Assembly (NCBI GenBank): GCA_000708835.1
Contig: DF237212.1
Span: 1 to 64,000 of the forward strand
Direction: 5' to 3'
Source of the DNA: Klebsormidium nitens
Taxonomy: Eukaryota > Plantae > Klebsormidiophyceae
DNA length: 64,000 bases
The notes under the pieces were generated by a model, which worked only from the letters and a program-made list of their open reading frames with translations, had not been told where the DNA came from and ran no database searches. Below are positions 1-64,000 of this stretch, one piece after another (position 1 is the first letter of the stretch; the number at the start of each line of letters is the position of its first letter). Both the position numbers and the translations under genes were made by a program.

Positions 1-418
1 GGAACTTGCATTCGAAAACAGCCTTTCTCTAATTCTCTGCTTATGGTTCCTCGAGCTCCTCAATTATGTCTAGATTGGCCATTCTAGCTTTCCTATCTTA
101 CACCAGGTAACCCTTACCGGTCTCAAAAAGGCCGGTCAAAAGCTCCCGGTGAGGGGTAGCTGGGATCCATCACCAGATTCTTGATCAGCAAAATTGAAGC
201 AATATGGCCCTCAGATGTTTCCAATTTCTGGTCTAGTTTTGACACCACAATTGGCTCCCTAGACTCTAGAGTCGCCAAGACGTTCACTGGCTCCAAATTC
301 GAGAGACAAAGCTGCCCCACCCTGCACAAAGCACAGGCTGCAGGGCGGCTGCAGGGCGGTTGATCATCAGGGCGTGGTGTGGCTGGACTACTTTCAGCAG
401 GTCTCTTGCAGCAGAGCC

Positions 419-3400
419 ATGGGGCCGCTTTCTGGGGCTCTCTCGGGGCACCTGAGAGGGCAGCTTGCTCTGATCAACCGTTCAAAGTCAAAGGATGCGT
501 GCAGTCTGCTCTATCGGAGCGTGTCCTCCTTCTGCGGCGATTCTGCCCCCACTGATGAGCAGGCTGATGAGGGCGTGGGTGGTTCGCGCCAGCCTTCAAT
601 CGAATCCAGTACAACAAACCTCGCAAGCACAAAAAGCGTGCAGCAGCGGCGCTCGCTTTTGGAGAAGCTGGCTTCTGACAGCACCTTTGTTGGAGCTTCA
701 GTTGCGAGCAGGCGCCAGCAGGTGCGGCGAAACAGCACCGCAAGCCCAGCAACAGCGCCCCAGAGCCCTCCCACCGTGCCGCCAAGCACGTCAACTGTGG
801 CCCCAACAGGCAGGGTGCCCGTCAAGCTGCACAGCATCATCCCTGATGAATTGAAGAAGGACATGATCGAGGTTTTCGTCGACGGGCAAGCAGTGAATCT
901 TCCCAAGGGCATGACAGTTCTGCAGGTACTTTCTCTACCGCCTATTGATCGGGTTAGATGTTCAGACGCATCACACAACTTGTGGCAGGCCACATCAAGG
1001 CTTTTGACTGGGGCTGAGGTTGAAGGATTCTTCCATCTCTTGTTCGTACAATTTCTTGTTATGCTGCCGCTAGCAGCACCTTTACCAAGTCTAGCAGCTC
1101 AACTTTTGTTGATCGAGGAAAATTACAGACACTTCTGCGCATACCATCCGCTGCCTGCTGTGCTGCAGGCTTGCGATGAGGCGGGCGTGGACATCCCAAG
1201 GTTCTGCTATCATCCGCGGCTGAGCATTGCTGGCAATTGCCGCATGTGCTTGGTGGAAGTGGAGAAGAGTCCGAAGCCGGTAGCATCGTGTGCCATGCCT
1301 GCAATGCCGGGGATGAAAATCAAGACAGACACACCGCTGGTACGTACTGAGGTCCTCTTTCTTTATCAATCGCACCCTCAATCATGAATAGCCAATCAAC
1401 CAACTCTGCTGCCGGAGCTCAGCATTTGCCTGATGAATTCCAAATCTCTGCAGCTCAATAAACCTGTCTATATGTGCTACATGGAAGATTTGCTGGTAAA
1501 GAGCTAAGGTGGGTTTAGATTGACAGAGAGCTAGTGGATTGGATTGAGGTGTTTGTAGCATCAAATTCAGATTAAACTTGAAACTTTGCAAAGCAGCCAA
1601 CCTTTTTCTCTGCTCTTTGCTGCGACTCAAAGTGATTGTAAATCCTCGTCTTGTCTGTTGCAGGTTAAGAAGGCGCGTGAAGGTGTAATGGAGTTTCTGT
1701 TGCTCAACCACCCTCTCGATTGCCCCATCTGCGATCAAGGTGGCGAGTGCGATCTGCAGGATCAGGCTATGGTGTTCGGCAGCGACAGGGGCCGTTTCAC
1801 CGACATGAAGAGGTCTGTTGTGGATAAGCATCTTGGACCTTTGATTAAGGTGAGTTTCTGCAGGGCAGCTATTTTTTGTTTGTTCCTCCATTGCTTGTAT
1901 ATTGACAGCATCCTCGAGTTGACAACTTGCTGCATGTGATGAAAGTGGTGGGAGTACTTTTGAGGAAACTTGCTGCAGGAGAAGCTAACAGTCCGGTTTG
2001 TCTGGTAACTTCCGTCGTTCCTGAAGGTGCCATATTCGCCATACCTGCGAATTCCGCTGCTCTGCTTATCGCGTTTCCAGCAGATGCCAGCCTCTTTTTG
2101 TCTGCGAGCTGCATGCAGTTGGACAAATCTGGAAGCAGATGCAGACCTGATCTTGGAAGCATATTTATGTTTTTGATCTGAAAGTGAATGAATGCACAGT
2201 TTCTCAACATCAGATGAATTCCTTGCAGACTGTCATGACGCGGTGCATCCACTGCACAAGGTGTGTGCGGTATGCCACCGAGATCGCCGGTGTGGAGGAT
2301 CTTGGGGTCCTGGGCCGCGGAAATGCTGAGGAGATTGGCACGTACGTGGATCGCCTTTCTACGAGCGAGGTATCAGGCAACGTCATCGACTTGTGCCCTG
2401 TGGGAGCCCTCACCAGCAAGCCTTACGCCTTCACCGCCAGGAACTGGGAGCTGGCAAACAAGGAGAGCATTGATGTTAGTGATGCGCTTGGGGCAAACAT
2501 CCGGGTGGACCACAGAGGACCTGAGGTATGCAAACGACTCTCTTTCAGACAGCCGAACTTCAAATTGGTGAAGGTTTCCTTGAAGATTACCAGTGCTTTT
2601 GCATGGGAACCAGCATCAAGTGCTTGCTGGACCTGGAGGTTGCTTTGTGTCTACTGCTTTTCCAAAAATGCTTGAAAGACAGGGCCCAACGGGTCTCCTT
2701 CTTCTGACAAGAAAACCATGATAAGCCACTGTTTGACTTCACATCTCTGGAATTGTTTTCTCATAAGGCTCCGCTGAGCCTCGACTTCACATTTCTGGAG
2801 GCTTTTCTCATAAGGCTCCGCTCAGACTCTCCCAAGTGATCCTCTGACTGGTAGTTCTTATCCTCTGAACCAATTCCCCGCTATCTGCAGGTGATGCGCG
2901 TCGTCCCGCGGCTGAACGAGGACGTCAACGAGGAGTGGCTCACTGACAAGGGTCGCTTCATGTATGACGGCCTCAAGCGGCAGCGCCTCGCCCTGCCCTA
3001 CGTGCGCGGCCCCGACGGCCGCCTCCAGCCCTCCGATTGGCAGGGGGCGCTTCAGGAGGCTGCGCGTGCTTTGACCTCCGTTCCAGGGGAAGAGATTGCC
3101 GCCGTTGTCGGGAAGCTAGCTGACGTGGAGTCCATCACTGCGCTCAAGGACTTCATGGCGCGGCTCAACTCCCAGCGGCTGTACATCGAGGGCGCCGAGG
3201 GCCAGGAGAACGCCGACATTCGGCCGAGCTACCTCTTCAACACGGGGATCGCCGCCCTCGAGGACGCGGACGCGGTGCTGCTCGTGGGGACGGACCTGCG
3301 CTCCGAGGCGCCCCTGCTCAACGTGCGCCTGCGCAAGGCCTTCCGCGCCGGCACGCTGCGCGACATTGCGGCGGTCGGGCCCGCGGACATGGACCTGACG

Positions 3401-4635
3401 TACCCGCACGAGCACCTCGGCGACAAGGCGCAGGACCTCTCCAAGCTGACCTCCGGGAAGGGCGGGTTCGCGGAGACCCTCGCCAAGGCAGAGCGCCCGG
3501 CGATCATCGTCGGCGCGGGCGTCCTGAGGCGGCCCGACAGGGACGCAATTCTGGGGGTGGTGGATCGGATTGCCAAGCAGGCGGGGGTGATCAAGGAGGA
3601 CTGGAATGGCCTCAATGTGCTGCAGCTGACGGCGAGCTCGACCGGCGCGCTGGACTTGGGCTTTGTGCCGGGGCCGGGGGTGAAGAAGGACGCGCCGCCG
3701 GCAAAGGTGGTGTACCTGCTGGGAGCGGACGAGGGGCTGAGCAAGTTCGTCGGGGAGGACAGTTTCGTGATTTACCAGGGGCACCACGGGGACCAGGGCG
3801 CGAGCAGGGCGAACGTGGTGCTCCCGGGCGCGGCCTACACCGAGAAGGAGGCGACGTACGTCAACACGGAGGGCCGGCCGCAGAGGACGATGGCGGCAGT
3901 TCCTGTGCCAGGTTAGTCCACCGACTGAGAATGTCCAAATTTCAGTGTCGGTTGGCAGAGGATAAGGGTGGCAGATTGTGATTAGGATTCAGCGTTGAAG
4001 GCCTCACAGACTGTGTTCTTCATTGATGTGATCAGCGAAGGTACTCAGACGGCCGTCGCATCTTCCTGCAACAGGTTGGCATGGTTCTTCCTGAGCAAGG
4101 GAAACGGTCCCCTATTCTGGAGGTGCAGTTGCAGGATTGAGATTTGCTGCTCATCGGACTTGATTCTTCACCATATGTAAGCCTCTGTGCAGAGCTAAAT
4201 TGTAAGCCTTTGTGCAAAGCTAAATATCGTAAACTTGGGACACCTGCAGGTAATGCGCGTGAGGACTGGAAGATCCTTCGTGCTCTGTCCGAGATCGCCG
4301 GAGTCCAGCTTCCATACGATACCACTGATGCCGTGCGGAGAAGGGCGGCCGAGATTGCCCCCCAGCTGGAGAGGCTCGAGGAGGTGGAAGTTTCCGAGGT
4401 CAGCATGGCAGCGCGCACGGCACCATCTAAGGCGTCCGCTGGACCCCTGCTGAAGGAGCCGTTTACGAGGGCTGTGCCAAACTTCTACATGACTGATCCC
4501 ATCAGCAGAGCCAGCCAGACCATGGCCAGATGTACGTCAATGTTCAAAAGCCAGAAGGAGGTGGACGCGCAGGAGGATTGGTTGTTGCACGCCGACTGGG
4601 GCAAGCAGAAGGCGGCGAAGCAACCAGCTCTTTAA
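419..4635 (+). CDS. NDUFS1: NADH:ubiquinone oxidoreductase 75-kDa Fe-S subunit (complex I), mitochondrial precursor; 6 exons
   Basis: Exons 419-925, 1169-1339, 1664-1849, 2229-2525, 2891-3911 and 4250-4635 join in frame at GT-AG junctions. Hallmark motifs: [91 protein letters not shown] and [12 protein letters not shown]. Confidence 0.98.
2735..2829 (+). repeat. Intronic tandem duplication, 2 x about 48 bp (GACTTCACAT..TTTTCTCATAAGGCTCCGCT)
   Basis: Two near-identical units start at 2735 and 2783 in NDUFS1 intron 4. Confidence 0.85.
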
Positions 4636-6018
4636 AATGGGTGCTTTCTACATTTGGAACCGTTCATGTAGGGTCCGTCGTATATAAGATCTAAGAGATG
4701 CAGGTAGTCGCTCCCAGGAATGGCAGCTTCAGTTTCCGCTCTGACATTCAGCATGCCTTGCAGCTTCAATTGTACAACTGAACCTCCACCAAAAAAACAA
4801 TCCGTTGCCAACTCAATCTTTGATTATTGAGCTAAGCGCAGCACGACTTAAGGACCAATTAAAGGTACTACTGGCATCATGTCTTCTTCAATAAACCTCT
4901 ATATAATACTCTGCCGGGCTGCCTTTGATGAGTTGCCTAGCCCAGCATGTGTGCAACTTGTAGCTGTCCGAGCCCTGTAGGGTGGTCGGTCACCTATATG
5001 TCGCTACACGCTCGTGCATTCTCCCAGGATCGCGGGCGGCAGCTGAAATGCAAGCATTTGTGACCTCGGCGCGTGCCACTCATCCGTGATCGAGCCTGCC
5101 CATGCCCAGGCGCGCCTGTCCCGCCGCGACAAATTATTGCTGCCAAATTAGGCGTGATGTAGCGCAATGCAATCAATGATCAATTGATAGACAACTACTC
5201 TGCACGTAAAACGAATGTACCATGACAATCATCATGAAGCATGCCGCTAAATGCATGTAGGATTGGGTCTGGATTGCTTCAAGTATACATGAAGGCTGCA
5301 GCTGTGTGATCGAAGATACTTCCGACGATTCTCCAACCGTCCTGGCTCGTACTCGCTGCTGCATACCACTAATCGACCTGAGCACCTACCATATCATGCT
5401 TCAAGCTCTTCTAAAAAAACAATTAAAGCAACGTTTAGCTGCTGCGGTGCTCGACTGAGACTACAACTGCTCGACCGCCACGTTGGACGGTATATACGAT
5501 CATTGATCATCATATGAAGCTGTGAGATCTAAGATCTGTCATGCAGGACCTTTCTGACACTTCGTGGTGCAAAAGATTGCAAGCCTGGCCCTCGATTGAA
5601 TGAAGCAAGTGAAAAAAGCTGGAGTTCTTTGACAAGCACGGTTTCAGCTTCAAACGCTGTGGTACCCAACGAGTCGGGTAAGAGCAGAGGGAGGCCTGAA
5701 TATGCCATCATATATATGAGTTAATCTACCGGAAGAGCGCGCCTGCACTACAGTAGTTTCGAGATAAGAATGCCTGGAGGAATATGCCCAGCCCTCGAAG
5801 GAGAGTCGGGCCGCGGTCCCAGTCAGCAATTCTCACACATGGTGAAGCTCATTCGTAAAGTCCGCCTGGATTGAGCAGGGTACGTTGCGCTAGGCTCTAG
5901 TGAGAGAAGGTTTACTATGTAGCACTGATGCGCAGTCCTGGAAGGAATCGTTCGACTCTAGACGGTCTTCTTGTCCTAGCTGTTATCGTGCTGGAAGGTA
6001 GCTCTTGGACATTCCAGG

Positions 6019-9000
6019 ATGTTGGCTTGGAGGGGAGGCTCCCGAAGAAAGATCAAAGAAGTGAGAACGGAAAGGATAACCTTTTGGTGTGCTTCTGCGA
6101 TGGTGAAATCAGCCTGATTGAAGTCATATCTGATCTCTCCTAGACAGAGCCTTGTACACAAGAATTGCCCCAGACTTGCCCTTATGTGAGACTCACAACT
6201 CATTGTTTCTTCTGCAGACGAAGCAATCTGTTCAAGGCAAGCAAAGACACTTCTTTGAACAGCGCAGACTGCTCAATAGGTCGGATGCTTCTGGTTCTGT
6301 CAGAAGGGCAGAAGACGCTGCTGCATCCTTCCCAGCAAAGCAGAGGAAAGGTGGGAGCCTGGACATCATAAGTCTGACGTCTCTATTAATTGTATCAAAG
6401 GCGAGCAAGAATGGCGACACGGTAGACGGGCAGCCTGTAGGAGCAGAAGCGTCCGGTCTTGGTGACAGCACTTTGAGACTGGGAACAAGAAGCAAGGAAT
6501 GGTCAACCCCGGGTGGTCAAGCGTCCAAGGTTCAGCCTCTAGAAAAGCCTCTGGAAGAGAAGGAAGGATCTCTTCAGAAGGATTACCACGGCTTATTGAG
6601 AGGTGAGAGACTTCTTGAGTTCTCCTCGATAGAAATGTTCAGGGAGCCTTTTGTCTATGAAATGTGCATGCTCAACTAACGATGCAACTTCTTGAGGGTA
6701 GTACAGAGGCCTAAAAGAGTCAAGGGTCTTTCGAAAACAGTAGCCTAGTATCAATTATTGCTGAATGGTTGTGGCTCTTGCAGGTTTGCAGTTGAGAAGA
6801 AGCAGACTGGGCGGAGAAGCTGAAGATGTGTCAGAAGGAAACGGGTGAGGTCCAAACTTAATGTATCCCAATCAAACTGACATTTCCTCTGACGTCGTCT
6901 CATCTGGACATAGCGATCCACATACGCAGAGGTTTAAACCACAAATTTTGATGATGCAGGTCCGCTCCTCCTGAAGTGGAAAAGAAAGAAGACCAGCATC
7001 AGAGGGTAAAGAAAGTAGCTTGCTCGAAGCTGAAGAAACCCAAAGGTGAACAACGAGCGAGCATCCAATCAAACAGGGGATTGCCATGGTTGAAGCAGAG
7101 TTCACTTGAAGTTCCCGGCTAATTTTACCCCTCTGGTCATTAGGATGCAAGCTATCGCCGTTGCTGATTGAATAATGAGATCCCGATTCCCCGTAAAACA
7201 GTTGACAGTGAGCTTCTTGAAATCCATATTATTCTGTCCCTTTCTACAGGATTTGATATCTTCGATGTTATCGACGAGCAGGAGGACAGAGGTGGTGCCC
7301 GGAATTCGGCACGGCAAGAGAGTTATGCAGCTTTTGCTGTTCAAGGAACAGGAGAGATAGCCGAAGGCTCTCCGCCGTCTACGCCGCCCGCAAATCTGAG
7401 ACAAAGCCCTAATAACAAAGAGTAAGAATCCATTTTTGAAGACCGACGAATGTCTGTTCATTTTGATCTTTATCTACTACGAAGAATCGTTCGTTGAAAT
7501 CGCAACTTTCACGTAATTGAGCGATCTGTGCCATAACAATCAACTTTACGAACGATAACTTCCTTTGCAGTTTCCATGATTTACCTCGATCTTTAAAGGA
7601 TCGAAATGCAACGAGCCGATCAGAAGAAGAGCGTCATGAACAGCGAGTCAAGTCAAATCATCAGCGCAGACCGTTTCAGACGCTTCAACCAGAGGAGTTC
7701 CCGCGAACTCCTAAGAGCGTTTCATTCATTGCAACCGGTCACCAGTCGCCTTCTCAACAAACGCAGGTGATTCATTTCTTTCAAAATCGTTGAACGGGTT
7801 GGTGCACGAGGTCTATTGCAACCCTTTTCAGATCTCTTTAGTTTTGTCGAGAGTACTGAATCCGGACTTATTACGTGGAGCAAACTCAAAGTCCTGGGAT
7901 TGCTATTATTGGCAATCAGCAAACCGAGAGGGTCATATTCGTTTCTACAAACGAATCCTCGTATCCGAGGACGATTACGTGACCACTCCGATTGAAACAA
8001 ATTGGGACTGATTTGTATTCCATTTATTGCAGTTTCTCGACGGGATGCATGAGAACAAGGCTCGCAGACAGCGGGAGGCTTCGCGGTTGGAAAATCTCCA
8101 GAGAGTCTCCGAAGTTTCCGATTTCGAAGATACGGTTACTGAGCCAGAGCTTCAGCCTCTTGATTTTCTGCGTGCAAAAGAAGACGGCAGATTTGACTTA
8201 GAAGCAAGGCCTTCAAGCTGCGAGCTCGAAAACCATTTCTCTCTTTCACCCCCGGAAACTGAGGGAAATCTCTTTTTCTCTCCTTTTGGGATCGAGGAAG
8301 AACGAGGAGAAGGAGTAGCATCAAGGCACGAGTTTGACTTTTTCTCTGAAAGCTTTCCAGTCAGCGAGAGGAAAGACGAGTCTCCATTCCAAACCCAAGG
8401 CTTCCGTTTCCTGTCAACAGTGGATTCCCCAATTCAACAACGTAGTAACAGGAGCACTTTGGATAAGAGCGGCTTCTTTTCCCTGCACGACCAGATTGAC
8501 GACTTCGACAACCAGACACACTCAGTACCAGATGCTAATCCGTTCTTCTCCGAAGATCAGGATGTCTTCGATAGCCATTCTGGTCGTAGACCACTTGCAA
8601 AATCGAGTATAGACGGCAGGGAAGAAAAGGAAGCATTTTCTGAGCACGAGTTTTCCTCCGAATCTCTCTTTCAGCGATCTTGGACGGGTGATCTGGGACT
8701 CGCCCCTGGTGCTCGATCAGAGGTTGACTGGCAAAACGGGGTCGCATTTTGCAGCGAAAGGGCTCGAGTAAGCTTCCACATCACATCCAGATTTGCTTGT
8801 CTTGTATCTCCAATCTTTCCACCACATCTAAGTCAAGCTTGCGGAGCAGATGGCATTGCAAACTTTGATGGGAGTCTACTTCATCAATCATTAGTAAGCT
8901 TCGCGCCTGCTTGACCATGTGACGGTGTCTTGCAGGAAGAAACGACAAACGATACGTTGACGACGAGAATTCTCGTTTTTGTTGATTTCAGCATTCCAGA

Positions 9001-12000
9001 CTTCCTTCCGTCTCGAAGAGCAGAATCCAACCGGTTCCAGGAATTCCTGCAAGGAGTCCCGTCAAAGCCTGAATCGACAGAGTTTTACCCTGCTTTGCGA
9101 GAACAAGATTCTCAAGATAGCCCAAGCAAAGAATTCTCCGGCAGCGAAGTGTTGAGAGGGCTCGCAACTGAGTCTCTGGAAGAAGAGGAAGGACACCCGT
9201 TTGGGGAGACCAATCTTGAAGATGTCCTCCATCGTCAATCTTCCGAGCGGTTCTCACCTGCAAGGGTTGCCGAAGAAAGGTATGCAGATGGGTGAGTTCC
9301 TATTTTAGACCGTCATCAAGGAAACGGAATACTGATCTGCTGCAGGAAAGTGAGCGACAAAGTTTATGAATTAGTCATGCACGTAGGAAACTGACAGGAA
9401 ATGAGACAATAATCTTCGGATTCTTAATGACCGCGCACGATGCTCTTCTGCAGCTTTCTTCCCCTCACGAGTCCCTTTGGTCCGCAAGAACGTCGGCTGG
9501 ACGAATTCTTCTCAGCACAGACAGTTCCTGCAGCTGGTAAGTGCTGAACACAATCATCTTATAAGGGCAGCCTCAGTATTATAGAAGCATTGTGGGCAGC
9601 TGCAGGACAGCTTGCCTCTAGCCAAGTTGTATGATAGCAGTCAATGGAGGACTGCTTGACTTCCATGCTGGCAAGAAAGCAAATAGCTCTTGGCGGTTCT
9701 TCAAAACAACTGGGCAACTGAGCTTTGCATCTTTGTACGGCTTGGTCAGCTTGTCGTGCACCTTACGGCTCTTCCAGGTGACATATTGCTCCCTCTGTTC
9801 GCGTATCAGGTGCGCATTCGTTCTACGACCAGGTAATCCGAAGCAGACATGAGACTAGGATTGCATTCGAATAAGGCTGTCCAGATTGTGTGAGATATTC
9901 ATTCTTTCTGCAGGCGATGAGGTCGATCAAAGCCCGCCATCAGCCCCTCCTGCCCAGGACAAGAAAGATGCCGACGTCGCCAAGCTCGACCTTGGCGTCA
10001 GTCTGGAGGTCGACCTAGCTGCAGATTTCAATGCTGAGAGGACGGCAGGACCAGAGGCGGGCTTTGAGCCCTTGTTTCCTTCAATTTCGTCGCCAATTAC
10101 TAGGACTGTCGACACTCCGGGTGCAAGGCAGCAAGAGATCGACTTTTTCCATGTGGGGCCTGCCAGTGAGCTTGCGTTCATGGAGCAAGGCACGAAAGAA
10201 GGTGGTGTTCTATCGCACCAAGATTGTGACCTCTTTCCGAAGCCTTCTTCGGGACTCGGAAAACGCCTATTTGCTGATCTCGACATCGACCTGGAGGAGA
10301 GTGCTCCAGCTCTTGACTCTGACACCAAGCGTCATGACTTCAGACGTGCCAGCCCAAAGATGAAGCTAGATTTTCTCGACACTGTAGGCTGCGAGAAAGT
10401 TGCTGAGGGTGAAGAAAATGTCGGCTGGAGAGAAGCTGAAGCCCAACCTGAGACTTCCCCGGTGGGCAAGCAGTCAGGTCTGAAACGGCTGAACATACCC
10501 AGAAGTAACTTTGCAGCATTTGAAGAGCAGGAGGTAACCGAGCTACAGCAAGGTGATGAGATTGCAAGAGGAAGCTCTTTAGAAAGGAGGGGCAGTTGCT
10601 CCGCTTCTCCAGCCAGATCGCCAATAAATGGCAAAGAGGAGCTCCAAACCATTCCGCAGGTAGAGGCACCGAGCCTGCAATATAGGGAACCTCCAAACGC
10701 CTTTTTCTCCGACTTCCCAGCGCGGCACGAAACCGAAGGCAGCGAGCATCTCTTGTTTGGTGATAGCGAGCAGAAGCTCAGAAGCACGGATGAGATTCTG
10801 AAGCGCTTGGTACCCAAACGCGTGCTGGAGGAGGGAGAGGATGTGCCGCCAAAGCGACCTCGAAGAACTCTCAAAGAGGCAACGTTCTGTCTTGACTTGA
10901 ATGCAGCTTTCACTTGCGAAACCTCTTTCTTCGAGACCGAGGACTTTGGAGGCAAGAAGGGGCCGGCAGCCTCTTTGAGCAGTGAACCTGCAGAGTCCGC
11001 CGCTGCGGCTCAACACGATGCGGCGAAAGTTCCGCTCCCGCGAGGGACAGGCGCTGATGGCGGCCCCAAAGGAAGCGGCGGCGAACGCTTCGAAGATGCT
11101 CTGCCTGATTGGGCTGGTGCGTGCGAAGAGGCGGCGCCTCCTCAGGCGCCTCCTCAGCACGAGCATGTCGAGCAGTCCGTCGAAATAGAGTCAGGAGCAC
11201 AACGGCCGAAGCGCCCGCCCTCTGCACCGTCAGCCGCATCGAGCTCTCAGGGACAAGATTTAGACGAAGCAAGCTTGCAGGAGAAACCCCCAAAGGAAAG
11301 AGAGAAGCTTCTCTGCAGCGTCCCGACTCAACCGGAGGCTGCCGACGAGACGAACTTGGCAAAAGCGAAGGCGGTTCGCGCGGACATGGAGAAAGACCAG
11401 ACGGCAGAGATGGCAGAGGCGGCCGCGGTGATTGCAGAGGAGGATGGAAGCGGGGGCAAAAGTGACAGGAGCGCTGCTAAGAGCATAAGTGTACTCAAAA
11501 CGGGGACGAAGAAGCTTGGTCTGCCCTCGAGGAGCCCTCCATTCGACGGCAAGCCGAGTCAGGCGGAAGCGTCTCCTGTAAGAACGACCGCAGAAGGTCC
11601 TCTCGGAAACCAGGAGAAGAAACAGGAGGATCGAGCGCCCTGCAAAGAGTGCTCGCCGGAGCCAGAGAGAGCGATCGAGAGTGAGAGTGGAACGGGCAAC
11701 AAATATGGAGAGGGGCGAGAAGGGAGAGAAGAAGTCGAGGAGGAAGGATACGAAGATAACGCGCAGGCGAGGGGGGAGGACGGGCCAGCGCAGAAAACGG
11801 AAGGGGCCAGAGGTGACCTCGGCGTGGATCGTGGTCGGGGTTCGAGTCGAGCGTCAATTGAAGCAGGGAGAGGAGCCGACGAACAGGAGTGCCGAGTTTG
11901 CAGTAGAGTGGGGAAGCAGTCAGCGGCCGAAGAAACGCCAAGGGAGCAGCTTCGAGAGCGGGGCGACACCTCTTCGAGGGAGGAAGAGGCTGCTGACAGT

Positions 12001-12484
12001 GGCGAGGACGTCACTGTGACGGCGGCGAAGGCGCTGTGTCTGCTCAAGTAAGTAAGGTAAACAAGGGGTGTGAGGAATCCAATTCAATGCACTGTTCTAT
12101 ACCTCTGGTAGGTGGTATGTGAGACCTTTTCCAAGCCCTGATGGGGTCTCTCAAAGGACTGATACTGTTTGACCTTAAAAGTCAAACAACCTACTTTGAA
12201 TGAATTTTACCGGTCACCTTTACGCTCACCATACTAACTCTCATGCTTCTCTGCAATGTTGGCATGCTTTTCAACAAGAACATCATGAAGGCTCTTGGTT
12301 AGGCAAGCTGCATTCTGACAAGCGGAAAACTTGCAGGAGTGAGATGGTTGACGAGGAGGTCGTGCAGGGAGAGAACGGCTTTCCTTCCGGCGGAGGAAAT
12401 TTTGAGGAGGATCTCGTCAACTTCGAGGATGGGTCGATCTTGCAGCAAGGAATGGACGATTGGAAAATTAGACCCGAGCCTTGA
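6019..12484 (+). CDS. HEIP1: HEIP1/REDIC1 (C12orf40)-like meiotic class I crossover factor; very large, mostly disordered, about 12 exons
   Basis: Exon 6019-6060 (MLAWRGGSRRKIKE) joins exon 6218-6602 (TKQSVQGKQRHFFEQRRL...SLDIISL). This matches the recalled family N-terminus (plant MLQWMGGSRRKV..RQKQYFEQR..SLDILNL; human MNWVGGSRSRV..KQKEYFEK..SLDLLNL). Exon 7250-7421 (FDIFDVIDE..ESYAAFAVQGTGEIAEGSPPSTP) matches the second plant motif (SVFDLVGD..EAHMAFSVEGLGK..ETPVNSP). Further in-phase exons: 6784-6844, 6960-7045, 7571-7766, 8033-8767, 8936-9291, 9454-9536, 9914-12047 and 12337-12484. Structure between 7767 and 8032 is uncertain. Confidence 0.8.
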
Positions 12485-13432
12485 CTTCACCGTGTCCTAG
12501 TGCTCTTTGTCTCGAGACTGCTCTGTGCTTGCGCTGCAAACTTGTCCGCCCAGATTCATTGTGTCGAATTGGGCACTAGGACGTAGAAGAAAGGGAATCG
12601 TAACTTTTGCTGCTGTCAATTTTCAGGAAAATAGCTGGCACTTGTCCGCACTATGCTTGTTTGACCATGATGCCACTGCTTCTGGGCGGCGTCAAGCCTT
12701 CGATGTTCCTGACGTACTACATGCTTCAAATGACGCATACAATTCATCTGAAAAGTAGTCTCGATAACTCATATTGACTTCGTCATGACCGTCAGCACCC
12801 ACGTCAGCCTGTGTGTTCGATGTTGTTGTCACGCTCGCGAACATTTTTGTCAGAGTTTGTCAGAGTTGGTAGGTAGCATGAAGTGGCATGTCGCTAGCAA
12901 CTGTGGTTACTGCCAAGCAAAGATATATCGAAAGGACTTGGACCTGCCGAACCTCGCAGCAAATCAAACAGAGTGTCAACGCTCTTTTCATCTCTAGTCA
13001 GCTTGGAAGCTGGGATAGTTAACGCATATGAATCCAACGACTGCAAAGACTGCAGTCACCATTCAAGTGCTCAGATGTTGCTGCATCTTGATTCATATTT
13101 GGCGATGTCGCTTCATGATGTCAACCTTGAACAACCTGCGATGCAATGCACTTGAGTTTTGAATGCAGCCGCTTTGAATGGAGCCAAAGCCCGAAGGCAC
13201 AAAGTCAGGCCGCTAATCACCTGCCAGAATGCTCGACACCTTCTGGATAATCGTGACCCTTCAGGGCGATTTGTGAGCAGACTCCGGCCGTCCGATGTGA
13301 AAGTCCAGACGCAAACCCGCAATAACCACCATAGCAACCCCACCCGTCTCCTGGGCGCCTATCTTTCACGCGAACTCTGGCGCGGGGGCAAAGCGGAATG
13401 CTGATCAATCTGAACCTTGAACCACCACCACC

Positions 13433-16400
13433 ATGAAGCGCTTCTTCCCTGTGGTTTCACGAGATGGGCCCAGTAAACGTCAAAAGGATGAAGAGCCTGT
13501 GTGTAAAGGTGAAACAGACTTGTTAGGGCCTTCTGCAACTGGGGCTGTTGCTGAAGAAAGCGAAAAGACCTCGGACAAAGTCGGAATTGGTGGAGCATCG
13601 AACGCCAATGACAGGCCCTCCACTGGTGGTTCCCTCCTGGACGAAAAGAAGGATAGCAAAGACGAGCAGAACCTTGCATCAATCTTCCGGAGGGCCAAGA
13701 GTTTTGGGGCGGGTACGGCGGAGGCTCCCAGCACTTCTGGATATGAGCGGACAGGAAAGAGCCCGACGTCGTTCATGTCCTGGAACACGAATAGCTTCAT
13801 CATACGCATGAAGGCAAACAAGCAGGAGGTGGTGCGCTTTGTGGAGCAGCATGATCCTGATGTGATTGCAATACAGGAGGTGGGTCGTATGGTGACCATC
13901 TTTTCTCTTGGTGCATGCAAGCCCCTTTTTGAAAAATCAGTAGCGGTTGATAGATCTTGCCCATCTTGGTGTGGGACATGTACGCTCCTGCTGCACAGCT
14001 GTCTGCCAATGCTGATGGTGTACGTTTGATGGGGCAGCTGACTAACAAGCCTAATTCTTGAGTTTCTCTGCATCGGTTGGATTATTCTTCGGTAGTATCC
14101 TGGATTTTTCTCCTCCGTGGTTCAGAGCTTCTTGAGTCAACATTGAAGGATGGACACAATTAGCCCCCCGTGCAAGGAATGGAGGTGTGAGCATTTAGGC
14201 ACTTTCCAAATCTGTGGCCACACAATCAGAGAGTTGTAAAGTGCCTCGCAAGGATGCTGAGACAGACCGCAAAAGTGGCCTGGCCAGGTTAATGAACTCA
14301 TCTGATCTGCATTGGGGAGCTTATGCTGGGTCTGACGCTCGCTGATTGTGCACGCCTTCCATCCGTTCAGGTACGGCTTCCTGCGGCAGGAGAGAAGAAG
14401 GGCCCCAAGAACCGGGGGGACATGTCAGATGTCACCAACTCAGCCAGGGATGAGAAGCAGGTGAGCTTACGTTGATAGCGCCCTCTAAGTAAGAACTGAC
14501 AAGTGAAGTCCTCTAAGTAAAGACAATAGCCATCAGAATTCGAGATCTGTGGAGTGGTCCCGTAAGGCAGGGCGTGAACAGATTTTTCATTGTTACTCTT
14601 CTCACCCTTACTCCATACATTCTGTACGTTCCAGCTGGGTTGATCCAGCAAACTCTTGAAAAGTCTAAAGTACTCCTTTAAGACGGGTGGATTTGTTGGG
14701 TTGCAGCTGATTTCAACCTCTGATTCTTCTGCTTTGACCTCCACTTGCAGTTCATGACACGGGCGCTTGCAGCGGCCCCGTTTTCGAACTACCGCGTCTT
14801 CTGGTCGCTGGCGGATGGCAAGTATAGTGGGACAGCGTTGCTTGTGAAAAAAGAGATGGAGATTGTGGGGGTTGCCTACTGCTTCGACGACATTCTCACG
14901 AGGATGGTTGCGGGGGAAGGGGAGCCGGCAAGCGGGCGGAAGGGGCCAAAGCATGAAGAAGAGGGGCGTCTCATCATGGTGGAATTTCCAGGTGGGCCCC
15001 CGAATTAGTCACCCATCAGCATTGAAAAACAGCGAGATGCCAACTTTTGGAAGCTACTGCCGTAGGCTGGCTAGTTGATGGGTTGACTGTGGGAGCTGAC
15101 AGATCAGCCATACCTGTACCGATTTCTCCAAACCAAAGTGAGATGACTTTGTGTTCGATCAAAATTGGCTTCTGCAACGAGGCACGAAAGTGGTCATGGC
15201 CCTTAGTTGAGATCGGAGGACCATTGCCTTTGAAGATCCCAATGTACTTGAAGGTTTAGGATGGTTACCCGGTTACAGCGCTGAGTGCAACGTTTTGAGC
15301 GCGCCATCTGAGTGTGGACATTCCATTGACTTGTCTCGCATATGCCAAGCTTGAGCTACGTTCTTCTGCTCAGAGTTTCGGCTGCTCAACACATACGGCA
15401 TGAACAATGGGTGGAAGGAGGAGACGTTCCAGAGGCGGAGGGATTGGGACCGCCGCCTGCTGGAATTGGTGCAAGCGCTCGTAGGGGGCAAACCCCTTAT
15501 CTGGTGCGGGGACACGAACGTCAGGTGCGCAGTGGCCGGAAATGTTCGAAGGTGTAGGGGTCTGGAAGTTTTCGATATCGGGATCGAAATGATGTAATGA
15601 TCTGCAGCAGCTTAGGGTGTGAAGCTGAGGCGGCAGAAGTTCCTCAAAAATTGAAGAGCGGTTTTTTGCGTGAGTGCATGCTGCTGAAAGTTTCTTCTGA
15701 TCGCCATCCAAATGCGTGTCGACTCAATTGACCAGCTTGAGTGTGAGTCGCCAAGTGGGCAGGCCTCCGTTTGGCTTTTCATTACCATCTTTCGGTTTTT
15801 GCAGCCATACCGATCTCGACGTAAGCCACCCCGAGTTCTTCCGGTGGCAAAAGGAGAAGGGCTACACGCCTCCACGAGACGTTGTGAGTGAGCACGACAG
15901 TGATCTCGTCGCTCTTGGAGAACTCCACATCCAATATTCAGCTCCTTCTGACAGGCACGTGCTATGTGACAGCGCTGCTAGATGTCTGCAAAGACTTGTG
16001 TCGTAACTATCTAAAATTGCTTGGCCATTATTGCTTTTGTATTGCTGAGTCTACGTGCCCTGCTTCCGGCTGTTGCATTTTACTCTCAAAGGGCATGTCT
16101 TCAATTTCCATCGAAGAGTTGAACGGAACCTCAACGAATGTGTTTGCAGGACGTTGGGCAGCCTGGCTTCACGCAAGCGGAGAAGGACCGATTCTCGGAA
16201 ATTCTAGAAAAGTGAGCGGACCTTGTAAAGCCGCAAGCTGCTCTCAAGATTGATGTGTCAGTGGTCACCCGCTACTTAACCACTGATCGAGTTCGAAAAG
16301 CCAAGGGGTTAGGCAGAGACGTCAACTTCGATATTGTTTGCTTGACTCAATCTGGAAATGGGAATTGAAGTCGTCAGAGCCTGAGGGTTTTGGAACAGTG

Positions 16401-17481
16401 GCATTGAGGCCTCTTTCGTGCACACGTTGAGTAAAATCTTATCCTGTGAATTTGTCTGCAGGGGGAGGTTAGTAGATAGCTATAGGCACCTGCACCCGAA
16501 GAAAGACTACGAGACGGGATTCACGTGGTCGGGGCATCCGGTCGGGAAGTGAGTTGCTATCCCTTTCTGTTTAGATCCAAGAAATAATTTTGACCTTTGC
16601 GTAGACCGACTTTAAAGCATTCTCTTTTCAATCCGCTCTTCGTCCATTCATGTCCTTTTCGTACTTTCTCGTTGAGAAAACATGCTTTACAAACAATTCT
16701 GAGGAAACCCACTCGATCTTGGATGCTCAAGCCCATTTCACAGCCCGCTTTCGTTACGCCCTGTGCCTCAGCAACAATCTTTTCACATGTTCATGGTTTC
16801 CCGCTCTGCCAACTGATAATCTGGTGAATTTGACGAGCATTGCGTCACGTTCCAATCCTACTTCGATAGCACCTCGTGCCTTGGCGCCTTGGTTGTGCTT
16901 GAACGACAGTTTAGCTCAGTCTGAACCCTGCCGGTCTTGGAATACTTCCTTCTAATCAGAACAGCGCCATGAATTTCGAGTCTCTTCGTCGTCAGAGGGG
17001 GAAGGTTCTCAGCAACGTGGCGAGAGAGAAGTTATAAGCTGACAGACATCAAAGAACGCGTTTTGCTGGTGCAGATACCGAGGGAAGCGAATGCGGATCG
17101 ACTACTTTCTGCTGTCGGAAAGTCTAGTTGACCGCCTCGAATCCAGCGAGATACACGGGACGGGGATCGAACGAGAAGGTACGCCAAAACAAACTGCGTG
17201 GTGGGCGATTGTGCGCACTGCGTTTCTCGAGTCTACACCGCGAGGCCTCATAAAGGCTTCTCAAATGAAGATTAGAGCGGTTGCTCTAAAAGTAAACCAG
17301 CTTCGATGGTCGAGCTTGACAATTTGACTTCCAGGATGTAAAAATGTTGTGAAGCGGGCGCCTGTCCAAAAAGGCGATCCTTTTCTCAACCAGCTTGAAT
17401 CGCTTGGTTGCAGGTTTCATGGGCAGCGACCATTGCCCAATCACCTTGCGCCTCCGGGAGAAGCTCGTACACAATGCCTAG
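13433..17481 (+). CDS. APE1L: DNA-(apurinic/apyrimidinic site) endonuclease, ExoIII/APE family, plant APE1L type; 9 exons
   Basis: Exons 13433-13879, 14371-14460, 14751-14991, 15374-15524, 15805-15883, 16150-16211, 16462-16548, 17075-17178 and 17414-17481. Motifs: MKRFF start, FMSWNTNS, DPDVIAIQEVR, WSLADGKYSGTALL, EGR, WCGDTNVSH, GQPGFT, GFTWSGHP, KRMRIDYF and GSDHCP, collinear with Arabidopsis APE1L. Confidence 0.96.
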
Positions 17482-19044
17482 CTGTGATACTGTACCGCTG
17501 AAAGTGTCCATATCTTGTCCCAAACTGTACAGCCTGTGTTTGAGAGGACGCGCATGCTGTGACGTCCTAGAACCCTTCTCCCACCTCGCACGTGTCCCTT
17601 GCCACGATTGCACTGTCATGAATGGGAATGAGAGTCACTTCGTTAGGCATGAGTGTGACGTGTTGCAGAATGCATGTTCTGGGCAATCCGTTCCTTTGTG
17701 CAATACTTTTCAATGGCGAACTTTCGGCAGTTGTATATCATGGACAAAAACCTTATTGCTCCTGTGCTTCTGACCGGACACGATTGAGTCTCAGTCGACG
17801 TGATACTTCTCGTGTTTTCCACCTGCGAAGGATACAATTTGACCTGCCCTCATCGTGTTTATGGTGGTGCTTCGTGTGTTTACACGTGCTAAGCACCTTG
17901 TCGATCGCGTTACCCGCGAGCCCAAGCGCATTACTGACGGCAGAAGTATAAATGTAATTTATTGCGATGCTTGGCGTAACACTGCTATTCCAACACACCC
18001 GTGTATTGCCAGCGCGCTCTCGACGTTGCATATGTGTGATCTATTTGACCGCATGCAGCAGCCGCTCAAAAGAAGGCAGCAATGCTTCCAGTGCAAGTCT
18101 TCAGGCAATGCAGGTAGTCTTCTTGCACGCGCGCCCTTGCCCAGTGAGTTCTGACTCCGAGTGGCACAGCGCGGTTGTCACGGCCCTTTCAACAGGGCTC
18201 GCTCGTCCGACCGTGCATGAGCTGACGTACACGTACTTTCCGCGCTACATCGTCAACATCAACGGCAGTATCATGCACTCTTCCTTAAACCACCACCCGA
18301 CCGGTACATATGGGCCAGCAGTGCTGGCCAATTTCATAACTTGAACCTCACTTGTGAAATTCAAGTTGCGCTCATGGGGCGCACGTATTTGGCACTCAAA
18401 TGTGGCTCTTGTCCAGCTCTGAGCATGCCCAGATCATGCTTTCAGGTGGCGGTGTCAAGCTTAGTCGCTACATAGAGGCCTTGCAGGAAGGCGCCAGGCT
18501 TTTCAGCCCTCAAAACCACCAAGAATAGCTCCTAAAAGCCAAGGGGAGCTTTCTGGGGCCTCCAGGCCTTGTTTTTGACGGTTTCAACAGCTCGAAAAGG
18601 GAGCGCGTCCCAGCGGGGCCTGTTCCTGGCGAACAGGCTTGACACCGCTTGATTTGGTGAAGGTTTGGTGCAGTTTTTGGGTAGGGTAGCTACCCTTTCC
18701 AGTGTGCAAAAAGATGCGCCCCATGAGTCTCAGTTTGAATTGCCCGATCTCGACGACCGTTGGCAAGTTATGCCACGTCAGCATCGAAATTGCCCGGTTT
18801 TATAGGTTGGGTGGTGGTTTAAGTAGAAAGCCTGGCAGAACTGAGTGATCGTTGACTGAGTGCGTGCACTGATCACAGGCGACCTGTTTCTACACCATTC
18901 TAAGTTAACAAAAGAGCGCTGCCCTCACAGGCGCCCTTCCTCAAAGCCCAATATCCTGTTGCCCAAACTCGCTCTTCAGAGGCAGCATCCTTTCTCTCAG
19001 TCGGAACACTGCAGTTTGCGTGCAAGCCCGCCTCTGTCAGCGCT

Positions 19045-21122
19045 ATGGCCGACCAGAACGTGTGGTACAGGATCCCGCCCACTCCACGTGTCATCCTTCC
19101 CGCTGTCGCGGCCGCGTTCACGGTGGGGGGGCTCTTCTTCCATCTTGTGAGGAACAAGAAGATCTTCGGGGGTAAGTCATGGCGGATCCTCCGTACAGCC
19201 GCTATTTTCATTATGTATTACTTGAGCCTCTCTTTGAAGCCCGTCCTTTTAGGTGCTCTTGCTGTTCCAACTTTTGGCCGAATTTCGCAAGGGAACGTCT
19301 CGAAAGCTTCTGACAGAGTAAGAAATGTCTGCAAGTTTTGCTTCCATGCATCCGTGCCGTATGAATGCTTGGTGCGTTCATTGAGCTTCGGAAACATCAA
19401 ATGACATCGATGGGTGCACCATAAGATGAGTAAGTTGGAAGAGGGACTTTAGAGTAGCACATGCGGACTTATGAGACCTGCATCTCAGCTGACCGTTAGG
19501 GACTATCTTTGTTTCGTCGTGATTATCCACCACTGAATTCTTTGGGAGCGGGCGCTCTTACTGCTTTCCAAAAGGCGATGCTGATGGACTCGGCTTTGGC
19601 CGTTATGGTCAAAGGAGCCGAGTGCCTCGTAGCCACTTGATTTCTTTGCCCAGACTTTTGGATATCATTACGGAATTGCTTTCATAGCTCGAGTACGGAG
19701 TCTGTAAGCCTGGTGGCCGCTCCGTAAGTAACTTCGAATCCTTCAGACAATCACCACAGGCATATTGTGGTGGCGCCGAATTTCTCCCCGCTTCGTTGTT
19801 CTGCAGCTTTTGAGTCTCAAACTCTGCTTGTGGAAAAGCTAGGGCGGACGAGTTGTGCACTCCCTGCTCACTTAAAATCCAGCTTTCGAGACATCTAGTC
19901 GGTCTGTGCGCTTGTGGCCCGTCTGATCTCGTGATTCATGGATATGCTGATGAAACCAACGCGTCTTCACTTGAAAACTAACGAGACACGCCGCATGAGT
20001 GATTCGGAGAAAGATAAGGTGCTCTCAAAAAGAGAGGAGGCTTGTGCATGGTGAGGTTAGCCTCTTGACGCTGAGATGAACGACACTCCTGAAGCGACAG
20101 CCCGACTAACAGAGTACTTGCTCTGAAAGACTTTCAGCTCAGCCACACCAAAGAGGCAAAGAAAGGTCAGTAACTTTTGGTTGGCCTCTCTCACTAACAC
20201 GTTGCCCCGTCAGGTTGTGTCCAAAACATCTGGACGAAAGGCTATAAGGCCCAACGATGGCAGGAGGCAGTCTGTTCAAGTGATTTTCCGCCATGCAGGC
20301 TCGATTCCGCGGACGCTGACGCCGGAATGGGAGGACGCAACGGACCTGAAAATGCACGCGTGGCCCCGGGAGGCGAGCGAGCACCCGGTGGCAATCAACC
20401 CCATCCGGCGGGAAAACTTCTACGTCAGAGTGAGCATGCAAAAGCGTTTTGGCGAAGTCAGAGCGTTGCAGGCAGCAGAACATGTGCCTCTGCTTGAAAG
20501 TCGGAGGCCGGAGTGGGCGTCTGCAAGTGCGTGTCGCTCTTGGGGTGCGGCTGGCTTGCCCGGAGCGTTCCGTACTTTGGCATTGTGTGAAATTTTTGTA
20601 AGGGTGCGCGTCGACTCAAAATCTGCAAAAAGCTTTCCAGATTTCTTAGCCAATCGGATGGCTTTTCAGATCCACGTGGTAGCCCAAGGTACATACCAGA
20701 AGAGTAATATGGCCTGAAAAGTACCATACCTCCTACCTGTCGGTACTACAAAGGCAACACTGGAGGCCAAGTAGGTTTTCGGTCGATACGCAACCTAACC
20801 TTAATCTCGTACCTATGCACAAGTAAATGCTCTGACTTTGGAAAAATGCACCCGCTCAAGAGATAGGCCGGAAAGCTATGATGGTCACGCATGCGCCTTT
20901 ATAAGGAGAGGAGAGCATTGTGAGCCTGACCGTATACTCAGCTTCCCGGTTGTAATGAGAGATGACGTCGACTCGCAGAGTGGCCGTACACGAGTGCGTT
21001 TAAAGACTGCGGATTCAAACGCTGGTTACGATTCACCCTAATTCTCTTGCATGCAGACGGACAACCGGTATGAAGAACACGAGATCAGGAGAAGCATCGG
21101 AAAAAAGGCTGAGAAGCTTTGA
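19045..21122 (+). CDS. AtOZI1/DUF1138 family small membrane protein (plant cytochrome c oxidase subunit 4-like); 3 exons
   Basis: Exons 19045-19171, 20299-20429 and 21057-21122 give MADQNVWYRIPPTPRVILPAVAAAFTVGGLFFHLVRNKKIFGGSIPRTLTPEWEDATDLKMHAWPREASEHPVAINPIRRENFYVRTDNRYEEHEIRRSIGKKAEKL. One TM helix is followed by KIFGG-x-x-P-x-T..EW..ATD.K..AWPR..PV.(M/I)NPI.R.NF, as in AtOZI1. The third exon is less certain. Confidence 0.85.
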
Positions 21123-21532
21123 AGAGGCACCGTTATATGCCGCTTCCTGATCCACGACGCTTGAAGATGTCAAACCTGGTCAATGACGTCCTAAAGACCG
21201 TAGGGTTGTTAGGAGGTGTACATATAAGCGGTTGTGCAGACGATATATGAGCTCGATCATTCGTCTGCGAAGTGCGAACTAAGTCCCTATTCTTACGGCA
21301 AGCTTGAATTGTAGCGGCATCTGCGGCTGATGCATGCGCTGACGGATATGCCGAATCGGTCCCGGCCAAATTCGATCTGTGGGTACGATCCTGGATGACT
21401 TGCTTTTCTTTGCTTACAGTCAAAATCGTCGATTTTGCGAACTTCGTAAGCAAAGTGAGAGCTTCCAAGGAAACAGTGCCAGTCTTTATTGTCGACAGTG
21501 GCACCTACGAGAATGTTAACAGTGTTGTGTGC

Positions 21533-24500
21533 TTAAGCCGGCCCACGTGGGACGTCTCCGGGTTTCTTACGGACCTGGGCTGCGTGCACTAAGCTATCAT
21601 ATACACGAATCTTGGAAGGTCGCTTGCTCGTGTTTACACACCTTGACTCGACAATATTGCGCTGATTGATGTTGATTATCTAACAGGAACCCTTACCGCA
21701 AGGCAGCCAGTTCCTGGTACTTTTGAGGGCAGGGTACAGCTTCGTATACGACGTAAACAACTTATCGTACAGTTGGACTTCCCTGGCTTCCGGCGTAAAC
21801 CGTCTCGCAACTTTTACCCAATGACCTGCATGTTCAAACGTTGTATCAAGCATCCGCCCAAAAGATCCAGCCATCCAGTCTGTGAAAGGACGAGAACTGT
21901 CTCGTTCGCACCAAATTTCAGCAGATTGTAATAGACGACGTCACACTCTTCATTCAATCCGCAGAGCAGCGGATCCGATGAGAGTGACGGAGGTTTCGGC
22001 AAAGCGAGTTAAGGTAATTTGAGAAGTAGCAGTTATCCGCCAGCAAAAGGATGGGGGCAAGCTTTCGCAACTCGATCTTCACAGTTAGCGCCCTGTGATC
22101 GAAGCTCACCGCTTGGGTTGAGACTGTCGTGCCACCCTAGCCATCGACCCGCCAGAATAGCCGCGCCTTTGACACCGACCTCCTGCGAGCAGAATTGAAG
22201 CAGTTATGAGTCTACTCGCTGCCAAAAATCGATTGAAACCTCGCACCTGCATCATTATAAATCAGAGGGAGGCCAGATATTGCTAAAGGAGCAGGCAAAG
22301 ATCTGAAAGTTTATGGTCCGAAGGTTTGATCATCAGGTACACGTAAAACAACGCAACACATATATTTCGATGGTCAGAAGAATTGATCGCCACCTTCAAA
22401 TCCAGCGGGCCGGAGCTTCGCACCTGTGAGTCTTGGATGGTTTCGACGTCCTGTCCGAAGATGCTAGCAATGATCGAAGGCCACACGGAGGACCTGAGGA
22501 TGGACACGCGTCGACTCAGCATAAGGAGGGTCGTTGTCATGACAGCTACAGCTAGGTGATGAATCGACTTGAGATCCTAGTCGGACGTGAACGAAGGGGC
22601 TGCAAAGCAAGAGGACATGCGTCTTCTAAGTACGAGCGCTCGAAAGGGCAGTAAAGCAAATTCAGGGCCTGCCAGAACGAACCACCGCAAGGACGGCTTT
22701 CTTGAACGCAGTTCTAGACGTGGGCGAAACCAGAAATGTTACCGCAAAATACTGAGACGTGACGTTTACCTGGCCCCGCCGCCTACTAGCCTCAACGGTA
22801 GCTTCTCTTCCGAACCGGTTTCTCCTGCATCAAAACCACTCTCGATGAAGCTCTTGAACAAGACGAACTTCAATATATCCATTTCAGCGCGGGTTTTCTC
22901 GCCACTCTAGAGTAAAAAGGAGAACCTTCACTCCTTTTCGATGCGCTCTGGGAAAGTAAACCCTCCTGACGGCTTCAAAGGCTGCAAGTCAGATTACAGA
23001 GTCTGACCAAATCATCGCAAGTGTTCAGGGTGTAAGCGAACGTTCACCGATACCCTACAGGCATCGAATCCATTTGGATTCGAGCTAACAAGCTGCACTG
23101 TCAAGACGCGCTCTTACCGGGTGTGACGTCATTCGCAAGAGCATCCCGGGCGCTTCGAAAAGCGAAGGCCGTTCCCTCCATCACCTAAGGCACAGGGAAC
23201 AAAGTTCGCGAAGAATCTTCTCAGTACAGGTTTCATTCAGCACCGTCAGGGCGACCGACGAACAAGGCCGCCCCCGTGTCAAAGGCTGGACGATGCCCAG
23301 TCTGCGTCGTCCGCGGCAGTCTAAGAGGGATGTCACCAGTGTGCGTAAGGTCTTATGAATCAACAGTAGAGTGCTCCTTAAGTGTCTGCCCGGTTCGGAG
23401 GGCGCCAAAATAACCAGCAAGCGAGCAAGCATACTTTTCTCTTTCTGTCAAACTCTGATTCGTTTTCAGTCGTCCATAAAGCGAACCGTTGAATTAGCCA
23501 CTTTGGTCATTCGGACGGTTTGAGATGTTTACCCGACAATTTTAGAACGGAACAGCTAGCAGGGCATGGGCAGCCTTACCGCCCGGTACAGATGGCCGGT
23601 TTGGGTGGACGCCGAGAGCCCCACGAAGGCGGCCCGCGCATCGCCGTCGTCGAAGGGGCACCGCTCCCCTGCAAATCATCTCTTTTTTCGTTTGGATTAG
23701 CTGTGAAATTATTGGATAGTCTAGGGTAGAAAGCATTTTGTCAACCTGTTAAGTGTTGAACCTGCCTCTTTGTTATCCTAAGGGACCGCTTATAGATGTA
23801 GGCCCCATAAGGTTTGGCGGGGTCTGGATGTGGATTACAAATCGAGCGTGCTTCCTGACGTTGCGTTACTTTCCAGAATGCACGGAGGACTCGATCGCAG
23901 CCCGTTTTTGGATCCCAATAGGAAGCAGCCGACTTGTCCGTTGCTTGCGAGAGCTACGAGCAGATTATACGAGCACGCAAGTCCAAACGGGTTATAGATC
24001 TGATTGACTGAGCTTTCTCGAAGGCGGCTCTGAAAGCTCCGGTCGGAAGCAGACGAAACAAGCGGACTCACCGTTAAGAAAAGGTAGGTAGAGCAAGCCA
24101 CCCGATCCGGCAGGTACCTGGCTTGCAGAACGATTGACGCGGTCAAACTGCTCCGCTCTGCTGAGATCCCCTGCCAAGGAAACAAGGCGGGTCTGCGTAT
24201 GCTTGTCGGACGCTCTGCCGGTTGTCTCATGACTGCATGCATTCCGAAAGGTTAACATGATCCAAGGCCGCAACATGTCAAGAGGACACCTATCATTCGG
24301 CTTGCGAGGCACGACAAGACTTTCCTAGTCCACGTGAGCCGACGGAATCGGATCAATTCGAGTCTCGATCTTCCGACGTGCTCGGGTCAGATGCCTGGCT
24401 CAATCCCCCAGCAACACCAAGTTAAACGCAAAGATCACAACTTTGTCAAATACCGTACGACTCTCTGAGCATCTCATAGGAACAACAGCACCCACCCAAA

Positions 24501-27500
24501 GCCCGATCTCCAAACGCCTCCGCAGCCCAGGCCAGGTTTCCCCCGGCGGTCATGATCGAACCCGTTTTGAACACCAGCCCCGGGTCCGGGTGCGCCAGTG
24601 TGAACACCCCGGGCGTGTGTAACCGGCCACTGCTGCCTGGCGGGTCGGCGCCTCGAGGGAAGGAACCGGCCACCCATCCGGAGGAGCCCAGGTAGATGTA
24701 CTGCACCCCAGGACGACCAGCTCCGCACCTGGGCGGAATCAATGGTGTCAATTTTTGCTGCCAATCTTTGGAGAGTGCAAGTGCGGCGTCGATCGTGCAA
24801 GCAGGCAACCCCAGCCAGTCCGTTCACCCGAAGAGGTGGTCATTTTACTGCAGGTTCAGTGAAACCTGGCCGCCTAACCCGACTCTCCTTTGAGCCCATC
24901 GCAGAACTTGGCCAAATGCACAAAACCTAAGACGTTCGATGAGTGTCTCCTAAGTATTTGAGGGTCCTAGTTTTGCGCTACGGGCAAAGTTTTGCATTCG
25001 GCTCAAATCGGACTTGGATCAAGCGGCCATGATGACCGAATGCGCAGTAAGAGAGCTTCTTCCTTTGCGAGCCAGTCGCGCAGATTGAGAGAGACCTACG
25101 GATTGCGGCACAAGGATCTCAACGAAAATGGGCAGAAATGTTACGTGGCGACCACTTACCCTATCGTGCTAGCCCCTGCGTCGCCGCAGCTGTGGAAGAC
25201 GGGAATGCCCGCCAGCTCCGCGGCTCCCAGGGCCTCCGCTGCCTCAGGAAGTAGCTCGCCTGCACGCGGGAGTCCCAAAAGTTTCGGTCACAGATCAAGG
25301 CGTACGTCGAAGCTGCTCATACCGGTTCAACCTAGGATTTCAGCTCGGTGCCAAAGAGCCAGATGCGGCACTACGAAGGTTTTTTGCACGAGGACGCATT
25401 TTTGATCAGCGACTGTATATACACGTCGAATATACAAGAGACGCTCGCTCGCGGACTTCCGACTATCTCAATTGAGAGCCAGTGTGACGAAACCCAATTT
25501 CACGAGAGCCATTACAATGGTCAGGCTCGCGGGATGTGAATAGAAGCATTCATTTTTGCCTACGTAATCGAGGCCCCGCAGGGTGCCAGGCCTTCCCGTT
25601 CCTTGGGTGACAGAAGAGAAGCTTACCGCAAGGCTTGTCTACAGCATGTATCAAAGGCAGCTTCTCCAGCCATCTCGACAGGCCCAGCGTCTCGAGCACG
25701 CCTGATGCATAATCTCCTGCGGAAAAGTCACAGATCTAGCAAATCTGCGAGGCCATTGACGCTTGGTCGCGGATGCCAAGTAAGGACAGCAACTCCAGAG
25801 TACCCGGTCGTATGAAGAAAGTTGCACATTTTGGGTAAAAGGAAACGAGATGAGAACAAATTCATCGACCTACGAGCTGCATGAGCTGTAGCGTGCGCAA
25901 GCTATCGGCAGACGACGGACAAAGCGCAGCACCCGACTGCATCAATCAAGTTCAGGCTCGAATCGATTCCAAGATCTCGCTTCCCCATTTCCGCCTCTGA
26001 CTTTGATAGGTGAACGTTTCTCAAACCCTCGTTCTTCTTACCCGGGGATGCAATGAGAGTGAGGCCCGTTGTAGACGCCGTGGTTGCATCTGTTACAAGG
26101 GCTCCGCTCATCCGATGGACCACGTAGTCATGCCTGCTTGTTGAAATGATGCGCATCAGCTGTCCAGTCTTCATGCCTCCAAACAGCTGACCAGCCTCTT
26201 CAGTGCTGCTCAACTCCAGGTTCTAGAACAAAGTCAAGAACAGAACGGCGAGTCGGGGTCAAGAAGAAGAGAATTGGATAAGCGGAACACATGACAAGCT
26301 CGCTCACCCGCCCAAAAGCAGCGTCTGGCTGTTTTCGGAGTAGGTGGCCGCGTGACGGTCCAGCCACATCAGCTTCGCCAGGACGCTGCAAGATTTTGCG
26401 ACACGACTCAGTTCTCTGGGCAGATTCTGAAACGCAGACCATCTAAAGCAAATCGTCCTTGGCTCCATGCAAGACATGCGTTCAGAACGTTTTTGCTGGT
26501 TCGATGAAACAGCTGTTTGAAACCCGCTTCAAAGCGTTGAAAACTGAAATCAGGTTCTCAAAGCAGAAAACCGCCTTGCAAAACGTCTGCGTGCAACTCA
26601 CCTCACCTTGCAGCGCCCTGCGCCGACCCTGTCATGGTCGCAAGTTGGTCACGGCCCCCACACAGCTCGTTGACCTATCAATAAGGTAATCTGTGCCATT
26701 AGTGACATCATTGAACTCTAATTTTGCTGACTAGCTTCAGATTCAACCTCATGAATAACACGAGTCGAGTTTCAGGGTCGCTTCCTTACTTCAGTGGTGG
26801 GTAAATTCCTGAATCTGTTTGTTCTTCCTCAGGATTGGTTTTCCGGTTAAGACTCACCTTGTTTGCTTCCAGGTGCGCCCGGGTATCCGAGTAGAGTATA
26901 GCAGGGGCTGCCTCATGAGTGGGATCCTGGAGGAAGATGCAAAGCAAACATAGGCGTCACTAATGAAATAAACACTCTGATTACAGGTTGGCAGAGCGAA
27001 GAAGAGTTTGAGTCGATCAATGCATGCACCAAACACACGAATACTGTAAGTCAAGCAACAAAGGTGTAGTGTACTTGCCACCCTTCGTAAGTGACAGGTG
27101 GTTCAGATTCTTTGAAAAACAGGTAAGTTGTTCCTGAAAACGGGCTTACCTTCGGTAGGGGGATGATGTCTTGCATTTGTCCGGTTACGGCCACAGCTTT
27201 GACACATGAAACATCAATTTCCTGATCTCCCAGATCTTTCATCTGTGATAAGCAGCTCTGAGAGGCCTTTTGGGTTGCCAGCCACCATTCCTCGGTTTCC
27301 TGCTCCATGAATGTCACCCCATCTCTGCGAACACAGGGGGCACAAGGCATCAACCAACAAGACTCGTTGTTACTCACTGGATGATCAAGCAGAGTTGATG
27401 AGTCATTCGCAGCTGGTGGGCCTATCAATCTACTGAGCAGGTATCTGCAGATATTATACAATGGCCCCCAAACAGAGAAGAAGATAACGCCGGCAAACAG

Positions 27501-27944
27501 CTATGTCGAAGCTGATCAAGGCTTGATGAGGTGGTGGTGTTGTCAAAGTAAGTGCGGCACTTACTTCTGACTCTGTGTGGTCCTTGCATGAGCAGAAAAA
27601 CCGCTTGCTATGACGAGTCCGACTTGATTAATGATCGCCACTTTTGTCCCGCCAGTTCCGACATCGCATGCCATAATGCATTCATCATAAGTAGTGACAG
27701 CTGCCTGGATAGAAGGCCTTGTAGCCGCAAGCCTTTGCTGTTTCAATGCATCTGATTTCAAATGCAAGGACGACAAAAAGACATGCCAATTGGCGACCGG
27801 TGGTAACATTGCGCTCCTGAAAGCAGAGGTAACATTCCTTTGACAATTGGTCATCACGCCCTCATGGTGACGACATCTGTTGCTGCCATGCGAGTTGGCT
27901 GATATGCATTTTCCAGCGCCAGAATGTACTCTAGCGGAAGACAT
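21533..27944 (-). CDS. FGGY-family carbohydrate kinase, bacterial XylB (xylulokinase)-like; about 14 exons, 5' end uncertain
   Basis: Minus-strand exons join in frame. 27704-27565 IMACDVGTGGTK; 27324-27150 EQETEEWW..AVAVTGQMQD; 26926-26858 PAILYSDTRA; about 26670-26610 TMTGSAQGAAS; about 26390-26310 VLAKLMWL; about 26135-26045 GHDYVVHRMSG..TDATTASTTGL; about 25265-25165 PVFHSCGDAGA; about 24720-24500 YIYLGSSGW; about 24170-24075 GLLYLPFLNGE; about 23665-23580 RCPFDDGDARAAFVGL; 23184-23118 VMEGTAF; about 22825-22770 LRLVGGGAR; then SSVWPSIIASIFG, EVGVKGAAILAG and LYPAL. The last short exon (21579-21533) and the start (possible ATG at 27944) are tentative. Confidence 0.9.
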
Positions 27945-28684
27945 TGCTGGCGCCAATCTTGAAGAAGCAAATGTAATTGAGGTCTGGTCGCTTAGTGCTC
28001 TGAAAGCAACCTGGAGGAGGATGGAGCCAGCTCCCAGCTAGCTTTTGCACCCGTTAATTTTGAACCAATCAAAGAAAAGAGAGCGTGTATTGCTGAAATG
28101 CTCTTTACCTACTGCTCCTGGATAATGCGCACAATGCGTCTTAATGGCAAGCCGCAATGCAGCGCCACAGCGCAGCTCTGATCAACAAGAGAACCAAAGC
28201 TAGACAGAGTTGGATTCTGGGGGGAGTTCAAGATTCTCAATGTCAGTGTGGACCTCGGTAGAAGATTCAAACTTCTGTCCTCAGATCCTTGATCATCCCA
28301 CCTGTTGGCCATCGGACGGTCAGAGCTGCTCTGAAACACAGCAACTGACGTAGCGGCTGACATCAGCTGTCCACCTTTGAGCTGATCTGGCACCAGCAGG
28401 GCAGCTTTGTAGCAGGAGAGGGTTCACATTGGACTTTCGATCAACTTTCGCTTTGTTTTGAGATGTACCCAAATGACGTGTGCTGACGTTGTACCAGCGA
28501 GTTCCGAAGTTGGGTTCACATCGGGAAAACCATTGTCGAATGCATCACCAGTTTTGGCGGAGACAACGTGCGATCACGTGGATGTACAAAATGGTACACT
28601 TGGTACACTTTGACGTCATAACATTCGGCCGAACTGCGCATCGGTGAATCTGAGCCACTCGATCGCTGAGTCGGACGTCATAAT

Positions 28685-28741
28685 CGTAAAACATGTTTTC
28701 GAAAGGCGGTCGCCGACCGCCTTTCGAAAACATGTTTTACG
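28685..28741. repeat. Perfect 28-bp inverted repeat with a 1-nt spacer (57-bp palindrome) in the divergent promoter
   Basis: CGTAAAACATGTTTTCGAAAGGCGGTCG-C-CGACCGCCTTTCGAAAACATGTTTTACG; the arms are exact reverse complements. Confidence 0.97.
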
Positions 28742-28980
28742 GATGACATTTTGGTCCGTTCTTCGATGCCGAAAGCTTTTTGATGTTCGTAACTTTGACC
28801 GTTGGCAAAGAGCGTTCCGGACCATGACGTGTGCTTCCGTCACTGCAGTAACTTCGTGTTTTCGAAGGAGGATAATCTGTTCCGGAAAGTCCAATGTGAA
28901 CCCTCTCCAGGTCAAATCTCATGCGGCGCTACGTAAGTTGAAGCCCCTTTGAAATTTCAGCCATTGTACGGGAGGAATCT

Positions 28981-31900
28981 ATGCAGTCTCTTGTGAACGC
29001 ACACCCTGTGGGTTTTCCAGCACGTGCTTTGAGTTGGACATCGTTGAGGGGGGCCAGCGGCCAGGTAAGCTGCTTCTTCTCTACTGCATGCGGGCTTGCT
29101 TTCCTTATCTAATCACTTTGAACCCACTCTTTGGCCCGAAAAGCTGAGTGCTGTCGTTACAAAGTGCATTCTGCGCACTTGGTCTCCATTTCATCATTCG
29201 CCATGTTGGTTCCCATAATGATCTGGCTGCCAGCAGCAGGCTTTGAAAGCCATTGCGGATCCCCTACTTTTGACCACCACTGGCATCACCACTGCCGTTC
29301 ACTCCATCCAAGGCGGTTGCCTTTTCTCAAGTCGATGTTAGTAGATCTCCTGCCACCTTTGACTTTGATTAAGGGACAGCTGCTGTTCGAACTCTAGGTG
29401 GTCCTTGTCTGTCAGGTCAATCATCAAGCAGTTTTTCGTGTCTCACAAAGGAGATTCCCACCAGAATCACGATCTTTGAAAGGGACGTTCAGGCAGGCAC
29501 GAATTCTAGCAATGGGAACCGTGGAACCGACACCCGGGGACAGGATCCAGCAGGGGCTTAAACCTGATGCCCGTGAAGATTTGTCAGGTAGGTCTTTCTT
29601 GAATTGATGGGGTAGCAGATGAATCGTTCTGCTGCTTGATCGTTGTGCATTATTTTCAGAAAAGTAAAAGCATCCTTGCTTGAGTTGAGTGTTTGAATCC
29701 ATGTAATCGTATAATGGACAATCAAAGCAATGATCGCCGGTTGCAACTTTTGAAGTTGCCAACTGAGTTGGCAAACATAATGTGACAAAGTGAAGGACGT
29801 GACTCCGCTTGTTAAGAATTGGGGTATTCCTGCTTCCATTTACTCTCTGTCAACAAGGGTGCTACACTTGTCAGTATTTCATTCAGCCTTATCTTGCTGT
29901 ATTGCAGCGAATAGACCATCGCCTCCACCGCTTCCAAAAGGCATCAAGTTGAAGGCTGTCTTCTTCGATGTTGATGGCACAATAGCAGTTTCAGACCCCC
30001 TTCATTTCAAGTCATTCCAAGTGAGTAACGCCCCTCTCTCCTGGGAATAGTATTACATTAGTGAATCTGTTCGCTCGTTGGCATAGGAGATTGGTCTTGA
30101 CCATGATAGTCACCTTCAACAAGTGCGAGTCACAGCAGCTGCGTTCCTTGGCATCCGTACACAAGAGTTTGACTGTGCTGTGATGCAGCGCAAACTTCCG
30201 TTCAATCTTGCTGAAAACATGCGTTGACGTTTCCTTTCACCAGGTATATTTGATTTCGAGCAAGTACTGATTCCTTGAAATCTGGCCTGCAGGAGATGTT
30301 AAGTAATGTCGGGTTTAATGGTGGAATTCCTATTGATGAGGCCTTCTTTCAGAAGAACATCAGCGGCCGCCACAATCCAGACATTGCAAAAGATGTAGGT
30401 ATGTCAACCCTTAGAGCCCTGATTGCGAGATTCAAACATGAGTGCCAAAAGCCTGCTACTGCCTTCTCCCTCTTTTTCGAGACGTAATGCTCAATTGCTT
30501 CTGCCAGTTACTGTTAGTGAATTGTATAAAGACATCTTATCACCTGCGCAATATTGGTATTGAACTGTGTGCAGAAGCCAGAGTCCTCTCTAGCCAGTGG
30601 ACACGGGATCTTTTAGACAAGCTGGTGCTCTCCAGTAGATCGAAGAGATGCCTTCAACAAGTCTTCATGAACAGGCCTTTTCAAACAACTGACCAGCCTG
30701 CAACTTGCGCCCTTTTTGCAGCTCTTCCCTGATTGGCCGATGGACAAGGCAATGCAGTTCATGGATGATAAGGAGGCACACTTCCGGAAGTTGGCCCTGG
30801 GCATCCTGGAGCCTACCGGGGGCCTCCTTCGGTTCTGCAAGTGGGTTGAGGAGAAAGGGCTTACAAGAGCGGCCGTCACCAACGCCCCCCGGGCGAATGC
30901 AGAGCAGATGATCAAGGCTGTGGGACTCGAGCAGTTCTTCCAGCTGTGTGAGCAAGCCAGAACTCGGGCTTCTTTTCGCAGAGACTTTGAAATACTCCCG
31001 AGACTGAGTTGCAGTTTGGTTCTCCTGCTCGTGCTGGTCGAAGACTTGCAGGGCGGTTAGGCAACAGAGTCCGAATTCGCTTTCTGCTAAACAATTCTAG
31101 ATATCCAAAGCGCTTCGACTGTGCGATGAGTGCGATAAGCGCGTCGGGCAGGTTGATTGAGGCCAAGTGAAGATACAACGAAATCTGAACGATGTCAAGC
31201 TCTGCTTCTAGATTGATGACGGCTCGCGCTTATCTGCGGGTGCAGTGGTGATTGGTTCCGAGTGTAAGCGGGGAAAGCCGCACCCTGATCCATATGAGGA
31301 CGCGTTGAAACACTTCGGGTTGCAGCCAAACGAAGCGGTGGTGATCGAGGTAAGGATCACTTCGAGTTTAAACGGGCAGGTTGTAAAGTGTCCCAGCTGG
31401 AAGACGCCTTTCTTGATGTGTTCCAATCCCAACGAGGTTTTGACAGTTACATAATTCGGCATTGACAAAGTGGCTTTGAAAGCGGATAGTCGTACAGCCA
31501 GTTAGGTGCTCAGGTGCGGGCTAAATGACTGGTTGCAGTATCAGCGATTTTGTTTAGGCTATGTGCACCGCTGCTTTCGATATATCGAGCTGTGAACAGC
31601 GTTCTTGAGCTCGTCATTGGTTGATGGTGATCTGGTTGGTGGTAGAAGTGCATCTGGTTGACGCAGATTTTGTTTGATGGACAAGCTTTTCGATAGAACG
31701 GTTCCATTCTGAGCCATCAGGAATTGGACCTTCGTATCTGGTAAAATCCTTCGTTTCTGCTCCACTCGACTATCCAAGTCATTGGTTGCATCCTGATTTT
31801 ACGAGTCGTTACCTGGTTTTGGTTGTGGCAGGATTCCTCTGCCGGGCTCCAAGCAGCCGTCGCTGCAGGCATTCCGTCTGTTGGCATCTTGACCGGGAAT

Positions 31901-31987
31901 CCTGAGTCCAGTCTCATTGCTGCCGGAGCTTCGGTGACGATACGTGATTTTGACGATGAGAAATTGTGGAAGGCGCTAGAGCAATAA
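28981..31987 (+). CDS. HAD-superfamily hydrolase, Sgpp-type (At2g38740-like) sugar-phosphate phosphatase with N-terminal transit-peptide-like extension; 7 exons
   Basis: Exons 28981-29064, 29416-29587, 29908-30020, 30293-30394, 30722-30947, 31246-31349 and 31832-31987. Motif I FFDVDGT..SDPLH, GFNGGIPIDEAFF..NISGRHN, motif II AAVTNAPRANAE, motif III GSECKRGKPHPDPY, motif IV IEDSSAGLQAAVAAG, and C-terminal LWKALE. The first two exons are less certain. Confidence 0.93.
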
Positions 31988-33022
31988 GTCTGTTGAGTAA
32001 ACTACTGAATTTGCTGCATAACGCTCGCTTGAGGACCGTCAATTTTAAACACAATTTCGCAAGAAAAGGTGGTATATACAAGTGAGATCATGACCAATGT
32101 TTTCCACGCCAGACTCTATAACCTGGTGGGTAAGACTTCGCTCAGTCTGGCGGGATGCTTATCATGTCAAGCCTAGGAGTGGTACTTGCCTTGAATTTGT
32201 GGCAGCGGAAGCAACATTCTCCTGTGACGCTAGCTAGATGCGCTGGGAGCGCTATTATCCTCATTAATAATCAAAATGTCAACCAAGATCTTGTCCGTCT
32301 CTGTCATCCAACAAGAGCCCATCGTACATGGTGGTAAATTGATATTCAAGAAAGAAAATGCAACCAATAGTCATCAGGGGATGTAGCGTGACTTGCCCAC
32401 TGACAAGCAGGGAGACTCCGCGCTCAATTTCAGACTGCACCTTCTTCTGATGTCGTATACTAGTATAAGGACTTAACCATCGTTTGAATTAGAGACCCTG
32501 AACTTTTATCTATTTATCGTCACCGCTGTGCGCACACATGCTTACACTAATCGAGTATGTGCAGCAAGCCTAAGCCACTCCTTTTGAATGCCTAATTATT
32601 CAAAGACAGCTAGAATGATCTATGCAAAACGGATTATAGCTACGACGTCAAAGGGGACAAAGGCCCTTTCTTTACATGAATGACAGGAGCATGGTATTGC
32701 TAGAATTGCATCCGCAAACGAGTATAAGTCATAGATGGCACGGCGTGTGATAAGCTTTGCCCAAAGATACTGGCCCGACACTGGCGGCGGGCTGCAAGAC
32801 ACATGGGTTGCGAGTGGGTTGCCTAGTGCATAAAAAGTCAGGGCTTGTCTTATAGACACCATCAGGCAGAACGCCGCAGAAGTGTTCTACCTCGCAGCGC
32901 GGACTACGTAGTCTACACACAAACTGATGTAGGTATGACGACTGATGAGACGCGGGTTCCGTTTGTTAGCCCTCAGCAGATCAGCACTAGCCTAGTCTCC
33001 AAAAGGCATTGGAGCTCTCAAA

Positions 33023-33023
<1 letters not shown>

Positions 33024-33091
<68 letters not shown>

Positions 33092-33096
33092 ACAAC
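33024..33096 (+). repeat. (AAC)n microsatellite: 22 perfect units plus 2 after a 1-nt slip
   Basis: Direct reading; preceded by a short A run. Confidence 0.98.
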
Positions 33097-33955
33097 GATG
33101 TAAACAATAGTTCGCTGGCCAAGCCAACTGAAAGGCCCGAACTTTAAAGTCTGAAGAACCTCCGAGTCCAGGGGATCGAGTCAAGATTCTAGCGCTGGAC
33201 ATGTCATCTCGACCCAACAAAATGAACGGTTGAGATGAGTCGATGTGTTTCCATGTGCCCGCGATATACGGAGGAACTTTGATAAAGTTACTCATCCTTC
33301 CATTATTGGACGCTGAATTACATAACCCCGTATGACGAACTTGCGAATGTGCCGCCCCGGTTGCTTGACAGTAGCCGGGCTAACGCTGGCCGTGCAGAGT
33401 GGTTGGGACTCGGCTCAAATGCTACACCGGCCGGATAAGCTCACAGGGCTTGTGCAGGCTGTGCGCACGTACAAAACTCATGAATGGTCCAACTGGGTTT
33501 GGTTAAAGCGCTTGGGGTTTAGATTTCAGCCCGGTGATCAGATCACCGAGTAAAACATGAAGCCCGGGCCTAACCCGGACCGGGCCAAGCAGGCCCCCGG
33601 GTCGTCAGCGCGAAGCAGAGAGGAAGGAAGTGGAAGGCTGTGGAAATGGGAGAATGACGCAACACTCCCAACAGAGGGCACATTGCATCATGATTCATGG
33701 ACGACTAGCCAGGTAGGGGCGCTGTTGAGGACGTCTTTGGAAGGAAGAGCGGGCTAGGTGCATCACTAAAGAACTTCAGGGAGTGGGATTCCGGGTTAAA
33801 AGAGAAGGCTGATGCTCTTTCTGGCTAGTGCTGCTCAAATGCCAGAGAGTTCGTCGTTGGCTAGTCGCAGGTGCACATAACCACTGCGTTGCTGCTTCTT
33901 CTCCTGGTTTTTGCTCGCTCGGGGGGCAGAGTGTAAGATCTAGAAAAAGAACACG

Positions 33956-36900
33956 ATGGGGGACGAAGTGGAGAATGGGGTCCGAGTGGTAGACGTTGGG
34001 GATGCAGAAGCAGGGGGGATACCGAGAAACGTGTCGGAGATGTCGTTCGAGCAGAAAAAGCAGTACAATCTGAGCATCTCAGGCCTCACTTACAAGGTAA
34101 GCTTGCGCTTCAATCTAGAACCCAAAAAAAAGTTTTTGCGGCCGATGAAGGTGTAGATATGTCGTTGCATTGTGCCAAAGAAGGAAGGGAAAATATGATG
34201 GTTGGGGTGTTGTTGCATTGCCTGTTTAAACTGGTTGAGGTTGTTGCATTGCCTGTTTTAGACCGCTGGCACCCCTTCTCGGCTGCTCAAGGCCTGTGCT
34301 GGTGAGCGTTCAGCATTTTCTCAGGCACTTTCCTGTTGTTGTTCTAATGCAAATCTTGCAAGGGGCTGTAAAGCAACGGCGGAAGGAGGTGGTCGAGATG
34401 GTCAGAATCGACAGGAGTGTTGTACGCTTCTGCATTGGAAGTGGGCAGAACTTGTCTGCCTTGAGATCTGCCAGAGTTTGTTTCTTGGCAGGGTCTTCTT
34501 TGTATTACAACCATGTTACTTTAGATTGGTTGGCATTGACCACCAGTTTGTCTGACCACCAGATGGAATACTTGATTCAAGAAGATGCTTGCTTATATTG
34601 AGAGCGGGGGACGAGTTGTGCGCCTCCGCTCATTGCTCGAACCGAAAGTGATAACAGATAGTCATTGGAGTCTAGAGCGGCACCTTGGAAAAACATTCTT
34701 ACAAACAAGAGCTCAATGAAAGGTAGGTCGAGCAGGGGCAGCCCTTGATTGCAATTGACTCCAAGTTCCGTTTGGTGCTTCAGGCCACAAGCAGTGAGGA
34801 GGTGGTTAAAATGTTTGAAACCAGTTGGAGGTGTCCTAAAAGCGCCCTTATGATACTGAGTGCTGAGTTGTCAAATAGTCTCTACCCCTCAACTGTCACT
34901 GCTGATTCTTAAACTGACTTTGACCACATCAAACTTTTGGAACCTGGCTCCAGAAACAAGAGCCGCGCTTGGGGAGCACCACCTTTTGTCCTGAAAAGGG
35001 GGCACCGCTTCCGGACGTGCGAGAGTGGTCGCACGATTCCCCGCTTGACAAAAATCAAAATGATGGTCCAAAGCCATTTGCATCCTGCACTTGCCAGGTC
35101 GTGACTAAGGCCAAGAAGAAGGGCGAAGAGGCCACCACCAAGGTGCTCCTCAACAACATCGATGCGGAGGCGCGAGCGGGGGAAATCTTGGCGGTGGTCG
35201 GCCCATCGGGAGCCGGAAAGAGTACCTTTTTGGACGCTATCGCTGGAAGGTGGGGACACGTGTTCGCTCCTATCTTGCATGGGCGAGGGCTGGTGTGGGG
35301 AGGTGGTTAGGTCTTCATTCTTCTTCTTAGAGTTCTTCCAAAGGCTGCTTAGAGAAGTTCAAATGGTCGGTCGATGTTCATAAGATGCTGCAAGAATAGC
35401 TGCGCCAATGTACTGCACTCATGACCACAAGCACCTGGAAGTTCCTCGCACTTGTCGATTCTCCATTTGAAACCACTCTGGAATCTTTGACAGAAATTGG
35501 ATCTAAAACCTGACCCTCTTTTCGCAGGATCAACCCGCAGAGCCTGGAGGGCCAGATCCTGGCGAACCAGAAGCCCCTGGGGAGCGACTTCAAGCGCATC
35601 TCGGGGTACGTGATGCAGGACGACCAGCTGTTCCCGCGGCTGACGGTGCGCGAGACGCTCATGTTCAGCGCGCGGCTGCGGCTGCCGGGGACGATGAGCC
35701 ACAAGGAGAAGCAGGACCGGGTGGAGGAGATGATCCAGGTGCTGGGGCTCAAGTCGTGCGCAGAGACTAGGATTGGGGATGACGAGGTGAGGGCTTCTGA
35801 AAGTTCAAGGGTTAAGTCAAGGTTCAGGGGGTTACGGGGTGTTTTGGTGGTTAAGGATGATCCAGATGTTGGGGCGTGCGGTCATGCGCGAAGATGAGAA
35901 TCAGGGTCGACGAAGTGAGGTGAGGGGGTTTTGTGGGGGTCTGGGACTTAAGGCAAGATGATGGTCGCTTTCACCACAAGCAAACATGCTGTGTGCTCGT
36001 CAATCTGTTGCCGCAGCAAGAAGTATTGCTCAGAAGGGTCTGGAGTTCTATCTGTCAGACTGCGACCCTGCCACAACTCATTGACAAAACTGCTTCTATT
36101 CCAGGTGCGAGGCATCTCAGGCGGGGAGAAGCGGCGCACGTCCATTGGGGTGGACCTGATCCATGACCCGCCCGTGCTGTAAGAGCTCCCCATCGATGCC
36201 CCTTGTGGTGTTTAGGTGCTGTGCTCCTTTTAATCGGACCTTGAGCAAGTCAAAATAACCAAGCAGTCTCTTGGCTGATGATGAGGTGGAATTTCTGTTT
36301 TGCACCACAAGGAAAGGCTTGATCATGGTTGATTCGGAGGACAATACTACAGTGCAAGCAGTTCTTGCTGGTACATTTGGCAGCTAAGCTTAACACTCTC
36401 TGCAGATTCCTTGACGAGCCTACTTCGGGCCTCGACAGTACCAGGTACGCTTTTCCTTTGGACAGCCGATCCTGAACCGTCTGACTTAACAGTCGAGAGC
36501 CTCTCGAGGTCCTGGAGCCACTTCATAATGTTTGGGGAACTCGTGAGAATCTCTAGACAATCTGCCGGAGGGACGTCACTGGTCGCTCAATCTGCTCAAT
36601 CTCGATCAGGTCATAAGCAAGTTTGCCGAGTTCATGTGCCTGATTCTGCACTTCTTGCCGAGAGCTGGCTGCTCCAGCTGGTTGTCCTGGGTACCAGATC
36701 TCACTCACTGTTTACCTCTTTGCGTGCAGTGCACTCAACGTGGTGCAGATTCTCCACAACATCGCCTCCACCAGGCTGCGCACCATTGTGGTAAGCTGAC
36801 TCCTCCCTGTTTTACAACACCCTTTCCCTCAGCATTTTAAGGGCAGTTCTCATAGAGTTTGGTAGAAAGGTACAGGACGTGGTGGAGCAGGATTCCTCCT

Positions 36901-39900
36901 CACTGGGCCCAGCTGCCGGTTCTTGCGTTGCTCGCAAGGACCGTATGGCTCGCGCGACGTCATTCTGCCTCATGCGCATCCGTCTGCATGACGATCTATC
37001 TTGCTGGTCTCCCCTCTCGCCTGCGTCGCAATTACACCCCAGATTCGATCCTCCGCTCCATCCACCGCAGTTGACGATTCACCAGCCAAGCTTCCGCGTG
37101 TTGGAGCTGATCCACAGCTTCCTGGTGCTGGCACGTGGCAACGTGATCTACCACGGCAGCTACGCCAGCATGCCGGGCTACTTCGAGGAGTTTGGGCGCC
37201 ACGTGCCTGATGACGTCAACGTGCTCGAGTACACGCTGGACGCGATCGAGGAGCTGCAGAACTCGGAGGAGGGCCTCCAGCCGCTGCTGACGTTTGCGGT
37301 GAGGGACTGACGTCACAGAGAAGTACTGATGACTAGACAGCGTCGTCAGGCTTGGGTTTGGTAGCTCTACCAGGCGGTTTCGGTTGGCGACTGTCTGATT
37401 AGATTCGGCCCAAGCTATACGGTAGTTAAGTACGATAAGCCGATGTGTCGATTTGAGATTCTGTTGTCGTTCTTTCCTGGACCTTTGACCACAAAAGGGG
37501 CACGAGAGACGGCTACAAAATGGTAAGACATTCGAGTAGCGTGAATCGCATAGATCCAAGTATTAGGACGCTCAGGAGTTTTCTGGGTCCCTCGCAGGCA
37601 AGTCAGACAGCAACCGAGAGTCGACGCCATACCACTCCCATGATGATGATGCAGCTTCTTCCTCTCACCCGCCTCCCTCACAGAGATACACAGAAAGCGC
37701 TTCTGCTGCTGCATGCAAAGCTTTAAACCTCAGCTTCGCCTTTCGCCGCCGAATCCTGTTGACATTTTTTTCGGAAAATCTCAAGCTGCATAAGGATCAA
37801 CCCAAAGGTTCAAAAGGATTGAATCCAGATAACTTCGAAACGCAGGAGGCGAAGAACAAGTCGGTGGGCGGCCGCACCCTGGCGCAGCTCAAGAGCAACA
37901 TGACGCTCGCCGGCGAGCCGATCGACTTTGCGTCGGGCTTCCCCGCGGAGACGGCGACGCTGATCGACCGCAACGCGCGCAACATCCTGCGCACGCCGGA
38001 GCTGCTCATCTGGCGGCTCGTGCTGCAGGTCATCGTGGCGCTGACGCTCGGCAGCCTCTTCTTTAACGTCGGGGACACCCCCAAGGGTGAGCTCAGCGAG
38101 CGGGCCTGCTGACGTCATTCTTTGGGGGGTTGCTGACGTATGGTACTGTGAAAACGCTATGCAGCATCTTCTTCGACGTCAGGGACGAAGGCCAAGGCGA
38201 GCGGGCCTGCCGTTGTCATATTCGGGGGCGCTGCTGGCGTCAACGTACGGAGTAGGAATCAGGGGGGATGCCGAGCTGGAAATCTTGAAAACCGGCTGCT
38301 TCTTTCTCCTACACTGGTTGCGCCATTTACCGTGTGCGTATCTCCGAACGAAGCGGACTTGCCTTTGCAGGTGTCCAGCAGCGCGCCTCCACCTTCGCGT
38401 TCACGCTGGCCTTTTACCTCTTCACAGCCACCGAAGCGCTTCCCATCTTCCTAAAGGTGAGCCTACCGCACGAAGCACTGCTTGTTTCGTTTCTCTTTTA
38501 GACTTAGTGCTGTAAAGCTGGCGGGATGCTTCCCTGTGGCCTTCGAGCTAGTAGTCACTGGTGTAACGTCACCAGATTGTTCCTCGACGAGGTGCTGAGT
38601 GCTCGTCTCCTTCTGCGCTGGAAGGTGCTGGACGAGTGGAGAGACTGCTTTCGTAGATCAATTCCCATTGGACGAGTGGTTGCTCCACTTGCTCGACGTG
38701 AAATCACAATTGCTGGCATGATAGAAGCCTATCGGGCGTTTGCTTGACTCGGCTTCTTTCTGCTGTGCAGGAGCGCCAGATCTTCATCCGTGAGACGTCC
38801 CGGGGCGCCTACCGGACGAGTTCATACGTGATCGCCAACTTCCTGGTGTCCCTTCCCTTCTACATGCTGCAGGTAAGCGCTACGCGAGGCCCCCATTCGA
38901 TCTTGCCTCGTCTTGAGCTACTGCATCTGCTTCTCTGTTCATAGGCTGAGGCTTTGGTGAAAAGCTAGAGCCTATGAGACCAAGAATATTGCTTCTTGAG
39001 CGCAATTGAGGGATCCGAAGGCCGACCTCTAACGTTGTTGTGCGTTTGGCGATCGGCAGAGACAGGTAACATCGCTTGCGCCTTGGTCCAAAAGGTCCAA
39101 ACGCAAGATGTAACGACTTTTGAATGCGCAATCAGGAGTGTTGATTCCGACTCAACGGCGAACTCGGCGCCCTAGGTTTCGTCGAACTTTCCCACCGGTA
39201 CAGTCAGAAAGGTCGTGATGCCCTTGTGATCAGCGCAACCAGATGCTTTGGAGTCTCTAAGCTCCTTCGCACTTCGGCAGGTGTTGCTGCTCGACATCAT
39301 ACGTACTGGATGGGAAGCTCCTTCGAGTAAAGCACACGGTCTGGTCTTTGAACTCAACGCCAGTAGAAAAACTTATAAGCCGACCCCGTTTTTACATAGG
39401 TGTTGCTGTTTCAAATCTTCACTTGCTGGTTAGTGGGCATCTCAACGTTTCTTCGACCAGCCTATTACGAAACGGTCCCAGCTTCTAGCGCGAATCAAAG
39501 AACTGAAAAGCCGGGCCACTGTATTCCACAGGTGTTGCTGTTCCAGATCATCGCGTATTGGTTGGTGGGCCTGTCACCCAAGCAAGATCAACACAATCTT
39601 TTACCACGGCACACGACGTGATCCCTGGAGTTAGCTTCGGTAGAAGAACTTAGAAGCCGGCGCCCCCGTTTCCGCAGGTGTTGCTGTTCCAGATCATCGC
39701 GTACTGGATGGTGGGCCTGGCGCCCACCGCGGGCGGCTTCTTCTACAGCATCCTTATCCTGTTCCTGACGCTGACGCTGGCCAACGCGTACGTCAACTTC
39801 TGGAGCGCCATCGTGCCCAACTTCATCGCGGGCAACACCATCGTCACGGCCACCACCTCCTTCTTCTTCCTCTTCTCAGGTGCGCGCGCGCTGATGTTGT

Positions 39901-40920
39901 TTTGTTTGGTCTGGTTTGTTTTGCAAAACTCTTTTCAAGGCGAGGCGGGTCGTTGCGCGTGTACCTTGGAGAGGCCGCTGTAAGTAGGAGATAAAAGGAC
40001 CGCAATCCTTGCGAGTCCGGATGCAGATTGTGTGATGAGCTGTCGTTTTCAAAGCCGCAACGGCCAGCCTTGCACTCTGCAAAGGGTGCAAGCTTTTCTC
40101 TCTTTGTGTGCCTTCTTTTGGGTGGTACGAGGGTCTAAGTTCTCCTTGCACGACGTTTTTTATGAGGTTCGGAGGATCTTGACGCTCCAGCTAGGCGACG
40201 CCGTCTGATTTCCGTGACTAACGTTTCGTCCCTGTTTTTGGTGCAGGTTTCTTCGTGCCAAAGTAAGTTCACCACTCCTGCATTGCTTTCCTTCCATTTT
40301 TCCAGGGGCAAGATAACTGAGTCCATACTTAGCATGTGATTCAAAGCCGCCCCTTGGACTAGCACAGTCCACCTGGGGTATCATTCGTTCCCGCCAATAG
40401 GATCCGCAACTTCGTCGCTCCTTGCCTTCCCACGTCCCCATCCTGTCAATTGATATCCTCTTACACCATGCAATGTCGTCTGCCCATACACGTTGCCTCC
40501 TGTCTGCCCATATATGTTGCCTCCTGTCACGCTTGCCTGTGCAGCCCTGCCTTTCACACCTTACTCCTTCCCCATCCCGCTCACTCTTTTTCTCTCCTTT
40601 ACAACAGGGCCAAGATTCCCGGATACTGGATCTGGCTACACTACCTGTCCAACTTCAAGTACCCGCTGGACGGCCTCCTCGTGAACGAGTACACCGCTCG
40701 CCCCGCCGACACGTGCTTCGCGCCGCTGACCAACGGCACGTGCGTCGCGACCAACAACCCGACGCACCCCGCGACGCGCGACGACGTGCTGTCCAAGTAC
40801 AGTGCCAAGCTGGGGTCCATGTGGTGGCCGGATTTTACGGTGCTGCTCATCCTCATCATGGGCTACCGCGTGTTCTTTTATTTTGCGCTGCGCATGCAAA
40901 GCAAGCAGACGCGCAAGTGA
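33956..40920 (+). CDS. ABCG half-size transporter (WBC; closest by motif to plant ABCG5/10/23-like); about 14-15 exons
   Basis: Exons 33956-34096; 35098-35249 (Walker A GPSGAGKST); 35528-35786 (SGYVMQDD.LFP.LTVRETL); 36105-36178 (signature ISGGEKRR); 36406-36444 (Walker B FLDEPTSGLDS); 36730-36790; 37071-37298 (TIHQPS); possibly 37498-37522; 37598 or 37846 to 38086; 38371-38456; 38771-38872 (ERQIFIRE); 39678-39879; 40247-40262; 40608-40920 (IPGYWIWLHYLSNFKYP). Confidence 0.96.
39250..39730 (+). repeat. Four degenerate tandem copies (period 119-146 bp) of an ABCG intron 3' end plus exon start
   Basis: AG|GTGTTGCTG.. recurs at 39281, 39400, 39532 and 39678. Copies 2-4 share the upstream AGAACT..AAGCCG..CCC.TTT block, and identity rises toward the functional copy. 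Confidence 0.9.
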
Positions 40921-41039
40921 GGGGGTTGGTGTGGGGTTGTGAATGCCGCGAAGGCGCAAGTGAGGGGGTTTGGTATGGGTTGTGAATGCCGCGAAGGCGC
41001 AAGTGAGGGGGTTTGGTATGGTTTGTGAATGCCGCGAAG
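40911..41039 (+). repeat. 3 x 43-bp tandem repeat spanning the ABCG stop codon
   Basis: Unit GCGCAAGTGAGGGGGTT(T)GGTRTGG(G/T)TTGTGAATGCCGCGAAG at 40911, 40954 and 40997. The TGA in the first unit is the ABCG stop. Confidence 0.95.
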
Positions 41040-42238
41040 GTGCGTTCTGTAAAAAGAACGGGGGAATAGGGGCGGATGCTGAGTAGGCCACGCACGGAGC
41101 TATCGTAATTGTGGGGGCTGCATTCATTGTGCTGTTGACTTAGCAGCCCCCGTGTTCGGAGTTGCTCGTCTTGTAAAGTCCATTGGTTGGGTTGTGTAGT
41201 CCCTCAGGACTCTGATAAAAATAAGCTCGGTAAGCGTTTTCTCATAGATTGAATCGAATTCGTTCAAGTTGGTCCGACAAACACTGCTGACTGGAGCTGA
41301 CAGTGAGATTATAGTACAAGCACAGCGCGTGCAGTACAGTATACGTGGTCATGTATTAATTGTAGACACATTCAACATCTGCTGAGGGTTGGTCGCTAGT
41401 TTGAGAACGCCATAATGAACTCGATCGAGTGTACATTCAGCATTTAGTATCATCCAAGCCTCCGACCGCGATCCAATGTTCGATTCAAACGAGGCCCGTC
41501 GAAATCGCGTAGATGCATTATTCTGGGCGCGTGCGGTCTGACAGACCAAAAACCGCTTATATGCGGGGCGATGGGCTGGCACATGCATGGTACAGCCCAT
41601 GTATGTATCTGATAAACGTGCATCAGATGCGGCGTGGCCGACGCGTTGCAATCGATCACATTGTGGCACAGTTTATACACGGAATTTTTTTTATTTATAT
41701 GCAAATTATTGCAATGTACGGGACTGCACACTGCATGCAATCTTTGGCGCAGTCCGGGCGCACTCACATGTAGAGAGCTAGCTGGCAATTTGGAAAACAT
41801 GTGGGCCAAACTGCACATCTGGCGGCTGAGTCGTCTGTCATTATCATGGACACGTTGATTCCTTAATAAAACAAGCAGCGTTATGCATGCAAGCAGTGAC
41901 ATATGCAATTCGATTACAGCCATACTCGTAAACACGCATAGTGCACAGTATGAGCTGAAGTCCCAAATATGCAATCGATACAGCCGGGCATAAGTACGTG
42001 TTTGGTGAGCGCGCCAACCGACCTGAGAAAGCCGCCAGACAAGGACAGCGGGGCCATCATTTCCGATCAACCCTTTTAATCCGAGCCGAATCCGCCTTGG
42101 TACGTTGGTGTATTTGAGCGAAGCTGAAGGACGGCTCCACGCGCTTGCAAGGGCTTGACAAGAGCCCTTGCACATTTTCCGAATGAATCCGCTACTGAAT
42201 TTGACAATACTCGGAAACAGTTTTGAGCCACAGGATGA

Positions 42239-45200
42239 TCATCGTCGGAACGTGGACATCCTGTTCCCCGACCGTGGGAATGCCTGGCTCCTCTTGCCTG
42301 CCTTGATCCCCGCCCCCTCCTCCTCCATTGACGCAAATGGGTTGAAGTTGTGACCCGGCTCTTCCTTCGGTGCCCCGTAGCTTTGCTCCTCCGGTTTTGA
42401 CCCGCGACTCTGCTTTACTGGCTTTGCCCCTTTGCCGCCCTCTTTCGTCCCAGCCGCTGGCTTACTCTTTAGAAACGAGCGCAGCCCGAGCGCCCCCGCC
42501 GCCGCCGCGAAATCGAACTTCCCGTCCTTAGCCAGCCCTTCGCAGCCCGCTTCGAGCGCCGCAGCGCTCGGCCCAGCGGGGAGCGCCCTTTTCCCCCCAT
42601 GTTGTGACCCACTCTGTCCATTCTCGTTCCCTTCACCTACGCCCCCAGAAACGCTCTTCTGCTCTTTTTCCGCTCCCGACGTTTCTGGACCCTGCGCCTT
42701 CTTCCCGTTGCCCGCTTCCCGACCACCGCTTCCGTTTGCAGCTTGTGCGAAAGCGCCCGTCTTTCGGTAAGCTTGCGAGATGGGCTTCGGAAGGTCCTGC
42801 GTGCCAAACAGCGCCAGCTTTTCCGCTTCCGGGTCCGGTTTCCGTTCCGCCTCCTCCTCCCCGCCGTTCGATTGCTCTTCCTCGTCCTCTTCTCCATCCT
42901 TATACATCATCACTTCCTCCAAAGGCACTGCCCCGCTCTCCTCTGTTCCTTCTTCATTCCCTGCCTCGCCCTCATGTAGCGCTTCGGAGCGGCTTCCTTC
43001 TCCCGTAATCTTTACGAAATTCAACCCTTGGGTGGGCCCCAAACCCCCCACAGGCGTGAACGGCAGAGCGAGCGACGCTTTCACTCGCTCTGCCGCCGCC
43101 TTTGCGCTCGTCTCCTCGCTTCCCCCCCGGCTAGATCTGGCCCCAAACATGGCCCCCAGGCCGCCCTTGCGCTTCTTTTGCTTCAAACCCGGTTCCGCGA
43201 ACCCAAGTTTTCCGTTGTCCGTCGACTCAGCCGTCGGAACGCCGCTGCTCCGGCCACTTTCCGCTCTCTCGCCTTCCGCAGCCCCAGCCGTAGCTGCAGC
43301 ACTACTCTGGAACGCTTCAGACCCGTCCGCAGTTTCTCCTCGAACGGTCTTATCGCGGACGTCCGCATTCACTGTCTCTGGTTCCATTCGCTCCGTCGAC
43401 GGCCCAGCGCCCTCCTCTGCCATCTCTTCTCTCACACCGCAGATTTCTCGTACCACCGCTGCTTTCCCCTCGCTCCCTTTCGCCACGTTCGCTCGCTTTG
43501 CCGGCCGCCCAAAGAGCGCGGACCCAGCAGCCCTCTTGACCACCACCGCTTTCCGTGTCGTTGCTTCCAGGCCGCCACGTGGCGCGCCAGGAGCGGCTTC
43601 CGGCTGCTCTTCTTCTTCTTCAGAACCCATGTCGTCCTCCACGCTCAAAAGAGAAGGCCCCACCGCACTCTTTCTCGGGTCACCCAATGCCGACTGCCCG
43701 ATCGCTCTCTTGATACCCAAACCCTCGACAGCCCCTTGCCCCTCTTTCGGACTTTTCGGACTCTCCGGCCTGCGCCNNNNNNNNNNNNNNNNNNNNNNNN
43801 NNNNNNNNNNNNNNNNNNNNNNNNNNNNNNNNNNNNNNNNNNNNNNNNNNNNNNNNNNNNNNNNNNNNNNNNNNNNNNNNNNNNNNNNNNNNNNNNNNNN
43901 NNNNNNNNNNNNNNNNNNNNNNNNNNNNNNNNNNNNNNNNNNNNNNNNNNNNNNNNNNNNNNNNNNNNNNNNNNNNNNNNNNNNNNNNNNNNNNNNNNNN
44001 NNNNNNNNNNNNNNNNNNNNNNNNNNNNNNNNNNNNNNNNNNNNNNNNNNNNNNNNNNNNNNNNNNNNNNNNNNNNNNNNNNNNNNNNNNNNNNNNNNNN
44101 NNNNNNNNNNNNNNNNNNNNNNNNNNNNNNNNNNNNNNNNNNNNNNNNNNNNNNNNNNNNNNNNNNNNNNNNNNNNNNNNNNNNNNNNNNNNNNNNNNNN
44201 NNNNNNNNCGCGAGCGCCTCCAGCAAGTCCGAGCTGCCCTCGTCCTCTGACGTCAGGAAGTCCGAGATGACGTCAGCGCCCTCCCAGAGCGCCGGGTCGA
44301 ACGCCGCGCCCCCCGCGCCGCTCGCCTGCTCGCGCGCGGCGCGCAGCACCTCGATGACGTCAGCGGCGCGCGCGGTGACGACGGGGCTCTGCCCGCGGAC
44401 GATGCTCTGGAGCTTGCGGGCGTCCGACGGGAGCTCCTCCGCAAGACGGAGCAGCAGGTGCTTTGGGAGAATGTAGCCGCAGCTCTCGTCTTGCTCCCTG
44501 CATAAATGCGGGGCGGGCCAATAGTTGAGGCGAGGCTTACTTAGCGCCTGATGTCCCTTGCCCCAAAAACAACCAAGGTGATCCTCTATGCCACCCTTCA
44601 AAAGATGAAGTTCGACCGTTGAAAGCCCTTGAAATTCTTAGAGTACGACACTCAGAAACGAATCTGCGTAAACAAGTGCGAGGCACAACGGTGTTGACAG
44701 AATCACCTCGGCGCAAAAGGGAACGGCATGCGACGAACGTGATTATCATGGCAGTACCGGTTAAAATCATGTTTACAATGACCTACACGTGTTCCAAAAA
44801 GCGCCGGTGAGAAGAAGCAATATCTTGATTGCCGCCTGACCTGGCTGTTCGGTCGCGCCAGGCATAGAGCCCGGCCAGTGCCGCGAGCTGCTGCTTGTTC
44901 AGGTGGCGCCCGTAGTTCTTGTACAGCTTCAAGTACGACGTCTCGCGGAACAGCTCCTTCTCGTAAACAGCCAGGCACAGGTCGCGGCTGCGGTCCAACA
45001 CCTGCGCGCAGGGGTTTCAGTGACGGGGCGGGAAAACAAAGTGGCGGTTCTTGGCCTGATTACAATTGTGTTGGTTGCAAGGGTTCATGGACGCAGAGAA
45101 CCGTCTATTGAGAAGGCCTTTTGAGAAGGTCTCTGATTGCAGCTGTGTTTCCAATCTGTGCGAGAGCTTGGCGGATCCATGCAGCGCAAAATGTTGCAGG

Positions 45201-48200
45201 AAGAGGGCCAGTCAGTCTCCGTCACGAACTTGGAGTCCCTTTCGCCGTGATCGCCCTTTCTTCGACCGCTTGAGCGCACCAAGCAAAAAGCCCCAACAAT
45301 CGTATGGCAGTGGCTGTTTGCAGCCGGGGGGTCTCTCGAGCGACTCCAAGATTCAACACAGTATGGCCTACTCCATGGCGCGTGCGGTATCAATCAAGAT
45401 ACCTGTTTACTACTCCCTGATTGAGCGTTCGATCGTTGTACCAGATTCGGACGCCTTACCTGTTGGACAAGGTCCTTGCGTGGAGCGTCCTGGTCGTCCG
45501 AAGACTCTCCGCTCTCTCCATCCTTCCGTCGCCTCTTCCGTTTCGAGCCGTTATCCAGCAGAAGGCCGCGCATCCGATCGTAGATGTACAGCAGGTAGTG
45601 CGTGTCCATGCGAGCATACCTGAAAAAAGAGCCGGGCACTTTCAGTTGCTGTCGAATTGGTCGTTAAGAAATAATTCCGAAGGCAAACTGCTATCAAATT
45701 CTGAACGGCCTTATCGTACTCCAGCCTCAGTAAAGTTCCAGTTTCGTTGTTTGCAAACCCTGGTGTCCGAGTGACGGGAACATCGACGAAATAGTGCCGG
45801 CAAGCCGGGATGCAGCTTTCCAGCACTGACCGGACCGATTTAGCTCCGTTCGCTTAGTCCTGAGAAATTGGGCCGTTCCCTTGAGTCCAATAAAGCCGGC
45901 CGAAATCTACTGAATCACGTGTCTGCCCGAGTTTCGAGTTTGTCGAAATAACGTTGATTACTCTTCTTCAATCATGTCAGGAAATCATTCCGGTTGCTTC
46001 ATACTACTCTGCTACTTGACGACGAGGCGAGTTCACGACCCGTTTCCTTCAAATCCCAGAAAGTCACCGACTCCAAATCCAGTAGGTACGTGGTACAGCA
46101 GAAAACAGTCAGGCACGCAATTTCAGGATCTAAAAGCCGACCCTTATTTCAGACAACACTCTTCGCAGTTCTATGCAACGAGGTAAGAAAGACGTGTAAG
46201 TTCCAGACAGGCTCGCCAAGAGAACGAGATACGACGAGATGCCTCACTTGAACATCTCCTCTGGCAGCGGCCGTAAGCGCCAGTCTGCGAGCTGGTAGCG
46301 CTTGTCGGTGTGCACCCCGCAGAAGTGCTCCAGCAGGTGACCGAGCCCGAAGCCCGAGAGCGCCAGCTGGCGCGCGGCCTGGCCGGTGTCAAACATGTTG
46401 ACCACGTAGATGCCAAAGTCGCGCTGCAGCCACAGGACGTCGCGGTCGGCGCCGTGGAGCACCTGGAGCGGATCGACGAATGTAAGTGGTCGAGTTCGAA
46501 ACTGGGTACGAAGGCTGAAAGTAATACCTTGATGGAATGGAAGAAGGACGTAAACGTCGGGCCTAAAGAAGGTAGATTCTCCCAACGGTCAAAGCGTGCT
46601 ATTAGTTGCTAAAGGTGAGAAGAAGCGATGGAAAGCAATGAGAAACGCCGAACTTGATCCTTTAAGAACGTAGGGAATCAAAATGTCAAAAGCGTGCAAA
46701 GAGTTGCTGAAGGTGAGAGAACATATGCAAGAAGGGGACTCCTACGCGACCCAACGGGGCTCCATATCAAAGGCAAGGACCTAAGCTTAGAGTACGTTCC
46801 TCACATCGACAAGCTTCAGAAGGACTCAGCAAGAAGCATGCTGCCGTCTTCCAGTAAGAGCCCTCCAAAACCGTACCTTAAGGATCGACGAGTCCGCAAA
46901 CACGGGCCCGAGCGCCGGCCCGATGTGCTCCCGCAGCGCAATTGCATCGACCACAAAGTCTTCCGTGCGCGTCGACAGCTGCATGAGGCACACGAACCCC
47001 TGGAAGCTGCGGTAGTGATGCGCCTCCAGATCGCACGCAACCTCCCTCTCCCTCGCGAGTTTCTCCGCAATCTTCTTCAACCCCAGAAGAGTGTCTGTGA
47101 GTTCTATCGGCCGGGCATCGATCGGTTCTGGCTCCGGGAGGGGGTCGGGAGGGGCCTGGAACTGCCAGGGGGGGTAGGAAAGCTCCCGAAGCGTTTTGTC
47201 TAACGGGTGGACTCGCCCCCGCTTCGCTGACCCGACCCCGAGGCGCTTTGCGTGCATGTCGAGGGCCAGGAGGCCTCGAGAAGGGGACGCCGAGCGGGGG
47301 GATCCCCCCCTCGAGAGAGATGCCATCGACACTGGCCGGCTGGTACCAGTAAGACTGTTTGTGTCTACTGTCAACCTCGGCCGCTTAACAGGCTCCGCTC
47401 TAGTTTCTGTAGATTCCGGCGCGTTGGCCCCTGCACCGTTTTGTCCCCGCTCAGCACTGTGCAGCCCGCTCGGTTCCGCAGCAGCAGGGGCACGGTCAGA
47501 GATGCTGACGTCAGCGGCGACGTCAGCCCCAGCCCGCCGGCTGAGGATTGTGTTCCAATCATCGGCGTGCACCCCCACAGCATTGTCTTCTCCACCGTCA
47601 TATGAGAGGTAGGGCCCCTTGGACTGAAAGGGTGAATTGGAGTTGTTGATCGCTTCAGTGAACAACTCTTGGGGCTTCCGGAGCGTGGGGATGTGAAGGG
47701 GCACTGGAGGCTGGAGATTCTTCCCCACAACGTGACTGGCTACTGAGGCGCCTACCGAAGTCTTTGCGACACCCCCTGCCTTGCCAGCTGTGAGCGACTC
47801 TCCCTTCTCTGCTGCATCTAGTGACTTGTCGACCTGTCAGGGACGAAGGTAGGCCAGGTTAGAGTTTGCTCAAATTAGGGTTTCCGCGGGCGTCTATCTG
47901 AAACAAAAGGACTCCTTCCATCAAAATGCACCATCAAGCATTGCGTGCTTGATGAAGATCACAAAGAATTGAGAAAAACTCCCGCCAAGACCAACCAGAA
48001 GGTGGTGGTGTCTTGTGATCATGAGAGTATTCACACCTGTTCGAGTAGGTCGTCCATGACTGTGACTAGCCACTCCGCTGCTTCGTCCGGCTCATCTGAC
48101 CACTCCTCAATTGAACCGAACCGTAAGAGCAGTTTCTTGATCCTCTCCCCAGCTGCATCGCTAGGCTGCTTAAAGTCAGGGAACAGCTTGTAGAAATGGT

Positions 48201-48324
48201 AGTCCTCCTCATTGGGTAGGCTTCTGATGACGGACCGCGCTCGTGCAAGATCCTCGGTAAGGTGGTTCAACTTGCTCTCAAGCGAGTCCATTGCCTTGCT
48301 GCTGGTGGAAGGCGTGTCTGCCAT
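42239..48324 (-). CDS. RRP6: Exosome-associated 3'-5' exoribonuclease RRP6/EXOSC10 (RRP6L2-like): PMC2NT, DEDD-Y and HRDC domains plus a long disordered tail
   Basis: Exons 48324-48037 (LPNEEDYHFY..F, PMC2NT); 47833-46877 (HIPTLRKPQ, HPL, DLEAHHYRSFQGFVCLMQLSTR); 46462-46248 (HGADRDVLWLQRDFG, FDTGQA, ADWRLRPLP); 45619-45460 (YARMDTHYLLYIYD); 45001-44841 (WRDRTAR); 44497 through the gap to 42239 (DESCGYILP..L, HRDC; ends KAGKRSQAFPRSGNRMSTFRR). Confidence 0.96.
43777..44208. other. Assembly gap (432 N) inside the last RRP6 exon(s)
   Basis: Run of N. The coding frames on either side are out of register, so the gap length is an estimate or the gap hides an intron. Confidence 0.99.
47876..47883 (-). 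promoter_or_regulatory. Telo-box-like motif (AAACCCTA) in RRP6 intron 1
   Basis: TAGGGTTT on the + strand. Plant telo-boxes are enriched in 5' regions of ribosome-biogenesis genes, but an 8-mer can occur by chance. Confidence 0.35.
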
Positions 48325-48697
48325 GGCTACCAGCAGCTTATCCCAGAACCTCTCTTCGCACCACCAGAATACAGACACACAAAATGCTGTGCACAACTTC
48401 AAGTTCCGCAAGCAGCAGAGTTCCAGGAAGGACCCGGCCCGCCTCCGAGTCCAGGGCATTGCAGGGCCCAAGCTTTCAGGGCCAAGGCAGGCTGCAGAAT
48501 GGTAATGGTTGACATCAGAAAAACCATTACCACGGGTTATTTGCAGGCCCTACATCTAGGTATGGCGGACATTGCAACCTGAGTGTCTAGAAAGTACCAC
48601 CTTCTACAGCCTCAGACATGTCCGATCAGCTATTGCCCAAGCAAGGCGACAGCTTCAGAAGCAGGTGAAGTGATGCGCTGGAGGACTTGAAGCAAGC

Positions 48698-51600
48698 ATG
48701 GCGGCCCGCCTTTTGCAGCCCGTCGCTGCTCGAGTGAAACTCTGTTCAGATCTCGCCAAGGACCTGCGGGGTTGGATCGCGGCGTCCCAGCATCAAGTTC
48801 TCAGCACCGAGTCTTCTGTGGTAGGCATTGGGGCTCTTCTCTCCAGATTGTAACAGCTGCTGCAGTAATCCATTGGAGATTAAATTCTGTAAAAAAGCCT
48901 TGTGGCATTCAGCTGGGTGGTACAGTGTTTGTACAGCTTGATCTTGCGGAGTTCGGAGATTGCTATCTCCATAGACGACATGCAAGTTCTCTTGGCCCTT
49001 GGAAAAAAGTTTTCTGACCATGCAAAGCACATCAAGTTGCACGGAAAGAGAAAAGCTTGAACGCAGATGGCAATGCTGACAGTTTTTAAGTTCACCTTCG
49101 ATCTTAGACACCCTCCTTTCATTGTATCAACAATATTAGCAAACTCTAGAATTATCTGGACGGATTTCGATTTGGTTGAAATGCAGGGTGGCAAGAATAG
49201 GAAGGATAAAAACTTCTTATTTCTGAACCATTCCCTTTCCACACTTACGAGAGAATAACGGCTATTGTCACTCCTGTAGAGAGGCCCGGAGGCGCACCTG
49301 CACACTCGTTGCGGCGATGAAAGAGATGCACAGTGCAGCTATGAAATGCCTACCCCAAATCGAGACTCAGGTACAAAAGTTTACCCCATGTTTCATTTAC
49401 TCAATGAAGCATAGCTGCGCAGCTGCGCTGCATGAGATCTGTGTGGACGGCAGCTTCAGTGTAGCTTCCTCCTTTTTGATTCCATACCACCAGTGTGAAC
49501 AGATTTCGCATCTTTGTCGTTGTGCGTGCTATCCAATTGCAGGGTACCTGAAGTTTGATGTTATGCCTTTGCTGTACAGGTTCTGGCCGGCAGGATGGGT
49601 GGCACAGAGCGACCAGTGGCCTTGGGGGCCAGTGGCGCCACTGTTCCACCAGCGGAAGGGCTTTTGGCGCTCCAGGGGGCGTGCGACACTTTCATGCCAC
49701 GGGAACTGGTCAGTTGGTGCTCACTTACTCTTGATAACTTGTGTATCAAAGTACTATGCTGTCAGTCAATTGCTACTTGAACATAGACCCTATCGAAAGG
49801 GTAAAAAGGTGAACTTCATCGGTGACAGTTTTGTTTTGTTGTGTCATCTGTCGGTCTTCAAAGGCTGGATTGAGTCTTGCCGATCTGATCTGAACACGCT
49901 TTTGCAGGTGTAAAGCTTGCGCCAAAAAAGGACTTTTACGAGGTCCTAGGAGTGAAGAAGGGGGCATCAACGAGCGAGCTGAAGAAAGCCTATCATAAGG
50001 TGGGACTTTGTTGCAGAGTTTTGCAAAAAGGTCAGAAACCTACTGAAATACAATAGCTGTTCCAGCGTTGAGATTCCGCCCAGTAAGATAGAGCTTTGAT
50101 TCAATTCTTTGTCACTCCAGTTTGTCTCGAGCTTTGGCACGCCTGAGAATGGCGAAAGGATACTCACATGTTGGCAAACTGATTTTAAAAAGGGCCGTCT
50201 CTTGATGCTTTCAGCTTGCGAAGCAGTTTCATCCGGACATCAACAAGGACGACCCGTCCGCCAGCAAAAAGTTCCAAGAGGTTCAGCAGGCCTACGATGT
50301 AAGTCCTTGCCAGTTCACATTGCAGACACTTTTCGGCCTAAACGCTTTGCCACTAATCTGAGAGCGAATAGTAGGTCGGGCGCCATCTCGAGCCAGTCGC
50401 AACATGCCCTTTCTGCCTTGTATGCAAAGCAGACCTTTGAGCCTCTGTGCTGACTAGAGCGGCTTACGTCCTTCTAGGAAAGGGTGCAGGATGTTTGATT
50501 GCGATGGCCGCTTCTTGATTCTCATGTTCGATTCTGGCAAATCTTGATAGTCCTTGGGACGAAGAGGAGCTACGGCTTCGAAACAAAGTCTGAAGCTGAA
50601 CAGCATGGAGAAAGTGAGGGATGCAAGCGTCAGAGTGGGATCCCATCTTTGCACATTCGAAAGATCTGGCGATGTGAAAGTTTCATCGGACGATGTGTGG
50701 CTCTTCGTCGGACGTAGAGCTACACTTCGAAACCTGCAGATGTGCAGATTGGACAATCATTCTGCCTTGTGCAGGTCCTGAAAGACGATGAGAAGCGCAA
50801 CATGTACGATCAGCTGGGGCCGGACGGGTTTCAGCAGGCTGAGTCTGGGGGCATGCCAGGTGGCGGCTTCCAGGGGGGACCAGGCATGGGGGGATTTGAC
50901 ATGGGCGGCTTTGGCTTCGACTTCAGGCAGGGCGGAGGAGGGGGCTTTGAGGATGTGAGTGGTGCCACCATTAGGAGGCTTGCATAAGGCGTATCAAGTC
51001 TTGCTACGTTGAGTCCATCTTTCGAATTTTGCTAAACCCACAATCATTTAGAATCCTTCCGGCTGGGTCGTGCGTACGAGTCATTGAGTCTAGCTGGAGC
51101 ACTGCATTCATCACCGTGCCTTGAGTCAGCTTTGCAGAGTTGAGGACATAGCAAGCTTTGGTTGATCCAGTATTCGACACACTTCTAGTTAATGAATGGA
51201 AATCAAGTTTCTCGAATGTTTCTTTTAGAGAGGAGAGAGTGATCATGTCGCACTTGGTCGCGCAATAGAGTGGATCTTGCGGACCTCTAAGCACGTTTCG
51301 ATGGTAGAAGGGAACGAGAAGGGCACTCGAAAGTTGGCTCGAGGGTCGATTGAAGCGTGCTTAGATGACTACATTTTATGAAGCTGATTCGGAGCTTGTG
51401 GGCTTTTCTCTTTCAGCTCTTTGGAAATATGTTCAACATGGGGGGACGAGGGCAGCGGGGGCCGATTATGGGGCCGACTGTCCAGGTGAGGTCCGACGTC
51501 CTTCGAAATATCTTTCCACCTTTTGTCTATCTTCTCTTAGAGCGGGGGTGCCAATCGTCCAGCTGGTTTAGACTAGGCCTGAGTCCCTATCGGGGTCTCA

Positions 51601-54600
51601 CCCTGGAATCGGCAGGAATTTATGGGAGAGCTGAAGGAGAACTATGACGATCCTGAATCCGGCGCAAAGAAATCTGTTTCGAGAATGGGGTTGAAGATGT
51701 GCATGAGAGAGTCGTACCTGAGGTTAGAGATGCACGTGAGAGATAATTGAGCCGATAGGGTCTGATGACTTGACGTTCGTGCTCGGCAGAGTTCAAGTTC
51801 CAAGCAGACAAGGTCATTTTCCTGAACCGTTCCTTCGTCTCAGTATCTAGAAGGCAGCCTTCAGCTGACACCGTGCATCTGTGCATTTGCAGGTGCAAAT
51901 AACGCTCGACTTTATGGATGCAGTGAAAGGGACGGAAAGAGACATCTCGTACGAAGCGCCAGCGCGATGCAGGACCTGCAGTAAGAGGAACAACCCGCAA
52001 TTTGTTTCTTCTCTGGCCGCTTTTGGACCAGTTTGCTGGTCGCCAACTAGATCGGGACACTGATCACAACACTACCCCGCTGTGCTGAGCAAGAGCATGC
52101 AACAAGTGGCGACCATACCCTTTCGAAGCACTTGCTTATTAAGACCTCTCATTGATTGTGTGCGAACGATACTCCTGCCGAATGCTAACGTTCGCTCTTT
52201 CCTTCTGTCAGGCGGCACAGGTCTTCCGCCGGGAGAGAAGCCGGTTACGTGTAAAGACTGTAAAGGATCCGGCCGGGTGAGTAGCCACAAAGCACTTGAA
52301 AGCCCATGCTGCATGAAATTTGCACAAGTTGTTTCGATCCGTACATGCAGTCACAACTTGTGCAGTCCAATTCGCTCATGCGGCGACCTGGATCATTCTC
52401 CCCTTTCACCCTCCAATCTGTGGATGGAGCACGCGAGATTTTTGGAGCTTGCGAGGGTTCTCAAAAGAACCGTTGTTTCCACCAATACTTTTGGCGCTGA
52501 CCTGGGCTGCCTCTCTTTCGCAGATTCAGCAAGGGGGTCGCGGTGTCATGATGGAGTATCTCTGCCCCACGTGTCAAGGCACCGGCACGATCGTCAAGGT
52601 AGCATCTCTTTCCGCCGCTCGGCCTCGCGCCTCTCATGTCTTCACAGTGAAAGCTTCTCGTGTCTTTCGCGCTTCTCCCCGCCGTTGCTGCTTACCCCGC
52701 TTCCACGTGTGACGTTGCTCCACCAACAAACTCCTTATCAAATGGTTGCATTACTCAGCCGACCGTTTGACTTGTACGGGTACAGAAGCTACTCGGTCAT
52801 CCCGTACAGAAGCTACTCGGGAATCGTGGTCTTGGATCTTGGAAGCAACTTACTACTAGCTTCGAGGCTTTGAAGCCGTATTGAAGTGACGGCGCTTGTT
52901 CATGGGAAACAGACGGAGAACTGTTTTTATCATCTTCTTCTGCCCTACTGTGCTCGAACGTCGGGCCCATGGTCGCGCTGTCTGGAGCGCAGACGGGACA
53001 CCTGTCACTTCGATACAAGCTCAATGAACCGGTATTGTGCTCCCCATGCAGAATCATTGCCGGACCTGCGCTGGGGAAGGGGTCGAGTTACAGGTGAAGC
53101 GCACCAGAATCAAGATTCCTGCAGGTAAGCAGCCGCCAAGGTCTGCTGAACGCTGCAATAGGCCCTTTTGCGAGGACCAGGCAGGATCACGTGCCTTGCT
53201 ATGGGTTTCATAGAGTGTTCGTTGAGGCAACTGGGCGCCCGTGACCGTTTGCGGTTTGCTTAGATACGAATGGCTTTCCTGTTGGTGAGGTGGCTGTCAA
53301 AGTCACACTCATCGGCATTCAAGGTAGCCTGCCGAACACTACAGGAAGTCCCTCTTATTATCAAAGACCGGTGGCCGTTTCTTTGCAGCTTCAAACATGC
53401 TCTCGGTCAAGCAACTTGTTCCGATGTGTGAAGCGACGGCGCTGTCGAGTGGTTTGCCTTCGAGATAGTCAGAAAAAGAACCTCACTGATTCTTTCATGT
53501 CGGGTGCATTCAAAGGACCAGTCTTTCCGTCCAGGCATCGACACTGGCCAGGAGATGAAGCTGGTGGGGCAGGGGGGTGAAGCGCCCGGGAAAGCACCCC
53601 CCGGGGACCTGGTCGTGATAGTGGCGGTGATGGAGCACCCGGTGTTTAAAAGGCAGGGCTACGACATCCACGTGGAGGCCAGCGTCAGCATGACGCAGGT
53701 AGAATTCTCTTTCGCTGTTTCTCTTCCAGATCTGTGGAAGATTACGGAATGCAGTATGGCTACATAGCTCTCGACTTCGTCGAACTGATGCGAACGGGAG
53801 AATGGCTAGTCCTCTTCTTTCAGTTTCTGAAGAGGTCACTCAAGACGTGCAAAAAGTTGATGGCTGTCCGGTGATTTCCCCAGGTCCGCCGTTCATTATC
53901 TAACTGGCTCTAAAGTTCCAAATAGGCGTGCTGCTATCAGTTTCACCCGAGGCGCCAGGTGCTTTGATATGGCAGCTGCACCAATGAAGAAAGTTGTAAT
54001 TTAACGTTCTTTGCTTACTACCGAGGCGCCGCTTAGAAATGGCCCGGTTCCGATCATTTCACATGCTTATTTGAGTGTACGTCACCTACTTCGTCAGGCG
54101 TTAGGTTGACCGAAGTTTTGTGGTACAGGCCGCCCTGGGGGCTAAGGTCCGAGTGCCCACGTTGACTGGCGACGTCCTGCTGAAGGTCCCAGAGGGGACC
54201 GAAGCCGGCGACCAAACAGTAATGAGAGGGAAAGGTGAGTTTCTGCGCTTGACATTAGTGTCTGTTCTTAACTTTGAAGACGGCTGAGCAGTCGGGGCTT
54301 TGTTGCCTCTGGCAAAAGACGAACCAGCAATCTGTGGCTACGGTTTTGGATGCGTGTATTGGCCGCTCATTTGTGACCAAGAAAGCGTGCTGGTAGTGCA
54401 GTCAGCTTGCTTGATTCGCTATCCTTTCACTGACATGTGCATGATACTGATGTTTCTGTGGTTGTGCCTACAGGTATCAAGCACATTCGCCAGGATCGGT
54501 ATGGTAACGAGTTCGTGCATTTCCACGTGGTCACGCCAAAGTGAGTTCGACTTGCGATTTTCTCTTGCCGGGGCGCTGTATCTTCATTCCTACTCGCCGT

Positions 54601-54932
54601 GAACAACTTGCAACGTCTATGCATCAGCCAAATTGGCTTTGCAGACGACCCCGCGTTTAGCCTCGAAAGAAGGATATGCGTCGCCAATCAGAAGCTGCGT
54701 GTGATCGAGGCGATGCTGGACATCTTTGGGGAGGCCTCGTAGACGACATTGCCTGAAGGATTTTATCTTTATTTTAGCAATGTTTTTTGACCTAATCTTC
54801 TGAGCTCGTACTGTTGCTTGCCTCTACAGGAAGCTCACGAGCCGGCAGCGGCAGCTGCTGGAAGACCTTTCGAAGGAGTTCGGGGAACGAGAAGGGGACC
54901 ATCAAAGCGAGGAGAGGGCAGCAAGCGGCTAG
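48698..54932 (+). CDS. Type I DnaJ/Hsp40, mitochondrial (GFA2/Mdj1/DNAJA3-like); about 15 exons
   Basis: Presequence-like start MAARLLQP.. and GVRHFHATG (about 49680-49710). J-domain exons 49908-49999 ([15 protein letters not shown]), 50215-50298 (HPD) and 50775-50954 (G/F-rich). Four CxxCxGxG repeats ([32 protein letters not shown]) in exons 51893-51980, 52212-52276, 52524-52598 and 53052-53124. C-terminal exons 53535-53698 ([17 protein letters not shown]), 54129-54234, 54474-54540 and 54830-54932. The 5' exons are less certain. Confidence 0.94.
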
Positions 54933-56253
54933 GGCTGGAGCGCGCTCAAGGAACTTAAGCAGGCTGGGGTGCCTGCATGTCTGCCCGAGATCAAGGGCGC
55001 ATGTGCTACTACTGTAACTGCAGCCAGACTTTCACTGTCATACATGCGCTATTCCTCTCCATGGCCAACCAAATGAAGGTTGGTTAACACTGTAGTAAGC
55101 GCAAATTTCATTGAGCTTATAGCATGCGCAGAATAACAAAATCTGTGAATTGCATTAGTTGTACGTTTTCCGCTATATGTGGCAAACTTAATCAGAAGCT
55201 GCTGCAGTCGGTGACATTACCTCAAGTCCTGGACTATGTATATAGATTGCCTGCGGATCGAGATTTTCTTCGCCAATTAATGCCTCCGTATTGCAAGATG
55301 TATTGCAGCAGGTCTAGGTGCTATTTATAGTAACATGTGGCGAAACCTTCGTATATGCTATAAACAAAAGCTTGATTTGGGACTAGTATCTGGCAGCGCG
55401 CGCGCGCCTCACCATGCCATGCTTAATCTGTATATCGAGCTGATTGAGTGCTGTTCATTAATCACCCACTTCGAGGATCTAGAATTTGTAGATTGAGCTG
55501 GCATCAAATTGTGTGCACGAACTGTCAGCAGGTGTCGACGCAATCGATGAGTCCCGAATGAGAAACTTAGCATGCATGCTTTAAGCATATGTAACGTCAT
55601 GAGTCCTAAGCGATGATTAGTACCGGTTTGAATGGCCGGAAGCAATGATCGTGGTACGTCGCAGCATTTGCATGCATAATAATTGCGACGTGCATGCTTG
55701 GTATTGCAAGTATTTGCAAATTATAGGCCCATTGGGAGCCTATATATATTGTGTACAATATACACGCGTAATAGACTTTGCCTTGATTAGCTGAATTGAA
55801 ATACATGCCGTCCCCTATAGCTGGACGTACATTTATGCCATGCAGCCGCGTCAAGCTGTTGGTTGATTCGGCTATATGCATGTGTGAGCGGCTAATATAC
55901 TGCCAGATTTCATCCAGAAATCATCCATTTGCGATTGCCAATGTCTATCCTCTTGCGATCCGAGGTCGCTTCTGCTACCGTCGGCCTCTTCAATCATTAC
56001 GCACATGCATACTGGGCCTCAGCTACCCGGGCATGCGGCATTTAATCCTAGCTTGATTGGCCATAATACTATGAACCAACTACGGATGCTGACACATGAT
56101 CTCTTCCAGACTTTTAAGGGGCTACCTGTCTACCTGCATGTGATTGTTACTATCGTCTGATGGCCTTCATCTATCAAAACGTGACAAAGTCATTACAGTA
56201 CTTGACGGAAGTTCCTGTATTGCCGATGCCGCCCCTGCCACCGAGATGCACCA

Positions 56254-58563
56254 CTAGCTGCAGAGCTGTCGACATAAGGAGGGATCGTTGGTAATGACAC
56301 CACTTACTCCTAGATTAACTTGGTGCCTCAGTTCCGGCAGATCGTCCGCTACCCAGGCAACGACCTGCCTTCCCGTATGCATAGCGTTTGTATCCATCAC
56401 CAGATCAGTCTTCGACCAGTGATTAGCCAACCATTTGACTTCCTTCAGAAAGTTTTTACCGTCGTAGACCTCCTGCGGATGGAGAATGTAAGCTGTACCT
56501 GCAAGCACGCGTCTGACTGTGTTAGCTAATGACATTTTCCCGGAATGGACTCGCCCTTAGTTCTGATGCCTCCTACGCACTCTAGCCCTTCTGGGACGTT
56601 CTAAACCCACATGAACACGCAAGCGGATCGGTTCTAATCGGCGTCCTAAGCCACCACGAGTCTCGAAGAGAGTCTCCAATCGTCCTTCGCAGCGCATTCA
56701 GTGCATTCTCACCTAAAACGAAAGCTGTTGTGCCGCCACTTTGTCGCCTGCCCAGCTCCATCGTCAGTTGGTCTATCAGACGGTGGTTGAAGCTGGCAAA
56801 CAGCACCCGGAGTCGTTGCTGTGTTCTGCCACCAGTATGGTCTGGATGCTCCAGCGAGTCGAGCAACTCCATCAGCGACCGCACGAAACGCTTTTCAAAC
56901 TGCCGAGATGAACAGCGTACTGTCGACGGGGCCTTGTGGATAGCCTTACTGGATGCGCCTGGCAACGAGGGGGGCTCACAGTTAGAGACCAGACGGTTCA
57001 CACGATGACAGATGAGATTGGTTCGTAATTGAAGTAATGGATTTCGGACAACATCAAGGTCAGTAGTTCGAGTGCAAACAACACGAATTTTTGTGAACGG
57101 CTGATCTTCTCTCTCTGTTGAAAGGAAGGTACACACTGTCAGTAGGAATGGGGTGATTCCTCGGAAGTGCAAAAATTTCTAGGAACAACGTACGTGCATG
57201 ACGTGGAAGCAACTTGTCTTGCATTCAGGGATGGAACTCTTCAGCTGCAATAACTCATCACAAGCATTTGAAATCAAGGTAATCAGCATCTTCGAAAGAA
57301 GCTTGGTCTGTTGATCAATTGCAACATATAAAGAGAGTGACATCTTGCAGCTCAGAACACGTTTTTCAAATGCAACGAGGTTCACACCTCTAAAGTTTAC
57401 ATATGTGGCAACATCGAGGAATGTAATCAGAGCAGCTCCATCCTCAAAAGGCTGTGCTTTTGTGTCGCTCCTTTAGTATGGAAGTCAAAATGGTGGCAGT
57501 TCACAGACAGAGGACACATAGGTAACTGGATGGATTGCACTTTAACCACAAATGCTATCATCAGATGTCGGCGCATCCTCAAGAAGAACAGCTTCAGATT
57601 AGACTTATACCACTCACCGACATCCCAGTAGTCCTCATTAGAGCTGCCCTCATCGGTGGTGGTATCGCAGCGCGCTTCCGCTTTCAGCTCCACTACCATC
57701 TGCAGTTCCTCTTTCCAAAGGAACTCCAAGACTCCGCCCAGGCTGGGCACCGGTGTGCTTGCAAACTCCGGCCCAAACCAGCCCCCTGCATCGAGCTCCT
57801 TGATCTCGCTTAGACACATGTCTTCAACTCTCGGTTGCACGTCCGCTTCAACAAGCTTGCGGCCCTTTCTTTGAAGATTGTCATCGGTGGTGCGGTCAAT
57901 TGTTATGGTGCGTGATAGACTGATTGAATGGACGTCTTCTCGTGGCCCGCCAGCTAACGATGCCAAGTCTCTTCCCGACCTTTGAGCAGTTGGGTGTCTC
58001 CGCTGAGACTGAGCGCCCCATCGTCCCCCAGAATCCCAGCCCGTCAGTGCCCGCTTGACACCCTTCTTTGCGACAGGAAGCTTGGCGCTGCTGTAGTACT
58101 TCTCCCGCATCGTTCTCTCGTGCATCACAACCAGCCCATCGTCCGCCGTCATGTGGACGTCCATCTCCAAGCAATTAGCTCCGAGCTCAATCGCAGCTCG
58201 GAAAGCTGCGAGCGTGTTCTCCGGCGCCATAATGCGGGCCCCCCGATGGCCGCAGCACGCAATGCTGCCGAGCTCTAGGCCCAGCTGGCATGTCCCACCC
58301 GACACTGTGACTGACGCACCTTTCGAAACCGGTAGTTCGACACTCTCGCTCCTTCCGAGGACTTGTTCAGTAAGGAAACCCCCATCAGGGAGAGGGCTGG
58401 AGGGGCCGTCATGGATCTTTTGAAAGGTATCCTTTTCTGAATGGGAGAGCGTTCTACGGATAAAAATCAGACCGAAGAAGAGACATGCCCCCAACAATAG
58501 AATTGCTCTCCAGATGCCATGCTCCCAGCGAATTGTACCAGGACTTGGTCCCCTTTTGCCCAT
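56254..58563 (-). CDS. Glycerophosphodiester phosphodiesterase (single GDPD domain) with an N-terminal signal anchor
   Basis: MGKRG..WRAILLLGACLFFGLIFIRR (TM). Catalytic motifs CGHRGA..APENTLAAF, LEMDVH, LVVMH, IDRTT, LDAGGWFGPEF..PVPSL, VELK, FASFN, VVAWV and GVSGVITNDP. Exons are about 58563-57541, one around 56900-56600, and 56498-56254; internal boundaries are uncertain. Confidence 0.9.
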
Positions 58564-59786
58564 TGTTGGTGGGCAAAGGACACCATTGATTGCAGCCGGC
58601 AAGCCGCAGCCTGAGGCTGAGGCCCATGCAGGGGCGCGGCGCCCACAAAATGCCTGCACTTGAAGAACTAGGAGCGGCAAAGGTTCAAGAGACTGCCAAG
58701 GACCACCTCGGATTAGGAGTCTCATCGAACGGTCTCACTTTCATGCGTGGGCCTACGGAATGCAACGCTACAAACCGTCGATCTGACTGTGCGAGTATCT
58801 GACGCTTTATGACGTCAAAGTCCAACCGCTCACCGTTGAAGAAGGGGCCTTGTTTGAGACTTCCTCGTGCGTTCAGTGCAGAAATGGTAATTGGATTCTC
58901 AGAGCACACCACGTGCGTGTGGGAATACAAGGCCCTTTGCATCTCCCATCAGGGAGGAGAAGTGCGTGGCTCCTGTGAACGAATCACGGTATTCCAGCTG
59001 GACTCGACATGTGATGAATCTGCATGACGAATCAGCTTCGAGGGTCGCACGAGCGCTGCGCAAGGCAGAAGTAGGCTCAGAAGCGGCCTTCGGTTGGCGT
59101 GCACAAACTTCCAGCACGCACCCTTATAGAGTTTTGCATTGATCTGCTTGTGCTTTACAGATCGTTCATTTGTAAGATTTTGTCAATCGAACGGATCACA
59201 AGCGATAATGGTCTTGTCCATCGTGGCATGAGTGCGCGTCTAGAGGTTGTCCGAGAAGTTTCATCTGATGTCACTTTTCGATGTTTATCCTTCCATCTTT
59301 CCGACAAGCATTAGAAGCCAATGAGGACAGTTCGTAACGCGCAACTGGCGTCGAAGTCAAGGGGCAGCGAGCGAACCCAAGGACCATTCGATGCGAGTGC
59401 TGCAACTGAGATGTTACACACGTCCTCTATCGGCCAGGCTGCTTCTGCAACTTCGCAAAGCAGTCTGTTTCGATCCAGATGCGTCCTACCGGTCTGTTGA
59501 TGAGCTCAGTCTTGCAGCTGAGGAAGAAGCGAAGACTCGAGCATGTGTACGGTTCGTTCCCCTTGTCTGGTCTGGTCTGCAAGCGCCCCCTGATTCTGAG
59601 TTCTTGATGCTTGCACTGCATTGCGCCCCCATCCAGCAACCGCCCCTCAGAACACTTCTGGTGCTATACCTACCTAGGCAGGCAATTGAAAAGGCGCTTC
59701 GTCAATCTTGCCACACTGCAAATCTGCGCAAATCCTGATTGGAATTGACTCGCTCATTGCAAGCTGTCTGCCTTGATCGTGCAAAG

Positions 59787-60920
59787 ATGAACTTCTTCGG
59801 TCGTCGCCTCTCTTTGGATACGTCTCGAAATGGAGCTGCGGAGGATTCCCCTGTGAGCACCCCTGTTGGCACCCCGACCTCGCCAGGTGAGGGTGCAGCA
59901 GGTGTATGCTTGGTTCAGCACTGTGTTGGCTTATTTCTTAAAAAGAGCTTTGTGCTCAGAGGTTTGCAATTGCTTTCTGACACTGGTTCTTGAAATTCTG
60001 AGAACACAGGCTGCTAAAGCTCCTTTGTTTCAATCCCAATTAAACCTTGACATTCTGTGGGTGTCCTGCATAATGTGTACTTGTTGCTTCATGTTTCAAG
60101 GGATTGCGTCTTGCCATTTTTGTTGTGCTGTGTTTGCGATGATATATGGACTTGAAAAGGGAATCAATTAGCAGATATTCGCTTTGCCATTGTGACTTCT
60201 ACAATTTGGCCTCATCCAATCAGGGAAGGGGACTGGGTGCACAGGCATTTGGAGTAGTGCCGTAGGAGGCCGATTGTATGTATTTTCTGGTTTCTACAAG
60301 TATAGTAGTTAGGTTGCAGTTTGGGACCGTCTAGGACAAATTGCTGCTCATGCAGCCTTGGCAATACCCTGTTCTCTAGGGTTTAGGAAATTGCGTCTGT
60401 TTTGTATAATCAGATCAAACCCTTGGTCTTATCAAGTATGGTGATACATTACTTCTCAATTCAAAAGTTATTTTGATTCCCTTAGCAAAGAAGCCCTGCA
60501 TTCCCCTATTCCTCATGCTTAGTCACTAGCTGTGCATAATCTGTCAAGCGCTGGCCAGCGGAAAAATGATCAGACTTACTCTCTTTCTGACAAGGATGGG
60601 AATGCTTGAGGAGCCGGTTCTGGGACCAAAACTTAACCGCATCGCCCTGTTATGCAGGTATGTGGAAGGGCAACCCGCAGCTCAGCAGCAGCAAACCCAT
60701 CAACATTCCCCAGGGAAACAGCCGCATGGCACCCGCTGAGGACGACAGGACCCCATCTTTGCTGCAGTCTGCATCCTCGAAGCTGCTGGCCCGTGCTCAG
60801 AGTGCCCCGAACCCCCACATCGAGCGCCCCACGTCCTATGATGAGCGTGCTGACCCCGAGAGCAACGTCATCGGGGAGCGGCTGCTCTGGTGGTTGCTGT
60901 TCCCCCCCGGAAACTTTTGA
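59787..60920 (+). CDS. Small (about 120 aa) Ser/Pro-rich disordered protein of unknown family; 2 exons
   Basis: Exon 59787-59886 (donor CAG|GTGAGG; alternative donor at 59901) joins exon 60658-60920 in phase 1: MNFFGRRLSLDTSRNGAAEDSPVSTPVGTPTSPGMWKGNPQLSSSKPINIPQGNSRMAPAEDDRTPSLLQSASSKLLARAQSAPNPHIERPTSYDERADPESNVIGERLLWWLLFPPGNF. Exon 2 has coding-like codon usage. Confidence 0.6.
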
Positions 60921-62787
60921 GTGCATTCATCGGAGGTAGTGTGTTGCTGCCGGGCGGCTCAGATAGATTAAGTGCGACCATTCACTGCAAGAGTTTGATG
61001 GTGGCAGTTGAGGCCCTGCCTCTGCAAGTCCGTGGAGGCAGGCAGTGTGCCTGGAATCAGTAGATCAGAGCGCAGGTCCTGATGAAGGGGGGGAGTGTGT
61101 GACAGTCCGTGTTCCTCTTCATCTTTGATTGGGGTGGTAGCGTAGGACTTGACCTCCCCGAGGCGGATGTCCCGGTGTAACCATGTAGAGGGCAGCCGTG
61201 TCAAAGGGTAGACTAAGGTTTAAGCAAAGCCTGGCAGCGAGTGTGCATGCAAGCTTTGAGGGCTTTGCATTGCAGCAGTTTGTCGGGGGCCCATTCTTGT
61301 GGGACACCATGCAAGGTTTTTAGTTAGCACGGGCTTGCATTGGGGTTCCCTAGGTATCTGAAGTGGTATATGCAGGCTCAGTTTCAGCGGAGCCAGTGCA
61401 TGCTACTTCCTTGTAGAAAGGTATTACAAAGCAGCGGCTCCGTTGTGAATAGAATGCAAGCCTTTGGTAGCTCGAAGCTTGCTGAATTAGCTTGGGACTG
61501 CCTTCTTATAGTTCCCAAGTTAAGAGAGTCCGTCCTGCGTTAGTGTTCTGTACCACAAGAAAGACGAGCCTGCTAGCTGTAGAGGGTTTGGCAAACTGTA
61601 ATCAACGCACTGTATGTAGTATACAGAATGAGTGTGAGATCTTGTAATGAGACTGAGTTTATACTCCTTTTTCGCCTGTTCAATACATCAAGTTTCCTAA
61701 GTTTCAGAAATTATGTTTCCAGTGGCCTTTCTCAGAACTTGTGTGTTGCTTGTGGATAACATGGGAAGACATGGCTTCCACGTAATCTTGACTTTGACCT
61801 ATTTGACTTGATAATATTCTGTATGAATGACCCGAGCTTCACTGTCTGCGCACCTTACATGAACATGAGTGAATCATGTCAGACTGGTCGGATTGTTACT
61901 ACTTGCTAAATGAACGCATCCGTGCTGCTTGAGTCTGGCTTTCACATTCTGATTTGGACTTTCAAATCAAGTGCAAGCACATGTGCATGCATGCTACGGC
62001 AATGTACCTACGTACTAACAGGCAGTTCAGCTAAATTGAGTCGCCGCGCAGCAAGCATGGGCGGCTTGAGCAATAGCTCTGGGTACAATGCAGTAGTGGT
62101 CACTGCAAATGCATGAGCATTTCGCAGTGTTCATGCAGCGAGTGCTGCATGCATTGCATTCGACGCTGCCGCATATCACATGGCCGCGCTACGGCGTGAG
62201 CCACATATAAAGGCCTGAGCCACACCGAGTCCACTAGGCTTGATATGGCATACTACTCAGCTTACAGCAGTTTGTCGGCTACATGCATTGACCTGATCCT
62301 ATGGGTCAACCGCTCTCCTACTGGTTACAACAGTTCACAATATAGCCCTGCTTAAATGTCTGCACGCGATCATCTCACATAGGCTGATTCCGAAGAGGGA
62401 AGCTAATTTGTCATGGGATACATGTGCAGCCAGAGATGTGGTTGCTTGATGCTGTAATTGATACTGGACTTTGGCTAGGATAGTCAGACAAAACGACATC
62501 ATGATCACTGGACCCCTGGAACTTGCGAACAAGCGCGTTGCACCGCCATACAGGACGATTATGAGAGGCGATGCTACATTGCGAGGGTGCGACCAAAACA
62601 GTGTCGAATATGATTCAAGGAGTAAGGGGTATCCAAGGTATCTATTTCAGTTCGAACTTGGACGCAAAGAGATAATGGGTAAATGATTAGCTCAAGTGGC
62701 AAATCAGAAGGAGCCCGCACGTCGGATGTATTTACATTAATGTCCCCTTTGAAGCTGAGCGAGAAAGTCTTCTGGAGTCCGTCGTCT

Positions 62788-63436
62788 TCAGAAGATGAAG
62801 TCCGGAACCTCCAACGGAAACCGTTCCACCTTGACATCAAACTCCGGACCGATAGGCTTCGAAAGGCTGCAAATAAGGAGTTTGTGGAGGCTGGTGTCCC
62901 TTCACAAATGTCCAAACTTCGAAGTAACGGCTTCTTGTTAATTTAGGCCAGTCCAAAGGCCAGTAAAGATTTCACCAACGTGAGAGGCGGACAGGATACA
63001 GAGCATTCCAAGAAAAAGGTAGCATTAATGCCAAAAAGATTTGGTGTAAATCTGGACCCAGGACTGTGGCCGCCTTGCTTTGGCTAAACAACAAAACGCT
63101 CTAGACAGAAGTGAACGGCAGAGACATTGGTCTTCACCGACGTTTGCCTGCTCATCTCGCCGTTTTTTGACCGGTAGTTGGGTCCGTACATGTATACCTG
63201 ATGCTCTCTATGTTTTCATAGACCGGTATCAAACGTAATATCGAGGCATCCGGAAATGGAAACCGCAACAACTTGATTGCCCTGCTTTGGTATATATAGA
63301 AGAAACAAAGCGGGCTCGAGTCTGCTTACCTCCCGGGCACAAACTGGAGGGATCCCTCCATGGAGCCCTTTTTGGAGTTTGAGTTGCTGCAGCTCTGGTA
63401 CAAGAACTCGGGCTGGCCCGGCTGCAGGAGCGGGTA
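62788..63436 (-). CDS. SKIP16: 3' end (last two exons) of an ApaG-domain F-box gene, SKIP16/FBXO3-like; upstream exons lie beyond the window
   Basis: Exons 63436-63330 and 62866-62788 join in frame: YPLLQPGQPEFLYQSCSNSNSKKGSMEGSLQFVPGSLSKPIGPEFDVKVERFPLEVPDFIF*. This closely parallels the recalled Arabidopsis SKIP16 end, YPLLQAGEEEFVYESC..GSIDGSFTFVPGSL.DPKG.QFEVKV.EFPLELPDYIF. Confidence 0.9.
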
Positions 63437-64000
63437 CTGCACGCAGCGCGGAAGGGGAGAAGTCAGTGAATTTAACAAGTGCCGGAAGAGGACAGCGGCA
63501 AACTAGAAGCAGCAACAAATCGGTGTGAAAATCTAGCGAACCCCATGAGAACCTCACTAGTGGGTCTCTGTGTCGAACCTTGGGAGAGCTCCACAACAGG
63601 TGCGCTCCAGGGTGCCAGCCATTCAGAAACCGTGATCAACCTGGTGTCATCCGGACGGAGTCGAGGTCTTGCCTTTCGACAATCGGCAGGGCCGAAGAAG
63701 AAGCACGGCAGGCTGAGTGAAGGGACCCATCGAATCACGAGACAAGAGTTGAGGAAGCAAGGGGGAGTTGTTTCCAAGGAAGAGGCGAAGAGACTGCAAA
63801 GATGTTTGATTGAGGCACTTGAAGAATCTAGAATACAAGCGGAAGTGATTGCAGATATTGTTTCCCGACCAAGTTGGCACTGCTTGTGATGACCCGTCAA
63901 GAACTTACAGACGCAGGCTTCAAGGGGGCCATTGTGTCCACGACTTGAGGTATCGCTCAAGGCTGCCCGGCGCCTCACAGAATCCCATCCGGAAACAGCA

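Follow-up and report, generated by a model that had tools for sequence, protein, structure and literature searches.

A HEIP1-family gene in the streptophyte alga Klebsormidium nitens: a signature split by an intron and a proposed eleven-exon gene model

The first 64,000 nucleotides of Klebsormidium nitens contig DF237212.1 (the window) raise the question of whether a gene that begins at position 6019 encodes HEIP1, a meiotic crossover protein, in a genus for which, to our knowledge, sexual reproduction has not been documented. Our analysis indicates that it does: with a probability of roughly 0.88, KFL_002630020 (kfl00263_0020) is the probably single K. nitens orthologue of HEIP1, known in human as C12orf40/REDIC1, with a putative role as a scaffold for class I crossovers. 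This identity is already known, as the gene is annotated and its assignment has been in print since 2023; the sole new point offered here is a correction of the gene model. The questions that follow are how the gene is built, how much of it is held by selection, and what it suggests about meiosis in this alga.

The split signature and its place in the public record

Exon 1 (6019–6060; like every feature described here, on the forward strand) is only 42 nt long, starts with the ATG at 6019 and comprises 14 codons, MLAWRGGSRRKIKE, in which the N-terminal signature of HEIP1 begins (W-x-GGSRRK, its first half). It is followed by a phase-0 intron of 157 nt (6061–6217) with GT..AG ends, the donor being GTGAGA at 6061 and the acceptor ttctgcAG with its last base at 6217. 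Exon 2 (6218–6602, 385 nt) contains the second half of the signature, KQRHFFEQRRL together with GGSLDIISLTSL; read from 6218 it gives TKQSVQGKQRHFFEQRRLL...GGSLDIISLTSL, a frame also rendered as TKQSVQGKQRHFFEQRRLLN...GGSLDIISLTSL, and it includes SLDIISL. The sequence-only reading of this DNA had proposed both the 42-nt exon spliced to KQRHFFEQRRL..SLDIISL and the division of the signature by an intron; the sites and frame can be read directly, and the signature, carried by the first 75 or so residues, is indeed interrupted after codon 14. Translation continued through intron 1 meets a stop at 6115–6117, and because neither the intron of K. nitens (157 nt) nor that of the relative L002 (167 nt) has a length divisible by three, splicing is needed to hold exons 1 and 2 in frame.

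Two relatives were used for comparison, namely L002 (a Logan assembly of SRR23617307) and L003/L004 (JGI metagenomes 3300060284 and 3300060285). In both relatives a complex I gene lies upstream of HEIP1, making the loci syntenic. The DNA of exon 1 is 100% identical to that of L002, compared with 64% for the 5' flank and 65% for intron 1, in which the indels are not multiples of three. Against L003, 13 of the 14 residues encoded by exon 1 are identical, with a dN/dS of 0.06 at a dS of 0.8, and on these alignments the conservation of the exon in L002 and L003 is far above chance expectation. GT/AG ends are retained in the homologous introns of L002 (167 nt) and L003 (216 nt), and the 6060/6218 junction is consequently supported by splice sites kept in two relatives as well as by the public gene model.

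That model bears on the earlier description of the gene as hidden. An exhaustive search of proteins, with exon 2 as the query, yielded at 100% identity a K. nitens protein of 1,118 aa (P0001), encoded at 6019–12484 of DF237212.1, in which residues 1–14 correspond to exon 1 and are joined straight to exon 2. Residues 14 and 15 of P0001 read E|T, giving the same 6060/6218 junction and the same ATG at 6019. The locus is annotated on the plus strand of assembly GCA_000708835.1, at DF237212.1 6019–12484, as KFL_002630020, a hypothetical protein, and its sequence matches the beginning of the window exactly. Exon 1 is absent only from a prokaryote-style list of open reading frames and is present in the public annotation; with its start codon, its first junction and a published HEIP1 assignment (PMC9957857) all on record, the gene cannot be called hidden.

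The assignment itself comes from Thangavel et al. 2023 (PMC9957857), who searched for meiotic proteins across plant lineages with PSI-BLAST and HMMER, placed the origin of HEIP1 in Streptophyta and, in their supplementary file 2, gave kfl00263_0020_v1.1 as the K. nitens entry under HEIP1. The upstream neighbor of our gene is that of the 75-kDa complex I subunit, which makes HEIP1 the second gene on scaffold 263 and fits the identifier kfl00263_0020. KFL_002630020 and kfl00263_0020_v1.1 are the same locus, sharing the start codon at 6019, the junction between exons 1 and 2 and the stop at 12484.

A proposed eleven-exon model

The sequence-only reading had placed the gene at 6019–7421. These coordinates are correct for the first five exons, but the gene most likely has 11 exons and ends at 12484. 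Our model follows the reading frame between canonical GT-AG splice sites and totals 4,386 nt and 1,461 aa; it differs from the public model of 1,118 aa and is favored by conservation in L002 and L003. When the DNA is aligned with L002, each exon is 76–100% identical and 22 of 22 exon indels are multiples of three, whereas introns and flanks are 51–70% identical and carry mostly non-triplet indels. GT/AG pairs stand at homologous L002 positions in 10 of 10 cases, and exon lengths are kept modulo 3.

The first disagreement with P0001 concerns exons 3 and 4, both of which are skipped by its join of 6602 to 7250. Exon 3 (6784–6844, 61 nt) has canonical splice sites and the same length in L002, to which it is 79% identical in DNA without indels between flanking introns of 59–64% identity; its 17 codons give a dN/dS near 1 against L002, and a counterpart was not found in L003. 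Exon 4 (6960–7045, 86 nt) shows 79% amino acid identity to L002 with a dN/dS of 0.28. A shorter version of this exon, using an alternative donor at 7005, was rejected because exon 5 would then contain a stop codon. Exon 5 (7250–7421, 172 nt) is the later exon with ESYAAFAVQGTG that had been predicted from the DNA, and it is present as described: it reads FDIFDVIDEQ...ESYAAFAVQGTGEIAEGSPPSTPP, a block conserved in plant HEIP1, with an amino acid identity of 82% to L002 (dN/dS 0.30) and 69% to L003 (dN/dS 0.10).

Downstream of exon 5, P0001 joins 7421 to 8675; exon 6 is thereby lost along with the greater part of exon 7, and 8675–8767 is read in another frame. Exon 6 (7571–7766, 196 nt) is 57% identical to L002 at the amino acid level (E=4e-20), with one 3-nt indel. 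Exon 7 (8033–8767, 735 nt), of which the public model uses only 8675–8767, lies inside an open frame of 295 codons, with long open reading frames of 276 and 325 codons occupying its place in L002 and L003; its amino acid identity to L002 is 61% over 245 aa (E=8e-94), and all indels are multiples of three. For exon 8 (8936–9279, 344 nt), whose donor and acceptor stand at homologous L002 positions and whose amino acid identity is 59% to L002 and 29% to L003, the public model has 8992–9291 instead.

The two models come together again at exon 9 (9454–9536, 83 nt), which is in the public model too. Exon 10 (9914–12047, 2,134 nt) encodes a long stretch, acidic and of low complexity, that is probably disordered, with 63% amino acid identity to L002 and 32% to L003, and all ten of its indels are multiples of three. 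Exon 11 (12337–12484, 148 nt; 63% amino acid identity to L002, dN/dS 0.27) ends in ...MDDWKIRPEP, with the TGA stop at 12482–12484 matching the annotated gene end. Taken as a whole, the comparison suggests that some 340 residues are most likely missing from the public protein. Conserved exons are among the missing parts, a point of consequence for alignments of a family as hard to align as HEIP1.

Constraint is distributed unevenly along the protein. Against L002, exons 2, 4, and 5 keep 78–82% protein identity with dN/dS values of 0.20–0.30 (78% and 0.20 for exon 2), while the exons other than 1, 2, 4, and 5 keep 57–69% with dN/dS mostly between 0.3 and 0.8, the range for exons 6–8 and 10 being 0.5–0.8. 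In the more distant L003, at a dS of about 1.9, exons 7, 8, and 10 keep only 26–32% identity. Overall dN/dS is 0.45 against L002 and 0.32 against L003. By these estimates the motif exons are under strong purifying selection across three Klebsormidiophyceae genomes (dN/dS 0.06–0.3), whereas the remainder of the protein is fast-evolving and seemingly disordered. The expectation of an intact gene is borne out by this selection and by the frame and splice sites conserved in relatives, and the earlier proposal to measure dN/dS in the motif blocks can be answered with 0.20–0.30 against L002 (exons 2, 4, and 5) and with 0.06 and 0.10 against L003 (exons 1 and 5).

Likeness to Arabidopsis HEIP1 and the wider searches

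The sequence of Arabidopsis HEIP1 (AT2G30480, UniProt F4INT5) was taken from its printed form in PMC9957857, and four short conserved blocks were compared by tblastn with all six frames of the 64-kb window. For residues 1–17 the best match in the window is at 6019–6069 (E=0.002), for residues 18–32 at 6227–6268 (E=0.021), and for the VFDLVGDD...AFSVEGLGK...SP block at 7258–7386, in exon 5 (E=1.4e-4); the SLDILNL block has its top match, a tied one, at 6344–6385 (E=0.61). The four top matches are collinear and on one strand. Their chain scores 92.3 bits, compared with 58.8 ± 2.3 (maximum 67.4) for 200 residue-shuffled block sets, giving z = 14.8, a result that is clear even though the block boundaries were picked after the similarity had been seen, which makes the shuffle p-value optimistic.

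Side by side, Arabidopsis MLQWMGGSRRKV corresponds to MLAWRGGSRRKI in K. nitens, KQKQYFEQRR to GKQRHFFEQRR, QSLDILNL to GSLDIISL, VFDLVGDD to IFDVIDEQ, and HMAFSVEGLGK..SP to YAAFAVQGTGE..SP. Beyond the blocks, similarity between the two proteins is undetectable, and the comparison is one of short blocks, not of full-length proteins. The conserved patch of the first ~70–75 residues is present from the N-terminus of the K. nitens protein (Arabidopsis blocks, 6019–6385). A further plant-conserved motif within the first ~250 residues, a region to which Li et al. 2018, as cited in PMC10265981, assign four plant motifs, is present in exon 5, which at a dN/dS of 0.10 we counted as the most constrained exon against L003, beside the 0.06 of the short exon 1. 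The four collinear blocks and the published assignment (PMC9957857) together uphold the view that this is the HEIP1-family gene of an early-branching streptophyte.

Searches of broader databases were less informative. Pfam, run at E values up to 10 on P0001 and on exons 2, 5, 7, and 10 plus part of exon 6, reported no family, and the GCK domain attributed to rice HEIP1 in PMC9957857 was likewise not detected in P0001 and these exons. An exhaustive phmmer search with exon 2 recovered no named HEIP1 or C12orf40, its matches being the gene itself, the two relatives, and three spurious entries. Genomes typically carry a single HEIP1 gene, and the phmmer matches comprised one K. nitens protein (P0001) and one protein per relative. 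Word-index searches, with residues 1–200 of P0001, with a family alignment, and with residues 1–75 at E values up to 10, found only the Klebsormidiophyceae relatives and spurious repeat proteins; the published work relied on PSI-BLAST/HMMER or HHblits profiles. Among the three spurious phmmer entries, P0003 (2,397 aa) was rejected as a homologue: it consists of 17 tandem repeats, each scoring about 25 bits, with 26% identity to a stretch outside the motifs, and its E-value is inflated by their repetition. P0005 and P0006 were set aside for low-identity matches spread over multiple stretches, P0006 being visibly repetitive.

There was no usable match among ESM Atlas look-alikes, and a PDB sequence search gave only chance antibody matches. 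An AlphaFold2 model of residues 1–210 has a mean pLDDT of 48 and is mostly low-confidence coil, with helices only at 19–35, covering the KQRHFFEQRRL block, and at 64–67. Built on a shallow alignment, the model is weak evidence, consistent with HEIP1.

Probable meiotic role and comparison with known systems

HEIP1 promotes class I crossovers in rice, Arabidopsis, and mouse, and it binds HEI10 (PMC10265981; bioRxiv 10.1101/2025.08.25.672081). Reported contacts extend to ZIP4/TEX11 and MSH5, and the protein acts in both the designation and the maturation of crossover sites (same sources); in mouse, residues 1–226 of HEIP1 bind residues 81–276 of HEI10 (bioRxiv 10.1101/2025.08.25.672081). By analogy with these three species, K. 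nitens HEIP1 would act in the class I (ZMM) crossover pathway as a scaffold that is for the most part disordered. In this model its conserved N-terminal part would bind the E3 ligase HEI10, it may also contact ZIP4/TEX11 and MSH5, and it would help to designate recombination sites and then to mature them into MLH1-MLH3-dependent crossovers. As precisely the portion conserved for the HEI10, ZIP4, and MSH5 contacts is retained in K. nitens, the same scaffold function during meiosis in Klebsormidium is most likely.

Whether the gene also implies cryptic meiosis, as the sequence-only reading had argued, is a separate matter. The partners HEI10 (kfl00078_0120), MSH4, MSH5, SHOC1, and MLH3, which that reading had proposed to look for, have been published for K. 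nitens (PMC9957857, supplementary file 2), where the same row also lists MER3, MLH1, DMC1, HOP2, MND1, REC8, and others. Meiosis that has escaped notice would be compatible with an intact, constrained HEIP1 and this published ZMM set, and the earlier argument was in that respect reasonable, but one gene is no proof and the meiotic-toolkit argument for this alga is not new. That Klebsormidium retains meiosis with interference-type (class I) crossovers, given an intact, constrained HEIP1 in three genomes and the reported ZMM set, is a tentative reading, to which we would give slightly less than even odds. Purifying selection on the motif exons in three Klebsormidiophyceae genomes adds to the evidence that functional crossover machinery has been retained in these seemingly asexual algae.

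A different possibility is that the gene is a true HEIP1 descendant that is no longer meiotic in Klebsormidium, having taken on a role in somatic DNA repair or elsewhere, or decaying slowly in an asexual lineage. We know of no documented sexual reproduction in the genus, which would suit this explanation, as would the fast evolution of most of the protein (dN/dS 0.5–0.8 in exons 6–8 and 10). We nevertheless consider it unlikely, as the 1,461 codons form an unbroken frame, every exon indel is a multiple of three and every splice site is conserved, and the motif exons hold dN/dS at 0.06–0.3 in three genomes over distances of up to about dS 1.9. Moreover, HEI10, MSH4, MSH5, MER3, SHOC1, MLH1, and MLH3 are listed for K. 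nitens (PMC9957857), and the HEIP1 literature cited here (PMC9957857, PMC10265981, bioRxiv 10.1101/2025.08.25.672081) mentions no non-meiotic role. Less probable still is an unrelated, lineage-specific disordered protein with short N-terminal motifs that resemble HEIP1 by chance, which would account for the want of a Pfam or database search linking the protein to a named HEIP1 and for a likeness to Arabidopsis limited to short blocks, but not for four collinear blocks, the first of which opens both the K. nitens and the Arabidopsis protein at residue 1 (chain z = 14.8 when shuffled blocks are run across the entire window), for their coincidence with the most constrained parts of the gene, or for the choice of this same gene as HEIP1 by an independent PSI-BLAST/HMMER study (PMC9957857).

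A meiotic HEIP1 orthologue remains the reading that we prefer, and it can be set against the family in plants and animals. According to PMC9957857 rice HEIP1 has a GCK domain, which Pfam does not detect in P0001 or the exons scanned; PMC10265981 does not count GCK among the defining traits of the family and locates the conserved region N-terminally. What HEIP1 has in common with human C12orf40 is confined to the first ~70 residues, the remainder being predicted to lack structure (Singh et al. 2023, PMC10265981), so that the likeness of plant HEIP1 to human and mouse C12orf40/REDIC1/HEIP1 is limited to this stretch, and K. nitens carries the plant form. Arabidopsis, rice, and K. nitens all have the signature from residue 1, with ML-x-W-x-GGSRRK, KQ-x-x-FEQRR, and SLDI-x-x-L in the same order, followed later by the FD..D / AF-x-V-x-G-x-G...SP block and then by a long, apparently unstructured remainder. 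The AlphaFold2 and Pfam results agree with the account of HEIP1 in PMC10265981, in which a short conserved patch at the N-terminus precedes an unstructured rest, and the K. nitens protein, with its short constrained N-terminal motifs and fast-evolving, probably disordered body, matches the pattern published for HEIP1.

The public protein model of HEIP1

The public protein model of the HEIP1 gene KFL_002630020 (window 6019-12484, plus strand; 1,118 aa) leaves out, or places in a different frame, exons 3, 4 and 6 (6784-6844, 6960-7045 and 7571-7766) and most of exon 7 (8033-8767). Coding conservation of these same stretches is seen in two relatives and, because the skipped or misframed exons are conserved as coding sequence there, the model appears on sequence comparison to be incomplete. 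In the more distant of the Klebsormidiophyceae relatives, represented by a JGI metagenome locus (L003), intron 1 is 216 nt long, a multiple of three, and free of stops; a prokaryotic gene caller therefore ran on from exon 1 through the intron into exon 2 and called a single protein of 219 aa (P0004, L003 10001-10660).

Gene order upstream of HEIP1

Directly upstream of HEIP1 lies a gene for the complex I 75-kDa subunit (NDUFS1 type; window 374-4635). It adjoins HEIP1 on this side in all three Klebsormidiophyceae loci, being found at 1-1663 in the syntenic locus of the second relative (L002) and at 4787-8261 in L003, and the gene order is therefore conserved. In L003, a gene for a second complex I subunit, of the NDUFB11 family, sits just upstream of the 75-kDa subunit gene on the opposite strand.

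Other genes of the window

An assembly gap, a run of 432 N (43777-44208), falls within a minus-strand gene region whose upstream exons carry a 3'-5' exonuclease domain (PF01612, 46826-47725). Judged by eye, the ORFs adjoining the gap resemble a protein of the RRP6/HRDC type, and the long ORFs overlapping on both strands around it are in part artefacts of the N run. A small gene at 19045-21122, with an annotated product of 107 aa, encodes a DUF1138 protein (PF06592), a family that to our knowledge is restricted to plants.
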